Below are positions 1-64,000 of a stretch of 64,000 bases of DNA, piece after piece. Below the pieces are notes generated by a model. That model did not search any database and was not told the DNA's origin. It was given only the letters and a program-made list of their open reading frames with translations. Source of the DNA: Candidatus Bathyarchaeia archaeon (GTDB taxonomy: Archaea; Thermoproteota; Bathyarchaeia; 40CM-2-53-6); contig JBEKFP010000002.1 of assembly GCA_050013255.1 (NCBI GenBank), positions 705,185-769,184 on the forward strand, in the 5' to 3' direction. Both the position numbers and the translations under genes were made by a program. The stretch's first letter is position 1, and every line of letters starts with the position of its first letter.

Positions 1-2
1 TC

Positions 3-182
3 CGACATCCTAAGGCCGGCATCATTAATCAGATCGGTATCCCAATGAAGTTTTCCCAGACCAAATCTGAAATCAGATCCCCACCCCCCCTTCTCGGTGA
101 ACACACCGATGAGGTCTTGCGCACATTGCTAGGTTACAATGCCCAACGCATCTCTGAACTGCACGCGAAAGGTGTGGTCTGA
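3..182 (+). CDS. CaiB/BaiF family (class III) CoA-transferase, C-terminal fragment
   Basis: Manual translation RHPKAGIINQIGIPMKFSQTKSEIRSPPPLLGEHTDEVLRTLLGY...LHAKGVV*; PPLLGEHT-EVL..LGY is the typical family C-terminus; truncated by the window edge. Confidence 0.85.
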   Translation, partial: RHPKAGIINQIGIPMKFSQTKSEIRSPPPLLGEHTDEVLRTLLGYNAQRISELHAKGVV

Positions 183-235
183 AGTCAGCGCAGTTTTTTA
201 TTTGAGCAAGCCTCTCAGCTCAAGAGGCGACGCTA

Positions 236-682
236 GTGCATCTTGAAGGCACTTACATTTTGAATAGACCACGAGAAGAAGTCTGGCAATTCATATCGAA
301 ACCAGAGGAGATTGCCAAGTGTCTTCCCGATCTGCAGAGCCTCGAGGTTAAGGACTCAAAAACCTTCACAGTGAGCGTAAAGGTTGGAATCGCATTCGTT
401 CGTGGCAGTTTCAAATTTGATTTCACCCTACTTGATCAGAAGCCCCCCTCGCACTCAAAATTCGAGGCAGTTGGGAAGGGAGCGGGCGTCTCAGTTCGAT
501 TAACCGCAAGCATGGACCTAAACGAAATCGACGCGGGTACTACGGAATTGGCGTGGAAGACTGATGCCGAGCTTGGTGGCTTGCTAGGTGAAATTTCCCC
601 TAGCCTCATTCAGAACAGCACAAACAAGTTTACAATGCAATTCTTCGACTGCGTCAAGTCTAAGCTTGAATCCACGAAATAA
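236..682 (+). CDS. CoxG / SRPBCC (START-like) family protein
   Basis: PREEVWQFISKPEEIAKCLP and downstream pattern typical of CoxG; paralog at 26774. Confidence 0.8.
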   Translation: MHLEGTYILNRPREEVWQFISKPEEIAKCLPDLQSLEVKDSKTFTVSVKVGIAFVRGSFKFDFTLLDQKPPSHSKFEAVGKGAGVSVRLTASMDLNEIDAGTTELAWKTDAELGGLLGEISPSLIQNSTNKFTMQFFDCVKSKLESTK

Positions 683-1852
683 CTATCGATATGCCTCGTA
701 TTCCTTCCCTAAGACGGCGGATGCAATTTTCAATTTCATAATCTCGTCCGTTCCTTCATAGAGCCTGCATACCCTCACATCCATCAGGTGCCTCCCGGGT
801 CTGAATAAGTAAGAGAAACCTCGACCCCCGAAGACTTGCACTGCCCTATCCGCAGCGTCCCAAGCCGCATTTGAAGCATAGAACTTGCCTTCAGCAATCA
901 ACCGGTCAGCGTAGGCGCGAACCTTAGCGTTCGTCGGGTCTGCGTCATAGGCGTTCTTGGCGCGGGCAGATTTGTAGACTAGGCACCTTGCAGCGTCAAG
1001 TTCTGTTCTGACCATTGCAATATGTTCCTGTATAAGTTGATGTTTTGCAATTGGCTTTCCGTGCTGGCTTCTTTCCTTAGAATATCGCACTATTTCATTT
1101 AGGCAATCGGCAATAACACCGAGGCAGCCTGCGGCCACGCTCAAGCGACCGCTCATCAGAGTGGACATAGCAATCTTGAAACCGTCTCCCTCCTTGCCCA
1201 ACAGGTTCTGTTTCGGTACGGGATAGTCATTCAATTCGAAGAGGGCAGTGTTGGCTGTTGGCATGCCCAGCTTCGTGGTCAAATCCTGCCTTAGAATCCC
1301 TTCCTTGTCAGTGTCGACTATGAAGGCGCTTACGCGGCCTCCGGCCTTAGGGTATGCGAAGGTCACGATGGCATGGGCGATTCCCGCGTTGGAAATTAGG
1401 TACTTCACGCCGTTCAAAACGTAGTGACCTGCCTCTTCTTGATATGTCATTTTCATTTCAAGCGGGTTGCTGCCAGCCTCAGGTTCCGTTAAGCCGAAAG
1501 CGAGAATTTTCTCCCCCTTGGTTGATGGAGGGAGGTAATGGTTACGTTGCTCTTCGTTTCCCCACGTTTGAATTGGAACTTGGCCGATTGAGGTGTGGCC
1601 TGAGAAGAAGGTTCGAATGCCAGTGCCCTCCATTCCGATTCGATCTAAGGCTCTCGTGTACGTCACCGAGTCGGCTCCGCGGCCTCCGTACTCCTTTCGG
1701 ATAGGAATACCGAGAAGGTTGTACTTTCTGCAAAGTGGGATTAGCTGCTCATTGAAAGTATGTTCAATATAGCAGACTTCTTCAACGGGCCTAAGTTCCT
1801 TGCAGAACTCAGCCACGTCACGTAAGAGCGATGCTTGTTCTTCCTTGTCCAA
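683..1852 (-). CDS. Acyl-CoA dehydrogenase
   Basis: AFGLTEPEAGS, LNGVKYLISN, R.QHGKPI, AVQVFGGRG, LYEGTDEI motifs. Confidence 0.95.
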   Translation of the reverse strand: MDKEEQASLLRDVAEFCKELRPVEEVCYIEHTFNEQLIPLCRKYNLLGIPIRKEYGGRGADSVTYTRALDRIGMEGTGIRTFFSGHTSIGQVPIQTWGNEEQRNHYLPPSTKGEKILAFGLTEPEAGSNPLEMKMTYQEEAGHYVLNGVKYLISNAGIAHAIVTFAYPKAGGRVSAFIVDTDKEGILRQDLTTKLGMPTANTALFELNDYPVPKQNLLGKEGDGFKIAMSTLMSGRLSVAAGCLGVIADCLNEIVRYSKERSQHGKPIAKHQLIQEHIAMVRTELDAARCLVYKSARAKNAYDADPTNAKVRAYADRLIAEGKFYASNAAWDAADRAVQVFGGRGFSYLFRPGRHLMDVRVCRLYEGTDEIMKLKIASAVLGKEYEAYR

Positions 1853-2020
1853 TTCTTAACCCACGGATATGACTATTGGACTATTGAACCCCTGAGCGCC
1901 AATATAGTTTCTCCATGACCATCTTACTGAGTCGCCTTCACAACTTCTTGCGGGTGCCTCAACACCGCCAACTAGCTCTTTACATATGACATCAGCAATT
2001 TCACGAGTTACAAATACAGC

Positions 2021-3106
2021 TTGGAAGCAGGCATAATGGGAAAGATTCGCGTTGCAATCGTCGGCGTAGGCAACTGTGCCTCCTCCTTAGTTCAGGGCGT
2101 AGAATTCTACAAGGATGCCAAGGAAGATAAATTCGTTCCAGGATTGATGCACGTTAGGTTAGGGGGCTACCACGTCCGTGATGTAACCTTCACCGCCGCC
2201 TTTGACGTCGACAAGAACAAGGTTGGGAAGGATTTAGCGGAGGCGATTTACACGAAACCCAACAATACGATCAAGTTCAGTAGTGTTCCGAAGCTCGGCG
2301 TTGAAGTCCAAAGAGGGATGACACATGATGGCTTAGGAAAATACCTGAGCAAAGTCATAGAGAAGCACCCTTCTCACACGGTAGACGTTTCCCACGTCTT
2401 GAAGGAGACGAAAACCAACATCCTCCTCAACTATCTTCCCGTTGGCAGTGAGTTTGCGACGAAATGGTATGTGGAACAGGCGCTAGACGCGAGATGCGCA
2501 GTCGTCAACTGCATCCCAGTCTTTATCGCGAGGGAGAAGCGTTGGCAGCAAGTGTTTGAGAAACGCGGCCTTCCAATAATCGGAGACGACATAAAGTCAC
2601 AGGTCGGCGCAACAATTGTTCACAGGGTTCTTACTCAACTGTTCAAGGACCGAGGGGTCAAACTTGAACGCACCATGCAGCTCAATGTGGGCGGAAACAC
2701 AGATTTCCTCAACATGCTCGAACGCGAGAGGCTGGAAAGTAAGAAAATCTCAAAAACAGGCGCGGTGACTTCGGTACTTGACTATAAGATGAACCCCGAC
2801 AATGTTCACATTGGCCCGAGCGATTATGTGCCCTGGCTGCTCGACCGCAAGTGGGCTTACATTCGTTTGGAAGGGACAACATTCGGAAACGTCCCACTCA
2901 ATATCGAAACCAAGCTTGAAGTCTGGGATTCCCCGAACAGCGCGGGCGTCGTAATCGATGCCATCAGGTGTGCCAAGTTGGCATTGGATAGGGGCATCGG
3001 CGGCGCACTGAAGGCGCCTTCAGCATACTTCATGAAATCACCACCAGAGCAATACCCCGACGACGCGGCAAGGCGTATGCTCGAAGAGTTCATCAAAGGC
3101 CGATAA
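2021..3106 (+). CDS. ino1: Myo-inositol-1-phosphate synthase
   Basis: [45 protein letters not shown] motifs; real start probably ATG 2036. Confidence 0.97.
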
Positions 3107-3145
3107 GGCCGGACTAGGGCTATCGAAGCGATGGCTGCAAGATAT

Positions 3146-3796
3146 TCATGAAATTAACGTGAGAGCTGCTGCCATAGCGCCGTGATCGGCTGTTACCCTG
3201 TCGGTAGCGCTGCTCAAGACAATAACGTCTCCCTCTCCCGGGCTAAACGATTTTTTCAAATCTTGGAACAGCGGATCATCACTGGTCAAACTCCACTCCT
3301 CGTTTTCACTCATTGGCATCGAAAATTGTCGACCTTGAAATACGAGTGTACAAGCTCCAGTCGCACCCGACCGTATGGCCGCGTCTCTTTGCTCGATACC
3401 TCTCTTCACCAGGTGCCCTACATGCCTTACCAAGACAGCCGCACTAACTTTGTCGAGGGCGAGCTGCTTAGCATCTATTATGGAAACCTTCGAAACTTTC
3501 GACCTCAGTGAATTGTAGAGTTGTACTCCACGCTTCGTTAGCACGCATCCACCTTTCGCGATATTGATAATGTTGGCCTGCATCAGATGCTTAATGATTG
3601 TACGTATTGTGCCTTCGCCGATCCCTAGTCTCCTTGAAAGCTCAATTCTCCCAATCTGGCCTTCATCACCAATTGTTAGAATTGCCTGTGTTACATCAAC
3701 GTGTGTGAACGCAGGAGCTGGCCCTGGACTTGGTAGTCTAGAAAGCGCTTGCAGCGTGTTGAGGACTTTTCCGGAAGCCATTCGATCCAATGCCAC
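3146..3796 (-). CDS. Winged-HTH protein, archaeal DUF4443/DUF2111-like
   Basis: IGRIELSRRLGIGEGTIRTII HTH plus GIEQRDAAIRSGATGA motif. Confidence 0.7.
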   Translation of the reverse strand: MALDRMASGKVLNTLQALSRLPSPGPAPAFTHVDVTQAILTIGDEGQIGRIELSRRLGIGEGTIRTIIKHLMQANIINIAKGGCVLTKRGVQLYNSLRSKVSKVSIIDAKQLALDKVSAAVLVRHVGHLVKRGIEQRDAAIRSGATGACTLVFQGRQFSMPMSENEEWSLTSDDPLFQDLKKSFSPGEGDVIVLSSATDRVTADHGAMAAALTLIS

Positions 3797-3799
3797 CGA

Positions 3800-4996
3800 T
3801 TACAATTTGGTTCTGACTGCGGGCTTGGATTTGGGTTTCTCAGCGAATTTCCTAAATCGCCGCCTAACGTCTTGCAAGGTTGTATCCTTCTTGCAGTAAG
3901 CTAAGCGCACTTTCTTTCGCCCCAGATCTTTATCGTGGCAGAGAGCGTTGGCTGGCAAAACGGCTACTCCGATTTTTTTCAGAAGATAATCGCTGAATTC
4001 TTCGTCGTCTTTGAATGCGTCTGGAACGTTCACTAGAATGTAGTAAGCGCCCTCTGGCCGCTGGTATTGTAGCCCGGCCTCATCGAGAATTTTCATCATC
4101 ATCCGTCGCTTTCTATCGTAGGCTTCTCTGAGCCTCTCATAGTACGAGGATTGGAAGTTCAGGGCAGTCACAAGCGCCTCTTGCAATGGAGTCGGTGCGC
4201 AGATGGTGAAGTAATCGTGAACCTTTCGGAGGGCATCAGTAAGTCTTGCGTCCGCTACAGCCCAACCAACTCTCCAACCTGTGACACTGTAGGTCTTTGA
4301 GGCACTACCCACCGTTACAGTTTGTTCCTGCATGCCACTCAAGGACGCTAAGCTGATGTGCTTCTTCCCGTCGTAAACTATGTATTCGTATATCTCGTCC
4401 GTAATTGCGATTGTTTTATTTTCTTGACATAAGTCAGCAATTAGCTTCAACTGCTCTTTGTCCACGACCTTTCCTGTTGGGTTGTTTGGTGTGTTTAGAA
4501 CGATGAGTTTTGGATGCTTTTCCATAGCGCTCTTCAAGCTCTCTTCGTCAAGCGCTTGATCCCTCCGGGAGAATGGGACATAGATTGGTTCGCAGCCCGC
4601 CAAAATCGCGTCGGGAACGTAGTTTTCGTAGAATGGGTCGGTGATGATTATGCGATCGCCTGGGTTGGTTAAGCCGAAGACAGCGGCCGCTAGGGCTTCG
4701 GTTGAACCGCAGGTGATTGTAATGTTCTTTTCAGGATTGGCTTCAATCCCGTTGTACTCCCTGACTCTGTTAGCCACCGCTTCCCTGAGGCCCCCGTGCC
4801 CCCATGTAGTAGCATACTGATTTGACCCACGTCGTATGGCTTCAACGGCGGCTTCAATCAGATTTGGAGAAGGGTCGAAGTCTGGCATGCCCTGACTGAG
4901 GTTGATGGCTCCGTACTGCTCACTGAGCCGCGTCATTTCACGAATAACGGATTCGGTGAAGGACTTGAGCTTAGTCGAAGCCGCCAACAAAACCAC
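3800..4996 (-). CDS. PLP-dependent aminotransferase class I/II
   Basis: INLSQGMPDF, NTPNNPTG, TDEIYE, SASKTYSVTGWRVGW. Confidence 0.95.
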   Translation of the reverse strand: MVLLAASTKLKSFTESVIREMTRLSEQYGAINLSQGMPDFDPSPNLIEAAVEAIRRGSNQYATTWGHGGLREAVANRVREYNGIEANPEKNITITCGSTEALAAAVFGLTNPGDRIIITDPFYENYVPDAILAGCEPIYVPFSRRDQALDEESLKSAMEKHPKLIVLNTPNNPTGKVVDKEQLKLIADLCQENKTIAITDEIYEYIVYDGKKHISLASLSGMQEQTVTVGSASKTYSVTGWRVGWAVADARLTDALRKVHDYFTICAPTPLQEALVTALNFQSSYYERLREAYDRKRRMMMKILDEAGLQYQRPEGAYYILVNVPDAFKDDEEFSDYLLKKIGVAVLPANALCHDKDLGRKKVRLAYCKKDTTLQDVRRRFRKFAEKPKSKPAVRTKL

Positions 4997-5040
4997 TCAT
5001 CCGGAATGATGGAGGACTGTAGGTTTAAAGTCAATCATTC

Positions 5041-6609
5041 CTAATCTCGCCCAATTGAATCCGACTGAGTCCGACTGAATCTTTTTCGAACGAACCAGGC
5101 CGCGATAGCCACCACTAGGAGGGGAATCAGGACCAGTAGAGTTGGGTACCCCAAAAACGGAGCAGGAACCGAATTCGCTGGTGTCACATCGACCTGTACC
5201 ATACTCGACACTCGGACTGCCCCGGCGTCTATCCCGATTGCGAGCGTGTAATTGCCAGGGTTCACTTTGCTTGAGACCTTTACCTCCGCTTGCCCAAGTT
5301 TAGATTGGCCTTCAAGCGAAGGGTATGGGTTGGGAGAGAAGGTTACTCCAACTTCACTGGGCATGTATGATGACCAAGAATACGAGAAGGTCCCGTTACC
5401 GGCAACTACTGAAGTAACTTTTGTTGAGATTGTGAGGGTAGCCTCTTCTCCTGCAGCCACGCTCAAATTGACTTCGGAAATGGCAAGAGAGAAAGGCACC
5501 ATTGGCCCAGCGTGTAAGACTCCAATGTTGTTCGCGCTCCACTCTGTGAACCATATGTCGCCATTGGGGGTTTGAGCAATCCAAAGAGCCGTACTGATGG
5601 GCCCAGTTGGAATAGGAAACTCGACCATTGTATTTGTGCTTGGGTCAAAGTATCCAATCCGGTTTCCCCAATGCTCGGAAAACCATACTCTTCCACGGCC
5701 GTCAATTAACAGGCCATTTGGTATCGCTATCCCATACGAATACCCAGAGGGCGCCGTCGTAGGGTAGCGCCTCAACGCCTTCGAAACAGGATTGAATTCG
5801 GCTATCCAGTTGCCGCCGTGGTCCGCGAACCAAACGTTCCCATCTTGCCCTATCGCGATTCCAACAGGCGATGAGATGAATCGCGATGGATCGTTTGTCG
5901 AGAGATGGTATTCGACGAAGCTCCTAGTTGTAGGCTGGAACTCCGCTACAGATTCGTTATAGGCCTCTGTAAACCACAGGTTTCCTCGATTGTCGAAGGT
6001 TAGGTCAGCTGGGCCTGCGAAGTATGAAGGGACAGGATATTCTTGAAGCTGATTTGAAAGTGGGTCGTAAACACCTATCTTGTTACCTAGCAACTCTGTA
6101 AACCATATCCGACCGGCTTCATCTGTGACGAGCCTGAAGGGGAAAGACCCTTCGGAGGCAATGTCTACAATTGTGAAGTTTTCGGTTCTTGGATCAAAGC
6201 GCAGTAGTCGTCCATGGCCTCCACCGACAATGACCCCACCTGGGTTCACGGACCCCTTGCCAGCGTATTGTGCCAACCAAACGTAACCATTCTGATCAAC
6301 CGTCATGCCCCACATGTCGCCGACCCCCGGTACTGGATATTCTTTGAAGGTGTTGGTTGCAGGGTCGAACCTCCCCAGTTTGGTTGCGTTTGATTCAGTG
6401 AACCAAACGATGCCGTTTTTGTCGGCAGTTATAGCGAGCGGTGCAGAGTTAGGCGTCGGAACTGCATATTCGTCAATGTATTTTGGTAGGCCGCTAGACG
6501 CCATCGCTGGGGTTGTAGAAGAGAGAACAACGGTTAGGAGAAATGCAAGGATAATTATGCCACTGGCCCGATGAGAAACGTATCTTTCGGCCCTGTTGTC
6601 TCGCAACAA
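5041..6609 (-). CDS. Secreted, membrane-anchored Vgb (virginiamycin B lyase)-like beta-propeller protein
   Basis: Signal peptide; repeated P..IT.D..G.VWFTE...NKIG.FDP blades; C-terminal TM helix. Confidence 0.8.
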   Translation of the reverse strand: MLRDNRAERYVSHRASGIIILAFLLTVVLSSTTPAMASSGLPKYIDEYAVPTPNSAPLAITADKNGIVWFTESNATKLGRFDPATNTFKEYPVPGVGDMWGMTVDQNGYVWLAQYAGKGSVNPGGVIVGGGHGRLLRFDPRTENFTIVDIASEGSFPFRLVTDEAGRIWFTELLGNKIGVYDPLSNQLQEYPVPSYFAGPADLTFDNRGNLWFTEAYNESVAEFQPTTRSFVEYHLSTNDPSRFISSPVGIAIGQDGNVWFADHGGNWIAEFNPVSKALRRYPTTAPSGYSYGIAIPNGLLIDGRGRVWFSEHWGNRIGYFDPSTNTMVEFPIPTGPISTALWIAQTPNGDIWFTEWSANNIGVLHAGPMVPFSLAISEVNLSVAAGEEATLTISTKVTSVVAGNGTFSYSWSSYMPSEVGVTFSPNPYPSLEGQSKLGQAEVKVSSKVNPGNYTLAIGIDAGAVRVSSMVQVDVTPANSVPAPFLGYPTLLVLIPLLVVAIAAWFVRKRFSRTQSDSIGRD

Positions 6610-7043
6610 TGAAAACGCGCCACGAGCACACTCTCCGATGACTAAACAAAGCTTACTGTGAAAGATGTCTGGTTAGTAGTGCAGCCCGCAATTTGTGCAG
6701 TAGAACCGGTTATAGTACGGAATCTCCGTTAACTCACGACCGCATTCTTCACACACGTAAACGTAAACACCAGTCTCTGCCACAAACTCAACCTCAACCG
6801 GTTCTTCGACTTCTATCAATGGAGAACACGTCAACTATATTCCTTGTGTTCTTTGCTCAAAAGCCTTTCGAGGGAATAGACTAAATCCTGCTTATTCTCA
6901 GATGTAACCCCACACCTGTTGCGGACCGTTTTATGTTAGCTTCTTTGTGAATATGGCCTGCAATGAAACTTTGAATCTGGAATCTAGAAATCTTCTTTAC
7001 TCAAGCTGTGCGCAATAGCGGCTCGTGCTAGCTTAGCTTTCTT

Positions 7044-7145
7044 GGGGGCGTAGTCTAGCATGGTTATGATACGCGGCTTGGGCCCGCGTGAGTTGCCTAA
7101 ACCGCAACCGCGAAGCCCTGGGTTCAAATCCCAGCGCCCCCACCA
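7044..7145 (+). tRNA. tRNA-Pro(TGG) with a 24-nt non-canonical intron at 45/46 (7091-7114)
   Basis: Acceptor GGGGGCG/CGCCCCC-A-CCA; anticodon arm CGCGG-CT TGG GC-CCGCG; T arm CTGGG-TTCAAAT-CCCAG; BHB-like CGCG-TGA-GTTGC...GCAAC-CGCG-AAG. Confidence 0.92.
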
Positions 7146-7264
7146 CGCTACCTGCAATCATATTGTAGGCAAGAAGAACCAAGATGAGTGCAACAGCTAG
7201 TTGAGCTGAGGAGCTCGGAATTTCTGAAAAGAAGCTTGCCGCCCGTTCCGCCACTGCAAGTGGG

Positions 7265-7450
7265 TTAGGAAGTTGCACGAGTACCTCCCCCGTAGTTTGG
7301 AATGCTATCTCGGTGCGCTTTGACATAATGCTGCTTGAGTTTAGGCTTGGTGTTGAAATGGCATTCACAGATAACGCAGGCGTAGAGTCCGATGAGCGGT
7401 CGACCATTTTTCGGCTCATTCCCCTGATAGTCTAGGTATGTTTGACCCAT
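7265..7450 (-). CDS. Small C2H2 zinc-finger protein
   Basis: YACVICECHFNTKPKLKQHYVKAH fits C-x2-C-x3-F-x5-L-x2-H-x4-H; TATA-like TTATAAG upstream on the minus strand. Confidence 0.7.
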   Translation of the reverse strand: MGQTYLDYQGNEPKNGRPLIGLYACVICECHFNTKPKLKQHYVKAHRDSIPNYGGGTRATS

Positions 7451-7471
7451 CGTTTGTCCGCAGCGAACTTG

Positions 7472-7488
7472 AACTACGCGTTATAGTT
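7472..7488. promoter_or_regulatory. Palindromic operator copy 1 (AACTA-N7-TAGTT), candidate BlaI-family site
   Basis: AACTACGCGTTATAGTT; lies between a TATA-like box and the start of 7265..7450. Confidence 0.6.
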
Positions 7489-7579
7489 AGCTTATAACTA
7501 AGATGGATGAATCATCCTCAATCGCTTTAACCTGCGAGGCCGCGCGTGCGGGAAGGCGGAGGGAGGTGAGTGGAGGAAA

Positions 7580-7726
7580 ATGGCACATATCCCAATGGGC
7601 TTTGGAATCTTCGCGCTTATTCGAGGTATAGTTGGAGTCGCGATAGCGGTAGCGTTCATTTGGTTAATTTACAAGCTTGGCAAACTAGCCGACGCGTATA
7701 CAAGAAAGATCAAGGGGAAGAGCTAG
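7580..7726 (+). CDS. 48-aa single-TM membrane protein (not in ORF track)
   Basis: MAHIPMGFGIFALIRGIVGVAIAVAFIWLIYKLGKLADAYTRKIKGKS*; GGAGG Shine-Dalgarno just upstream. Confidence 0.7.
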   Translation: MAHIPMGFGIFALIRGIVGVAIAVAFIWLIYKLGKLADAYTRKIKGKS

Positions 7727-7804
7727 GCACCGATCCCTACCCCATTCCGTCGAGCTGAGCGTTCCTCGCTGCTAACACAGCGCAAGGTGTAAATGTGCAA
7801 AGTG

Positions 7805-7821
7805 AACTATGCCATGTAGTT
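7805..7821. promoter_or_regulatory. Palindromic operator copy 2
   Basis: AACTATGCCATGTAGTT directly at the ABC ATPase start; 16/17 identical to the copy at 12320. Confidence 0.7.
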
Positions 7822-8554
7822 GATGCCTGTGGCAACACGATCCGCCCCTGCAGTGCAAACGGTAGATGTAACCAAGGTCTACCGCATAGGCCACACTGGA
7901 TACCCCGCGCTAAGGGGCATCAACATTAAGATCGAAAGGGGCGAATTTGTGGCGATTATGGGACCGTCCGGCAGCGGGAAATCGACACTCCTCAACTTGA
8001 TCGGAGCCCTCGACCGACCCACCTCAGGCAGAGTAATCATAGACGGAGTCGACTTGAAGAAGTTGGATGAAGACAGGCTTTCCCTCCTCCGAAATCGAAA
8101 GCTGGGTTTTGTATACCAGTCCTTCAACTTGATTCAGAGGCTCACCTCGGTTGAGAACGTGGAGATGCCACTAATCTCCAGAGGAATCCCCGAAGGGATT
8201 CGAAAGGCTAGATCACTGAAGATGCTCAGTGCAGTTGGGTTGCATGGTAAGGGGAGCAAGCGGCCGGCCGAACTCAGTGGAGGAGAACAGCAACGCGTCG
8301 CAATTGCCAGAGCGCTAGTAACAGAACCAGCACTAATTATCGCCGATGAACCCACAGGTAACTTGGACTCGAAGACCACTCGTGAAGTGGTCGACCAGTT
8401 CGTCCAAGTGAACAAAGGATTCGGAACCACGATTCTGATCGTCACCCATAACTCGGAAATCGCTACAATGACTCAACGCGTAATCTCCCTGAAGGACGGG
8501 TTGGTAGACAAGGAGGAATACATCCAACGTTTGGACTCATATTCAGCAACGTGA
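7820..8554 (+). CDS. ABC transporter ATP-binding protein (LolD/MacB type)
   Basis: GPSGSGKST Walker A, LSGGEQQRVAIARAL, ADEPTGNLD. Confidence 0.95.
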   Translation: MMPVATRSAPAVQTVDVTKVYRIGHTGYPALRGINIKIERGEFVAIMGPSGSGKSTLLNLIGALDRPTSGRVIIDGVDLKKLDEDRLSLLRNRKLGFVYQSFNLIQRLTSVENVEMPLISRGIPEGIRKARSLKMLSAVGLHGKGSKRPAELSGGEQQRVAIARALVTEPALIIADEPTGNLDSKTTREVVDQFVQVNKGFGTTILIVTHNSEIATMTQRVISLKDGLVDKEEYIQRLDSYSAT

Positions 8555-8628
8555 GCGATATGCAAATATTTCCCTGGTTTATGCATTCGTCAGTGACAGC
8601 GATCAATTTTAGCCTGGAGATGTAAGCA

Positions 8629-9876
8629 ATGCAATTAGCAGATATGTTCAAACTAGCTTACAAGGCACTGATTGATAGAAAGGTCCGCAGCGTATTGACT
8701 ATCCTCGGGATAGCGGTAGGTTCAGCTATCATCCTTTCCCTAATAGCAAGCTCAGCGGGCCTTAACGCCGGTATAGCCGGAAACATTGCTAAAACAGGAG
8801 CGAACATTCTCACAATACGAAATGCGGGAGGATTCTTCGCCAGCGGTTCAACGAACACTTACCAGCTAAGCCAACAGGACATAACCTACCTCAAATCAAT
8901 ACCTGGCGTGACTGCGGCTTATCCGTACTACAGCTATGGTGCAAACATCAACAATGGAGGAGAATCGATTCAAGCCAGCGTGGTCGCCATAGACCTGGTG
9001 GCTCTGCCCGCCTTATACCAAGGGTTGACCGTCGCTGAAGGCTCCATACCGCTCTTGGGCGACACGACATCGGCCGCCATAGGATGGGGAATAGCTAATC
9101 CGACGTCTGGAACGCCAATCGGGCTTCACCAAATGGTTTCCATGTCTATATCAGGGATCAAAGGAAGCAAAGGAGCCGTGTCTTACGCTGTTCTCGCCAG
9201 TGGAATTCTGGCTCAGTATGGTACGGCATTATTCGCCAATATTGATGAAACCATCTACATGTCGTTCCAGGCAGGAAGCATTCTCTCTAAATCCCCGTAC
9301 TTCACGGGCATCTATGTCATAATCGATAACACTGATGATGTTGCGACCGTTCAGAACACAATAACGACTTACTATTCCAATAATGTTCGAGTGATAAGCC
9401 CGGGACAAATCCTGTCAAGCATCCAAGGGATCACGGCCAGTCTAACAGTCTTTTTGGGCAGCATAGGCGCGGTATCGTTGTTTGTAGCAACTGTTGGAAT
9501 AGTCAACACGATGTACGTATCAGTAATGGAGCGTACAAGAGAAATTGGAATACTGAAAGCCATTGGTTACAGGCCGAAGCAAATAATGGGCATGTTCCTA
9601 GCAGAGGCTGCACTCACGGGAGTAATCGGAGGCGTCTGCGGACTCGCACTGGGTTATGCGCTATCCTTCCTGATGGGAGGAATGCTCGCTGGATCCACTT
9701 TTGCCGGGAGATTTGGAGGAGGGGGAGGAGGGGGCGCAACCATAGTTCCCGTCTTCTCGACTGAGCTCATCGTCTTCTCGCTAACATTTCCAGTCCTACT
9801 AGCCACAGTAGCAGGACTCTACCCAGCATGGAGAGCCTCTAGAATGAACGCAGTTGTCGCCTTGAAGTATGAATAA
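8629..9876 (+). CDS. ABC transporter permease (MacB/FtsX type)
   Basis: RSVLTILGIAVG, SVMERTREIGILKAIG, GLYPAWRASRM..V.ALKYE. Confidence 0.95.
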   Translation: MQLADMFKLAYKALIDRKVRSVLTILGIAVGSAIILSLIASSAGLNAGIAGNIAKTGANILTIRNAGGFFASGSTNTYQLSQQDITYLKSIPGVTAAYPYYSYGANINNGGESIQASVVAIDLVALPALYQGLTVAEGSIPLLGDTTSAAIGWGIANPTSGTPIGLHQMVSMSISGIKGSKGAVSYAVLASGILAQYGTALFANIDETIYMSFQAGSILSKSPYFTGIYVIIDNTDDVATVQNTITTYYSNNVRVISPGQILSSIQGITASLTVFLGSIGAVSLFVATVGIVNTMYVSVMERTREIGILKAIGYRPKQIMGMFLAEAALTGVIGGVCGLALGYALSFLMGGMLAGSTFAGRFGGGGGGGATIVPVFSTELIVFSLTFPVLLATVAGLYPAWRASRMNAVVALKYE

Positions 9877-9979
9877 GTGTCGCGCACAAATTTACCGTTA
9901 CCTACTCACCTACTACCCACCTTTGCTCACACAGAACTCACAGTGTGCCGTTAAGGTTCAGTCGTAGAGTGGCGGTCCC

Positions 9980-10945
9980 TTAATCGTAGGAGAAGTGCAC
10001 CGAAACGTAAACGGACATAACGAGATTTCTAGCATAGATGAATGAGGATTGCCGAAAGTTGAAGGCACTTGTGGAGCCGAAGAATGCGCCCTCAAGGTAC
10101 CTTAGAATCTCGAAGAGAACTGCGATTATTCCGGTTGGCCCTCCTCCGCGTCTCTGGTTCGGGTTCACGGTGCTTCTGCTCAGTTGGATATTTGCAGAGC
10201 CTTCGGCTACGTAAGGTGAACCGGGTCTACCGTTGTCTATCGCAGATGCTCTCACCAGCAGGGAATAGTTTCCTACAGGAATATTGCCTTTGAATACAAC
10301 CAACATGCTGAATGGCCTGGGAATGTTTGGGTCAATTTCGCCGATGAATGTGCTCGATAAAGAGCTCGGCACCACAATATTCGAGAGTACGGAAACGTTA
10401 GCATTATAGGCAGCTAAGTTTCCGTTGTTGAGCAAGTTTCCTGAGATTGTTGCGTTGCCACCTGGGGATGTGGTTGAAGGTGTCACCTGCATCCCATATA
10501 GGATGAGGTTAATGTAAGCAAAAACAGAAAAACTCACATCGTGAACTTCTTGCGTGTAGGATATGTCTCCTAGCGCTTTGTATGTCACAGTTATTGAGCC
10601 CTGATACGTAACCCCAATGGCTGCGGCTGGGGCATATACTTGAAAGCTTATCGTAGCAGATTGGCCAAGCTGCATCGAGTCATAATGCCAATGGTTATCA
10701 CCGTACATTGTCAAACCAGCTGGAATGCTCACCGCAAGATCGACGTCGTAGATTGCGGGGTAGTTGTAGTAGTTGTTCGTTACCGTAATGGTGACGTTGT
10801 TGTTGAAGCCTGCTGTCATGGCTTGTCCCGTCAGCGTGACAGTCAAGTGTGGGATAGTTTGAGCTTGGACTGATCCGGTCGGAATAGACACTAGACATAC
10901 TACTAGGATAACAAGAAACAAAGGCCGAAATTGGGACGCTTTCAC
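9980..10945 (-). CDS. Secreted COG1361-like S-layer/Ig-fold protein
   Basis: Signal peptide; beta-rich domains; N.GN..AYN and FIGEIDP motifs; family commonly adjacent to MacB-type ABC systems in archaea. Confidence 0.6.
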   Translation of the reverse strand: MKASQFRPLFLVILVVCLVSIPTGSVQAQTIPHLTVTLTGQAMTAGFNNNVTITVTNNYYNYPAIYDVDLAVSIPAGLTMYGDNHWHYDSMQLGQSATISFQVYAPAAAIGVTYQGSITVTYKALGDISYTQEVHDVSFSVFAYINLILYGMQVTPSTTSPGGNATISGNLLNNGNLAAYNANVSVLSNIVVPSSLSSTFIGEIDPNIPRPFSMLVVFKGNIPVGNYSLLVRASAIDNGRPGSPYVAEGSANIQLSRSTVNPNQRRGGGPTGIIAVLFEILRYLEGAFFGSTSAFNFRQSSFIYARNLVMSVYVSVHFSYD

Positions 10946-11880
10946 TTTTGCTTCATTTCCCGGAGTGCTCTTAATCTGTCTTCTAACGCTGGATGTTTGT
11001 CGAAAATTCTACAGACGCCTCTTGGGGCAGTCAGATTGCATAGGCATGAGGAGCCTGGAATCGCCGTGTCGACATTATTAGACTCCTTAAGCTGCGACAA
11101 GGCGGAGATCAGCGCCTCCGGTCCGCCCACCAGCCTAGCGGCTGTAATATCTGCCATGAATTCGCGAGCCCTGTAAACCGCAGGTTCAAGAAGGTAGCTC
11201 AATGGCCTTGCGAATAAGGCAACCTTCGCCACAGTTGCAATGAACCGCACGGTAAAATCATTGTTCTTCAGGTGCGCAACCTCATGAGCAAGACAAGCTT
11301 CTACCTCTTTGTCGTCCAACGACTCTAGGAGGCCCACCGAGAGTGTGATAGTGTATTTTCGATTCGCTCGCGCTGTGAAAGCGGAAGGTACACCAGAATC
11401 AACCATACAAACATCTGGAACTCGGATGTGAGATGCGTGTGCTAGCCGAGTGATGGAATCTTTTATTTCAGCAGGAGGTTCGAGAAATGTAAGCTGGGGA
11501 AAAGCTTTCGCGAGGCTCATTCGCGACTTCCCGAATTCAATGAAAAAGGCGGCGCATCCAGCGGCTAACGCTCCAAGGAAGATTTCGCCGATGCTCAAAT
11601 AATGAAATAGGTCAAAGATACCTCTTGAGTTCTCCACAAGGTGGCTCGGTTCGCCCCCGAACATAAAATGAACAGCAACTCCGACGACAAAAACACTTTC
11701 AGCTAGCATTAGACCGAACATTCCGAGCAAGGCAGCAGTTCTCTTACCATGCGACCGTCGCAAAAACAAGACGAGAGTTATTCCTAACGCTGTCAGGCCT
11801 ATCGTAGGAAGTGCAAGTCTAGATGGCCCGACAATCAGCAAGCTAATGAATATGAGGTATCGCGGAAAAAACGGGATCAT
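10942..11880 (-). CDS. Membrane zinc metalloprotease, M56 (BlaR1-like)/M48 family, no penicillin-sensor domain
   Basis: LAHEVAH (HExxH), REFMAD, HP.LEDRL; N-terminal TMs; overlaps the stop of the BlaI gene. Confidence 0.85.
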   Translation of the reverse strand: MIPFFPRYLIFISLLIVGPSRLALPTIGLTALGITLVLFLRRSHGKRTAALLGMFGLMLAESVFVVGVAVHFMFGGEPSHLVENSRGIFDLFHYLSIGEIFLGALAAGCAAFFIEFGKSRMSLAKAFPQLTFLEPPAEIKDSITRLAHASHIRVPDVCMVDSGVPSAFTARANRKYTITLSVGLLESLDDKEVEACLAHEVAHLKNNDFTVRFIATVAKVALFARPLSYLLEPAVYRAREFMADITAARLVGGPEALISALSQLKESNNVDTAIPGSSCLCNLTAPRGVCRIFDKHPALEDRLRALREMKQK

Positions 11881-12308
11881 TTCATTTCCTTCTTGCGCAG
11901 CCGATTCAAGTATTTTGACACAACATGGAGATCGTTGCCCTCAGGGGCACCCATCTTTTCGGCCAGGTATGCTACGGTCACGTCATTAAAGCTTTGAAGT
12001 AACCCTTCCATTACGTTTTTTACTACAACTTGCTTGAATTCTTCCTCTGAAATTTTGGCCCTGTACAAATAGTGTGGGCTGCCGTCTCTTGCGAGCTGCC
12101 TCAAAACCAACCCTTTCCCATATAGGCGATCTAAGATTGTTGCCACCGTCGTTACCGCAACTGGCCGGGTTCTCGCAGTTCTTGATTGAGATTCTCTAAC
12201 TGAAAGTGGTCTGCTTGATTCCCAAAGCTGCCTGAGCACAACTGACTCAAGATCGCCCAACGCAAATCTAAGATTAGGATGATTAGGGCGGACTGTGTGA
12301 AGCTTCAA
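11877..12308 (-). CDS. BlaI/MecI/CopY family transcriptional repressor
   Basis: LGDLESVVLRQLW, TTVATILDRLYGKGLV.R, YLYRA.ISEEEF. Confidence 0.9.
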   Translation of the reverse strand: MKLHTVRPNHPNLRFALGDLESVVLRQLWESSRPLSVRESQSRTARTRPVAVTTVATILDRLYGKGLVLRQLARDGSPHYLYRAKISEEEFKQVVVKNVMEGLLQSFNDVTVAYLAEKMGAPEGNDLHVVSKYLNRLRKKEMK

Positions 12309-12317
12309 CGTGTTCCC

Positions 12318-12338
12318 CTAACTATGCCACGTAGTTAG
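12318..12338. promoter_or_regulatory. Palindromic operator copy 3, between the blaI TATA box and start codon
   Basis: CTAACTA-TGCCACG-TAGTTAG with 7-bp perfect arms; TTTATATAA-type box at about 12341-12349. Confidence 0.75.
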
Positions 12339-12360
12339 CCTTATATAAACACGGTCGCCT

Positions 12361-12774
12361 TTGCCCCCGCGCTGTTGGAGTTCAGGCAAGATGCCACAGT
12401 TACCCGTAATCATTCCGCTCATCATAATTGGGATTTCATTTGGTTCGTTGCTGAAATCAGAGAAACCGAAAATATCATTGAGAAGAGTCATGATCTGGGC
12501 TTTAGTTGCTGGCCTACTCAATGCCGTCAACGCCTATGCCGTTTACCTCTTAACGCCTCAACCAACCTTTGGAGGCGCGACCTTCGCCCGTACGACTACG
12601 ACTACGTTAATCCCTTTTACCGCGGCTTCATTCTTGGCGGGATTCATTATTGTCGCGGCGGTTTTCGCCATTGCACGTGTGGTTGGTCGAGGGCATCAAG
12701 GCGATGCTGAACTTGGTGAAGAGTCAGAATCCGAGTTAGGTAACGAGGAACCAACGAAACTCAAAACCGGCTAA
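12361..12774 (+). CDS. Hypothetical 3-TM membrane protein
   Basis: Three hydrophobic helices and an acidic tail; start probably ATG 12391. Confidence 0.65.
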   Translation: MPPRCWSSGKMPQLPVIIPLIIIGISFGSLLKSEKPKISLRRVMIWALVAGLLNAVNAYAVYLLTPQPTFGGATFARTTTTTLIPFTAASFLAGFIIVAAVFAIARVVGRGHQGDAELGEESESELGNEEPTKLKTG

Positions 12775-12793
12775 TCTTCATCTATTTCTATCG

Positions 12794-15700
12794 ATGAGTT
12801 CATTATTGTTACGTTGTCTGGCTCCCTCAATGTTGCATCGTCGTTCTAGGCGGCGAGCGGCCATGAGACTCACGCTCCTGGTACTGCTAGCCTTGCTCCT
12901 AGTCTCTGAAGCTCCCAATTCTGCCTTTTCGAACAATGTGAACAATGTGACGGTCTCGCCCGGCAAATACGACCTAACACTGGGCGCAGGATTCCCCGGC
13001 TTTGGCCCAGTCAAGTTAAGCTACCCGAACAGCAGCATATTGACCAACAGTGTCGGAGACCTGCTGTTCACTGTCACTTTGAATCCTCTCATGCTCAATT
13101 CATCCTCAGGTCAAGTGTGGTCTTTGGCCTTGCCAACCCCTGAGGTTCAAGTGTGGAGTTCCGGGTTCTCGCCGAGTGATACAAGCTGCACACTGTCAGG
13201 CACCCCGGTCGGCCAACCTCCTGACTTCCCCGCTCCCACTTGCTCAATTTCAGGCGGCATTCTGACTGGCTCGTTTGATGTCGGTAATGCTCTCGCAGGA
13301 GCACACACTATCACTGGAATCGGTAGCCCTACAGACGATTTCTCATCATCCACATTCACTGTCCTTCCGCCGTCACTTGTTCTCAATCCGTCTTCAGGTC
13401 CGGTCAGCGCGGTCCAGTATGTAGGAGTCTCTGGGTTCGGGTTTTATTCGACTGATGCTACTTGCACTCTGACAGGTGAGCCCGTATCCGCGTACACCTG
13501 CGCTATTGTAGGCGGCATCTTGACCGGCACATTTTCTGTTGCAGGTCCGACCGGCACCTACACGGTTACCGCGACGACCGATGGAGCCGATTCAGGTGAA
13601 GCTGTGGCTTCATTTACGGTTACAACCGGTTCTCAACAAGTCTTCACTATTCTTCCCCACTCCGGCTCCGGCCACGTTGGTGACTTCGTCTCCGTGTCGG
13701 GTTCAGGATTCTTGCCCGCCGACTCGACATGCACTTTGAGTGGGAGAATTGTTACGGCAGTAACACCCTGCACCATTGCAGGCGGGATTCCAACTGTGTC
13801 GTTCACGGTGGGTAATGTGGCGCCGGGTATCTACACCATTACTGTCATCGGAACCCAAAAAGGCGACTTGGCAACAGCGAACTTTCAGGTCTTGCCCCTC
13901 CTCGCTCCCACGGTACCATACTCGGCGACAGTCTTACTCGATATCTACGTCCCTCCAGATTTCGCGGGACTGACGTTGAGCAACGTTTGGACCAGCTTTA
14001 CGAATAATTACGACTCGCACTTCATCTCGGTGTCTAGGCTGTCGGGTTCGGATCAGATTGGGCCCAACTGGTGGAAAATTACGATTAGCAATATCACCGT
14101 AACACATAGCCCTAGATCCTATCTGCCACCACTGGTTGAACGCGAAATCTTCATTGTAAACCAAACCCAATACGTCAGGCTCTTTCAGGTTACGTCTCCT
14201 TCCATTGCCGGACGCTACTTTTTCAAAGTTTTCATGAATGGGCTTTCGATAGGAGAGGGAAATTTCCCAACGATAGTAGTGAAAGGCAGTAGGGACCCCG
14301 CCTATATTTCCGGAGTTCTCAGGGACTCCGGCCAACACAATGCATCATTGATTGGGCAACCAATACAACTGCTAAACGATACCGGAGCCCAAGTCGTAGC
14401 GAACGGCATAGACTATCTCGGGAGGCGGGTTTCAGCTCAAACGTTCATCAACGCCACCGCCAATGGCAGTTACACGCTATTCGGGGTCGCTCCAGGCACA
14501 TACAACATCACTGCCATCGCTGCAGGATACATTCCAACTACCCTACTTCGAACAGTAAGTGTAGGTCCTGCTCAATCTCTGGAAGGAGTCGACATTTACA
14601 TGACCCAAAGCGTCAGGATAACAGGAACCGTGCTGTCCAAGTCCGCTGAAATATCACCCATACCCTGGGGAACGCTCTTTGGTGTCAGCAGTTTCGGAGG
14701 CTCACGTGAAACGAACCGGTCGATTTCGGTGAAGGTTCTTAATCTGGACGGATCTGTTGCAGCCTCGATTCCTGCACCTTTCGGTTTCGGATTGCAAACA
14801 GACAGCCATTCGACGACTTTCCCTTTTGAGATTTTCTACCAAGTCGGATTCGACGGGCGAATTCCTCAGGATTATGCTAACTACACATCCGGCCTTACCT
14901 CTGGCGACTATTTGCTGTATGCCTACGTGACATCGTACGTCCAGCTTGACGAGGTCAGAGTGCATGTAGACAACGAAACTACCCAAACCTTTTCCATGAT
15001 TCCACTCATAAGAACGGGGGCGTTCATCGTTACAGTACACTTCAGAAATGAAAATGGTACCTTGGGGCCGGATAGTATTCCCGTCGATGCAACGCTAACC
15101 GTTTCGGCATATGACGCTAGGGGCACGTTGAGAGCGCAAAACGTAACCTTCGTTACAGCCGGCGCGACGGAAGCCACGGTCGAGCTCCAGGGATTCAGTA
15201 ACGCCAGAAGCTTTGGAGTCGCATCACTCTTCTCACAGAACTATGGGCTCTTACCGGGAACCTATCAAATCGTAGCTCGCGTCTCTTCTGCCCCAACTGT
15301 AGCTGGAAATGCCAATTTCGGCATCAAACAGTTCTACTACCAGACCGCTAACTTTGAAGCAACTATTGGCCTAGGAGAAGGTTTCGTTAGCATTAGCTTC
15401 CCCGTATACATAGCCGGTGGGATACTCCTTAAGATATACTCCATTGACGACCAGTCGCCATCAGTAGATACACCATGGAACTATCCGGGCAAAACGATTA
15501 ACGTCATGATAATAGAGTCAAACGGCGCGGTCTACCAAGCAAACACTACGCAACCTGCAGGCTCAACGGTTGCAGCCTTCATTTACACCGGACTGCTTAC
15601 AGACAGTTACTCTATTTTCGTACAGACACTTGGGTACACCCAAAGTGAAATAATTCATCTAAACGTGGTGTTGGGCGGAACTAGCGATGTGGCCGTGTGG

Positions 15701-16540
15701 ATGATTGCAAATCCCGTAATTGATCTTGACTTAGCTTTCAGGCATGAAGCAATTCTTTCAAACATCACCTCCACTTTGCCTTTCGCGCAACCAATCAATC
15801 ACATAGACGCCACTCCGGTGCGCTTTGAGGTATACGACCAGTTTGGAGATTTCGTTGCGGCAAATGCGACTTATGTTCTCAACAACTCCACGATCGTGCA
15901 TTTCACCCTGGCGGGCTTCGATAGGTACTTCGGGGATCCACGTTTTGTTTGGTCAGGTTTCTATGATACTACCGACGGCGCCAGTCAAAGCCCAGGAGGC
16001 TTAGTCTTGTATCCGTGGAGTGACCTGCCCCGCGAGTACACTATCAGGATATGGGTCGAAGGGTATTATCAGGAAAACCAGTTGCAAGTACTCGTGCCGA
16101 CGAGGGGGAGAGGGAGTGTTTCGGTTGTGGAGCTCCTTGATCGTGCGACTAGAATAGCTGGGAATATTGCAGGCCCAGACTTTTTCGAATTCGCAAGGCC
16201 TCTCTCCTGGGCAACCATAACCCTAGAACCGAACGATTACACGTTGACCAGCATCATTGATGTTACACCAGGAAATTACACGACGTACAGTCTTGATGGC
16301 TCATTCCAATTGTGGGTGCCCGAAGGCAGCTACGGAATGGGAGTATCACTTGCAGGTTACTCTTCGTACTCGGCTCAAATTCAAGTTGCTCCAGGCTCAG
16401 ACATCAACATGCAGATTTGGCTGGACAACTACCAGCCAACGCTAGTTACAAACGCATTTGCGTTCCAAGGCGACACTCTGATGGTACAGGTAGCCGGAAA
16501 TATGAGGTATCAAGACGACAGGCTATTGTTTACGATCTGA
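12794..16540 (+). CDS. Large secreted S-layer-like protein with Ig-like and carboxypeptidase-regulatory-like domains
   Basis: Signal peptide; T/S/G/V-rich; three Cys-paired internal repeats; GVAPGTYNITA.AAGY and PEGSY.MGVS.AGY CarboxypepD_reg-like segments; many NxS/T sequons. Confidence 0.75.
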   Translation: MSSLLLRCLAPSMLHRRSRRRAAMRLTLLVLLALLLVSEAPNSAFSNNVNNVTVSPGKYDLTLGAGFPGFGPVKLSYPNSSILTNSVGDLLFTVTLNPLMLNSSSGQVWSLALPTPEVQVWSSGFSPSDTSCTLSGTPVGQPPDFPAPTCSISGGILTGSFDVGNALAGAHTITGIGSPTDDFSSSTFTVLPPSLVLNPSSGPVSAVQYVGVSGFGFYSTDATCTLTGEPVSAYTCAIVGGILTGTFSVAGPTGTYTVTATTDGADSGEAVASFTVTTGSQQVFTILPHSGSGHVGDFVSVSGSGFLPADSTCTLSGRIVTAVTPCTIAGGIPTVSFTVGNVAPGIYTITVIGTQKGDLATANFQVLPLLAPTVPYSATVLLDIYVPPDFAGLTLSNVWTSFTNNYDSHFISVSRLSGSDQIGPNWWKITISNITVTHSPRSYLPPLVEREIFIVNQTQYVRLFQVTSPSIAGRYFFKVFMNGLSIGEGNFPTIVVKGSRDPAYISGVLRDSGQHNASLIGQPIQLLNDTGAQVVANGIDYLGRRVSAQTFINATANGSYTLFGVAPGTYNITAIAAGYIPTTLLRTVSVGPAQSLEGVDIYMTQSVRITGTVLSKSAEISPIPWGTLFGVSSFGGSRETNRSISVKVLNLDGSVAASIPAPFGFGLQTDSHSTTFPFEIFYQVGFDGRIPQDYANYTSGLTSGDYLLYAYVTSYVQLDEVRVHVDNETTQTFSMIPLIRTGAFIVTVHFRNENGTLGPDSIPVDATLTVSAYDARGTLRAQNVTFVTAGATEATVELQGFSNARSFGVASLFSQNYGLLPGTYQIVARVSSAPTVAGNANFGIKQFYYQTANFEATIGLGEGFVSISFPVYIAGGILLKIYSIDDQSPSVDTPWNYPGKTINVMIIESNGAVYQANTTQPAGSTVAAFIYTGLLTDSYSIFVQTLGYTQSEIIHLNVVLGGTSDVAVWMIANPVIDLDLAFRHEAILSNITSTLPFAQPINHIDATPVRFEVYDQFGDFVAANATYVLNNSTIVHFTLAGFDRYFGDPRFVWSGFYDTTDGASQSPGGLVLYPWSDLPREYTIRIWVEGYYQENQLQVLVPTRGRGSVSVVELLDRATRIAGNIAGPDFFEFARPLSWATITLEPNDYTLTSIIDVTPGNYTTYSLDGSFQLWVPEGSYGMGVSLAGYSSYSAQIQVAPGSDINMQIWLDNYQPTLVTNAFAFQGDTLMVQVAGNMRYQDDRLLFTI

Positions 16541-16685
16541 ATTGGACTCTGAAAATCATGAGTTTTCTTGTTCATTCTCCTAGAATTGGGCAAGCCGGTA
16601 AAGGAACCTATCGAACCCGATGACTTCCGGAGAATTGCCCCTGAGCACCATAGCCGGATACAGGTAGAATAGGTGACCTGTTCGG

Positions 16686-18326
16686 ATGGCTCGGCAACTG
16701 CGACTTTTGCTCTCGGTTTTCGTTTCAGGCGCTGTAGTAATGGCTCTTGAGCTGCTGGGAAGTAGATTACTCGCCCCGGTTTTCGGTAGTTCAATTTTCG
16801 TCTGGGGGAGCCTGATCGGTGTCGTTCTTGCGGCTCTGAGCACTGGATACTACTTGGGCGGAAAGATTGCCGACCTGAGACCGGATTTCCAAGTCCTTTC
16901 AATCGTGATTTTTCTGGCAGGTCTTTTCGTCATTGGCTTGCCAGCGCTCGCGCCACCTCTCTTCGACTGGGTCGTCAAGCTGAGTATTGGAGATAGGTAT
17001 TCGCCGCTTCTAGCCACGGTAGCTCTGCTTGGGCTCCCAAGCGTTTTGTTGGGCATGGTTTCTCCTTTTGCGATTCGCCTCGCAGCAAAGAGCTTCGAGA
17101 AATTGGGAAAGCTATCTGGAAATCTCTACGCGCTCTCGACGCTTGGTAGTATAGTGGGAACGTTCCTCACCGTCTTCGTATTAATCCCAGAATTTGGCGT
17201 GAACAAAATCATACTCAGCCTAGGGGTTACCTTGTTGGTTGTTGCGTTCTTCGGGCTTGGTTTTCGATTGAAAGTCTTTGTGCTCCTTCTGCTCTTGGTC
17301 CTACCTCTTGCGGCGCCTTACATGGTTAGCCGCAGATTAACGGTCGCTGCCTATACCTTGGCGCTTGGCGACACAATCTACGAAACTGATACGCCCTACC
17401 ATCACTTGATTGTAGCCGACGCTTTCGACCCCGTGCACCAATCAACCGTCCGCTACCTGATCCTTGATGACAACTTGCATAGCGCCATGGACTTGAATAA
17501 TCCTAACCGCACAGTCTTCGAATACACGGATTACTTCAACCTCGGTTTTCTGCTTAGTTCGAATATCGCTCGTGTATTGTTCATCGGGGGCGGTGGCTTT
17601 ACCGGCCCTAAAGCGTTTCTTAACGATTATCCAAAGGTTACAGTCTATGTAGCCGAAATCGACCCAGAGGTTATCCGAGTCGCTGAGGAATATTTCGCCG
17701 TGAACGCCAGCAACCCTAGACTACATATTTACAATGAAGATGGCCGCATCCTCCTCCAAGAGAACTCCCAGAAATATGACTTAATGGTCTTGGATGCGTA
17801 CTCGAAAAGTTACGTACCTTTTCACTTGATGACTACTGAGTTCTTCAAGGAAGCGGCCTCTCACCTGACCAGCGGGGGAAGCGTCATTTCCAACCTCATC
17901 GCCGCGACTTCCGGAGACCAAGCACAGCTGCTTAGGGCAGAGGTCAGAACTATGAACACAGTTTTCCCCAATGTCTACGTTTTCCCCGTTAGAGGGGCTG
18001 ATTACCAAGACCCACAGAACGTCATAATACTTGGAACATTGCTCCCCAGCCACTTAACTAAAGTCGACTTCACAAATCTAGCAGCAAACACGACAACGCC
18101 CAAAATACCCGCTAACTACGCCGAGAACTACTTCACCCTAGACACCAGTAAAGCTCCCGTTCTTACCGATGACTACGCACCAGTTGAGAACATGCTCAAC
18201 CCACTAACAGGGCAAACCCTCACGAGCCAGTCAACAATTAACTGGAGCGAGGTGGAAACCTTAACCGCGGCTCTCTTGGTTATCGCAGTAATCTTCTTGG
18301 TTCTCGTTAAGAAAAAAGTCTTCTAG
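16686..18326 (+). CDS. Fused MFS-like / spermidine synthase-like protein
   Basis: N-terminal TM block (MALELLGSRLLAP.FG), LFIGGGG, EIDPEV, DGR, LDAY, LTDDYAP. Confidence 0.9.
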   Translation: MARQLRLLLSVFVSGAVVMALELLGSRLLAPVFGSSIFVWGSLIGVVLAALSTGYYLGGKIADLRPDFQVLSIVIFLAGLFVIGLPALAPPLFDWVVKLSIGDRYSPLLATVALLGLPSVLLGMVSPFAIRLAAKSFEKLGKLSGNLYALSTLGSIVGTFLTVFVLIPEFGVNKIILSLGVTLLVVAFFGLGFRLKVFVLLLLLVLPLAAPYMVSRRLTVAAYTLALGDTIYETDTPYHHLIVADAFDPVHQSTVRYLILDDNLHSAMDLNNPNRTVFEYTDYFNLGFLLSSNIARVLFIGGGGFTGPKAFLNDYPKVTVYVAEIDPEVIRVAEEYFAVNASNPRLHIYNEDGRILLQENSQKYDLMVLDAYSKSYVPFHLMTTEFFKEAASHLTSGGSVISNLIAATSGDQAQLLRAEVRTMNTVFPNVYVFPVRGADYQDPQNVIILGTLLPSHLTKVDFTNLAANTTTPKIPANYAENYFTLDTSKAPVLTDDYAPVENMLNPLTGQTLTSQSTINWSEVETLTAALLVIAVIFLVLVKKKVF

Positions 18327-18362
18327 CGATGGCGTTCAACGCTGCCTGCGGTTGGTTAGTGC

Positions 18363-20735
18363 TCATTTCTGCATTATGTTTCTGACAAGTCGGTCATAAG
18401 TTCGTAGTCTCTCAAGCCCCGCTTTGATTCCTACGTCCGCTTCAGGCATACTGTGCGTCTCAAAGAAGCTCTCAACTTCCTGAATTCTGCCGACCCCTAA
18501 AATTGGTATTATCGTAAGGAATACTCCCGAAAGGGCACCTGTATTGGCGTACATCTCCCGAATCTTCTCTATTTTAGATTGCAGCCAGTTCCAGGTGATA
18601 CGTGCAGTATGTGGTTTCTCAGTTGCGGCGAGAATTACTCCAATGACGTCCTGCCTTTTGACCTCCCCACTTAGGGCGAATTCCAATGTCTTTTGGAGTA
18701 ATCCCTGGTCGGTGAAGGAAGTCATCGCGCTAAGAAACCTGACCTTGTCCTCGTCGGAGTTGCTTTGTCTATAGGCCTTTACGAGGCCATCGAAGTCGTT
18801 TGTCGACCTAGCGTAAGCTAATGCTACAGCTTGCTTCATGTCAGGTAGTGCCTTATTGTAATCGGTGAAATCCTTACCTAACTTGGAGGCATAGCCTTCA
18901 TCGACTAATGCCAGTCGGCAGGCCATTTTGCCTCGAGCGACCAAGCTAACCTTATCGTTCTTGCCTTCCAGTAACTCCAACTGGACCCGATGAAATGCCC
19001 TTGAGATTTCCATGATTTCAGAAGGAACCAGAGCGTATAGGAACCCGAGCTGGTCCGACACTTCCCCAGCGGGAAGTGTTTCGCGCTCCCTACTGAAACG
19101 CTCTATTACTTTCAGATACTCATTGAAAGTCAACTTTCCGGAAATGAGAAACAAGTATGAATCGAATACGATGCCCCATTTATCAAATGGCGAAAGCTTG
19201 CTCGTCCAAACAAGGTCGTCAAGGCCCAGATAGTGAACCAGGTAGAAACCGGTGCGGTCAGGGTTTATTCTTAGGGACTTGAGGGGTTTGGTGTCAATTA
19301 TTTTCTCCGCACCTTCCATTAGAGTACTTCGTGTCTCTCCATTTACTTCAAGCACCAATGGCAACGGCCAAATCGCGTTTTCGGAACCCTCCGAGATGAG
19401 AAAACGTTCCTGCGTCAAGCTGAGCTTCCCGTCACGATATGAAGCGGTCACAACAGGATAACCAGGTTGTTTTACCCAACGAGACATTATCTGCTTCACT
19501 GGCTTCCCGGAAGTATCCTCAAGAGCAGACCAGAGATCGTCTCCGGTAGCGTTGGAGTAGGCGTGAGCGGAGAGGTAACGGCTTATCCCTTGCCTGAATG
19601 CTTCTTCTCCAATGTACGCCTCGAGCATCTGAAGAACGTGCGCACCTTTTCCATAGCTAATCGCGTCGAAAATTTGTTCGATTTCATCGGGAGAACTTAC
19701 CGGAACTTGGATGGGGTGAGTGTTCATCAAACAGTCTCTAGCCAGAGCTCCAGCGAGCGTTTCAACTTTTGGCTCTCCGTTGAAGAAGTTATCCCAGATC
19801 TTCCAGTCTGGATGAATCGAGTTCAGCGCCTTATACGCCATAAATGTTGCAAAACTTTCGTTAAGCCAGATATCATCCCACCACTTCATTGTTACTAGGT
19901 CTCCAAACCACTGATGAGCTAGCTCGTGAGCCACTCCCATCGAAACTCGCATCTTTGTCTTTATGCTCGTTTTTGCATCAACCAACAACATGACCTCACG
20001 AAAGGTAATCGCTCCCCAATTTTCCATAGCCCCCATCGCGAACTCAGGAACGCCGATCAAGTGGACCTTAGGAAGCGAATAGGGCAAGCTATAGTAGGAA
20101 TTGAAGAATTGAATTGCACTACGGGCTTCGTCTTGCGCGAATTTTCCAAGCTTCGCCTTTCCTGGAACGGTTGCTAGGATTATGTCGGTCGTGCCAAGTT
20201 TCACAGTTTGCGTTTCGAACTTGCCAACTCCAAGGTAGAGAAGATAGGTCGACATTCGCGGCGTCTTCTCAAAAGTGACAAGTTTCTTCTCGCCATCGTT
20301 GTCCACAGACTGGACGGGCATGTTCGAGATCGCGTCCAAGTCTCTGCTTATTCTTACGGCGAGTTTGAACTCGGCCTTAACGTCGGGCCGATCGATGCAA
20401 GGGAACATTCGCCTCGCTTGAGCCGCTTCAAAATGCGTGGTTATGATGTGTGTATGGTCGTAGGGAGCCCTGTAAATCCCCGCCAACGAATCAGGAATAG
20501 AGCCTGTATAATCTACCTGCAATGTCCCGTCAAATGGTCCTGTCTCGACAATCAGGTCCTCTCCTTTCTGCCTGAAGGAAAAACTGCGCTTCCCTGAACT
20601 CACATTCGATATGCCTAGACCAACCGAGTTCAGAACCACATCTTGCTCTGCGTTCAGCTTGATAAGCAGTCGTCCTTTGAATTTCAATCCCTCAAAATCA
20701 ATGTCGAGCAGCAGATTATAATCTGCAACTTGCAC
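18363..20735 (-). CDS. M1 family aminopeptidase (tricorn-interacting factor F2/F3 / PSA-like)
   Basis: GAMENWG, HELAHQWFG...WLNESFA, ISYGKGA. Confidence 0.97.
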   Translation of the reverse strand: MQVADYNLLLDIDFEGLKFKGRLLIKLNAEQDVVLNSVGLGISNVSSGKRSFSFRQKGEDLIVETGPFDGTLQVDYTGSIPDSLAGIYRAPYDHTHIITTHFEAAQARRMFPCIDRPDVKAEFKLAVRISRDLDAISNMPVQSVDNDGEKKLVTFEKTPRMSTYLLYLGVGKFETQTVKLGTTDIILATVPGKAKLGKFAQDEARSAIQFFNSYYSLPYSLPKVHLIGVPEFAMGAMENWGAITFREVMLLVDAKTSIKTKMRVSMGVAHELAHQWFGDLVTMKWWDDIWLNESFATFMAYKALNSIHPDWKIWDNFFNGEPKVETLAGALARDCLMNTHPIQVPVSSPDEIEQIFDAISYGKGAHVLQMLEAYIGEEAFRQGISRYLSAHAYSNATGDDLWSALEDTSGKPVKQIMSRWVKQPGYPVVTASYRDGKLSLTQERFLISEGSENAIWPLPLVLEVNGETRSTLMEGAEKIIDTKPLKSLRINPDRTGFYLVHYLGLDDLVWTSKLSPFDKWGIVFDSYLFLISGKLTFNEYLKVIERFSRERETLPAGEVSDQLGFLYALVPSEIMEISRAFHRVQLELLEGKNDKVSLVARGKMACRLALVDEGYASKLGKDFTDYNKALPDMKQAVALAYARSTNDFDGLVKAYRQSNSDEDKVRFLSAMTSFTDQGLLQKTLEFALSGEVKRQDVIGVILAATEKPHTARITWNWLQSKIEKIREMYANTGALSGVFLTIIPILGVGRIQEVESFFETHSMPEADVGIKAGLERLRTYDRLVRNIMQK

Positions 20736-20952
20736 GAAAACACACCTTGCTAGCTGGGGAAACGCGTCAGACCTAAGTAACTTTTCCGGACCTCGTTCAC
20801 TCCGACGAAACTGCCAGGATGGGATAGGATCGAGCGAGCATTGTTTCGGTTCCTAGATGAATACGGTTGCCCTGACGTCCTCCTTTGCTTGCAATCTGAA
20901 CAGCTGGCTTAACTTATGCGCAGGGGAAAGAGCCGCGAGTCACATTCATTCG

Positions 20953-21690
20953 TTAGAGTGCTGAGAGAGTGATATAGACTCCAACCGTAAGTAGAACGAG
21001 GCCGATCGTCCGCTTCACATTCACTTGGCTTAGCCGCTTGGACCCGAAGTGGCTCCCAAGTTGAGCTGCTACAATCAAAACGGGGATGCTCAAACCGAAG
21101 ACTGGAGTGGTCATAATCATACCGCTTAAACGAGGGATTCTAGCCACTATCCCCGAAACTGAGTTTAGTAGAATGAACACCGTTGTGGTCGCGGCTGTTG
21201 TCTTAGGCTTGGCAATTCCAGCCAGAATCAATACCGGAGCCAGATAGACGCCACCCCCGATTCCGGTGAACCCGGCAACACCCCCGATGACGAGGCCAAT
21301 CAAGACTTTGAATGGCCAACTAAGACGTACATGACCCAAAGGGAATGTGATAATGACTAGACTCACACCGCCGACAGAAATGGCCACACCCATGAATATT
21401 TTCAGTAGGTTATCAGGCAAAATGAATAAGCCTGCGTAGAAAGCGGCTGGAACCGAACCGACAATGAACCACACGAACCCCTTTGAGAAATGCGTTCGCC
21501 ATCGAAATATGGAACTAGAGGCGGATACTACGTTGAATAGCAGGCCGCCTACCACAGCTTGACCGGCAGACAAACCTACCAGAAGTAGAAGCGCGGTAAA
21601 CGTTGAACCGCCAGCAAATCCCGCCATCGTGTAAAAGAAACTGGCCAACCCAAGCAAAAGCACGGTGACTACGGTACTGAGAACATCCAT
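20953..21690 (-). CDS. TSUP (TauE/SafE) family transporter
   Basis: G.AGG and GFTGIGGG.YLAP repeats; about 8 TMs. Confidence 0.85.
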   Translation of the reverse strand: MDVLSTVVTVLLLGLASFFYTMAGFAGGSTFTALLLLVGLSAGQAVVGGLLFNVVSASSSIFRWRTHFSKGFVWFIVGSVPAAFYAGLFILPDNLLKIFMGVAISVGGVSLVIITFPLGHVRLSWPFKVLIGLVIGGVAGFTGIGGGVYLAPVLILAGIAKPKTTAATTTVFILLNSVSGIVARIPRLSGMIMTTPVFGLSIPVLIVAAQLGSHFGSKRLSQVNVKRTIGLVLLTVGVYITLSAL

Positions 21691-21784
21691 GTGAGATCAA
21701 TTCACGATGGGTTTAATGAGACAACTGATTTTGCAATACCACTTACTGGACATAAAGGAAATCGCTGGTTGGAGTGTGCGGTCT

Positions 21785-22255
21785 TCATTTATCAGCAATT
21801 TTGGCCGAACTGATCTTCACTGCTTCGAGAGGCCGATCATGATTGTCTGTTCGAACTTTACCTATTCGTTGCATGACATCCATGCCCTCGGTGACTTTTC
21901 CGAAGATAGTGTGTTTTCCGTCGAGCCATGGTGTGGGGGCGAGTGTGATGAAGAATTGTGAGCCGCCGGTGTTTGGGCCAGCGTTTGCCATGGATAGAAT
22001 CCCTGGCGTGCTATGTTTCAAACTTGCAACAAACTCGTCTTTGATGGCATATCCCGGACCTCCGGTTCCATCTCCAATTGGACAACCACCTTGAATCATG
22101 AAGCCGGCAATTACACGGTGGAAAATCAAGCCATCATAGAAGCCACTTCCGCAAAGTTTCATAAAATTCTGAACAGTGATGGGCGCTTCGTTAGCGAACA
22201 ACTCTAACTTAATCACGCCCATGCTCGTGTCAAGGACCGCGGTGGGGTTTGTCAG
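21785..22255 (-). CDS. Cyclophilin-type peptidyl-prolyl cis-trans isomerase
   Basis: [41 protein letters not shown]; in-frame extension [11 protein letters not shown] upstream of the track's ATG suggests a CTG start at 22255. Confidence 0.95.
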
Positions 22256-22405
22256 GTCAAATCACGCCTGCCCTCCCTGTGGATGCGATTGTGTATAAGG
22301 AGAAATGCCGTATTTTTACTTCTGTTCGTAAACCTTATGGAGATGCGTATAATAATAAAGTCCAAGTTCTGAGAGTAATGTGCTTATGAAAACCCCCATG
22401 AGCGA

Positions 22406-23170
22406 ATGAGAATGGTTTACAAAATCCAACGATATGGATGGGTTTCCGACACTCCTGACAAAAGAGACCTACTCTACACAGCCCTACCCGAAATTGTAGT
22501 CCTCCCCGTAAGCGCCGACCTGCGACTGCAGTGTCCAACAATTTACGACCAGGGACAACTTGGAAGCTGCACAGCCAACGCCATCACCGCAGCAGTGGAA
22601 TTCGACCTAATGAAGGAACAGAAACACATCTTCATGCCTTCACGATTATTCCTGTACTACAACGAGCGAGCTATCGAAGGAACCGTAAGCTCAGACTCCG
22701 GCGCCCAGATTCGAGATGGCATCAAAAGCGTCTCCCACCAAGGCGACTGCCCAGAAACCCTTTGGCCCTATGACATATCAAAATTCTCAGCTAAGCCACC
22801 GCCGCAATGCTACACGCAAGCTAGAAAGTATCAGGCGGTACAATACCAGAGACTAACACAAACCTCAGATTTGCTAAAGGGGTGTTTAGCTTCAGGTTAC
22901 CCCTTTGTGTTCGGTTTCAAAGTGTATGAGAGCTTCGAAAGCCAGCTAGTGGCCCAGACTGGCCACGCTTCCTTGCCCGCATCAGGTGATCAGCTGATTG
23001 GAGGCCACGCAGTGATGGCAGTTGGCTATGATGATTCCCAGCAGTGGTTCACCGTGAGAAACTCTTGGGGAGAAGGCTGGGGAATGAAAGGCTACTTCAC
23101 GCTACCCTACCAGTACCTGTTAGACCGCAACCAATCCAGCGACTTCTGGACAATCCGAGTAGTAACCTAA
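22406..23170 (+). CDS. C1A (papain-like) cysteine protease
   Basis: DQGQLGSCTA (catalytic Cys), GGHAV (His), RNSWG (Asn). Confidence 0.93.
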   Translation: MRMVYKIQRYGWVSDTPDKRDLLYTALPEIVVLPVSADLRLQCPTIYDQGQLGSCTANAITAAVEFDLMKEQKHIFMPSRLFLYYNERAIEGTVSSDSGAQIRDGIKSVSHQGDCPETLWPYDISKFSAKPPPQCYTQARKYQAVQYQRLTQTSDLLKGCLASGYPFVFGFKVYESFESQLVAQTGHASLPASGDQLIGGHAVMAVGYDDSQQWFTVRNSWGEGWGMKGYFTLPYQYLLDRNQSSDFWTIRVVT

Positions 23171-23446
23171 CCGGCACATTCGTTAAGCATGGTGAAGGCA
23201 GGTTGCGCAAAAAATCTCGAATCGGACGCTAACGAGGGGACGAGTCCAGTTGCCGAATACTGATCTTCTCCCTGTTCTCGGGGAGAATTTTCCATTGATG
23301 TGCAGTATGCGTAGGGCGTTTTCGTACCTGCGCTCGATGATTTGGATGTCGTCACTTTCGATTCCGGTCTCGGTCATGGTTCAGGTTCCTTAAGGCGCTT
23401 TAAAGCGGGCGGACCTGGTTTTCGTAATTGCTCCGGACTGAGAATT

Positions 23447-23563
23447 TGGAGCCTCGGGCGGGGTTCGAACCCGCGACCTGCCGCTTTCTTGAGGCCAGGT
23501 TTACAAGGCGGCTGCTCCCCAGTGCCCGAAATATGGGCATCTACCAGGCTGAGCCACCGAGGC
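23447..23563 (-). tRNA. tRNA-Thr(TGT) with two introns (about 24 nt in the D-arm; 16 nt at 37/38)
   Basis: Reverse complement: GCCTCGG...GCCGC-CT TGT A[intron]A-GCGGC...GCGGG-TTCGAAC-CCCGC-CCGAGGC-T-CCA; U73 discriminator fits archaeal Thr. Confidence 0.92.
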
Positions 23564-23614
23564 GCCGGCCGACTATCGTCGAACGTGCTTAAAATTCTCG
23601 CGAAGAATAACTTG

Positions 23615-24850
23615 TTACTTGTTGTGGCGCTTGGCTGCGTCCACTAGCGCCTCGATGGCGGGGAGCTCTTCTCCGGCCAATAGAGAGAGCATTGCTCCCC
23701 CAGCTGTACTGACATGCGATAGCTTATCCGAAATGCCGAGTATACCCGCGTAACCTGAAAGATGCCCCCCGCCTATCACGGTGAAGGCATCAGAGTTGCC
23801 CATTGATTCTAGCACGGCCTTGGTTCCAGTTTCAAAGCCGTCTTCCTCGAAGACGCCCATCGGCCCGGCGGCCACTACAGTTCGTGATTTACTAATTATT
23901 TCTGAGAATCTTTCAGCCGTTTTCGTCCCTATATCAAGTGCTCTCCCGGCGCGTCGCAACCTCGTGACTGGTGTGTTAGCACGTTTACCGTCAATGATGG
24001 TTCCGAAATCGCTAGGGAGAACGATGCGTTTTCGAAATTTCGAAATAATTCGGTTCGCTTTCAAAACCTCATCAGTAACATTTCCCAATTCCTCTTCGTC
24101 GAACTGGCCAAACTTCCGATCAACAGCCTTTAGGAATACCTTCGCAACGTTTCCTCCCACAAGAACATGATCAGCTTTTCCGCTCGAAAGGATGTTCTCG
24201 ATGACGGGTACTTTGTCCTCAACTTTTGCCCCACCAAGAATGTAGGTGCTGGGCCGGTCAGGCTCAACGAGTAACCGCTTGAGCGCCACAAGCTCTTTCT
24301 CCATCAGTTTCCCGGCAGCGGAAGGAAGTAGGAATGGGAAGCCTACGAGTGATGCCTGCGACCTGTGAGCGGCTGCGAAAGCGTCATTCACGTATAAATC
24401 AAAGAGAGGGGCCAACCTCGATACGAGGTTTGTTCTAGCAAGCTTCTCGCCACTAGCTTCCAAGATTTCCTCGGCGCAGAACCGAACATTATCTAACACC
24501 AAAACCTCTCCGCTTCTAACCTCTCTTATTGCCTGGCGGGCGGCAGGCCCCATAACATCCTCAACGAACCGAACTGATTGCGAACAGTTCTTTTGCAGGA
24601 GTTTCGCGTGTTGCTGAAGTGACGTGAAATCATCCCTCCCCGGGCGGCTTTGGTGTGAAAGAACTGTCACCTTGGCCGCTGCTAACGCGTCAAGTGTGGG
24701 CGTGGCGGCTATGATCCGGCCTTCGTCTAGGATATTCTTGGTGTTGGGATCTAAAGGCACGTTGATGTCTAACCTTAACAGTACGTGCTTGTCTCGCAGC
24801 TCGAAGTCGTCGAGGGTTAGGTAGTCGAACTCCATGCGCGCTGCGTCCAA
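23615..24850 (-). CDS. pgk: Phosphoglycerate kinase
   Basis: RLDINVP, SHQSRPG, DNVRF, VNDAFAAAHR, LGGAKV.DK, HVSTAGGA. Confidence 0.97.
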   Translation of the reverse strand: MDAARMEFDYLTLDDFELRDKHVLLRLDINVPLDPNTKNILDEGRIIAATPTLDALAAAKVTVLSHQSRPGRDDFTSLQQHAKLLQKNCSQSVRFVEDVMGPAARQAIREVRSGEVLVLDNVRFCAEEILEASGEKLARTNLVSRLAPLFDLYVNDAFAAAHRSQASLVGFPFLLPSAAGKLMEKELVALKRLLVEPDRPSTYILGGAKVEDKVPVIENILSSGKADHVLVGGNVAKVFLKAVDRKFGQFDEEELGNVTDEVLKANRIISKFRKRIVLPSDFGTIIDGKRANTPVTRLRRAGRALDIGTKTAERFSEIISKSRTVVAAGPMGVFEEDGFETGTKAVLESMGNSDAFTVIGGGHLSGYAGILGISDKLSHVSTAGGAMLSLLAGEELPAIEALVDAAKRHNK

Positions 24851-24952
24851 CCTACGAACTCAAACAGGTTGCCTATTCATTTAACGTCTTGTAAGGCGCG
24901 GAAGATATGGATAGAGAACGTTTTTACATCAATCGATTGGTTTCTGCTCTGG

Positions 24953-25063
24953 GCCGGGGTGGCTCAGACTGGTAGAGCGCCAGCCAGGCTAAAGGGACGA
25001 AACTCATAATCTGGAAAGCATTGGGCCCAGAAGCCGCGGGTTCGAATCCCGCTCCCGGCACCA
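24953..25063 (+). tRNA. tRNA-Met(CAT), probably elongator, with two non-canonical introns (about 18 nt at 30/31; 16 nt at 45/46)
   Basis: GCCGGGG/TCCCGGC-A-CCA; reconstituted CCAGA-CT CAT AA-TCTGG; BHB CTGG-AAA-GC..GC-CCAG-AAG. Confidence 0.88.
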
Positions 25064-25300
25064 CTCACACTGGTTCGCATAGTCAAACAGCACTCTTGGC
25101 ACCGTTTGGCACCACCCCTCAATGGGTGGATCCACCCGCTTGCCCACGGGCTCTGGAAGCAAGGATTCGACAGGCCTTCGATTTCTTACTAGGTTATGCC
25201 AAAACACTTGTTCGCTTCAAGTAGGAGACGACTTCTTCGGCCAATGGAATCCTAACAATATTGTCAATGCTGGCCTTTCAAACCCAATTGGGGGCAAAGG

Positions 25301-25993
25301 CTACTCCAATAGGTCAACTTTTCCATTCTGCCGGCCCACATAGACGGCATCAACCATGTTCAAGAATAGCCCAGTCTCGATTACACCTGGTACCGCCTTC
25401 AACCGCCGTTCGAGCCGCGCTGCATTTTCAATCCGTCCGAAGTCAGCATCTAGGATGAAATTTCCATTATCTGTTATCACTGGTCCAACCTTCCCCGCGC
25501 CTTCGCGTAACTTTGCTCTTCCCCCCATTTTGGTTACCCGAATCTGGACGGACCTATGCGCCATCGGCAAAACCTCTAATGGAACAGGTTGTCGGCCGCC
25601 TAAGTGTCTGGACAGTTTGGTTTCATCGACCACTATCGCCAGCCTACGCGCAGCAGAATCAACTATCTTCTCCCTCAGCAAGGCTGCCCCTCCACCTTTG
25701 ATTAAGTTGAGCGATGGCAACTGTACTTGGTCAGCTCCATCAATCGCATAATCAATTACGACTGCTTCGTTGAGGCTCCGGACACTAAGCCCGTGAGATA
25801 TGGCTAGGTTTTCAATTTGGTGGGACGTTGGGACAACCGATACCTGAAGTTTCCTCGCCTTACTGGCCCTGCCGAGTTCGACGACCGCATAGGCCATTGT
25901 GGAACCGCTCCCGACGCCGATTACCCAACCGTTCTTAATGGGCGACAGAGCTTTGAGGACGGCCCTGCTCTTAGCGCCCTCAACCCAAGACAA
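25301..25993 (-). CDS. rpiA: Ribose-5-phosphate isomerase A
   Basis: GVGSGST, DGADQV, IKGGGAALLREKIV, TDNGNFILD. Confidence 0.97.
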   Translation of the reverse strand: MSWVEGAKSRAVLKALSPIKNGWVIGVGSGSTMAYAVVELGRASKARKLQVSVVPTSHQIENLAISHGLSVRSLNEAVVIDYAIDGADQVQLPSLNLIKGGGAALLREKIVDSAARRLAIVVDETKLSRHLGGRQPVPLEVLPMAHRSVQIRVTKMGGRAKLREGAGKVGPVITDNGNFILDADFGRIENAARLERRLKAVPGVIETGLFLNMVDAVYVGRQNGKVDLLE

Positions 25994-25995
25994 GC

Positions 25996-26637
25996 CTATT
26001 CTTCCGTTTCAATCTGTTCGAGTCGATCCATGGCCTGAAGAATTTCCTCGCGGATTTTGTCAATTCGCTTTTCCGCGTCGGTGACCTGTTCATCTTCCTT
26101 CTGGTTTCCCTGCGGGTCTTGGCTTGGCTGCCCCTCTCGACTTTCTCCAGAAATCTTCTTCTCGGTTTGCCCCTGAGTTCGGCGTATTGGATTTTCCGAT
26201 CGTGAGGGGGAGCCGGATTTTAGGTCTTTGAGTTTTGCGTCTATCTCAGCAAGTCTGGCCTTGTAATTCTTGATGACATCTTCCCTCTCAACCTCCAAAT
26301 CATAGAGGTCCACCACATCCTGGTTTTCATTGATAGCCTTCTCAAGCCGCTTCAGGTCTACCTTATACTTCTCCAGCAGTTGATCCCTTTCGGCTTCGGT
26401 GATGATTCCTTTCGTCTGGGATTCGTAGATGGTGGTTACAGCGGACCCGAGTATCTGCCGTTCTAGCTTTAGCACTTTCAAAGTCTCTCTCGCACGGTTC
26501 ACGGCTTCGAGTGAAGTGGAGCGAGGTGTTTCCAAAGTCGATGCGGGCAGGTTTGGGAGGGGGATTATCCGTTCAGGTTCAAGGGTTTGGGAGTTCTTTT
26601 TCTTCCAAAATGCGATGAGCGTGACCAAACTGACCAA
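25996..26637 (-). CDS. Hypothetical coiled-coil protein
   Basis: Charged heptad-rich ORF, 2 nt upstream of rpiA, probably co-transcribed. Confidence 0.65.
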   Translation of the reverse strand: MVSLVTLIAFWKKKNSQTLEPERIIPLPNLPASTLETPRSTSLEAVNRARETLKVLKLERQILGSAVTTIYESQTKGIITEAERDQLLEKYKVDLKRLEKAINENQDVVDLYDLEVEREDVIKNYKARLAEIDAKLKDLKSGSPSRSENPIRRTQGQTEKKISGESREGQPSQDPQGNQKEDEQVTDAEKRIDKIREEILQAMDRLEQIETEE

Positions 26638-26773
26638 GATCGGCCCCTGAATTATGCTGGTTATCTTTGGTTGAGCGTATTAATGCTTCGTGAATTGTCA
26701 GAGTCATTCTTAGCTTAACGAGATCGGTTTTTGACGGTTAAAACCTAGACTCTCGTCGGCAGTTTCGGAGTCA

Positions 26774-27328
26774 TTGGTTGAAAAATCATATCATGTCCTC
26801 GCGCTTCCTTTGCGCGAATATGAAGCCTTTTACCATCCCCTGCATCAAAGGCGGGCAACTACGGAGGACATAAAACGCATGCATCTTGAAGGATCATTCG
26901 AAACTCCAGCTCCTCAAAAGACCGTGTGGGATTTCCTCCTTAACCCCAAGGATATCGCACCATGCTTCCCCGACCTGCAATCCATGGAGGTACTCTCTCC
27001 GGATAACTTCAAGGCCAAGATCAGAGTGGGCTTATCTCTTGTAAAGGGAACCATGGATTTCGATTTTCGAACAACCGACAAGATCCCGCCCAGTTCGGCG
27101 AAACTCATCGGTACCGGTCGTGGGGTGGGTAGCACAATCGAAATCCAGACAGGATTCACCATTCAAGAAGCAGCGACTGGAAGTAAAGTTGGTTGGGTCG
27201 CCGACGTGAATGTTGGAGGCATTATGGCTGGGCTTGGGACAAAACTTCTAGATTCCACGTCCAGCAAGATGGTTGAACAGGTTATCGAGAACCTCAAGAC
27301 CAAGTTGAAGGAAAAGACGACCGTATAG
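26774..27328 (+). CDS. CoxG / SRPBCC family protein (paralog of 236..682)
   Basis: MHLEGSF...VWDFLLNPKDIAPCFPDLQS aligns with the 236 ORF; real start ATG about 26879. Confidence 0.8.
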   Translation: MVEKSYHVLALPLREYEAFYHPLHQRRATTEDIKRMHLEGSFETPAPQKTVWDFLLNPKDIAPCFPDLQSMEVLSPDNFKAKIRVGLSLVKGTMDFDFRTTDKIPPSSAKLIGTGRGVGSTIEIQTGFTIQEAATGSKVGWVADVNVGGIMAGLGTKLLDSTSSKMVEQVIENLKTKLKEKTTV

Positions 27329-27334
27329 GCTCTT

Positions 27335-28564
27335 TCAGCTGTACGCTTCGAAACCTTTCCCTAGAATCAATGAAGCAATCTTAAGCTCCATTATCTCGTC
27401 GGTTCCCTCGTAGATTCTTGCCACTCGGGCATCGCAGAAGTGTCTAGCAACCGGAGAGAGCAGGGAATAGCCGAAGCCGCCGAACACCTGAACGGCTAGG
27501 TCGGCGCTCTCGTACGCCAATCGGGACGCAATGCGCTTTGCGACAGCGGATTGGAGGTCAACCTTCTTTCTTAGCTCGAGGTCGTTGGGGTTCGTGTCTA
27601 GTTTGGCTTTCTCTGCAGCCGCGTAATAAGTCGGCCATCTTGCCATCTCTAAGTTCATAGCAATGTTTGCGAGGTGGCGTTGAATCAATTGGTGCTTGCC
27701 AATCGGTTTGCCATGCTGCACACGGGACTTGGCCCTTTCCGTTACCGAGTTCAGGCAGTCTCCTATGATACCGACGCATCCCGCCCCTATCCCAATCCTG
27801 CCGTTCAACAGTGCCGAGTACGCAACATGCAAACCCTTCCCAGGCTCTCCCAGCAGGTTCTCCTCAGGGACGTGCACATCAGAAAGTTCAAGCATCGCCG
27901 TATCCGATGTGAAGAGTCCGATCTTCTCCTCCAAGTGCATGGCAACAGAGAAACCCTCAGACTTCGAATCGACGACAAAAGCCGACATGCCCTGCTTCTT
28001 GCCCTTCGGATAGGCAAATATGATCAGCGCGTCAGCGACGGATCCGTTTGATATCAGGTACTTCGTACCGCTGAGAACATACTTGCCATCACGCTCCTCG
28101 TAACTCGTCTTTAGTGAGGTGGGGTCACTTCCGGCCTCGGGCTCCGTCAAGCCATAAGCTAGAATCTTCTCTCCTTTGGCTGCGGGGGTAAGGTATTCCG
28201 CTTTCAAATGTTCGTTGCCCCATTGTTGAATCGCTAACGAAGCTAGGAGGCAGTGGACATCGACGAAGGTAACCACGCTCAACCCAAGCTGCCCGAATCG
28301 TTCAAGTGCTAGTGCCCAGGTCAGCGAGTCTGCCCCAACTCCTCCATATTCGGGCGAAACTGTCAGGCCCATGAGATTGTATTTCTTCAAGATGGTATGG
28401 GTCTCAGGATTGTACTTGTGCGCTAGGTAGTGCTCGAACTCAGGAAGGTAGAGTTCCTTGCAGGCTTCGTCAACTCGTTCAAGAATCCCCCGCTGCTGAT
28501 CGCTTAACTCGCGCAGGCGACTGGCTAGCTGAATCGATTCCGAGAATGAACCTTCCAATCCCAA
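27335..28564 (-). CDS. Acyl-CoA dehydrogenase (paralog of 683..1852)
   Basis: AYGLTEPEAGSD, GTKYLISNG, QHGKPIGKHQLIQ, IYEGTDEI. Confidence 0.95.
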   Translation of the reverse strand: MGLEGSFSESIQLASRLRELSDQQRGILERVDEACKELYLPEFEHYLAHKYNPETHTILKKYNLMGLTVSPEYGGVGADSLTWALALERFGQLGLSVVTFVDVHCLLASLAIQQWGNEHLKAEYLTPAAKGEKILAYGLTEPEAGSDPTSLKTSYEERDGKYVLSGTKYLISNGSVADALIIFAYPKGKKQGMSAFVVDSKSEGFSVAMHLEEKIGLFTSDTAMLELSDVHVPEENLLGEPGKGLHVAYSALLNGRIGIGAGCVGIIGDCLNSVTERAKSRVQHGKPIGKHQLIQRHLANIAMNLEMARWPTYYAAAEKAKLDTNPNDLELRKKVDLQSAVAKRIASRLAYESADLAVQVFGGFGYSLLSPVARHFCDARVARIYEGTDEIMELKIASLILGKGFEAYS

Positions 28565-28674
28565 CCTTCCTTGGGGCTGTGAAATTCCATTTGCGCCTTT
28601 TCAAACCTCCGGCCCGTCACTTCCCGTCCCAGGCTGGTAAGCTTCTTACATATCCAGATACCATGATCTAGTGG

Positions 28675-29097
28675 TTGGTAGCAATGCGCTTCGTTTACTT
28701 TGGCATCCGTGTAAGGAACATGAATCGATCACTACGGTTCTACACGAGAGTTTTGGGCATGAAGGTAATCCATAAGGGAACGATGCTTCACGGAGGCGTC
28801 TTTGTCCACTTAAGGCACCCCGGTTCAGCACAGAGGCTAGAACTGAACTACTACCCCCCCAAGAACAGGTTCTACGAGAAATATCGTCCGGGAACGGAGA
28901 TGGACCATCTCGGGTTCTGGGTTGATGATGTTGACCGAACTTACGCTCAGCTGATTAGAAGGGGGGCTAGAAGAGCCGTAGCACCATTCTCGAATGGTGG
29001 AGAAAGACTCGCGTATGTGAAGGACTCTGACGGTATTTGGATTGAGTTCTTCGGAGCAGACAAACGGAAGAAAAAGTCTCGTCGCAATCCGAGATAA
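28675..29097 (+). CDS. VOC (glyoxalase/lactoylglutathione lyase) family protein
   Basis: GIRV.NM.RSLRFY..VLGM, LELNY, DHLGF.VDD, YVKDSDGIWIE. Confidence 0.88.
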   Translation: MVAMRFVYFGIRVRNMNRSLRFYTRVLGMKVIHKGTMLHGGVFVHLRHPGSAQRLELNYYPPKNRFYEKYRPGTEMDHLGFWVDDVDRTYAQLIRRGARRAVAPFSNGGERLAYVKDSDGIWIEFFGADKRKKKSRRNPR

Positions 29098-29165
29098 TCC
29101 AATTTCTTCCTATCGCTCGCTGAAGTCGCCATTTAATATATTGAGGCAATCGTAATTAATTCTTG

Positions 29166-29264
29166 GTGAGTTGTACGTCCCAAGGAACATATGTTTGTCC
29201 AGCCTGTAAGATGTTCTTCAAAACGAAGGAAGAACTCGAAACACACGCAAAAACCGCACACTAG
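29166..29264 (+). CDS. 32-aa C2H2 zinc-finger microprotein (not in ORF track)
   Basis: MSCTSQGTYVCPACKMFFKTKEELETHAKTAH*, a complete C2H2 consensus; TATA-like TTTAATAT upstream. Confidence 0.7.
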   Translation: MSCTSQGTYVCPACKMFFKTKEELETHAKTAH

Positions 29265-29407
29265 CCAAAGAATACCCAAGTCTTTCGCACATTGAATTCG
29301 CGAATTCGCGCTACTCATCCCCTCTTTTTCCAACTTGGCTAAGTGCGAGAAGGCGTGATGCCAGCCTAGGAAAGCCTACACACTGGCCAGTCTATTCTAG
29401 AATATGG

Positions 29408-29535
29408 TGGAGCCCCGGGCGGGACTTTCAGCGATAGCACGATCGCTTTTGAACCCGCGGCCTTCGCCTCTTTGTGAGTTCGTACCAAGGCGGCGCTGTT
29501 GGCGCTTTATTTCTACCAAGCTGAGCCACCGGGGC
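29408..29535 (-). tRNA. tRNA-Thr(GGT) with three introns (15 nt at 22/23, 13 nt at 37/38, 23 nt at 59/60)
   Basis: GCCCCGG/CCGGGGC-T-CCA; BHB TGGT-AGA...GCCA-ACA in the D-arm and TTCA-AAA-GCGAT...ATCGC-TGAA-AGT in the T-loop. Confidence 0.88.
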
Positions 29536-30072
29536 TTCGCGAACTGCCCCTATGCACAACTTCGCTAAATAGATGCTGAACTCAGAACAGGTTTCGAAAA
29601 AAATTAGAAATTCAGTCGACACATTTCATGAGAAGCTAGCTACAAGACTCTGAACGTTTCATAAGATGTTCAAGAATTCAGAATGAACGGTGATGGTACG
29701 CAATCATTGGGCGTTGACCAGGAACTCTTTGCGTCTAATTCCATATGTGAGCTTCTCAGAATCAAACGACTCTGACAACGCCCCACTTGCCCAAGATTCT
29801 AACCCTGCCCGCTTACATGATTCTTCATTGTTTCCTAGTGGTTTGCAATGATGGTGCCATTGGTGAAAAGCAAGTATTACTGGTCAGCTGGCTTACACCT
29901 CGAAGCCCCCCGTTGAAATGTTCTGAGCAATTGTCTATCTTTTGCGTCAAGAAATGGTATGATTAGGGTTTTATCATTCACCGATTTGACAATGCTTATC
30001 CAAACGCTTAAGTGCGTTTACGACGGCACGGTAGTTCCGAGTTAATTCAACTAAAGGAGGCTAATTAGGAAA

Positions 30073-30888
30073 ATGGTCAAGAAATGCCCATCATGCGGCT
30101 ACAATAACCGCGACGACGCAGCATTCTGTTCAAGTTGTGGATCCTCAGTCGGTGGCTCAGTGGGGCCAGCACTCAAACCAGTCCCTTCAGTCCGCGTTGT
30201 GACTCCCGTCAGCCCGGGCAACCCAATCAGGGTTCCGGCACCCGGCCAATGCTACTATCACCCCAACCTGCCCGCCGTCTACGTCTGTAACCGGTGTGGA
30301 AGAGCAATTTGCCGCGACGACTCCAAGGCCTACATGGACCTGGTACTCTGTCCGCAGTGTTACCAAGGCGTTGTACCAATGGTAGCAGCTCCGCAAATGC
30401 AACAACCACCTATGCAAATGCAACAACCTATGCAGATGCAGCAACCACCTATGCAAATGGGACCACCACCTATGCAAATGCAAATGGGACCACCGATGGG
30501 TGGCCCTCAGGCTTTCATGGCGCCGATGCCACAATACTATCAACCGTCCCCGCCAAGAGCGCTATGGGGATTCATACTAGCAATGATTGCAGGAATCCTC
30601 GTGATCCTTAACGCAGCAGCTTTGCTCTCACCAAGTTTCTACAGCTTATGGACCGGCATCTTCTTCTGGTTGCCAGCTGTTGGCCCCCCGAGCCTAACGT
30701 TCGCGATAGGCGCGATTATCGGGCTCATACTGGTAATCGGATCGATACTAATGCTGCTAGGATTCGGTACAATTGGAAGCATCGTAGTCTTTCCGTTGGC
30801 GGTCCTGAGCCTGTTGATCGGCGGAGGGTTTGTGGCCGGATTCGTTTTGGGCGTGCTGGGCGGAATACTCGGCATGCTCGGACGCTAG
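30073..30888 (+). CDS. Zinc-ribbon + B-box-type zinc finger + P/Q/M-rich linker + C-terminal membrane domain protein
   Basis: CPSC..FCSSC; CYYHP..AVYVCNRCGRAIC...LCPQC; QQPPMQM repeats; about 4 Gly-rich TMs; GGAGG SD upstream. Confidence 0.85.
   Translation: MVKKCPSCGYNNRDDAAFCSSCGSSVGGSVGPALKPVPSVRVVTPVSPGNPIRVPAPGQCYYHPNLPAVYVCNRCGRAICRDDSKAYMDLVLCPQCYQGVVPMVAAPQMQQPPMQMQQPMQMQQPPMQMGPPPMQMQMGPPMGGPQAFMAPMPQYYQPSPPRALWGFILAMIAGILVILNAAALLSPSFYSLWTGIFFWLPAVGPPSLTFAIGAIIGLILVIGSILMLLGFGTIGSIVVFPLAVLSLLIGGGFVAGFVLGVLGGILGMLGR
30391..30500 (+). repeat. Imperfect coding tandem repeat (CAACCACCTATGCAAATG-like units) encoding a Q/P/M linker
   Basis: About 5 units of 15-21 nt visible in the sequence. 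Confidence 0.8.
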
Positions 30889-30943
30889 GGCCAAAAGGAA
30901 AATTCCCGTTTTTTTGTTTCCTTCCGATTTCTGGGTGTAGGCT

Positions 30944-32215
30944 TTGTCCTACGTGAGCATAGGGAAGCCTGTTAACGAAAAGATAGTGCACGCTGCGCGT
31001 AACAACAAAAATGAGATCGTCGGCCTGCTATTAGGAAGACTTGAAGGTAATACGCTAATAATAGAAAACTCAATTACCGGTGAATCCTCAGCCGCGCCGC
31101 ACAGGGTAAGCCTCTCTTCGAACGCTCTGGCGAAAATCGCGGACGGGCTTGTGACTGGGCTAATAAAAGGGAACATTGTGGGTTGGTACCATTCACATAC
31201 CTTGGGCGGACTTTTCTTCTCTGAAACAGACATCGAGACTCAAAGAACCCTTCAGCAATTCTCGAAACTGATTGTGGGAATGGTCGTGGACACATTGACC
31301 GGGGAAGTTGGGTTCTTTCGCGTGGACTCTCGGACAGGTGAGGCCGTACGTTTACCCGCTGAGAGGATCAGTGTCTTTTCCGGAGTTTATGAAGCGATTC
31401 CCCAAGAAACGATTGCTCCCCGCATGAGTGTACCAACGCTGGAAGTAGGGAGTGCAACTCCATCAAGGATGCCTCGAACACTCGGCGTTTTCGGGGCCGT
31501 GGGTCCCGTCATTTATCTTTCAGCCCTGTTGCTTGGCGGGTTTCTGTGGCCCGGCTACTCACAATACCGCGATACAGTTAGCACTCTCACTTCGGCAAGT
31601 TCACCCAATCAAGTCAGAGAGGTAATGCTTCTCCTCTTCGGGCTCTACAATGTCTGCGTAATCCTCTTGGCGGTCGGCCTCTACTACGGAATCGAGGGCG
31701 GGCACCTCTGGGGACCAGTGTCGCTTTTGGGCACGGGCGCCTTAGGCCTAGTCCTGTTTCTGTTTCCAGAGGACTATCCCCAAGGGTTTCCTGTTACGAT
31801 AACGGGCACCTTCCACATTGTGCTTGCCGGAGTCATCACCTTCCTCTCGCTGACCGCAATGGCATTCTTTTGGCGTCATTTCCGCCCCGACCCACACTGG
31901 AAGAATTACGTCCATTTCAGCATCGCAATGCTGCCGATCTCGACCGCCCTTGGTGTGTTTGTAGTAATCTCGATTTCCGCTCCGTACCTAGGACTTGCCG
32001 AACGTTTGTCGATTGGTTCAATCTTGTTCTGGATGGAGGCTGTCTCAATTAGACTTATCCTTCCCAGAAGGAAAGGCAACACGTCAACCAACCCAGCTGT
32101 GTTAGCCGCAGGCCTAGAGTTGCGTTCAAATGTCGGGGCATCTCAGCAAGCGATATATCCCGAAAGTAATCAGGGCGGCTGGGACCGCATTTTTCCATTC
32201 GGTCCCCCCTCATAG
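30944..32215 (+). CDS. Rpn11-like JAMM/MPN+ metalloprotease fused to a DUF998-like multi-pass membrane domain
   Basis: NEIVGLLLG...IVGWYHSH-x7-S-x2-D (FSETDIETQ); C-terminal about 6 TMs with PGYS..DTVS.L and GLAERL. Confidence 0.88.
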   Translation: MSYVSIGKPVNEKIVHAARNNKNEIVGLLLGRLEGNTLIIENSITGESSAAPHRVSLSSNALAKIADGLVTGLIKGNIVGWYHSHTLGGLFFSETDIETQRTLQQFSKLIVGMVVDTLTGEVGFFRVDSRTGEAVRLPAERISVFSGVYEAIPQETIAPRMSVPTLEVGSATPSRMPRTLGVFGAVGPVIYLSALLLGGFLWPGYSQYRDTVSTLTSASSPNQVREVMLLLFGLYNVCVILLAVGLYYGIEGGHLWGPVSLLGTGALGLVLFLFPEDYPQGFPVTITGTFHIVLAGVITFLSLTAMAFFWRHFRPDPHWKNYVHFSIAMLPISTALGVFVVISISAPYLGLAERLSIGSILFWMEAVSIRLILPRRKGNTSTNPAVLAAGLELRSNVGASQQAIYPESNQGGWDRIFPFGPPS

Positions 32216-32255
32216 TAAGATAGTTTAAGCACATCTGTGAAAATGAAAGGTCAGC

Positions 32256-32522
32256 ATGAGTGGAGGTGAAACGTCGCAAATGAAACTTTTTGTTCAAGCG
32301 CCTATTGGCCCTCAGACAGGCCTTGCGGAGATCGATGTTATTCCAGACCACACGGTTGCGGAGATAAAGCAACAGGTCTGCCAATCCTTCAACGTTGACC
32401 CAAGTACTGTGGCTCTCATGTATGGTGGCGCAATACTGGACGAGAGCACGACCGTTGCAAGGTTAGGCATTCCAGAGAATTCTCAGCTTGCACTCATGCC
32501 ATACAATATCATCGGCGGGTAG
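32256..32522 (+). CDS. Eukaryote-like ubiquitin
   Basis: MKLFVQ...DHTVAEIKQQV...LMYGGAILDESTTVARLGIPENSQL pattern matches the Ub beta-grasp; ends in GG-stop. Confidence 0.92.
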   Translation: MSGGETSQMKLFVQAPIGPQTGLAEIDVIPDHTVAEIKQQVCQSFNVDPSTVALMYGGAILDESTTVARLGIPENSQLALMPYNIIGG

Positions 32523-32533
32523 TCTGACTAGCA

Positions 32534-33130
32534 ATGGATGTTCCACTCCTGCTCAAGGAGAAGAACCTGCTCAACCACCAATTCCCAACAGTCACCGCAA
32601 TGAACGATCCTCCAACCCAATTCGAAGGCCTGATCCGCTGCGAAAAGGGGGAGGTCATGAAGCTATCGGAGAAGGGAGTCTGGCCCTTCACTGATTACAC
32701 CAACTGGCACCGGTTCAGACTTGACATTCCCCCAGAATACCCGTTGAAACCACCCGTGGCGACTTGGCTCACGGAAATTTCACACCCAAACATAGTACCG
32801 AAAATCCCGAATGCTGTATGCGTTTCAATACTCGGAGAAAAATGGGACCCCAGACTGAAACTCATTTCGGTCGTAAATGCGTTACATTACCTGCTAACGG
32901 ATCCGAACCCTCAGAGCGTGTTCGACAATCCCCGCGCCCTCAAAGCGGCAAACGTATGCCGCTCCTATGGATTCCCCAAAATGACAAAAGTCAAACCGAA
33001 AAGTAAGGAAACCGACGACATCGTCCGATTCAACGTGGTGCCTGTGCCAGAAACGAGGAATGCGGCTTCAGAGGCTGGGGATATCGTTAGGTTCGACCTT
33101 TCTGGACGGGGACATCGAGCGTCTTCTTGA
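32534..33130 (+). CDS. Ubiquitin-conjugating enzyme E2 (UBC fold)
   Basis: FRLDIPPEYPLKPP...HPNI...VCVSIL..KWDP...LLTDPNP; HPN motif and catalytic Cys intact. Confidence 0.95.
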   Translation: MDVPLLLKEKNLLNHQFPTVTAMNDPPTQFEGLIRCEKGEVMKLSEKGVWPFTDYTNWHRFRLDIPPEYPLKPPVATWLTEISHPNIVPKIPNAVCVSILGEKWDPRLKLISVVNALHYLLTDPNPQSVFDNPRALKAANVCRSYGFPKMTKVKPKSKETDDIVRFNVVPVPETRNAASEAGDIVRFDLSGRGHRASS

Positions 33131-34371
33131 TGCGCGTGAATGCTTCCCTCCCTTCCTACAAGCAAATAGAAGTGGAGCTGAACCCCAACAAGACGGCGAG
33201 AGACCTTAAAGGAATAATTTGCAAAAAACTAGGGATCGAACCTGAACTCACCAGACTACTAGCCCACGGGAAACCGCTACCGGATCATACACGTCTCTCG
33301 AGAATTAAGGAAACGGTGACCATTGACTACCTGTGGGCGCGACACTTGCTCCTCTGGGGCCTGGATGGCCAAAGAAGGATAAGAGATTCATCGGTGCTCC
33401 TCGCAGGCGCCGGCGCCATTGGCAACGAGGTAGCCAAGAACCTAGCTATGCTAGGTGTCGGGCGAATTATCATCGTAGATAGGGACACCGTGGAAATGTC
33501 TAATGTTAGCCGCATGGTCTTCTTCGAAAAAAGCGACTTGGGAAAGAACAAGGCTGAAGTCCTTGCAAGGAAAATCCACAGGAAATATCCCTTCGTCCAA
33601 ACGATCGCCTTCCGTGGCGCCCTTGAACGATTGCCACTGAAATTCTATTTGGATTCAAACGTGATAGTGTGCGGCCTCGACAACGTCGTTTCGCGAATCT
33701 TCCTAACCCAGATCTGCAGAAAATACTCTGTCCCGTTGGTTGATGGCGGAATCACGGGGATGAACGGCAGAATCCACGTATACCTCCCCCCCAACGATGC
33801 CTGCCCTGTATGCATGTTTCCGCCCAACCAATACTCGAAAATCGTTGGTTTGCGAAACCCGTGTGACGCCCCGTTGGAGCAGGAAGCCGTCCCATCCTTT
33901 TCGACAACAATCTCACTGGTCTCATCAATACTTGCCCAAGAAACGATCAAGCTGATCATTGGAATGGAAGAATACCGATCCAATGCAAGATGGCCAGAAA
34001 GTAGCGGCCAGCCACTAAGGTCAGTTCTGTTCTTGGATTTGAGAAATAATCGGTACACTCCGATGGATTTGAAGCGAGGCGAGAAATGCCTCGTATGCGG
34101 AAAGGAGGGGACGACCAGGGAACCTGCCCAACGGGGCGACCTAATGATCTCCACGGTCAGTCGTTCAAAGGGGAATTTGGCTGAAAACATTCGTCGCCAC
34201 GCCAAAATCGATGGCAAAGTGCTGCGCATACTCTTAGAAACGTCTGAGGGAACAAGGTTGTTGGATGGGCATTCGAAGCGGGGAAAGAGTGTGGGCCGAG
34301 GTGACTATCTCAGGGTTCTTGTTGACGGCAAAGACGAGGAGTTTCATGAATCAATTCTAAGGTTGACGTAG
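33127..34371 (+). CDS. Ubiquitin-activating enzyme E1 (ThiF/MoeB fold) with an N-terminal ubiquitin-like domain
   Basis: N-terminal Ubl (KTARDLKGIICKKLGIEPELTRLLAHGKPLPD); RHLLLWG, GAGAIGNEVAKNL, DRDTVEMSNVSR, GLDN, CPVC, NPC (candidate catalytic Cys), CLVC. Confidence 0.93.
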   Translation: MMRVNASLPSYKQIEVELNPNKTARDLKGIICKKLGIEPELTRLLAHGKPLPDHTRLSRIKETVTIDYLWARHLLLWGLDGQRRIRDSSVLLAGAGAIGNEVAKNLAMLGVGRIIIVDRDTVEMSNVSRMVFFEKSDLGKNKAEVLARKIHRKYPFVQTIAFRGALERLPLKFYLDSNVIVCGLDNVVSRIFLTQICRKYSVPLVDGGITGMNGRIHVYLPPNDACPVCMFPPNQYSKIVGLRNPCDAPLEQEAVPSFSTTISLVSSILAQETIKLIIGMEEYRSNARWPESSGQPLRSVLFLDLRNNRYTPMDLKRGEKCLVCGKEGTTREPAQRGDLMISTVSRSKGNLAENIRRHAKIDGKVLRILLETSEGTRLLDGHSKRGKSVGRGDYLRVLVDGKDEEFHESILRLT

Positions 34372-34512
34372 GAAGAATCTTGTATCAACCGTGTCACACA
34401 TTCGCAAGAGACCTATCGCCAAAGCCATCAATTGCCACATTTCACGGCGAATTTGAATGGGTAAGCGCATCCGCGCTTAAGTAACCGTTAAGAAATGCTT
34501 GATACCAATTGA

Positions 34513-34929
34513 ATGCGTGGTTCAAAGATGCCAATGTGTCAGGCCTGTGGCAAAGCCAACTCGGATGATGCAAGGTACTGTTTCAGCTGCGGCGTGTCGC
34601 TTGTCAATATACCACCTGTCAAAGTTGATGTGAAGTCACCTCTGACAGCTTCCATGAAGCCAACCCCCGCAGCTCCTATGTCCCCATTAACCTATGCTCC
34701 GAGGCAATTGCAGAGGCAAGGAAGCTGCTACTATCACTCCGAGTTGCCATCAGCATTCGTCTGCTCAAGATGTGGAAGGTCAATTTGTGCATCCTGTAAC
34801 AGACAATATGGAGTCCTAAGCCTGTGCACGGAATGTTACTGGGGATTGGCGCCGAAGCTGGGGTCTCAATCCGACCAATACGTGATGGGTGGCGAACAGC
34901 AAGCGCGTTCACCCTTCTCGCCTTTCTAG
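34513..34929 (+). CDS. Soluble zinc-ribbon + B-box-type zinc-finger protein (paralog of the 30073 N-terminus)
   Basis: CQACG..NSDDARYCFSCG; CYYH..AFVCSRCGRSICASC...LCTEC. Confidence 0.85.
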   Translation: MRGSKMPMCQACGKANSDDARYCFSCGVSLVNIPPVKVDVKSPLTASMKPTPAAPMSPLTYAPRQLQRQGSCYYHSELPSAFVCSRCGRSICASCNRQYGVLSLCTECYWGLAPKLGSQSDQYVMGGEQQARSPFSPF

Positions 34930-36626
34930 GCTAAGCGACCCTGATTCTTTAGCCGACTCGTTATTGTCTTGAGTTCTTCAATAGGAATTCCGAGTTCCGC
35001 TGAGGCCGTGCTTAACGAGATTACGCCTTCATGCTTCACGATGTAATCGTATACCTTATCATCCAAAGGCGGTACCATGGGCGCTTCCATCGGAGCTCCG
35101 CACTTTTCACAGAATGTCCCCTTCGGAACAAGATTCCCACAGGTACTGCAAATCTGCATTCCAACCGGGGCGGTGGGCGCGCCTACTGAAGCAGGAGGAT
35201 TAAGCATTGGTCGCGCACGGTCGAACGCACCGCGTCTGCGTGCAAGAACGAACGCCACCGCGACGACCACGACCGCGATTCCGCCACCACCAAAGAGTTC
35301 GACAAGCGGAAGATAGTCAAAGCTCCACTCAGCTTGGACAACGTACGGTCTGTCCACAGTCAGACTCCATGAATGATCAGTCTTCGTGAGGACCCCTGAC
35401 GAGGGCTCGAGCTGCCAACCAGTTAGAGTGTATGAAATAGGCCAAGTTTGAGAACTAGTAGTGGCAGTGATATTTGCTGTGGACCCGCGGTCATACCACC
35501 CTGACCCTGCAACCGAACCCTGCGAAGATCGCACATCCACATAATACTGGGTCTTGTACGAGATGGTGATTGTACGCGGCTGATCCATGACCACTGTGTA
35601 GGACGGGTTTGAAGAAGTTGAATTATTGTCGGTCCAACCGATGAAGCTAAGGCGCTCGACGGAGCTCAATTTGACAGTTGATGGAGCTGGGCCAAGCTGG
35701 ACATTTGAGTTGACATCATACCAGCCTGCATGAGATTCGTTATATCCTGAGGAAATGCTCACTGGGTTGTATTGAACGGCAAGCAAGTATTGAGCGAGAA
35801 AATTCGCACTGACTGTCTGTGGCCGGTCCATTAGGACCCGCCCAGTCGTTGATTGACCCGAGTAGTCTCCGCTCCAGTGTTCAAACATAAGACGCGTATT
35901 GTCACTGGCCGGCAGAACTGCAGCAGCGGAGAAGGTCGCTTCGCTCCCCGAATCATACCAACCAGAGCCGGAGAGGCCCGAAACGTTGGCGGGGTTGGAC
36001 ACCACTGTCAAAAGGAATTGCGTCTTCCAGTTCGCTATGGCGGTCTTCGGCCCAGTCATGAATATTTGCGCCGTAGTCAAACTAGTTCCAGACGCGTCTC
36101 CTGACCATCCTGTGAAGACTTCTCGTGTTCCTTGACCCTGATCGACATTCGCGTCATTCACGGTCGCTTGCACCGCCGTGTCAGATTCATACCACCCTTG
36201 ACCGGTCGAGGTGCTGTAAGATGTTTTTACGGTGAGATAGTATTGCGCTGTGTAAGTGAAAATGTGGCTGCCGGCCGCGGTGAAGCTCCATGACGCGTCC
36301 TGCTCATAGAAACGCGTGCCGTTAGCTAAGATGCTATTCGGGACGTAAGAATCTACTGTGATTATGTGGCCGGTGTTTGGAACGGAGAACGTTAAGGAAA
36401 GGGTCTGGCCCCCGTTAATGGTTGTGTTGAAGGTCCCATCAACGTAGAGGTTAGTGCTAACGGTTGATGGAAGGCCTGCTATGCTAACTGAAACCGAGTA
36501 AGAGAGCTGGGCTCCGACATATGGTGTGATAAGACCAGCTACGACAAGGCAAAACGCGAGCGTTAACAATGGCCGCGCGGAAAGATGCAACCCCGGTCTT
36601 CTCGTCTCGTGAGTTCGAAGCCCCAT
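34926..36626 (-). CDS. Single-pass surface protein: extracellular beta-repeat domains, TM, cytoplasmic double zinc ribbon and wHTH (PCI-like) tail
   Basis: Signal peptide; four QY.L.V...G.GWYD...GW...MD.P repeats; TM then RRRG; CSTC/CEKC; KVYDYIVKHEGVISLSTASAELGI. Confidence 0.8.
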   Translation of the reverse strand: MGLRTHETRRPGLHLSARPLLTLAFCLVVAGLITPYVGAQLSYSVSVSIAGLPSTVSTNLYVDGTFNTTINGGQTLSLTFSVPNTGHIITVDSYVPNSILANGTRFYEQDASWSFTAAGSHIFTYTAQYYLTVKTSYSTSTGQGWYESDTAVQATVNDANVDQGQGTREVFTGWSGDASGTSLTTAQIFMTGPKTAIANWKTQFLLTVVSNPANVSGLSGSGWYDSGSEATFSAAAVLPASDNTRLMFEHWSGDYSGQSTTGRVLMDRPQTVSANFLAQYLLAVQYNPVSISSGYNESHAGWYDVNSNVQLGPAPSTVKLSSVERLSFIGWTDNNSTSSNPSYTVVMDQPRTITISYKTQYYVDVRSSQGSVAGSGWYDRGSTANITATTSSQTWPISYTLTGWQLEPSSGVLTKTDHSWSLTVDRPYVVQAEWSFDYLPLVELFGGGGIAVVVVAVAFVLARRRGAFDRARPMLNPPASVGAPTAPVGMQICSTCGNLVPKGTFCEKCGAPMEAPMVPPLDDKVYDYIVKHEGVISLSTASAELGIPIEELKTITSRLKNQGRLA

Positions 36627-37235
36627 GCCTTAAGTATTTTAGAGCACGCTATAGTGTTGGTTAAACCGCGAAAAGGGTTTCATTTTGAGCTGATTCAATG
36701 AAAATTGAATTCAGTTGCATGGAAACTTACTTTGAAAGTAGTAACTCAACAAGGTCGATAAGAGAACGCCTCCGATGAGAGCAGACTTCCGACAATTCTC
36801 CTTGAAGAGCTAACGCAGATATAACGCCCCGACAGAAGAACATGACAGGAAGTGGCCTTTGTACGTGCCTAGCCGGTCTGTGTCGAAAAAAATGAGACAA
36901 TAACAACTAGATTCCTGCTCGTTCAATTGCTCTGTTAAACATGTAGTCCCATAGCGTCCTCGGGTATTTGCCCCCTTCGTCCAAAAAGATCCTCAATCTC
37001 GATAAATGATGCATTTTGGATGTTCTCTGTAGAGACCAAGCGCTTTGAGGTACAAGGCCTTCGCGACTGTGCCTCCATCAGTAAAACAGGAGTCAGAGTC
37101 TTTCGGTAGATCTCTTCGACCCTTCTCTTGGCTCCGTCGGTGAAATCATGGGAAAGAACCAAGAACCCCAAAGATCTCGCTTCAAGTCCCCTTCTTTAGA
37201 ATTAATTTTCGTTGCCATAATTTGTGTGGTTCCGC

Positions 37236-37658
37236 TCAATTTCCTTTGTCAGTTATTGCCTGTTCTATTCCCTGTTTGAATGCATTTAGAACACTCGGTA
37301 TAACCTCAAAGTATAGAAGATGTTCTTCGTCAGGATGCGGTTCTCCGTAGTGCTTTATGGACTTGGATTCTAAGGTCAGACCGAGCCAACTTGAGAGTAT
37401 CAAGCTAGCCGCCCAGCAAAGGTTCTCAAAAGTCATCGAGGCGGGCCTTCCGTCGTTGTTAACTCTTTGATACTTTGAACTCAATTCAGCGCATAACCTC
37501 TGGGATAACTCTCTTAGCGTCTCGAAAGCCGCTGAAGCAGTATCTCCCTTTTCAGAATTAAATTTCCGAGCTAAACCCGTTAAGTTGATACCTGTTGGAT
37601 TTCTCGCGTCGAGATAGAAGATGGTGGGTTTTGCCGACGATCCTTTATTGGTAATCAT
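37236..37658 (-). CDS. Hypothetical protein
   Basis: 140-aa ATG ORF with TATA-like TTTAAA upstream; no recognisable motif. Confidence 0.5.
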   Translation of the reverse strand: MITNKGSSAKPTIFYLDARNPTGINLTGLARKFNSEKGDTASAAFETLRELSQRLCAELSSKYQRVNNDGRPASMTFENLCWAASLILSSWLGLTLESKSIKHYGEPHPDEEHLLYFEVIPSVLNAFKQGIEQAITDKGN

Positions 37659-37804
37659 GCAAACGTGTGTGCTGATCCTGACTTTAAAGAACTTCGAAGT
37701 TGTTTGGAACTAATGGTACCCACACACACAAACGACGATTCAAATTCTAGTGCTCGCACCACTAGTACCACACGCTCAACCATAATCCCGTTGGCGAAAT
37801 GGAA

Positions 37805-37969
37805 ATGGACAAACTCGTATTCATCGCAGGCCTCTTCCTCCTGATCGACGCAGTAGGCTCAATCCTACTACCCGGCAACACGCATCGCTTCTGGTACAAC
37901 GCTGAACGAGTCGCACGCGGCATACTCGCAATCGGACTCATGTATTACGCGTGGAAATACCTGAAATAG
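37805..37969 (+). CDS. 54-aa two-TM membrane microprotein (not in ORF track)
   Basis: MDKLVFIAGLFLLIDAVGSILLPGNTHRFWYNAERVARGILAIGLMYYAWKYLK*. Confidence 0.6.
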   Translation: MDKLVFIAGLFLLIDAVGSILLPGNTHRFWYNAERVARGILAIGLMYYAWKYLK

Positions 37970-38170
37970 GAAGTGGCGAAAATGAGTCAAGAACAAGATG
38001 CGGGGCGATTTGTCACGTGGCCTGAATACTTGAAAGGCCATCTGGAACGCACCAGTTATACCACATACGAAGAACCACCGGTTTGTTTCACGCCCTAGCT
38101 GTGGTTGGACAAGTTGCGTCCCATGAGAACCCACGCTCACAATTAGGGCGAAATCGCAAATATGATGCAA

Positions 38171-38281
38171 CTAAACTCGTGGACAATTCTTTTTGTGGAG
38201 TGCAAATATCTCCGGACTGTTTGTCTCGAAGCCGCATTTTTGGCAAACTGCTCGTTTTCCTTCCTGGTTAGATCCCGACAT
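38171..38281 (-). CDS. 36-aa C2HC zinc-finger microprotein, copy 1
   Basis: MSGSNQEGKRAVCQKCGFETNSPEIFALHKKNCPRV*; paralog at 39718. Confidence 0.7.
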   Translation of the reverse strand: MSGSNQEGKRAVCQKCGFETNSPEIFALHKKNCPRV

Positions 38282-38453
38282 AGCAAACTCGTTGGTCAAG
38301 GAGGCCAAGGTCAAGTAAGAACATGCCGCCGAACAACACATGTAAGAACGAGCCGCGTAAGTCTGAACCTTTCCAAAAGAAGGCTCCACCCAGATAACCC
38401 TCAGCCTTCATCGATGGCTCAGGCAATGAAATTGCGGGAACCAACGTGTCGGC

Positions 38454-38651
38454 TCATGGCGTGATCTTCCTGATTGCGCTGATTGGAAAACCGCCATGTT
38501 CTCTGGCATACTGGAGGCAGTCATCGCAAACCCACCACACATTATGAATATTATTCGTGACTTTATCGCACTTCACGGGTTTACCGTCACGTTCAACGAT
38601 GACATCGCATTTGCCTGATTCTGGAATTTGCCTCCCCATATCTATGCGCAT
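38454..38651 (-). CDS. Small Cys-rich (possible zinc-binding) hypothetical protein
   Basis: C-x12-C...CDDC pattern. Confidence 0.5.
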   Translation of the reverse strand: MRIDMGRQIPESGKCDVIVERDGKPVKCDKVTNNIHNVWWVCDDCLQYAREHGGFPISAIRKITP

Positions 38652-38782
38652 TGCGTGACATTACTTGCTGGATGAGGAAGCGGAAATTCTATTCTCAATC
38701 AAGGGTTCAGGAACTTCTTGCGTGCTCCGCAAATTGTATTCATATAGGCTTCCCTCACTAGAGCACCTTAAGTATCACTCAG

Positions 38783-39352
38783 GTGCGCCCTCTGGCCGAA
38801 CACAAAGCGTACATCAACATCGAGAACGTGGTCGCGACAGCAACTATCCATCAGAATATTGATTTGAACTCTATCGTACGCGTATTCCCTGGCGTAGAAT
38901 ATAGGCCTGAGCAATTTCCGGGCTTAGTATATCGATTGAAGAAACCGAAGGCCACCACCTTGATCTTCGGCTCGGGTAAAATGGTCTGTACTGGGTCGAA
39001 GTCGGAGCGGCAGGCTCACAAGGCCGTCATGAAGGTTGTGGACGAGCTCAGCCGTAACGGGATCGTCATTTTGGGTAAGCCTGAGATTCAGGTTCAAAAC
39101 ATAGTAGCCTCGGCAGGTTTAGGCGGCCATATTGATTTGGAAAAGGTAACCTACTCACTGAAACGCACCATGTATGAACCCGAACAGTTCCCTGGCCTCA
39201 TCTACAGAATGGACGACCCCAAAGTAGTCATACTAATCTTCACAACCGGAAAGCTCGTTTGTACGGGCGCCAAGAAAGAGGCGGACGTTCACAGATCCAT
39301 CGCAAAACTGCAAGAAACGCTTGAAGAGAAAGAGCTCATAACCTACCCGTAG
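38783..39352 (+). CDS. tbp: TATA-box binding protein
   Basis: Two repeats: IENVVA..Y.PEQFPGLVYR..LIFGSGKMVCTG and VQNIVAS..YEPEQFPGLIYR..LIFTTGKLVCTGAK. Confidence 0.98.
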   Translation: MRPLAEHKAYINIENVVATATIHQNIDLNSIVRVFPGVEYRPEQFPGLVYRLKKPKATTLIFGSGKMVCTGSKSERQAHKAVMKVVDELSRNGIVILGKPEIQVQNIVASAGLGGHIDLEKVTYSLKRTMYEPEQFPGLIYRMDDPKVVILIFTTGKLVCTGAKKEADVHRSIAKLQETLEEKELITYP

Positions 39353-39717
39353 TCCCGAATCGGAGACGCACTGCTCCCTTCTATCCTTGACATGGCATTC
39401 AAGGGAAAATTGTAATCATTGACTCATGTTCCTTAACGCTTACACGTGGACATCCACGTCCCCCAAACCACATCCACATGGCCATCCCAAAACAGCGCTT
39501 ACGTAATATGCCCGTACTATTGGTGCGTACACACACGAAAATCTTGTCTGATTTTAGTGGAGTGCCCCCTAACTACCACTCTTTCACCAATTTCACCACG
39601 AGCCAATTCTGAGACCAGTGCATCAACTCACCTCTAGCCTGGGCCGGGGCCTAATTGAAGTAGGGGAATCGATAAGGTATTAGTGTATGTTTGAATAACT
39701 GATGGCGTTGTTTAACC

Positions 39718-39831
39718 ATGATGTCTAGGTTCGAAAAGGAAGGACAACGATTTGTGTGCGATAAGTGTGGTTTCGAAACGAACAGTTCAGAAATCTTTCC
39801 TTTACACAAGAAGAATTGTCCCAGAATTTAG
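39718..39831 (+). CDS. 37-aa C2HC zinc-finger microprotein, copy 2 (not in ORF track)
   Basis: MMSRFEKEGQRFVCDKCGFETNSSEIFPLHKKNCPRI*. Confidence 0.7.
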   Translation: MMSRFEKEGQRFVCDKCGFETNSSEIFPLHKKNCPRI

Positions 39832-39922
39832 TTTCCTCTGCCCGCACCATAAGACCCACGCACACGAAAATGTTTGACAAAAAACTGGGATTTCCGTTCA
39901 TTACCGGTCCTAGGATGTTCGC

Positions 39923-40075
39923 CTAGTATCTTCGGTGCTTCTGGTAGCACTCTCTACAGTAGACCGGTTTACCCGTCGTCGGCACAAACGGTACTTCCGT
40001 ATCTGCACCGCACTCAGAGCATTTGACTTTCGTCATTTGCCTCGGGGCACCGTAACTTCTATTCTGATAACCCAT
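39923..40075 (-). CDS. CxxC-x17-CxxC domain small protein (not in ORF track)
   Basis: MGYQNRSYGAPRQMTKVKCSECGADTEVPFVPTTGKPVYCRECYQKHRRY*; EVPF.P...PVYC is the family hallmark. Confidence 0.88.
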   Translation of the reverse strand: MGYQNRSYGAPRQMTKVKCSECGADTEVPFVPTTGKPVYCRECYQKHRRY

Positions 40076-40423
40076 TTTGTTTTCCACCGTCCTATTCTCT
40101 AGTTATACGAAAGATAATACTCGCCGCGATAATCGGCACGAGCTTGACGGCTCTCCCATCATCCACGCAGGTAAGACCTCCAGTATACTGCCTACGCAAT
40201 AGGCAAGACCACCATAAAAACTGATTTCGTGCTCATACTTTGTGACAATTGAAGATGGAAGATCAGAAGAAAAGCAAACGTGCCTCATTTCCTGGTTCGA
40301 CATAGGATCGCTACTACGTTTTCTCAGAGGTGGGTATGGTTCTTTGACGAAGTCTCAACGAAGTAAGAAAGGAAGATTAAATGCGTATATGACTGCACGC
40401 CCGCAATTCGGTTGTAGTCTAGC

Positions 40424-40747
40424 ATGCAGTTCTTCCCGAAATGTAGTTTGGCGCTCATTCCAATTAAGAAGGAAAAGATTGTTGTGCTAGCATGCCCTAA
40501 GTGCGGAGAAGAAACTAGACCGTCGGATCCGATGGTACAGAAATTCGGAAAGGCCAAGGAATCCGTCGTGGTAATCGGTAAGGGTGAGAAGAACCTACAG
40601 ACTCTCCCGACCATGAAAGTTAGCTGCCAAAAATGCGGGCATGGAGAAGCCTTCTATTGGATGGTACAAACTCGCGGTGGCGATGAAGCCTCGACACAGT
40701 TCTTCAGGTGTACGAAATGCGGACGGACATGGCGAGAGTATTCATGA
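40424..40747 (+). CDS. tfs: Transcription factor S (TFS/RpoM)
   Basis: C-terminal CQKC..WMVQTRGGDE..TQFFRCTKCGRTWREY with the acidic DE hairpin. Confidence 0.95.
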   Translation: MQFFPKCSLALIPIKKEKIVVLACPKCGEETRPSDPMVQKFGKAKESVVVIGKGEKNLQTLPTMKVSCQKCGHGEAFYWMVQTRGGDEASTQFFRCTKCGRTWREYS

Positions 40748-41007
40748 AATTACAATGATTAGAGGTATGTGAACACCATTAGACCCACTACCACGACCGA
40801 CAAGAACAGGAAGAAAGCAGATAATGCAAGCAGAACTAGCACTTGAACGCCACGCAAGAGAACCAATCGCAGAGAAGAATCCTAGGCTACCGACTTTTCA
40901 TAGGTGTGGGTCTAATGGTGCGCACACACACAAAGTACTACTGAGACGAGGGAAAAACAGGGAAGGCTAGGATGGTACGATACGAGAGCAGGAGTACATT
41001 CGAATCG

Positions 41008-41283
41008 TTACCTGTAAGATTCCGCGTCAACTTTCGCCATTGGGTATACTCCGTCTACTGGAAGCCCAGGAACTTTAGCGAGAACCTTGCGTATTGACTC
41101 AGCATCTTTTGCGTCCCACTCACAGAATATCTTAACCGCCTTTCCTTGTTCGTTTAGCTGTATCGTACCACCAATCCAATAAGCGTCCAAGGTGACATTG
41201 GCTTTGGCTTTCTTAGCGAACACTCCAGCCTCCTCAATCGTTGCGGGCGACGGTAGCGTGTGAGCCACTAGGAACTTTCCCAT
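41008..41283 (-). CDS. Small DUF4242/DUF3303-like protein
   Basis: KFLVAH...YW...KIFCEWDAKDAESI pattern; GGAGGTGA SD upstream. Confidence 0.6.
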   Translation of the reverse strand: MGKFLVAHTLPSPATIEEAGVFAKKAKANVTLDAYWIGGTIQLNEQGKAVKIFCEWDAKDAESIRKVLAKVPGLPVDGVYPMAKVDAESYR

Positions 41284-41540
41284 CTCATTTCACCTCCTCT
41301 GTTTCCTCATATCGTAATTGCTTAACTTGCCCAGCCGGAAAAGGACGAAGAACAATAGTCATCTATGCGTGGTTAACACTTGCCATTCCATACGGAATTA
41401 CCGCTGTGAATTCGATAGCTGATATTCCCAAACGAAATCCGAAGCGGTCTCTTCGCCACGCAGACAGGGCATCACTCACATATCCGGATTCATACCGCAA
41501 AGAAATCTGACTATGAGGAGTTTTGTGTGTGTGGGTCTAA

Positions 41541-41564
41541 TGGTGCGGGCGACCGAATTTGAAC
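41541..41564 (-). other. tRNA 3'-end-like fragment (att-like remnant)
   Basis: Reverse complement GTTCAAATTCGGTCGCCCGCACCA gives T-loop + acceptor 3' strand + ACCA; no 5' half present. Confidence 0.6.
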
Positions 41565-41862
41565 ACGTTCTCTAGGCTACTGTTAAACGCAACCTAGACC
41601 ACGCTAGATGAGCTTCATTTTCAGACTAGAATTGAGTCTTATTCCTACAGAACTTTAGGATGAAAATACTTTGCCCCGAAGGAATCGTCGTCATGACAGA
41701 ACTCGATTATGTAAGCTGTTGAGCCAAGAAATGTGTTTTAACCAGCATTATAGAGTGGTGTTAAGCATTTTACATATCTGCGTTCGAGGTAAACACCCAG
41801 CGCTAATGAGAATACCACGCATTCAAGGTGGAGAATAGAAGACTCGAGGGAATTGATGCAGA

Positions 41863-42159
41863 ATGGTGTCCACGCCTTATACAAGGGGCCGAAGCCGCGA
41901 ATACCAAGTCCTACGCTTATTGAGAGCAGAAGGTTGGTTCTGCAGTAGAAGCGCGGCCTCCCATGGACCAGTTGACATTTTCGCAGGACGTGGCGGGCGT
42001 ATACTCATGGTTCAGGTCAAAAGCGGACAGGGCAGAGCAACGGAATCAGAACGGAAAACGCTCAAGCTTTGGGGAGAAGCTTTCCGGGGAACAGTTGAGA
42101 TATGGAAGTTTAGGAAGGGTAAAGCCCTGGAGAAGGAAACTGTGTATGAGTACGAATAA
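41863..42159 (+). CDS. Hjc-like PD-(D/E)xK nuclease (archaeal Holliday junction resolvase family)
   Basis: G..REY.V...L...GW...RSAAS.GPVDIFA...MVQVKS. Confidence 0.8.
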   Translation: MVSTPYTRGRSREYQVLRLLRAEGWFCSRSAASHGPVDIFAGRGGRILMVQVKSGQGRATESERKTLKLWGEAFRGTVEIWKFRKGKALEKETVYEYE

Positions 42160-42164
42160 AGGGC

Positions 42165-42488
42165 CTAATGCGTTGCGTGCATCTCGATTTCTTTGAGGGT
42201 CTCCTCGATGGCTTTCTTCGGTAGGCCACGGCCCTGTACACCGTCCCTTCTGAAGACCGGCCGGCCGTCTCTGAAGACAATTACTGTTGGGACAATGCTG
42301 ATCCCGAACCTTTCCCACAACGGATTATCATCGTCACTAATGTCAACCTCAGCCCATCGGACTCCATTGCCGTTTAACGCTTCGTTAAATTCCGCATAGA
42401 AACTTCTGCAAAACGGGCACCATTCGGCGTAGAAAAGCACGGGAATTGTATCCGTACTCTTCAGACGATCCCCCTCAAAATCCGCCAA
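42165..42488 (-). CDS. Thioredoxin
   Basis: FYAEWCPFC; cis-Pro IVPTVIVFRDG. Confidence 0.92.
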   Translation of the reverse strand: MADFEGDRLKSTDTIPVLFYAEWCPFCRSFYAEFNEALNGNGVRWAEVDISDDDNPLWERFGISIVPTVIVFRDGRPVFRRDGVQGRGLPKKAIEETLKEIEMHATH

Positions 42489-42603
42489 GTGTAATTCCGT
42501 ATTCCTTTCCCTGTTGCTGCGCGAGGAGTGCTCATGGCTTTGAAGCTATCCCTGAACAACAAGTCAAATTCTCCACTAATGCTTTCCGTGAGCAAGACTT
42601 ATT

Positions 42604-43233
42604 ATGCTCGAATTGAATTCGGTTTTTCTCAAACCCAATTTGGTGATGAAATTGCCCGAGAAAATCAACGAATCACCCGACAACATTGGCAACCTGAAGG
42701 AAGAAGTGGCTCGGTTAAGAGAAGAAGTACAGCGCCTCTCGCAAGCTATTCCTTCTCAGAAAGCCAAACAGTCGGAAACATCGAGCAGACCAAGTTTCGG
42801 CGAGTCCCTATCAGAGTACGTTAACGACGTTGTTCAGAGCGTAATCTCCGGGATATCCTCGGAGATTGAACGATCGGTCCTTGTGGATCCCACAGGCGCT
42901 TGGTTCGATCGTCACGTGGCAAAAGCCCAAGCGAGGTCGATGAGCGCCGCGGAAGCAGAAAGGGCTTCCACCTTGATGGGCGCGATGGCCAGCGAGCATC
43001 GCCTTCGAATTTTGAGCGAACTCCTTTACGGAGGGAGGTACGCGAGCGAGATAGAATCCGTTCTCAAGGATATCTCCCCGAGCACAATCTCTAGTCACCT
43101 CAAAATCCTTGAAGAAGCTGGCCTCGTGGTACAGGAAGGGGACCGAGGGCGCTATCTCATTACCCTCCCAGGGAGAATTGCGTTGAAGATGTCGACACGC
43201 CTAACCCGTTTCCTTGAGCATAGGCGATCATAG
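42604..43233 (+). CDS. ArsR/SmtB-family wHTH regulator with N-terminal extension
   Basis: ASEHRLRILSEL...SPSTISSHLKILEEAGLV...RGRYLIT. Confidence 0.85.
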   Translation: MLELNSVFLKPNLVMKLPEKINESPDNIGNLKEEVARLREEVQRLSQAIPSQKAKQSETSSRPSFGESLSEYVNDVVQSVISGISSEIERSVLVDPTGAWFDRHVAKAQARSMSAAEAERASTLMGAMASEHRLRILSELLYGGRYASEIESVLKDISPSTISSHLKILEEAGLVVQEGDRGRYLITLPGRIALKMSTRLTRFLEHRRS

Positions 43234-43324
43234 ACTGCTCAAGCATTCAGCCTTAGTGAGCATACTCACGATGCGAACGCATTTTAGTTAGCGCAGCAAA
43301 CGGCTTTCGCGGCGAATTGTCTCT

Positions 43325-44227
43325 ATGGTGGACAACTTTAGGCTCCGAGGAATCATAACGGCGCTCGTTACCCCTTTCACCCAGAACGGCGAGGTTGACG
43401 AAGAGGCCTTACGCGAAATTGTCAGATTCCAGTTGAAAGCCAGAGTGAACGGTTTCTATCCCCTGGGGACCACGGGCTTGGGTCCGGCAATGGAGGCCTT
43501 TGAGAGAAAACGAGTCGCTGAAGTTGTTGTGGAAGAAACAAATGGGCACGTCCCTGTCATTGTGCAGATTGGTGCTTCCGAGCCCAGAGTCAGCCTGGAA
43601 CTTGCGCTCCACGCCGAGAAGATCGGAGCCGACGCGGTGGCCAGCCTAACCCCCTTCTATTATCATCCGGGAGACGAAGCAATCATCGAGTATTATCAGA
43701 AATTATCACGTACCACGAGCCTCCCCTTGTTCGTATACAACATTCCACCAAATACAGGGTTTAACGTCGATGCCAAACTACTCCAGAAATTGAGTGAAAT
43801 TCCGAAAGTTATTGGCATCAAGGATAGCAGTGGAGACTTTACGCAGCTTCTAGATTACATGCGCAATGTTCCCGACGACTTCAACGTAATCACAGGAACG
43901 GACTCATACCTTTTCTCAGCCCTTTGCGCCGGTATCCACGGCGGCGTTTCAGCTACCGCAAACGCATTTCCCGAACATTTTGTGGAAATGTACGAAGCTT
44001 ACAACACGAAGGATTTTGAAAAGGGAAAGGCTCTGCAAATCAAAATACGCGCCCTTCGCAATGCGTTGTCCACACCTCCCCTGGCACCAATCCTGGAGGC
44101 TCTGAAGATGAGGGGCCTGAAAAGAGGCTATGTGAGACTACCACTACGATCGATGCATGCTAACGAGGTAGAGGCCTTACGCGTTACAGTAAACCGCATT
44201 CTGCCAGAGATGAAACTACCAGCTTAA
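43325..44227 (+). CDS. DapA/DHDPS-family class I aldolase
   Basis: ALVTPF, GTTG, TPFYY, YNIP..TG, GIKDSSGD. Confidence 0.92.
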   Translation: MVDNFRLRGIITALVTPFTQNGEVDEEALREIVRFQLKARVNGFYPLGTTGLGPAMEAFERKRVAEVVVEETNGHVPVIVQIGASEPRVSLELALHAEKIGADAVASLTPFYYHPGDEAIIEYYQKLSRTTSLPLFVYNIPPNTGFNVDAKLLQKLSEIPKVIGIKDSSGDFTQLLDYMRNVPDDFNVITGTDSYLFSALCAGIHGGVSATANAFPEHFVEMYEAYNTKDFEKGKALQIKIRALRNALSTPPLAPILEALKMRGLKRGYVRLPLRSMHANEVEALRVTVNRILPEMKLPA

Positions 44228-45330
44228 GGACTAGTCGCCGCAAACGAATCCAACGTCCCCTTCGCGATGGGCTTCCCAGCCTTCTCTTTTTCCAAACCTG
44301 ACAGCCTGACCCCGACAAGCCGTACCTTCTTTGGATTATTCCTGAATTCGGCTGCGAGGGCTCGTATTCCCTCAACTATCGGTTCCTTACTCGAGGTTGC
44401 GAACCGTAGTGACTTTGCTCGGGTGTAGGTTTGAAAGCCGGTAAATCGCACCTTCAAGGTTATTGTTCGAAAAGCCTTGTTTTCGTTCATCAATCGATTG
44501 TAGACCTGGTCAATCAGGTCAGACAGCTGCCTATCTATGACAGGCCAATCATTAGTATCCACCTCAAATGTGTGTTCGGCCCCGATAGATTTCATCACGT
44601 AGTTCTCTTGAACTTCTACTTGCTCCTCTGCGTTGGCTATAGCCCACAGCCATACTGCTGGCTTGCCAAATTTCTTAAGCAAATCTTTGGGAGGGTACTT
44701 GGCAAGATCGCCAATCGTCTTGATTCCAAGTTGGATAAGTGTTTGCTCTGTTTTCTTTCCAACCCCGCTTATCTTGGAAACTGGCAGGGGAGCGAGGAAC
44801 TCCTTCACGTGCGCGGCTTCCACGTAAGTTAACCCCTCGGGTTTTTGGAAATCCGACGCTATCTTGGCCGTAGATTTGTTCGGAGCTATCCCAATCGAAC
44901 AAGTGAGTCCTTCCTCTTCCTTTAGTTCAGTTTTGATCAGCCTCGCCAATTCAAGGGGGCCGCCATGGCGTTTGCAGCTCTCAGTTACATCCAAGTAGGC
45001 TTCGTCTATGCTAACCTGTTCAAACCTGTCAGCATATTTCTTGATTCTCTCCATAACATCGGTTGAGACCTGGCCGTACAAAGCTAGGTTGGGTGGCACG
45101 TAGACGCCTTGTGGACACAACTTGTAAGCTCTAGATATTGGCTGGCCCGAATGCAATCCAAGCTTTCTCGCTTCGTACGAACATGCAACGACGACGCCCC
45201 TACCCTTGCCCTCCTTAGGCTCAGCGCCAATGACAAGCGAAACGCCACGTAGAGAAGGGTTCTCCCTTTGCTCCACTGAAGCATAGAACGCATCTAGGTC
45301 CACATGGAATATGACTCGCGCCAACTTCAC
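44224..45330 (-). CDS. dinB: Y-family DNA polymerase IV
   Basis: HVDLDAFYASVE, SYEARK.G, SIDEAYLD, AKIASD.QKP.G, GVGKKT. Confidence 0.96.
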   Translation of the reverse strand: MKLARVIFHVDLDAFYASVEQRENPSLRGVSLVIGAEPKEGKGRGVVVACSYEARKLGLHSGQPISRAYKLCPQGVYVPPNLALYGQVSTDVMERIKKYADRFEQVSIDEAYLDVTESCKRHGGPLELARLIKTELKEEEGLTCSIGIAPNKSTAKIASDFQKPEGLTYVEAAHVKEFLAPLPVSKISGVGKKTEQTLIQLGIKTIGDLAKYPPKDLLKKFGKPAVWLWAIANAEEQVEVQENYVMKSIGAEHTFEVDTNDWPVIDRQLSDLIDQVYNRLMNENKAFRTITLKVRFTGFQTYTRAKSLRFATSSKEPIVEGIRALAAEFRNNPKKVRLVGVRLSGLEKEKAGKPIAKGTLDSFAATSP

Positions 45331-45342
45331 TCCACCACTAGA

Positions 45343-46167
45343 TTAGTGTGATTTAGAGAAGTCGAAGAGCGTTTTCTGCGGGCCTTCACCGTCCTTTAGT
45401 CCTGACCAATCTAACTGAACCAACCCCATCAGTCGTCTGAACTCGTTCACTGAGGCTGGACCGAAACCGGCGAAGTGGTTGTTGAAGAAAATGAAACGCT
45501 CCCTGACTTCATCACCAACCTCCTGCAGCGTCTTACTCCAAGTCTTCGTTACTTCAGATTGATCCCTCTGTATCGTGCCGAACTTGGTGAGTTCCCTGTC
45601 CCCAACGAACCGCATGTAGACGAAATCCGATGTTACAGTGGGAGGCGTGGTCAAGTATTGGTTCACTGACCAGGCTTGGCAGACTTTCTTGGTTCGGAGT
45701 AGTTTTTCCACCCTTGGGTTGAACCACGATTTGTGGCGGAACTCTATAGCGAACTTGTACTTTGGGTCTAGGGTTGTAATGAAATCTGTGAAAGCTTTTT
45801 CATGCTTGGGAAGCTTGAAGGATGGAGGCAGTTGAACAACGAATGGGCCCAGCTTCTCCCTAAGCTGGCCTAAGGTCCTTTCGAAATGCTCCAAGTAAGA
45901 TGAAACGTCCTTCAGTTTCTGGTCATGTGTAATCCGTTTTGGAAGCTTCGGCGCAAAAATGAAACCGGATGGAGTTACGTGGCTCCATTGCTGTACCATT
46001 GCTGGTGATGGCGCGCGGTAAAACGTGGAATCAATCTCCACACAATCAAAGACACGTGAATAGACTTTCAAGTAATCCTGCGGTGCAGTATCTTTCGGGT
46101 AGAATGGGCCAACCCAATCTCCGTACGACCAGCCGCTGCACCCTATCTTGACACTCAAAGCCATCAT
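45343..46167 (-). CDS. DUF72 family protein
   Basis: IGCSGWSY.DW.G.FYP, VEIDSTFY, QLPPSF, EFRH.SW, FFNNH. Confidence 0.93.
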   Translation of the reverse strand: MMALSVKIGCSGWSYGDWVGPFYPKDTAPQDYLKVYSRVFDCVEIDSTFYRAPSPAMVQQWSHVTPSGFIFAPKLPKRITHDQKLKDVSSYLEHFERTLGQLREKLGPFVVQLPPSFKLPKHEKAFTDFITTLDPKYKFAIEFRHKSWFNPRVEKLLRTKKVCQAWSVNQYLTTPPTVTSDFVYMRFVGDRELTKFGTIQRDQSEVTKTWSKTLQEVGDEVRERFIFFNNHFAGFGPASVNEFRRLMGLVQLDWSGLKDGEGPQKTLFDFSKSH

Positions 46168-46321
46168 CGCATATAGTTAGGTAACTCCTGACTTAGAAGA
46201 ATTATCCAGTCTTGAGGGGACTGAACCGGCGCCTTTGGAACCTAGAGGCTGTTCTGGAGGACTTGACCGTTCGAGGACCAGCAAGCTTTACTTCAACAGG
46301 GAGTTCTTCAAATGAATTGGG

Positions 46322-47056
46322 ATGCTAGAACCGTTGAGCGTTGCGGAAGTCGCGAGCCGGCGTACAAGAGATTCTGAGGAGGAACCAGGGGGTACTTTCC
46401 GGAAGACACTACAAATAGCTACTGTAGGCGAAGATTCTGAGGGAGTCTTAGCCGGAGTCAGGAACGCCCCCGCGAACAAGCTCGCGTTGATTTGTTATGA
46501 CCACGACAAGGAGAGTGCCAAACGCTTGGCAACACGGATCTCAGACACACTCAAGGCTGAGGTTGAGGTTTACGACACGATTAGGCCTGAACATTCGTAC
46601 AAAGACATCATGCAGGTTTTCTCAGATATTGTCGGAAAGAACAAGGAGCAGTTCGATGATTTCCTCCTAAACGTTAGCAGCGGAGATAAGATGATTTGCA
46701 TAGCTGCTGCCGTCACGTCGTTCATCTTGGGTTTCAAAGCGTTCTTCTGCAAGGGAGATGAATGCGTCATGCTTCCACCAATGAAACTCAGCTATACTGA
46801 GATGGTTTCTGACGTGAAATTGGACATACTCAGGGCTTTGGATAAAGCTGGGGGAGAAGTTGAGAGCCTAGATGAATTGAGCAAACTAACAAACTATGGC
46901 AAACCCCTACTCAGCTATCATATTCATGGTTCAGAAGACGCACGAGGCCTAATTGACCTAGGCCTAGCTCAAGCAACTAGACACGCTAGGGGAAAGACTA
47001 AAGTCACATTAACTACGCTTGGAAAAATGCTGCTCGTAGAGAAAATCAAAACCTAG
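46322..47056 (+). CDS. CARF-domain + wHTH transcriptional regulator (Csa3/DUF6293-like)
   Basis: Rossmann-like IATVG...LNVSSGDK motif; C-terminal LDELSK...LSYHI...GLIDLGL...LTTLGK. Confidence 0.7.
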   Translation: MLEPLSVAEVASRRTRDSEEEPGGTFRKTLQIATVGEDSEGVLAGVRNAPANKLALICYDHDKESAKRLATRISDTLKAEVEVYDTIRPEHSYKDIMQVFSDIVGKNKEQFDDFLLNVSSGDKMICIAAAVTSFILGFKAFFCKGDECVMLPPMKLSYTEMVSDVKLDILRALDKAGGEVESLDELSKLTNYGKPLLSYHIHGSEDARGLIDLGLAQATRHARGKTKVTLTTLGKMLLVEKIKT

Positions 47057-47077
47057 AGAATAAGGTGGCTTCTGTCA

Positions 47078-47701
47078 TTGCTCATTTTCTTCCAAGAACC
47101 GTTCAGCCACTGGTGCGTTAAAGCCAGAAAAATCATGGATTACAAAGGCATCAAATTCGAGACGAAAATGGTCGGTTACCACGATAAGAGGGAACTCATC
47201 AAGGCGACTGGACAGGATTATGTTCCCACCATAGTGAACGATGGCCAGGTCGTGACCTACTCAAGCATTCCCGACTTCTTAGAGCAGCTCCACGCCCACC
47301 CCACAATTTACCCGGACGGAACCAAAGCTTTGACGAAAGCGATCGAAGACTGGGCACATTACCGGCTTGAGGAGATTGTGTGGCGGTACGCTGTCGCCGA
47401 TTTCCCCAAGACGTTCAAGGACGATTTAGAACGTTGGGTATTCATCGAAATACAAGAATTGAAGCGCGGGCCTCTGCAAGCCTTGGAAGCCAGACGGCCC
47501 GAATTCAAGGCCGACATGGAGAACCACTTCCAAATCGTCGAAGATATGTTGAAGGACCATCGTTTTCTCGTCGCTGAGAAGCCAAGCCTCGCCGACTTTG
47601 CAGTCTTCGGAGCGGTCAACCCATTGATCTACTCGGGAAACGAATTTTCTGATAAGTTTGCAAAACTGCGTTCTTGGTACGAGTTCATAGACCGCCTCTG
47701 A
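47078..47701 (+). CDS. Glutathione S-transferase family protein
   Basis: FSHWCVKAR, VPTI, SS.I..FLE, FLV.EKPSLADFAVFG. Confidence 0.85.
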   Translation: MLIFFQEPFSHWCVKARKIMDYKGIKFETKMVGYHDKRELIKATGQDYVPTIVNDGQVVTYSSIPDFLEQLHAHPTIYPDGTKALTKAIEDWAHYRLEEIVWRYAVADFPKTFKDDLERWVFIEIQELKRGPLQALEARRPEFKADMENHFQIVEDMLKDHRFLVAEKPSLADFAVFGAVNPLIYSGNEFSDKFAKLRSWYEFIDRL

Positions 47702-47719
47702 CCACGTCTCCAATGCGTG

Positions 47720-48604
47720 CTAGGATTGAGTATCGGACCGGAAGACGATAGACATCTCACCGACCGGCTCAATAATCGCTGAGACTATTTCGAGTAACTT
47801 CTTCCGCAATTGCTCAGTCTCCGTCACGCTCTTTGAACCGTCAACCAAAACAGCGATTATTCCAGTCAAGAATTGGCCGGAAGGCCGCAACCTTATGCTC
47901 GTTACGCCTCGAATTCCTTCCACAGTCTTGAGAGCTGCAGCCAAAGCAGATGTCAACTCGGGACTTTCGCATGCATCCAACAAGATTAGAGAGGATTCCC
48001 TGAAGGCGATGTACGCTATTGCGACAATGTAGACGGCGATTATCATTCCTCCCACAGCGTCGAGTTGCCGAAATCCAAGGGATGCGCCAAGAACGCTAGC
48101 GAAGACGACGAATGAGGCAGTTCCGTCCTTGATCGAATTATTCGCATCTGTCCGAAGTGACAGTAGGCCGTACTTATTCGCGACATTTCGCATCTGAAAA
48201 GCGCGGTACGTTGAGATCGTTCCACAACCGAGTAACGTTGCGAGAGCTAGATACGGATAGGCGATCTCCCTTGGGTTTAGGAAGGTTGCGTAGGCATGGA
48301 ACATTACGTAGGCTGCTAGACCCACCATTCCTATTGAAACAATGAGCGCAGATAGGCTTTCCACCTTCTGGTAGCCAAAATGAAAACGCGCATCCGGCCG
48401 CCTTCTGGAATAATGCAACCCAAGCCATACGATTAAGGAAATCACAGAATCAGAGATTGAGTCCGCTCCATCAGCTTTGAGCCCAAGGCTCCCCGTCAAG
48501 AATCCAATTGTAAGTTCCACTAACCCTATGCTGACTAGGGTGATTACAGAGAGCTTGGCGATGCGTTCGCCAGCTTGAAATGCTTCCGCTGGAGCTGTTG
48601 ACAC
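47720..48604 (-). CDS. Cation diffusion facilitator (CDF) transporter
   Basis: S.GLKADG.DS.SD, FHFGYQKVE, DA.NSIKD, LDA. Confidence 0.92.
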   Translation of the reverse strand: MSTAPAEAFQAGERIAKLSVITLVSIGLVELTIGFLTGSLGLKADGADSISDSVISLIVWLGLHYSRRRPDARFHFGYQKVESLSALIVSIGMVGLAAYVMFHAYATFLNPREIAYPYLALATLLGCGTISTYRAFQMRNVANKYGLLSLRTDANNSIKDGTASFVVFASVLGASLGFRQLDAVGGMIIAVYIVAIAYIAFRESSLILLDACESPELTSALAAALKTVEGIRGVTSIRLRPSGQFLTGIIAVLVDGSKSVTETEQLRKKLLEIVSAIIEPVGEMSIVFRSDTQS

Positions 48605-48651
48605 AAATTCCCTGAGATTGCGATTTCACTTATTAAATCGGACTAGAGGAA

Positions 48652-49239
48652 GTGCCTTATCAGCTCAGGCGAGGCAAAGCGATGGAAAGCGGACACAATT
48701 CACGAATCAGGGATTCACCCTCAGTCTGGATGTCAGTAATCCTAGTAATCGTCTACTTGGTCTTGGGAGTTGCAGGAGGCAATATTCTTTCATTGAATTA
48801 TGATATGTTCTATCCGCTGGCCCAAGTTAACACGGACGTGTGGCACGGCGCGGTTTGGATGTTGCTTACGGCCATGTTCCTACATGCAAACCCAACGCAT
48901 TTGGGCGGAAACGTGCTTTTCCTCTTGATATTCGGAACGTCCCTAGAAGAACAAATCTCTACCCGAAAGTGGCTGACAACATATTTTGCAAGTGGAATTG
49001 CAGGGAACATCGCCTTCCTGTTCCTAGGAGGAAACGCAATTGGCGTTGGGGCTTCTGGCGCAATATGGGGTTTGCTAGGAGCAGCTGGGGGGGTGAAAGG
49101 CCTTGTGGGAATGATCTTTTTCATAGGCCTCGACATCTTCGCGGGTGGCGGTTTCTTGGCCCACGCAGGTGGCTTAGTTGTCGGTTTAGCATTGCATTAC
49201 TCTTGGCTCAAGAAGGCGCGGCTTGGAACCAGGGTCTAG
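48652..49239 (+). CDS. Rhomboid intramembrane serine protease
   Basis: LTAMFLHA..HLGGN, VGASGAIWG, AHAGG. Confidence 0.92.
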   Translation: MPYQLRRGKAMESGHNSRIRDSPSVWMSVILVIVYLVLGVAGGNILSLNYDMFYPLAQVNTDVWHGAVWMLLTAMFLHANPTHLGGNVLFLLIFGTSLEEQISTRKWLTTYFASGIAGNIAFLFLGGNAIGVGASGAIWGLLGAAGGVKGLVGMIFFIGLDIFAGGGFLAHAGGLVVGLALHYSWLKKARLGTRV

Positions 49240-49282
49240 CCATGCGTTTTCATATATACAATGAAATGGAAACTGACCAAGC

Positions 49283-50164
49283 ATGAGCTCCGAGCCTAGA
49301 ATGCGCGGGACAAGATTTCGCAGGCCATCAACCAGGAAACATTCAAAGGAGAGGAGGGGCGAACACGAAGCCTCGGTGTCCTATCTAGAAGAAGAACCAA
49401 TCGATCCGTCACAAGTTTCTTCAAGAATTTTGAACGCCCTCGAACACCTTGGCACACAACGCTTTGCTCTTCCACCTTTCTCCGAGCATTTTCAACGCTG
49501 GACCAAGGATGTCGAGACAGTATTGATGGAATTCGAGACGAAGCTGCCTGAAATGGCGGACGAGGCGTACAGAGTAACCGTCCAAGACCATCTGTCCTTA
49601 CTCCGCGAGGCACTGGGTAAACAAGTCGATGCAGAGAAAAACACTTCTGGAGAAACATCAAAAATACTGCAAGAGTTGAGTGCATTCGAACTTGAGCTCT
49701 CAAAGCTCGAACATGAGTATAGAACTGCAACGAATGAAGCCAGAAAAAGACATGAAAAAGTATTGGGGAAGCTCAGGAACGAGATTGATTTACTCGACAA
49801 GCGACGGCTCAAGCTGCTTCGAAAGCAACCTTCAATCGTTGAAAGAATCTTACATAGGTCTAGCGCGAAACTCGACGCGAGCACGAATGCGCTGCAATCG
49901 AAGAGAACTGACCTTGATCACGAGGGGACATTGCTGCAAACTAACCTAGACGAACTAAGGGCAAACTTTGAGGTAAAGAGGGGTCGCCTAAGAGAGCGCC
50001 AGGAGTTCTTGAAGGCCAAGCTCGATGAATTCAATAGAACCACCTCGAACGACGCGCTGGAGGTGAGAAAGGCTGCCTGTCAAGAATTCGGCCTAGCAGT
50101 GACTCAAACTGTTGAGCGGTCATCGAAGAGACAAATTACTCCAGATGCAGACAATATTCAATAG
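49283..50164 (+). CDS. Hypothetical coiled-coil protein
   Basis: Long heptad-rich charged sequence; N-terminal LGTQRFALPPFSEHF..W block. Confidence 0.7.
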   Translation: MSSEPRMRGTRFRRPSTRKHSKERRGEHEASVSYLEEEPIDPSQVSSRILNALEHLGTQRFALPPFSEHFQRWTKDVETVLMEFETKLPEMADEAYRVTVQDHLSLLREALGKQVDAEKNTSGETSKILQELSAFELELSKLEHEYRTATNEARKRHEKVLGKLRNEIDLLDKRRLKLLRKQPSIVERILHRSSAKLDASTNALQSKRTDLDHEGTLLQTNLDELRANFEVKRGRLRERQEFLKAKLDEFNRTTSNDALEVRKAACQEFGLAVTQTVERSSKRQITPDADNIQ

Positions 50165-50205
50165 AACCTTAATTCTGCCTATGGTTCTCATGGGCACCGG
50201 ACAGG

Positions 50206-51450
50206 TTGATTATCCTGAGTGCTAGCGAAGTCCCCATCGAGAAAGTCATCGAGTTCTGCGACTCATTGGCACGAGACGTAATGAAAGGCCATGAAAAACG
50301 GTTTGCGGAAAGGACTAGGGCGATAAGAGAAACCTCAAGCACACTCTCAATCACTGCTGGCAGATTTGAATCAAGCGTGAAAAATGCGTGGGGAACCATG
50401 GACAAAGTTGCATCTGAGTATGGGATGCGCTTAGCACGCACGATACAAGAAACAACCGAACAACTTACCCGAGCGGAACCTAAGACGAAGTTTCCAGATG
50501 CTCAGAAATTCCATGAAGAATCCATTCATGCCCTCAATAAAATCATAGTTACAATACGAAAGTATCTTCCCAAACTTCATCGGGGCCTCAAGACCGAAAT
50601 GGCTGCTCTAAACACCGCCCTAGCAAAACTCGAAAACTCCGTGCGGTCACTAGGCGCAGCATTGGATGAGTCACCCGGAGCCAAGATCGAATCAATCAGA
50701 AGAGAAACAGACATACTAGCGCGAAGGCTAGAGGACTTTCTCACGCTAAGGAAAGATGAAACGGAATGCGTGGCCACATTGCAGTCAATCTCAGAGCGAG
50801 AAAACGATTTCTTACGAGGCCAGATGGAATTGACCTCGCAAGGAGAATTTCTTGAATTGCGACGTTACGAGGAATTAATGCGTGTGAAGGAGGATGAAAT
50901 AAGGCAGTTCTTTCAACCGGTCGTAAAGCCGCTCGTCAAGCTTGAGAGAGTAGTATCGGCCAAGCAGAGCCCTGCTCTTGACACTCAAACGTTACGTGGC
51001 TTAGTCGAATCGCCCGTTGAAACTCTAGCAACGGGCCAAACGTTCGCCATCCTCAAAATCCTGGGACAGTTGGACGACGCATTATCGCACAATGAGTTGG
51101 ACGTCGAAGAACGGAAAAAACGAAAAGCGCAGGACACAATTCTGAGCGTCAAGAACGGAGCTATCGAGGCAATGCGTCAGGAATACTTGACCATCCAGGC
51201 AAACATTCAGGAAACACTCAGGCAGCTGCGCGCAAATGGGCTTCTCCAGAAAAGGGATAAAACCGAAGAATCACTAACCCAAGCCCGCAACGAAAAAGAA
51301 ACAGTAGAGACACGTCACAGAGAAGTGCAAAGAAGAATCGACGAGGTCGGTAAGGACATACTCAAACAAAAAACCGCCCTAGAATCCCAACTCTCCAAAT
51401 TGGCTCATAGAACAATAACAATACGCGCTGATCAGCTGGCTATTTCTTAG
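50206..51450 (+). CDS. Hypothetical coiled-coil protein
   Basis: All-helical charged sequence, no Walker motifs. Confidence 0.7.
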   Translation: MIILSASEVPIEKVIEFCDSLARDVMKGHEKRFAERTRAIRETSSTLSITAGRFESSVKNAWGTMDKVASEYGMRLARTIQETTEQLTRAEPKTKFPDAQKFHEESIHALNKIIVTIRKYLPKLHRGLKTEMAALNTALAKLENSVRSLGAALDESPGAKIESIRRETDILARRLEDFLTLRKDETECVATLQSISERENDFLRGQMELTSQGEFLELRRYEELMRVKEDEIRQFFQPVVKPLVKLERVVSAKQSPALDTQTLRGLVESPVETLATGQTFAILKILGQLDDALSHNELDVEERKKRKAQDTILSVKNGAIEAMRQEYLTIQANIQETLRQLRANGLLQKRDKTEESLTQARNEKETVETRHREVQRRIDEVGKDILKQKTALESQLSKLAHRTITIRADQLAIS

Positions 51451-51808
51451 CCATGCCATAACCACTATAGAGCATCAATATGCCCATCAGCAACATAACA
51501 GAACCCGAAAGCGTTGAACCCTGCATCATCGAGAACACTTGCCCGAGCATAGCCACTCCCAAAACCAACATAATTACACCGTAGAGCACCATTACTCCTC
51601 CAATCGTCGAGCGGTTCTTCATCACATGCGACGTGAGCAAATACAGGCCGGTCAATAGAACCATTGACCCCAACATCAGAAGGAAATAGCCGCCCCACAT
51701 AGCAGTGGAAGAAACCATCATTCCCGCAGGTTGAAGAAGCGCCAAGCCTGCAACCATGTCAACAATGCCGCCGATGACTCCCATCGCGGCCGAGTAGGTT
51801 TGCTTCAA
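51440..51808 (-). CDS. Met-rich 4-TM membrane protein
   Basis: Four hydrophobic helices, internal two-fold repeat. Confidence 0.65.
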   Translation of the reverse strand: MKQTYSAAMGVIGGIVDMVAGLALLQPAGMMVSSTAMWGGYFLLMLGSMVLLTGLYLLTSHVMKNRSTIGGVMVLYGVIMLVLGVAMLGQVFSMMQGSTLSGSVMLLMGILMLYSGYGMAKK

Positions 51809-51937
51809 GCCATTACCACAACCCTATCTGAGATCCACCACAAGCCAATCCCAGTACAAAAGCATCTTGGCATCAGTTCCTGCGAGCAGTTCTAATCCTT
51901 ATCACCGCAGACCGAATAAGGAAAGGCGAGGTGGAAG

Positions 51938-52804
51938 TTGGTGTCCTCGGAAAAGAAGGGCGGTTACATTGATGTGCATGTTCATCCGCCCACCAAAGAG
52001 TTCCTAATAGATTCTGGCGGACGGCATGTTGAAGCTGCCGTCAAGAAATTCGGCCGCACAATTGAACTTAGAACTTTCGAACAGATGCTCGATGAATACA
52101 CGAGGTGTGGCGTTGAAAAATTAGTTCTGTTCGCTTGGGACGCCGAAACAACCAGCCACATGCCGAGAGTTACGAATGAATTTGTCGCCAAAGTCGCTGA
52201 CCAGTATCCTGAGCGAATCATAGGGTTCGCGTCAGTTGACCCGCATAAGAAATCCGCTGTCAAGGACTTTGAATATGCAATCCGTGAACTGAGTCTTGTT
52301 GGTTTGAAACTCCACCCGCAAGTGCAAGCCTTCGAGCCGAACGACCCCGCCTATTATCCGCTTTACTCTAAGTGTGTCGAACTTGGTGTGCCAGTTACAT
52401 TCCATACTGGTTCAACGTACTGGGGCGCTGGTCTGGAGGGCGGAGGGGGCATAAAGCTGCGGTTCTCAGACCCCATGCTTCTGGATGATGTGGCTGCAGA
52501 CTTTCCCGACCTGAAGCTTATCATGGCGCATCCCGGATGGCCGTGGCAGGACGAGCAGCTGGCAATCGCGACTCACAAAAACAATGTGTACATTGACCTT
52601 TCGGGTTGGTCTCCCAAATACTTCCAGCCACTTCTGATCACTTACATGACGAAAATGATCCCACAGAAATTCCTGTTCGGGACAGACTATCCCATGCTGA
52701 GCCCACAACGATGGCTCCTAGACTTCGAAGGGCTCGGTCTGAGTTCAGAAATCAAAAGTATGGTTCTAAGGGAGAACGCCAAGAACCTCTTGAAACTGAA
52801 ATGA
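51938..52804 (+). CDS. Amidohydrolase_2 family protein
   Basis: IDVHVH, GLKLHP, FHTG, MAHPG.PW, FGTDYP. Confidence 0.93.
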   Translation: MVSSEKKGGYIDVHVHPPTKEFLIDSGGRHVEAAVKKFGRTIELRTFEQMLDEYTRCGVEKLVLFAWDAETTSHMPRVTNEFVAKVADQYPERIIGFASVDPHKKSAVKDFEYAIRELSLVGLKLHPQVQAFEPNDPAYYPLYSKCVELGVPVTFHTGSTYWGAGLEGGGGIKLRFSDPMLLDDVAADFPDLKLIMAHPGWPWQDEQLAIATHKNNVYIDLSGWSPKYFQPLLITYMTKMIPQKFLFGTDYPMLSPQRWLLDFEGLGLSSEIKSMVLRENAKNLLKLK

Positions 52805-52897
52805 GCCTCTAATTCCACGTGGCTGGTCAGCTGCTCAGTCCGAGGACCGAACGGTATGCATCGATGTCCAAGCGCTATTTGCGCCTGTTTCAACTAC

Positions 52898-53080
52898 CTA
52901 TGCCTGCGGTCTGCGAATGGCGTGCGAGAGAATCCAAAGGCCTATGATTATTGCGACTACCGCCCACCAAGAAATAGGTAGTTTTATCCCTAGAACTTGA
53001 CTCGCCAGCGTTGCGATTCCCCAAATGAGGACCAACGCACCAATCAGAAGGGGCCAGAAGTGGACTCGCATCTGAATCAT
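52898..53080 (-). CDS. Small 2-TM membrane protein
   Basis: FWPLLIGALVLIWG...WWAVVAIIIGLWIL. Confidence 0.6.
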   Translation of the reverse strand: MIQMRVHFWPLLIGALVLIWGIATLASQVLGIKLPISWWAVVAIIIGLWILSHAIRRPQA

Positions 53081-53164
53081 GTGGACGGCCTTGGAAATAG
53101 ACCTTTAAGGGTTCCCCGTGAGATTCTGGTGCGATAAAACACGTTGCAGAACCATTTTGGTTGA

Positions 53165-53797
53165 ATGAGACCTGTGCCTCGAAACAGAGCCGGGCCGATT
53201 CCCCGACCGCGCATTGAAACTCTGTCCGACCTTGTATTTGGATTGGCATTGTCGATCGGTGCATTGACTCTCATCGGCAAAACCCCAAGTACGCCGGCTG
53301 ACATTCGAAGTGCTGTCCTCGGCTTCGGATTTAGTTTCATAATTCTAATTTCGGTATGGCTACGCTATACTAAGATAATGTCCGCGCTACCGCTAGAGAC
53401 CGCAACAGCAGTCTCCTGGAACATAGCATTACTCTTCCTAGTATCCGTTGAACCATATTTGCTCAGCCTTGTCAATACAGCAAAGGCAATTTCGATGTTC
53501 GATTATGCCTCCATCGTTTATGCCTTGGACCTGGCCGGTCTTGTGGCAATCTTGGGGCTTTTCACTCACATGTTGACCATTGAGGAGAGGAAACTGATCC
53601 CGGCTCGCTTGGTAGGACGGCAAAGGAGGATTCGAAATGCTTTCCTCTTCTCGGCATTTCTTTTCTTGATTAGCACGCTGCCTCAGTTCCTGGCATGGAG
53701 GGTTGATGGAACGCCGTTGAGAGTGATTTTCTGGTATGTTCCCTTAATCATATTGTGGTCTCTACAGGTGCCAAGGGTGTGGAAAAGGAATAGATAA
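53165..53797 (+). CDS. TMEM175 (DUF1211) family potassium channel-like protein
   Basis: RIETLSDLVFGLALSI, SF.I...VW.RY; about 6 TMs. Confidence 0.85.
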   Translation: MRPVPRNRAGPIPRPRIETLSDLVFGLALSIGALTLIGKTPSTPADIRSAVLGFGFSFIILISVWLRYTKIMSALPLETATAVSWNIALLFLVSVEPYLLSLVNTAKAISMFDYASIVYALDLAGLVAILGLFTHMLTIEERKLIPARLVGRQRRIRNAFLFSAFLFLISTLPQFLAWRVDGTPLRVIFWYVPLIILWSLQVPRVWKRNR

Positions 53798-53819
53798 GCC
53801 TGGAAGCTCGGTAGATATT

Positions 53820-54539
53820 TCAGCGGATCTTCGGGTAGGCAAGGCTTCTGTTGAATAGTAGCAACATGCCAGCGTTGATCGCGTAGTAAGTCGTCAAGTA
53901 AGGGTACCCATATTTCTTGATTCTCCGGAGCGAGGTGTAGGCTACCATGTCAGGGTTGAATAGGATTCGTCCTTCATGGCGAATTCTCAGGCTGAGCATT
54001 ACGTCCTCGGATAGTTCCCTGCTCTCGTCGAATCCTCCCGCCTGCCAAAACGCTCCTTTCCTGTAGGCGCAGTTGAACCCAGCAACATGTGGTAAACCGA
54101 GTTTCAGTGACAAACGCTGCGCCCATCCCGTCGCTACTTGGTACGCAAGCTCGTCTAACTTGGTTCCACTATAGGGTAGTGTTGGGCCCGTTACTCCAAC
54201 CGCGTTGGGGTCGTCACCGAAGGATCGGGCAATTTCCTCGAGCCAGTCAACAGATGCTATTGTGTCAGCGTCGATGAAGGCGAGAATTTCTCCCTTGGCC
54301 TCTGTTGCGCCGATATTTCGAGATGCTCCCACGGCTTGACCGGGCTTCACCAAAACCTTGTCTGAGTATTTTCGTGCCACCTCAACGGTCTCGTCAGAGC
54401 TACCTCCATCTACAACTATGATCTCGCGGATTTCTTTTCGTGACTGGTTAATGAGGGAGCTGAGGCATCTAGGCAGGTACTTCTCCTCGTTCAGGGTCGG
54501 AACGATAACTGAAATGTCGGTCGCCGCAACCATGAACAT
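53820..54539 (-). CDS. Glycosyltransferase family 2
   Basis: ISVIVPTLNEE, VVDGGSSD, FIDAD, GGFD...SED; start likely 54539 or 54533 rather than 54899. Confidence 0.9.
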   Translation of the reverse strand: MFMVAATDISVIVPTLNEEKYLPRCLSSLINQSRKEIREIIVVDGGSSDETVEVARKYSDKVLVKPGQAVGASRNIGATEAKGEILAFIDADTIASVDWLEEIARSFGDDPNAVGVTGPTLPYSGTKLDELAYQVATGWAQRLSLKLGLPHVAGFNCAYRKGAFWQAGGFDESRELSEDVMLSLRIRHEGRILFNPDMVAYTSLRRIKKYGYPYLTTYYAINAGMLLLFNRSLAYPKIR

Positions 54540-54944
54540 GTACCTAAGCCTCACCCCTATTGGCGAAGGCTGAGGCCGAAGGTCGAATGATGCCAATTCT
54601 CCTTTAGCTATTATTTGACCAGAGAAATTCTGCAGTATCTCCGCCTGGGTGCGGACAAATGCGAAATCGAAGTGAGCATAGAGCTCAGAAAATTGCTGAA
54701 CTCTAGTAAACGTGGATAGGAAGAACGCTGTTAATTCTGGCGACTTGAAAAGAAGCGCGAATGCAATCATCGAGGCAAGAATTGTGAGGATGATGGATGG
54801 TTGAGCCAACCTCTCCCTAGATGAATTTTCATCTGCCAGCTTTGGCCTCAACATATTGGCAACTCTCACAATAATGATTCGAAGGCGAATCTCAATCACT
54901 TGCTAATAGAGTTACTCGAAACACATGGAAATGGTCACGAAATC

Positions 54945-55062
54945 TGGTGGACCGGGCGGGATTTGAACCCGCGGCCTTCCGGTTTTTCTTTCAGATGAAT
55001 GCGAACCGGACGTTCTTTGGCCTCAGCCACAAGTTGAGTATACCAGGCTGAACTACCGGCCC
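54945..55062 (-). tRNA. tRNA-Ala(CGC) with two introns (24 nt in the D-loop; 16 nt at 37/38)
   Basis: GGGCCGG/CCGGTCC (G3-U70 Ala determinant)-A-CCA; BHB TGGT-ATA-CTCA...TGAG-GCCA-AAG. Confidence 0.92.
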
Positions 55063-55319
55063 TGAACCCTAGAAAACCAACTCTCCTTTAAACGGTTTAT
55101 TCGAGGCAGTATGCAGCCAGAAGAAGATGATGGCAGGTCTGGAATTCTTACCCTCCAAGTATCATGCTCGGTGGGCAGTGAAGGCACACGTCGTATGGTC
55201 CAGATCCGCAAATCGTGCATTGTGAACAATCATTACCATAGCAATCCCGGCACTCGGCGCACCTTCCGATCGTTCCCAATCATTTTCACCTCCCTACATC
55301 TGAGTTCGACTAGATTACG

Positions 55320-56240
55320 TTACCACGTCGGGTGTCTTCCCTGGCAGAGCTCTTGGAGTGCAGCCCACTTCTGGTCTACTTGAGTTTTCAGAGCATCTAG
55401 CTCGTAGGCATACTGTGGCTGGAAGAGGTGGCTGAATCGGCCCTGCATTCTGAGGAAGGTCTCGAGAGGCTCAACATGGGGGTTTACGCTGAGTTTGTAC
55501 TTCCCTTTCTCGACCTCATACAGGGGGAAGTAGCGCGTTTGTACTGCGAGTCTTCCCATCTGGATTGTTTGCTCAGTCTTGAAGTGCCATCCCAGTGGGC
55601 ATGGAGCTAAGGCATGAACTAGCGCTGGGCCTTCGACCGCCGCTGCTTTCTGCACCTTCATGATAAAATCACTCCAGTAAGCGGTTGAGGCGGTAGCTAC
55701 GTAATCCACGTGGTGTGCTAATGCGAACGCGATTAGGTCCTTCTTTGGCCCCACCTTCCCAGGCGATGCCACGCCTACTGGTGTGGTTGTTGTCCACGCT
55801 CCTTCTGGGGTTGCGCTTGAACGTTGAATTCCCGTATTCATGTACGCCTCATTGTCATAACAAATGTACACGAAGTCGTGCCTTCTTTCAAAAGCACCTG
55901 ACAGTGCTTGAAGGCCAATATCGAAAGTTCCTCCATCGCCGCCGAATATTATGATGTCTGAATCCAGTTTGCCGTCGTTCCTTGATTTGAGGTAGGTCTC
56001 GACTCCGCTCGCTATAGCCGGGGCGTTTTCAAAAAGTCCGTGAACCCAAGGAACACGCCAAGCCGTGTAGGGGTAAATTGTAGTTGCGACTTCAAGACAA
56101 CCGGTTGCGTTTACAACATACGTCGGTCGCTTCATTGCTTTCAGCGTCATCCTAGCTGTAATCGATGCACCGCATCCAGCGCAGAGGCGATGTCCTGGGC
56201 CGTAGAGTTCTTCGACTTGTAGCTCTCTTAGCATTGGCAT
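55320..56240 (-). CDS. porB: Pyruvate/2-oxoacid:ferredoxin oxidoreductase beta subunit
   Basis: GHRLCAGC, TGCLEV, GGDGG..DIG, DNEAYMNTGIQRS. Confidence 0.93.
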   Translation of the reverse strand: MPMLRELQVEELYGPGHRLCAGCGASITARMTLKAMKRPTYVVNATGCLEVATTIYPYTAWRVPWVHGLFENAPAIASGVETYLKSRNDGKLDSDIIIFGGDGGTFDIGLQALSGAFERRHDFVYICYDNEAYMNTGIQRSSATPEGAWTTTTPVGVASPGKVGPKKDLIAFALAHHVDYVATASTAYWSDFIMKVQKAAAVEGPALVHALAPCPLGWHFKTEQTIQMGRLAVQTRYFPLYEVEKGKYKLSVNPHVEPLETFLRMQGRFSHLFQPQYAYELDALKTQVDQKWAALQELCQGRHPTW

Positions 56241-57431
56241 CTACTCTCGCACCCCCGCAAACTCCATTTCTAAGCCCGTAGGCCTTGACGTGGCCTCCAG
56301 CCCAGTCCTAAAGATCTGCTCGATGCTATCAGGCGAGAGGTCGCGTCCTCCCAAACCAGCAACAATGTCCAACACTTTTGGTTGCCCTGAACGGCTGTAT
56401 AAGGAGCAGACTACGTCGTTCCCAAGTGGTCCGCAATGCGCGCCTAGGCTAAGGGCACGTTCCAAGACTATTACGACATCGAGGTGCTCGAGGAGTTCTC
56501 CTACCTGCTCATGCGGGAAGGGCCTATAGAGTGCAATTTTCAAAGCGCCCACAGGCAGTCCTTGTTTTCGCAGGTTTCGTACAACCCACCTCACTGTTCC
56601 CGAGGCACTACCTAAGGAAACAATCGCGACCTTCGCATCTTCCAGAGCGTAAGGAGTAAGCCGATCGTAGGCGCGGTTTGTTAGTTTGGCAAACTCCCGC
56701 GTCACTTCACTGAAGACTTCCGGGACGGCTCGCATCGCTTCGTCTTGTTGCTTCTTGAACTCAGAATAGTAGTCAGGCAGCGTTAGTGTCCCAAACGTCA
56801 TTGGTTTCTGGACGTCGAGCTTCATGAGGGATTGTCTCGGGGGTAGAAACTTGTTGACTTCGGTTTGATCGACTAGCGCTAAGGGTTCAACTGAATGTGT
56901 TATCACGTAACCGTCCATGTTTACTGTAAAAGGTAGCGCAACACGTTCGTCTTCTGCAATACGGTAGGCCTGCATCACCCAATCGTATCCTTCTTGTGCG
57001 TTTTCAACGTAGAGCTGTATCCATCCGGAATCTCTTGATCCCATCATGTCGGAGTGATCGCCGTGAATGTTGATCGGAGCCGAGAGTGCTCGGTTCGCGA
57101 CCGCCGTCACAATTGGGCATCTGAGACCAGACGTGAGGTAGAGGACTTCATGCATCAAAGCCAATCCTTGGCTTGAGGTTGCGGTAAAGGCACGCCCACC
57201 AGCCAGGCTTGCCCCAACGCACGCTGAGAGGGCTGAGTGCTCTGATTCTACGTTCACGAACTTTGCTTTGGTCTCACCGCCCGCTACAAGATCGGCGAGG
57301 CGTTCGACGATTATTGTCTGTGGTGTGATCGGGTAGGCAGAGATGAAATCCACGTTTGACTGGATCACTGCTTTGGCAATGGCTTCCGACCCGCTCATCG
57401 GAACAAGTTGGGTCTTTTGCGTATTTTGCAT
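56241..57431 (-). CDS. porA: Pyruvate/2-oxoacid:ferredoxin oxidoreductase alpha subunit
   Basis: AYPITPQT, ESEHSA, TATSSQGL, NRALSAPINIH.DHSD. Confidence 0.93.
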   Translation of the reverse strand: MQNTQKTQLVPMSGSEAIAKAVIQSNVDFISAYPITPQTIIVERLADLVAGGETKAKFVNVESEHSALSACVGASLAGGRAFTATSSQGLALMHEVLYLTSGLRCPIVTAVANRALSAPINIHGDHSDMMGSRDSGWIQLYVENAQEGYDWVMQAYRIAEDERVALPFTVNMDGYVITHSVEPLALVDQTEVNKFLPPRQSLMKLDVQKPMTFGTLTLPDYYSEFKKQQDEAMRAVPEVFSEVTREFAKLTNRAYDRLTPYALEDAKVAIVSLGSASGTVRWVVRNLRKQGLPVGALKIALYRPFPHEQVGELLEHLDVVIVLERALSLGAHCGPLGNDVVCSLYSRSGQPKVLDIVAGLGGRDLSPDSIEQIFRTGLEATSRPTGLEMEFAGVRE

Positions 57432-57434
57432 TGT

Positions 57435-57716
57435 TCATTCTTCCTCCATCGTGATTGCTTTCACTGGGCATTCAACTGCGCATATGCCGCAACCCTTGCA
57501 ATAGTCGTAGTCGAAGGAGATTGCTTTCGGCCCGCGCAAGATTGCCGGCTCGGGGCACCAAATCCAACAGAAGAGGCAGTTGGTACACTTCGCCTCATTC
57601 AAAACAGGTTTCTTGGTCTTCCAGTCACCGGTCTTGAATTCTCTCGCTGAACCCGGTTCAACGATTACAGCGCCGCGAACCATCGCGCGCCAGCCTGGCT
57701 TGGTCCCCGTCTTCAA
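57435..57716 (-). CDS. porD: Pyruvate/2-oxoacid:ferredoxin oxidoreductase delta subunit (2x4Fe-4S)
   Basis: KTGDW, CTNCLFCWIWCP, DYDYCKGCGICAVECP. Confidence 0.93.
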   Translation of the reverse strand: MKTGTKPGWRAMVRGAVIVEPGSAREFKTGDWKTKKPVLNEAKCTNCLFCWIWCPEPAILRGPKAISFDYDYCKGCGICAVECPVKAITMEEE

Positions 57717-58267
57717 ATTTGTTTGACCTCCTTGAAACCCATCCTAACCATCTTCGCGTTAACTTCCCCCAAATCGCCATGGAACCTCTGTTTCACAGCG
57801 GCCTCCAAAGCTTCAATGCCTATACACCCTGACGCGTTCGCCAAGGCCCCAAGCATGATCGTGCTCACGGTCGGGGTGCCGATTAGCTCCCTTGCGATGC
57901 GAGAAGCGTCGACAAGGAAGGCGGAGGCCTTAGTCTCGTCACTCATCTTCTTGACAACGGACGCCTCTGAATCTGTCGAGTTTACGACGAACTTTCCATT
58001 TTGAATTAGGCCTCGCGTTACAGGTACTGTGGCCAGCAAGCTTTTTTCGAAGACGGCGACCGCGGTTGGTGTGTAGATTTGACTCCTAATTTCGATGGGT
58101 TGGTCATCTATGCGGGCGAACGCTGCTACGGGCGACCCCAATCTTTCCGGGCCAAAGTCGGGGAAGGCCTGTGCGTATTTCCCGTCTAGAATTGCGGCTT
58201 GCGCGACCAAGCGGCTGGCAGTCAGAATGCCTTGACCTGCTCTACCGTGAAATCTAACCTCATGCAC
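57713..58267 (-). CDS. porC: Pyruvate/2-oxoacid:ferredoxin oxidoreductase gamma subunit
   Basis: EVRFHGRAGQG, AFPDFGPERLGSPV.AF.RI. Confidence 0.93.
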   Translation of the reverse strand: MHEVRFHGRAGQGILTASRLVAQAAILDGKYAQAFPDFGPERLGSPVAAFARIDDQPIEIRSQIYTPTAVAVFEKSLLATVPVTRGLIQNGKFVVNSTDSEASVVKKMSDETKASAFLVDASRIARELIGTPTVSTIMLGALANASGCIGIEALEAAVKQRFHGDLGEVNAKMVRMGFKEVKQI

Positions 58268-58562
58268 TAGCTTCAGACTCCAATATATGCAGCCACCCTG
58301 TAAGTATATGCTAATTATAGTGGCGTATGGATTCTATAGAGGGAACATACGATAGCTCACGACCTGACCTCCTGAGGCGGGATTGCGGATTACGCAATGA
58401 CTACGCACAATCAGCCTGTGGTTCCATAAGTCATGACTTGCCGCGGCTTCTTCGACTGACCCAGTCCCCCGAGCTCCGCGATTGGTGTTTCAACTACTGC
58501 ACTCCACGCGAGCCAAAGTTCGAACAAATCCTTAAAACAAAAGACTCGAAAACGGCACGGTA

Positions 58563-58655
58563 GGGCCTGTAGCTCAGCTTGGCTGGAGCACACGACTGAT
58601 AGGATGCATCTCAGAAATCGTGGGGTCGCCGGTTCGAATCCGGCCAGGCCCACCA
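58563..58655 (+). tRNA. tRNA-Ile(GAT) with a 15-nt canonical 37/38 intron
   Basis: GGGCCTG/CAGGCCC-A-CCA; CACGA-CT GAT A[GGATGCATCTCAGAA]A-TCGTG. Confidence 0.95.
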
Positions 58656-58683
58656 AGTTCTACTTCATTCGTCGGCGTATTAG

Positions 58684-59289
58684 GTGGAAAATCGCAGCAA
58701 GAAAATGGCAGAAGGAAACATGAGAATGGGACACAAACGTTTTCCTGAAAGACTCGCATTCATGTTGAACAATCCATTGAGGAGGCGCCTTAGCCCGCCA
58801 GAGAATCTCATCTCGAAACTTGAGATCGGCCCGGAAGATGTGATGGTGGACTTTGGATGTGGGCCTGGATACTTTACGGTTCCTCTTGCAAGAATCGCGC
58901 GAAAGACGTATGGGGTTGATATTTCGTCAGGCATGCTTGAAAGGACGGCCGCGTATGCGAAAAAGAAACGGGTCGATATTGGACTAATCCAAAGTGATGG
59001 AACGCGAATCGATCTTCCGGATGAGAGTGTTGACGGCATCCTCCTCGTTCATGTCTTCCATGAAGTCGAATCGCGGGCTAAGGTCCTTGGCGAGTTCCTA
59101 AGAATTCTCAGGCCTGCCCGTAGGCTGCTAATTGTCGAGAAGACTCACGGGGGCCGCATGCTGAGAAAGCTTGGCCCGCCAATCATCAACGAAGATGAAA
59201 TCATTGATGATATCTCCAAGGCAGGGTTTGCCGCAATCCGCACAGTCCCTGCCGGAAATGATTCAATCATCATTGGGAAAAAACCGTGA
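58684..59289 (+). CDS. Class I SAM-dependent methyltransferase
   Basis: VDFGCGPG, GVDISSGML, E.LRILRP. Confidence 0.9.
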   Translation: MENRSKKMAEGNMRMGHKRFPERLAFMLNNPLRRRLSPPENLISKLEIGPEDVMVDFGCGPGYFTVPLARIARKTYGVDISSGMLERTAAYAKKKRVDIGLIQSDGTRIDLPDESVDGILLVHVFHEVESRAKVLGEFLRILRPARRLLIVEKTHGGRMLRKLGPPIINEDEIIDDISKAGFAAIRTVPAGNDSIIIGKKP

Positions 59290-59468
59290 AAACCCTCTCA
59301 ATGCAAATTCTTATTGAATCTGTTAATTGTGAATAGCGAAACATCGAGGTTGGTCCCGCCGGTTTCGATCATTTCTCTGACGAACCAGTCAGGGGTCGAA
59401 ATGGCATCGGTTATAATTCAGTCTCTTCGGGGAAGCTATAGTTGGTTCTGTCTAGGATTACGTTTGGC

Positions 59469-59729
59469 TCATGGGAAGAGCAGACCTGACAGTATCAGTA
59501 TAGCTAGTCCAATTGAACCCGTCAGGAGCCAAGGCCTGCTCGGAAGCTTAGTCCATCGCTGCGTCCGGTATATGTGAGAGATCATGGCGAATGAGAGTAG
59601 ATCTACCGCTAGGAAGACTGCGAACTTCCCCTCGCTTACGCTGCTCAACGCGCTGAGGGTCCAAAGGAATACGGTCGCGATTGCCTGCAGCAGAAAGAGT
59701 AGACTAACTATCTGTTCATTTTGGTTCAT
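59469..59729 (-). CDS. Small 3-TM protein, last gene of the Rieske/cytochrome b operon
   Basis: Hydrophobic; overlaps the cytochrome b stop. Confidence 0.7.
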   Translation of the reverse strand: MNQNEQIVSLLFLLQAIATVFLWTLSALSSVSEGKFAVFLAVDLLSFAMISHIYRTQRWTKLPSRPWLLTGSIGLAILILSGLLFP

Positions 59730-61206
59730 TTCTATCCACCATTAATTCGAACAAGTGGGTTCTCCTCTTGAGTGAACCTTCTTCGAAGCCCAGCCGGTAC
59801 AATAGGTACATTGAGGCGAACACTGCGCTCCCAATCAAGGTAAGGGAAAAGCCGAGGCTGACGCCCCTCGCGAGGCTTAACCCGTTTAAAGCCATCTCCA
59901 CGATACTATTCAGAGATGTGCCGATTCCAAGAGAACCAAGCGCTATTACACCAACGAAACCAAACGCGACGGGCAGTCTCCGTGAAGCTCCCAGCGGGGT
60001 TTTTCCGGATTGGAGGTTGCCTACCATTTTCTTCTGTGCGAGTCTGTAAAGAACGAATGAGGTTAGAGCAATGAGAAGAGCCGTTCCTCCTAGGACTTCG
60101 ACTGCTTGAACCGAGGCAATGACCTGGCCTGGCGTCAATAGGCCCCAATATGCAAGGACAATTAGTTCGCCGACGAAGATCAAACCCAGGGTGACAAAAT
60201 TAGGCCTTTCAACAATCATCCTGCTCTCGCCGCGATCGATGAAAGGAAGAAGAAATAGTATGATGAAGAGCACGGTTACCAATGCGAGCGCCACAGGAAG
60301 ACCCGCCCCCTCGAACACTGAGATCTTGAGTATCTGGTAGATCCAGAGGAAGTACCAATCTGGTTGCGGGACGAATTGGGCTGCAAGTTCTGGAGTGTAT
60401 TGCGGAGGAAGGCTCAGCGGGAAAATAGCGGAAATTAACAACATAACACTCCCGAAGATTGCTGCCAGTTCGAGGAGATATATGAGAACATCTGGAAAAA
60501 TCGGGATTAGCTTAGTCTCTTTCCGGCGTCCGGGTTGCCGCGTGGCCGGCTTTGATATGCCATGGGTTTCCAGCATGTACATCTTCGCTGTGAGGAGAAC
60601 TAGCAAGACCGCTGGGAGAACCACGACGTGTAGGTCATAGAAACGGAGGAGCTCTGTGGCATCCCCACCTGCACCAACAATTAGGAAGCTAACAAATGAA
60701 GCCAGCTGCGACGGTAAGGCATCAATTATTCCAATTCCAACATCCGTCGCGGATTTTGAGACCACCGTCCACGGGAGCAAATATCCTGTGAAACCGAAAC
60801 CCAGCGTAATGAAACCCATTACCATCCCAACAACCCACATCATTTCTCGCGGTTTCTTGTAGACCGACACGAAGTAACCTCGCATCATGTGCATGAATGC
60901 AAGCATTATCATTGCATAGGCCGTGTAGAGATGAACAGTTTGCAGAAACCTACCATAGTAGACGTTTTGGAAGATGTACTGAGTTGACGGAAAAGCCGCG
61001 GCCGGGCTGGGGACGTAGTAGAGCATCATTATGACGCCCGTGACACCTTGAATCAGAAAGGCTACGACGGTGAGCGCTCCCAACCAGTAGAACGGGTTGA
61101 TGGAATAGGCGGGGGCAGGCCTTAGGAGTGGGTAAGAGAGCCCCAGCCTACTATCAAACCATTTAACCAGACGGGCAAGCCGGTTATCGTATTCGCTTCG
61201 TTTCAC
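59716..61206 (-). CDS. Cytochrome b of a Rieske/cytb (bc-type) complex, SoxN/SoxC-like, with extra C-terminal TMs
   Basis: TG..M..YY.PS, heme ligands VHLY/MHMMR/LHVV, GFTGYLLPW, PDWY (PEWY) motif. Confidence 0.93.
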   Translation of the reverse strand: MKRSEYDNRLARLVKWFDSRLGLSYPLLRPAPAYSINPFYWLGALTVVAFLIQGVTGVIMMLYYVPSPAAAFPSTQYIFQNVYYGRFLQTVHLYTAYAMIMLAFMHMMRGYFVSVYKKPREMMWVVGMVMGFITLGFGFTGYLLPWTVVSKSATDVGIGIIDALPSQLASFVSFLIVGAGGDATELLRFYDLHVVVLPAVLLVLLTAKMYMLETHGISKPATRQPGRRKETKLIPIFPDVLIYLLELAAIFGSVMLLISAIFPLSLPPQYTPELAAQFVPQPDWYFLWIYQILKISVFEGAGLPVALALVTVLFIILFLLPFIDRGESRMIVERPNFVTLGLIFVGELIVLAYWGLLTPGQVIASVQAVEVLGGTALLIALTSFVLYRLAQKKMVGNLQSGKTPLGASRRLPVAFGFVGVIALGSLGIGTSLNSIVEMALNGLSLARGVSLGFSLTLIGSAVFASMYLLYRLGFEEGSLKRRTHLFELMVDRNEPK

Positions 61207-61212
61207 AGGACA

Positions 61213-61842
61213 TTAACTCACTGGGTTTCCGCCTTCAAGATCTGAGGAAATGTCGTTGGACCCGGTGTTATGTCCGAAGATTGTAGGCGGAGTCATTCCC
61301 GTCGCGTAGACATTACCTGATTCATCAACTTCCAAGAGAACTTGAGGTTGAGGCCTCGGAGAGGGGCCTGAAAGCACTTTTGCTCCATGTAGAAAGTCGA
61401 AGACGCTCCCATGGCAACAGCAATACCCTTCTGGCCCCGCAGCGCTGTAGGAAGCGTTACACGCCGGAGATGTTCCGGGCGCCTGAAAGGCGTAGATGCA
61501 CCCCAAGTGCTGGCAGACGCCACTAAATGCGACCAAGTCTCCATCCGGGCCAACTCCACCGTCGGCCTTCTGCCCCAACTTAACCAAAATATTCGGCTCA
61601 TTGTCCAATGGATACGCAAAGACCACTGGTTGATTGATGCTCAAATCAGCCAGTTGGGCGACCTTCACCCTTGGGAATGATTTTGTTCCGACAGGGTTCT
61701 TCGTGCCTTGAGCTGAATTTGTTATGGATTTGGCGATCGCCGCAACACCGCCGACAACCAACAGACCCGAGAAGGTCATGATGAGCTTTAGGAAGTTCCG
61801 TCTTGTTTCCTTAACTCTCCGCCACCGTTCTTGCGCGGCCAT
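61213..61842 (-). CDS. Rieske [2Fe-2S] protein with Tat signal (SoxL/AioB-like)
   Basis: TRRNFLK twin-Arg signal; VCQHLGC and CCCHGSVFD boxes; GPSPRP; start ATG 61842 with a GGCGGTGA SD. Confidence 0.92.
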   Translation of the reverse strand: MAAQERWRRVKETRRNFLKLIMTFSGLLVVGGVAAIAKSITNSAQGTKNPVGTKSFPRVKVAQLADLSINQPVVFAYPLDNEPNILVKLGQKADGGVGPDGDLVAFSGVCQHLGCIYAFQAPGTSPACNASYSAAGPEGYCCCHGSVFDFLHGAKVLSGPSPRPQPQVLLEVDESGNVYATGMTPPTIFGHNTGSNDISSDLEGGNPVS

Positions 61843-61846
61843 TGCG

Positions 61847-63001
61847 TCACCGCCTGCTTCTCTTCGGTTTTGGTCTTGCCAGGATTCCAATGACGACTCC
61901 AACGATAAGGAGACCAATCGCAACTACAGCGGATAGTGTCGGGCTAACGCCGCCTACAGTGGGTTGGGTTGTTGGTGTTGGTGGTGTTTGGTTGCTCATC
62001 GTTAGGTTGTACCATTGTGAAACAGACTTGATATGGGCAGACTCTCCCAACCTTCCGTTCCAAATAGCGAAGGCAGCGAGATAATTCGCCCCGTTTGCAA
62101 GCAGAACTCTATATCCCGCCGCGTCCGAGGGATTGAAAGCCCTGACCATTTCAACCGTCCAAGTCTTGTCAGTTGTAGAGAAGGAATTTCCAGCATGGAC
62201 TAGGTAGGGGTCTGCGTAAGGCACTAGGTTCGGTGAGTCTTGTCCAAAACTGCCTGCAATGACAAAGAATCCTGTTGTGTTGGTGTAGTCATCCTCCGCG
62301 AACGACAGGTTATCGGATGGGAAGATGGGGTTTCCGGATGGGTCTGTATAGCCCCCTGGGAAATCCGTATCGTTGGGGTTATTGTCGGTTGGCACTGACT
62401 GCCAATGCCAAATGTCCGCGGCGCCGCCAGTAATGGCGCCACTTGACCCAAGTTCCATTACAGGCGACTGCTGTCTGTTGGAAGCACTTGGAAGGAACCA
62501 GAGCACTGCTGCTCGGTCTTGGTAGTAGTAGGTTGAATTGTAAAACAATTGGCCCACGTTGGAAGTGCTCGCAGGATCCAAAGGTAGCAGCGTTCCATTC
62601 TGAGCTTGGTAGATTTCGCTTGCGGAGCCAAAGGACGGGCCCTGGTCATCATGCCACTGAAGTAGGACATAGATATCGTACCCATTATTGGCGGACTTGA
62701 CAAGAACATTCGCAGTATGACCCCCACCTGGTGACGCCGAGGCCGCTAAAGGAACTGTTGTCGCGCCGATACCATTCCAGAATGACTCGCTCCCGGGGGC
62801 ATCATAGTTAGGGGCACCGTCTACGCGGTATGAGATTATGCTCGGAATCGATCCCTGAGCACTTGCGAACTTCGTCGCTTGGATTCCATTTGTGAAGAGG
62901 ACTATGAAGGCGAGTAGCAGGAGCAAGGCACAGCGATATTGAATGTGAATCTTTTTGGTCATGCTGAGGTCTCCATGGTTAGAAAGAAGCAGGATTATCA
63001 T
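61847..63001 (-). CDS. Membrane-anchored DOMON-like heme-b protein (ethylbenzene dehydrogenase gamma / CbsA cytochrome b558/566-like)
   Basis: Signal peptide; IYVLLQW.D, DRAAVLW, Met ligand candidate, ADIWHW, WTVE..R, AFAIWNG..GE...KS; C-terminal TM. Confidence 0.78.
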   Translation of the reverse strand: MIILLLSNHGDLSMTKKIHIQYRCALLLLLAFIVLFTNGIQATKFASAQGSIPSIISYRVDGAPNYDAPGSESFWNGIGATTVPLAASASPGGGHTANVLVKSANNGYDIYVLLQWHDDQGPSFGSASEIYQAQNGTLLPLDPASTSNVGQLFYNSTYYYQDRAAVLWFLPSASNRQQSPVMELGSSGAITGGAADIWHWQSVPTDNNPNDTDFPGGYTDPSGNPIFPSDNLSFAEDDYTNTTGFFVIAGSFGQDSPNLVPYADPYLVHAGNSFSTTDKTWTVEMVRAFNPSDAAGYRVLLANGANYLAAFAIWNGRLGESAHIKSVSQWYNLTMSNQTPPTPTTQPTVGGVSPTLSAVVAIGLLIVGVVIGILARPKPKRSRR

Positions 63002-63106
63002 AAGATGCGACGCGTATAAGAAACTAAGGGGCAGGAGTTCTGCCTCGCCAGCCGGTAAGCCAGTGGCCTAAACTGGAGTGAAATCAAAAATGAATTTGCA
63101 TGGGAA

Positions 63107-63517
63107 CTATCGCAGCTCATATTCTAGCTCGCAGTTACAACTTTCCTGGGTCGCAACATACGATCCCTTACCGGTTATTCCTTTGAGTTCTGCTGTCCCA
63201 GAACCTGGAATGACAGTCAAAATGGAATGAGCTGTCCCACCTTCAAAGACGCCTTTATCTTCCATTGCAAAACTACCAGAGTGGCCATTGAGCTTACCCT
63301 GAAGCCGGATTAGGCCAACGTAGTTTGCTGCTGCTTTGTGTGGGTCCTTTTCATCATAATCCCTATAGAACATCAGATACTCAACTGAGGCGTTACCTTC
63401 AATTTGCCCTACAAAGGCAAATGCGACGGAGGCTTTTGTCATCTTCATGTTTGTCGATATATGCTCGTAAGGTTTTTCGTCCCATTTGATCGGAGTATAG
63501 GTTGCTACTGCTTTCAT
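63107..63517 (-). CDS. DUF3224 family protein
   Basis: WDEKPY, F.G.IEG, YVG..R..GKL.G.SGSF, V.PGSGT.EL.GITG. Confidence 0.85.
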   Translation of the reverse strand: MKAVATYTPIKWDEKPYEHISTNMKMTKASVAFAFVGQIEGNASVEYLMFYRDYDEKDPHKAAANYVGLIRLQGKLNGHSGSFAMEDKGVFEGGTAHSILTVIPGSGTAELKGITGKGSYVATQESCNCELEYELR

Positions 63518-64000
63518 TTACGCGTCACTCGGCATACGATTTTCTGCGGCCGTATTTAATCGATGGGGCTCGATTTTGATTGTCCCCAGAAAACTACGCC
63601 ACAATCCTCCGCTGCGCTGAAGGGTTATCGGCAGACGAAAAAGGGTTTGGATAGACCACACATTGAAATCAACGATGAAGCGTGCGGGCACTCACACTTT
63701 CTTGCTGACACGCCAAGGATTGGGCGTGATTCATGGAGAATGTGTCATAAGGTTCTGTGTGGCACGATTGGTTTTCCGCGTCTCCACTAGTTCTTGGCTA
63801 AATGAGAAAAATGGTTCGCACTGTGCATAGGCCTCGAACGTCCATTTGACGGTGGGTTCCATTTTCAGTTCAACACCTTGAGCGATTGGGGGCAGCACGC
63901 TAAACACGTCGACCGAAGTCTTCGTGCGTACACGCCTGCTCCATCAAACCCATCTTCTTTGGGAGCCCTCGTCCAACCCTGACGCCCGTTACCGAGTGTC

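Follow-up and report, generated by a model that had tools for sequence, protein, structure and literature searches.

The family-2 casposons of Methanosarcina mazei are among the closest described counterparts of the locus reported here. They produce 14-bp target-site duplications (TSDs) with an invariant 5'-CGCA, which corresponds to the final 4 bp of tRNA-Leu. About 30 bp of tRNA sequence is required upstream, and tandem insertions and solo terminal inverted repeats (TIRs) occur (PMC4779613; PMC6977970). The casposon paper itself likens casposons to the pile-ups of Tn7-type elements (PMC4779613). We analysed a cluster of repeated sites in a Bathyarchaeia genome, within a window of 64,000 nucleotides (the window is the whole stretch of DNA analysed). 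We regard the region 36726–41845 as a pile-up of Cas1-less casposon-like elements, most likely inserted by a Cas1-family casposase encoded elsewhere, with a probability of about 0.78. No casposon-built, integron-like array of this sort was found described in the literature.

Anatomy of the repeated sites

The seven lox/att-like sites of the original prediction are all present at their positions (Table 1). The 8-mer core CTAATGGT/ACCATTAG is exact at 37710, 40775, 40912 and 41537, and one-base variants are located at 37759 (ACCACTAG), 39517 (CTATTGGT) and 39846 (ACCATAAG). The 8-mer by itself is weak evidence (4 found versus 1.6 expected). The 14-base core CGCACCANWRGNMC (CGCACCA-N4-ACC type) has five exact matches in the 64-kb window, all within 37755–41547, where 0.04 are expected, and five or more were obtained in 0 of 100 shuffles. 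Two or three decayed copies accompany the exact ones. Those at 37707–37720 and 40772–40785 have better-preserved versions in congeners; the position homologous to the latter reads AGCACCATTAGACC in G007 and CGCACCATTGTACC in G008. A 2-mismatch core at 38048–38061 is at chance level. The perfect 15-bp inverted repeat (40774–88 and 40906–20) and the 19-bp direct repeat (40904–22 and 41529–47) read as originally described. The observation of repeated sites is confirmed as real, and the stretch affected is larger than the 37700–41565 first reported.

Each site is a junction of three parts and not a lox/att site. The upstream part is a (GT)n element tip or a mimic of a tRNA 3' end (the 'pad', GGTTCAAATT-N5-GCC), the second part is the asymmetric 14-bp TSD, and the third part is the next element's tip, CACACAC or GGGCATAT. 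The inverted arms had been taken for those of a tyrosine recombinase. This assignment is rejected: the arms are TIR tips of neighbouring elements, with the 14-bp TSD between them instead of a 6–8-bp spacer.

The pad is laid out like a tRNA 3' end, with a T-loop box followed by 5 bases, 3 bases and CGCA-CCA. The spacing is constant in about 32 pad copies and equal to that in real tRNA genes of this genome. CGCA closes the tRNA-like body ahead of CCA, as in the M. mazei target. The proposed derivation of the core from a tRNA 3' end (...GCCCGCA-CCA) holds. The anchoring pad is apparently not a tRNA gene: neither ARAGORN nor Rfam, even at E up to 10, gave a tRNA at 41548–41640.

Table 1. Features of the variable region and its right border
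Feature	Position	Strand	Evidence
Left edge of variable region: filler and 78-aa ORF (36935–37171, minus)	36726–37199		No Pfam match
Cassette with 140-aa ORF (37236–37658); CA-type tip decayed in the window	37200–37706	-	No Pfam match
Decayed 14-bp core (site 37710)	37707–37720	-	3 mismatches; intact core at homologous position in G014:C50
CA tip, then directly a portable landing pad (T-loop-like box 37737–37746, N5, GCT)	37721–37754	+	Sequence reading
14-bp core/TSD CGCACCACTAGTAC (site 37758)	37755–37768	+	Exact core match
Cassette with 56-aa membrane-like ORF (37799–37969)	37769–38001	+	92% identical in G011:C10
Block common to other genomes	38100–38684		87–92% identical in G017:C3 and G004:C13; no Pfam match
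TBP cassette, left-truncated; TBP gene 38783–39352, right end 39454–39513	38685–39513	+	Pfam TBP, E 4.7e-63
14-bp core/TSD CGCACCAATAGTAC (site 39517)	39514–39527	-	Exact core match
Small zinc-finger cassette: CA tip 39528–39537, 37-aa CxxC...HxxxxC ORF 39718–39831	39528–39842	+	
14-bp core/TSD CGCACCATAAGACC (site 39846)	39843–39856	+	Exact core match
TFS cassette	39857–40771	+	Pfam matches
Treble-clef zinc-finger gene of TFS cassette	39923–40087	-	
66-aa ORF of TFS cassette	40103–40303	-	
TFS/TFIIS-type gene of TFS cassette	40424–40747		
Decayed core AACACCATTAGACC (site 40775)	40772–40785	+	2 mismatches
123-bp remnant: two element left ends face to face, inverted cores flanking	40786–40908		
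TSD copy 2 of E1 (site 40912)	40909–40922	-	Exact match; identical to 41534–41547
E1: intact 611-bp enzyme-less element with 12-bp perfect TIRs (CACACACACAAA)	40923–41533	-	
TSD copy 1 of E1 (site 41537)	41534–41547	-	Exact core match
Anchoring landing pad: GGC, N5, T-loop-like box (read on the minus strand)	41548–41565	-	
Pad-associated stretch up to conserved right flank	41566–41845		
First right-flank gene, Hjc-like	41863–42159		Pfam Hjc, 27.7 bits

Elements between the sites

E1 is bordered by identical 14-mers beside a pad, and it is the only element of the window with a clean TSD pair. Its cargo is an SCO4226-like gene (41008–41283; Pfam, 31 bits), which in G021:C109, G018:C2 and G007:C40 adjoins junctions of a GT tip with other cores. 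The right end of the TBP cassette belongs to a second TIR class, which starts with GGGCATAT. A complete 5.2-kb element with a 14-bp TSD (C1:716105–721311) has perfect 60-bp TIRs of this class, and the cassette end matches them at 44 of 60 positions. The tip of this class, ...ATATCCCC-3', is similar to the TATATCCC end of M. mazei (PMC6977970). From 38685, four congeners have a common, different upstream continuation, and in G007 the cassette end adjoins a T-box pad with a different TSD.

A TFS element with the same CA-type left end is present in G011:C6, G007:C10 and G008:C10 at 88–93% identity, and its flanking cores and contexts differ. The two cores bordering the TFS cassette are unequal (11 of 14 positions identical here), as they also are in G007 and G008. 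The zinc-finger cassette, whose flanking cores point outward, is 96% identical in G021:C36 and G004:C15, and a further copy is located in this genome at C1:197410–197608. The CACACCTATGAAAAGTC end of the 123-bp remnant is found again at C1:197650, C1:633268 and C1:1153264. The block 37200–37706 has 91–94% identical copies in G014:C50 and G019:C5; the G014 copy ends in an intact junction of GT tip, GGTCTAATGGTGCG and CA tip. The tip and pad module at 37721–37754 is of a type found in at least eight places of the genome.

Comparison with related genomes

The locus is a variable insertion hotspot. No insertion is present in G019, G013 and G001 and hardly any in G021, and the contents are different in G004, G018 and G014. 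The conserved left flank stops at about 36712–36725 in G019, G013, G021 and G004. On the right, the stretch 41566–41845 is common to G021 and G018 and absent from G019, G013 and G001; the homologous pad in G021 and G018 is followed in each by a different first element and N4. The 56-aa cassette is the only window cassette at the homologous locus of G004, where a GT tip and the same core precede it. The window cassettes (TBP, TFS, zinc fingers, SCO4226-like) are placed elsewhere in congeners with 90–97% identity. This holds for the TBP and TFS cassettes at their other loci, whereas the flanks are 71–90% identical. A metagenome strain of 98.4% identity lacks 36726–36984 and has the same cassette order; thus there is no sign of very recent movement at the locus.

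The original prediction had named a uniform position at promoters, as for a transcription-factor site, together with full synteny between the copies in relatives, as the result that would speak against it. The segments are non-syntenic, and this test therefore does not refute it. The same comparison bears on the idea that the motif serves regulation, as a promoter, terminator or transcription-factor site common to small genes, and is not a scar of mobility. The sites are intergenic, and often located 30–60 bp upstream of start codons (e.g. 37755 before the ATG at 37799), as such an element would be. However, the inter-site segments are absent or elsewhere in congeners, the sites pair as duplications around elements, and the motif occurs in about 15 islands and not at promoters in general. 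We consider this reading of the motif very improbable.

According to the genome scan, about 80–105 copies of the motif are present in about 15 clusters of this 2.46-Mb genome. Of 22 congeners, 20 contain the motif, and it was found in none of the 18 genomes searched outside the genus; the reversed pattern, used as a control, gave 2 matches over all 41 genomes. The motif family spans the genus. Of 25 'opening' sites in the whole genome, 10 are followed downstream by a 'closing' site with identical variable TSD bases. Shuffling gave 2.1 such pairs on average and 8 at most, and none of 2000 shuffles reached 10. TSD pairing is far above chance. At least three end classes use one common target.

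Cas1 casposases and complete elements

A complete 16.3-kb element is located at C1:1330290–1346547. Its CA-type TIRs are about 45 bp long, the same 14-bp TSD borders it on either side, and a pad lies upstream. An intact 407-aa Cas1 is the only recombinase-family match in the ten longest ORFs of the element. From residue 4 to 402, the C-terminal part included, this Cas1 aligns with the M. mazei casposase (PDB 6OPM) at 253 bits; CRISPR Cas1 reached no more than 88 bits. Two intact casposase genes are encoded in the genome, at C1:1333420–1334640 and C3:231179–232393, both off the contig of the window. At the C3 locus a pad and the TSD precede the second Cas1 element; a further copy of this TSD separates that element from a 5.6-kb CA-tipped one, which is followed by a third copy. 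Complete elements with these ends occur both with and without Cas1. No cas2 gene, CRISPR-type repeats or effector genes were detected at either Cas1 locus. PolB is absent from both Cas1 elements: PF00136 matches only at C2:17.9k, 399.8k and 658.9k, outside both, and no PolB was seen among the ORFs of the 16.3-kb element. A PF03175 search gave no match, but its control matched nowhere either. Arg191 and Arg192, which contact CGCA in M. mazei (PMC6977970), align with His and Gln here, and this counts against the casposase reading.

Casposase homologues were detected in 12 of the 22 congeners, and one of the 18 genomes from other genera also had one. Nine congeners with sites gave no casposase match, including G016 and G018 (96–98% complete). 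These genomes leave some room for dispersed REP- or MITE-like repeats, moved by another transposase or mainly by homologous recombination, with Cas1 elements that merely carry the repeats or land in them. The use of one target by several end classes and the many irregular junctions (unequal flanking cores, inverted cores) agree with such repeats. Against them stands the Cas1 of the CA-tipped 16.3-kb element as the only recombinase-family match among its ten longest ORFs, and a 14-bp TSD that starts with CGCA beside a tRNA-like leader is the signature of a family-2 casposase (PMC4779613; PMC6977970). In addition, no Y1/RAYT transposase was found in the genome; REP/BIME with RAYT was rejected, as PF01797 was not found in this genome rated 100% complete. 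Dispersed repeats of this kind are unlikely.

The third alternative is an integron-like or lox/att system, in which the inverted arms would be bound by a tyrosine recombinase supplied in trans, and strand exchange in the core would capture, excise or invert cassettes. The sites lie in both orientations around single genes, and the perfect 15-bp inverted pair could be the trace of an inversion. Some cassettes keep the core at one end across genomes (56-aa cassette ...CACCACTAGTAC in G000 and G004), and the genome has three tyrosine recombinases (C3:28.7k, C3:131.5k and C2:259.2k). However, the arms are tips that run into the 45–60-bp TIRs of complete elements, and the variable core bases pair as duplications around elements. 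The recombinase inside a complete element with these ends and the duplication is the Cas1 casposase. Two of the three tyrosine recombinases have an ARAGORN-called tRNA gene within about 0.5 kb, and none lies beside any site cluster. Neither an attC-like structure nor an attI/integrase platform was seen, and the head of the array is a tRNA-like pad beside the Hjc-like gene. The lox/att/dif and integron models were rejected on these grounds, and such a system is distinctly unlikely. The original proposal is partly supported: the mobile cassette boundaries, the scars of repeated integration and the inferred enzyme in trans stand, whereas the tyrosine-recombinase lox/att or integron model does not.

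Proposed mechanism

Neither Cas1 nor, as predicted, an integrase (a tyrosine recombinase) was found in the window, and Cas1 is also absent from its contig. We therefore infer that the casposase acts on the window cassettes in trans. It would recognise the pad mimicking a tRNA 3' end (T-loop-like box, 5 bases, GCC, then CGCA-CCA) and join the two 3' ends of the element to staggered positions 14 bp apart. Repair would duplicate the 14 bp, so that every element is bordered by the core CGCACCA-N4-ACC. This would account for the three-part make-up of every originally described 'site', in which the asymmetric 14-bp duplication has an element tip or the pad on one side and the following element's tip on the other. 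The target would be regenerated by each insertion, and many elements also carry a spare pad just inside one end; thus insertions would stack and nest into a repeat-gene-repeat array. Inverted copies probably have two sources: elements with nested pads may be inserted in either direction, and palindromic junctions may recombine or invert. The zinc-finger cassette and the 123-bp remnant are bordered by inverted and not direct cores, so extra events would be needed there.

Relation to known systems

The Bathyarchaeia system shares with the M. mazei family-2 casposon a casposase homologous over the full length. The 14-bp TSD starting with CGCA, the last four bases of the tRNA-like body, the tRNA-like sequence upstream at a fixed distance, the TIRs, the tandem insertions with a common TSD and the solo ends are also shared. 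TIRs are found in E1 (12 bp, perfect), at one end of the TBP cassette (about 60 bp) and in the Cas1 element (about 45 bp), and TSDs of the casposon type (14–15 bp with 5'-CGCA) in the 14-mers of E1 and the genome-wide pairing. The window units encode no Cas1-family casposase with a C-terminal HTH extension and are therefore non-autonomous at best. In contrast to the M. mazei elements, they are 0.3–1 kb units with one to three ordinary genes, the Cas1 elements are without PolB, and the target is a portable tRNA mimic at many non-tRNA places, also inside elements. The use of one target by at least three end classes and the CGCA-contacting arginines, unconserved in the alignment, are further differences.

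As in the pile-ups at attTn7, where a site-specific transposase repeatedly hits one conserved target and genomic islands arise, intact and dead elements accumulate. The enzyme here would be Cas1 instead of a DDE transposase with TnsD, and the target is regenerated and carried by elements. The locus resembles integron arrays (IntI, attI/attC) in its repeat-gene-repeat order, in its small, mostly single-gene, promoter-poor cassettes, and in a content that varies between close relatives at one anchored locus. Unlike those arrays, it is without an IntI-type recombinase, its boundaries read as TSD and TIR junctions and not as folded attC, and its orientations are mixed. In CRISPR arrays, Cas1–Cas2 integrates spacers at the leader-proximal repeat. 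As proposed here, a Cas1-family integrase is directed by a leader-like upstream motif, and a repeat unit is duplicated per insertion, giving a polarised array; the inserts here, however, are gene-sized with their own inverted ends. The array looks integron-like but is most likely built by CRISPR-like chemistry.

More tentatively, and with some doubt, we propose that a casposase lineage of peat Bathyarchaeia may have become a gene-cassette engine. Cassettes would carry a portable tRNA-mimic pad, and any pad could seed a self-extending, nested repeat-gene-repeat array. Through its enzyme-less units, ordinary genes (TBP and TFS paralogues in this case) would travel from locus to locus and across species. 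If this is true, the lineage would stand, still active, midway between Cas1 transposons, integrons and CRISPR arrays.

Anatomy of the repeated site

On direct sequence reading, the repeats of the original prediction are all present in the region 37700-41565. Four copies of the 8-mer core are exact and three others differ by one base, and both the 15-bp inverted pair and the 19-bp direct pair around the ORF at 41008 are confirmed. The 8-mer alone barely exceeds chance; what truly repeats is a core of 14 bases of the CGCACCA-N4-ACC type, where N4 denotes the variable bases. A degenerate form of this core is matched exactly five times in the 64-kb window, always within 37755-41547 (0.04 expected), and none of 100 shuffles reached five. 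The cores at 40772 and 37707 are decayed copies, the homologues of which are intact in congeners.

According to the side-by-side comparison of many copies, the site consists of three parts: an upstream part, the asymmetric 14-mer and a downstream element start. Therefore, the features originally ascribed to a tyrosine-recombinase site should be renamed: the "inverted arms" are the tips of two different neighbouring elements, and what was called an "asymmetric spacer" is target sequence that has been duplicated. The 14-mer starts with CGCA, and among its four variable central bases TTAG is the commonest, followed by GCTG, CTAG and GCAT. The element start is most frequently CACACACAC. Other classes start with GGGGATAT and CGCCCCCGCC, and a fourth class may exist. 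The upstream part is another element's end, (GT)n, or a pad resembling a tRNA 3' end, composed of a T-loop-like box (GGTTCAAATT), five free bases and GC(C/T). The pad spacing is constant and gapless in about 32 copies, and is the same as that of the real tRNA genes of this genome (T-loop, stem, acceptor strand, discriminator A and CCA). These genes encode their own CCA, and some finish with ...CGCACCA.

A tRNA gene at the pad was rejected. None was detected by ARAGORN or Rfam in 37000-42500, even with E up to 10, and both T-arm pairing and covariation with the copy in the congener G021 were absent. An RNA family at the locus was also rejected, with Rfam matches at chance level only. The 40-base pad and core of the window, including the five "free" bases, is identical or nearly identical at 2797-2836 of locus L029 (Ga0315296_10030730) and at 1268-1309 of locus L030 (Ga0209323_10146552), both from other metagenomes. 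Since the homology begins exactly at the T-loop-like box in contexts unrelated to the window, the pad itself seems to be copied around.

The array in the window

The units of the array are listed from right to left in the table, followed by other features of the window and the genome.

Features of the window array (right to left) and related loci; C1 and C3 are other contigs of the source genome
Feature	Position	Remarks
Anchoring pad	41548-41565	Array extends leftwards from it
E1	40923-41533	611 bp; sole clean unit: 12-bp perfect terminal inverted repeats (TIRs), identical flanking 14-mers, SCO4226-like gene
123-bp remnant	left of E1	Two element starts facing each other
TFS cassette	39857-40771	Treble-clef zinc finger, 66-aa ORF, TFIIS-type TFS
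Treble-clef block	39892-40219	About 330 bp; PF23477, 68 bits
Small zinc-finger cassette	39528-39842	
TBP cassette	38685-39513	Right end is a TIR of about 60 bp, GGGGATAT class
Unassigned block	38100-38684	
56-aa gene cassette	37769-38001	Preceded by module of CA tip, pad and core, 37721-37768
140-aa ORF cassette	37200-37706	Decayed junction
Left-border indel	36726-36984	259 bp
First conserved gene right of pad	41863-42159	Weak match (27.7 bits, above threshold) to Hjc, the Holliday-junction resolvase of archaea
tRNA genes (four)	7044-7142, 23450-23563, 24953-25060, 58563-58655	90-114 bases
23S rRNA gene, 3' end	63866-64000	At contig end
TBP/TFS gene copies	38783-39352, 40424-40747, C3:103266-103808, C1:447177, C1:1242474-1242901	
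Second treble-clef block	C1:12173-12474	
Complete GGGGATAT-class element	C1:716105-721311	5.2 kb; perfect 60-bp TIRs, TSD (duplication of the target site) of 14 bp
C1 Cas1 element	C1:1330290-1346547	16.3 kb
C1 casposase gene	C1:1333420-1334640	407 aa, intact
C3 casposase gene	C3:231179-232393	
tRNA 3'-end fragment at C3 pad, and full tRNA gene 2 kb away	C3:239056-239110, C3:241307-241401	Both with 3' end ...GGCGGCCGCACCA

The TBP cassette is truncated at its left end, and a different continuation from that point is common to four congeners. Further copies of the treble-clef block, 86-89% identical, are found in at least ten congeners, and a second one is present in this genome. The block seems to form an independent cassette module. 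The four tRNA genes of the window are presumably all intron-bearing because of their length.

Several junctions are irregular. The TFS cassette has unequal flanking cores, both in this genome and in two others, the cores on either side of the zinc-finger cassette face outward, and the 123-bp remnant has a perfect inverted pair as flanks. Simple insertion yields none of these arrangements. They could have arisen from pads carried within elements, from insertion in either orientation, or from inversion or recombination between palindromic junctions.

Distribution and candidate enzyme

Whole-genome pattern and profile scans covered the 2.46 Mb of the three contigs, of which C2 has the window at its end. 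About 80-105 motif copies were found in some 15 clusters. Allowing up to two mismatches, 20 of the 22 congeners have the motif and all 18 genomes that represent neighbouring genera and families lack it, and the reversed pattern used as a control gave two matches across all 41 genomes. The related loci are recorded as Candidatus Bathyarchaeia from peat and soil metagenomes.

No tyrosine recombinase is located beside the motif clusters, and the three of this genome are all elsewhere. The genome has two Cas1 genes, each adjoining a motif cluster. The REP/RAYT idea was ruled out, as a Y1 transposase was not found in the genome.

The Cas1 gene on C1 is surrounded by a 16.3-kb element with CA-type TIRs of about 45 bp, flanked by two identical 14-mers and preceded by a pad. 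Of the ten longest ORFs in this element, the intact Cas1 alone matches a recombinase family. Matches to other families are an AIPR protein, a DNA methylase, a DndB-like protein and an ATPase, and four ORFs have no match. The alignment of this Cas1 with the Methanosarcina mazei casposase 6OPM spans residues 4-402, the C-terminal extension among them, and scores 253 bits, against at most 88 bits for CRISPR Cas1 proteins. The second Cas1 element, with CGCCCCC-type ends, is part of the C3 array, in which a pad, a 14-mer, this element, the same 14-mer, a 5.6-kb CA-tipped element and again the same 14-mer follow one another. PolB is absent from both Cas1 elements. In the genome-wide pairing test, 10 of 25 opening sites have a downstream closing site with identical variable bases; the shuffle mean is 2.1, and 0 of 2000 shuffles reach 10. 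A casposase mechanism is probably behind the sites (probability about 0.78). A casposase match is absent in nine congeners that do have sites, some of them nearly complete assemblies. The GGGGATAT end class could not be tied to one casposase lineage: at 17 junctions in 11 genomes, no clear Cas1 was found inside such an element.

A tRNA 3'-end fragment lies just upstream of the pad anchoring the casposon stack on C3, and a full tRNA gene sharing this 3' end is 2 kb from it. The C3 array may have started from a genuine tRNA gene.

Variability and mobility

The gene content between sites differs across relatives: when 34900-44300 was compared with 22 congeners by BLAST, the flanks proved conserved and the middle variable. 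The congeners G019, G013 and G001 have the locus with neither insert nor pad. G021 has the pad and about 190 bp only, G004 has 1.1 kb in which the 56-aa cassette is the only window cassette, and G018 and G014 have about 6 and 7 kb, respectively, with different contents. At the homologous pad in the source genome, G021 and G018, the first element and N4 differ each time. Window cassettes at other loci of congeners show 90-97% identity, with flanks at 71-90%. In G004, flank identity is 75-80%, yet the TBP cassette, located on another contig, reaches 96%. The 14-mers and neighbours of the TFS and TBP cassettes also vary between genomes.

Elsewhere in the genome there are another TBP gene and two further TFS-type genes, and thus the window copies are spare paralogues. 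The window TFS looks catalytically competent because the acidic DE loop is retained. Both genes are multi-copy in the genus, with copy number partly cassette-borne, and TBP-like DNA gives several matches per congener genome (at least five in G006).

A metagenome strain with 98.4% identity (Ga0208321_1000071, locus L031) has the same cassette order with E1 in place, and the locus is otherwise colinear; the 259 bp with which the variable region starts on the left are missing there, and no core or TIR was seen at the breakpoints. Except for this indel, there is no sign of very recent movement at the locus. The one metagenome scan for an unoccupied E1 site yielded this strain and the two unrelated pad and core contexts, but no empty site.

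Relation to known casposons

Casposons are regarded as ancestors of the CRISPR adaptation module, and known ones are large, rare, PolB-carrying elements found singly or in tandem pairs. The M. mazei family-2 casposons have a TSD of 14 bp, variable in its centre, whose invariant 5'-CGCA corresponds to the four final bases of tRNA-Leu, and their integration needs about 30 bp of upstream tRNA sequence (PMC4779613, PMC6977970). Tandem insertions share the TSD, solo TIRs adjoin CGCA, and the 3' end is TATATCCC (PMC4779613, PMC6977970). Similarly, the duplication here is 14 bp (possibly 15), it starts with CGCA, with which the tRNA-like body closes ahead of CCA, and a conserved box is located 9-18 bases upstream. 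One end class here finishes with ATATCCCC. The system operates in the manner of family-2 casposons.

There are also differences. Unlike the M. mazei casposons, the Cas1 elements here have no PolB, and the two arginines of 6OPM (chain positions 208-209) reported to contact CGCA align with H and Q of the C1 casposase in the pairwise alignment, although the target still starts with CGCA. The window units have the TIRs and the TSD, but neither Cas1 nor PolB, and their target is a pad with tRNA-gene spacing at which ARAGORN and Rfam call no tRNA. The likeness to integrons is confined to architecture.

The casposon arrangements described are tandem pairs and solo TIRs only (PMC4779613). In the literature searched, casposons are not paired with MITEs. 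Papers there that mention both casposons and "non-autonomous" were judged mainly by titles and abstracts; in one of them, the term refers to TnpB/IS605 elements and not to casposons.

The casposon reading accounts for a repeat family that would otherwise mislead annotation of these genomes. The same casposon chemistry seems here to have yielded dozens of small gene-carrying units in arrays at portable tRNA-like pads. The arrays are a natural test system for polarised repeat-insert array building by a Cas1 integrase, for leader-like target recognition and for the enzyme's freedom in end sequence. They also represent a route for the spread and multiplication of core-type genes in Bathyarchaeia, with a cargo here that includes TBP, TFS and zinc-ribbon proteins.
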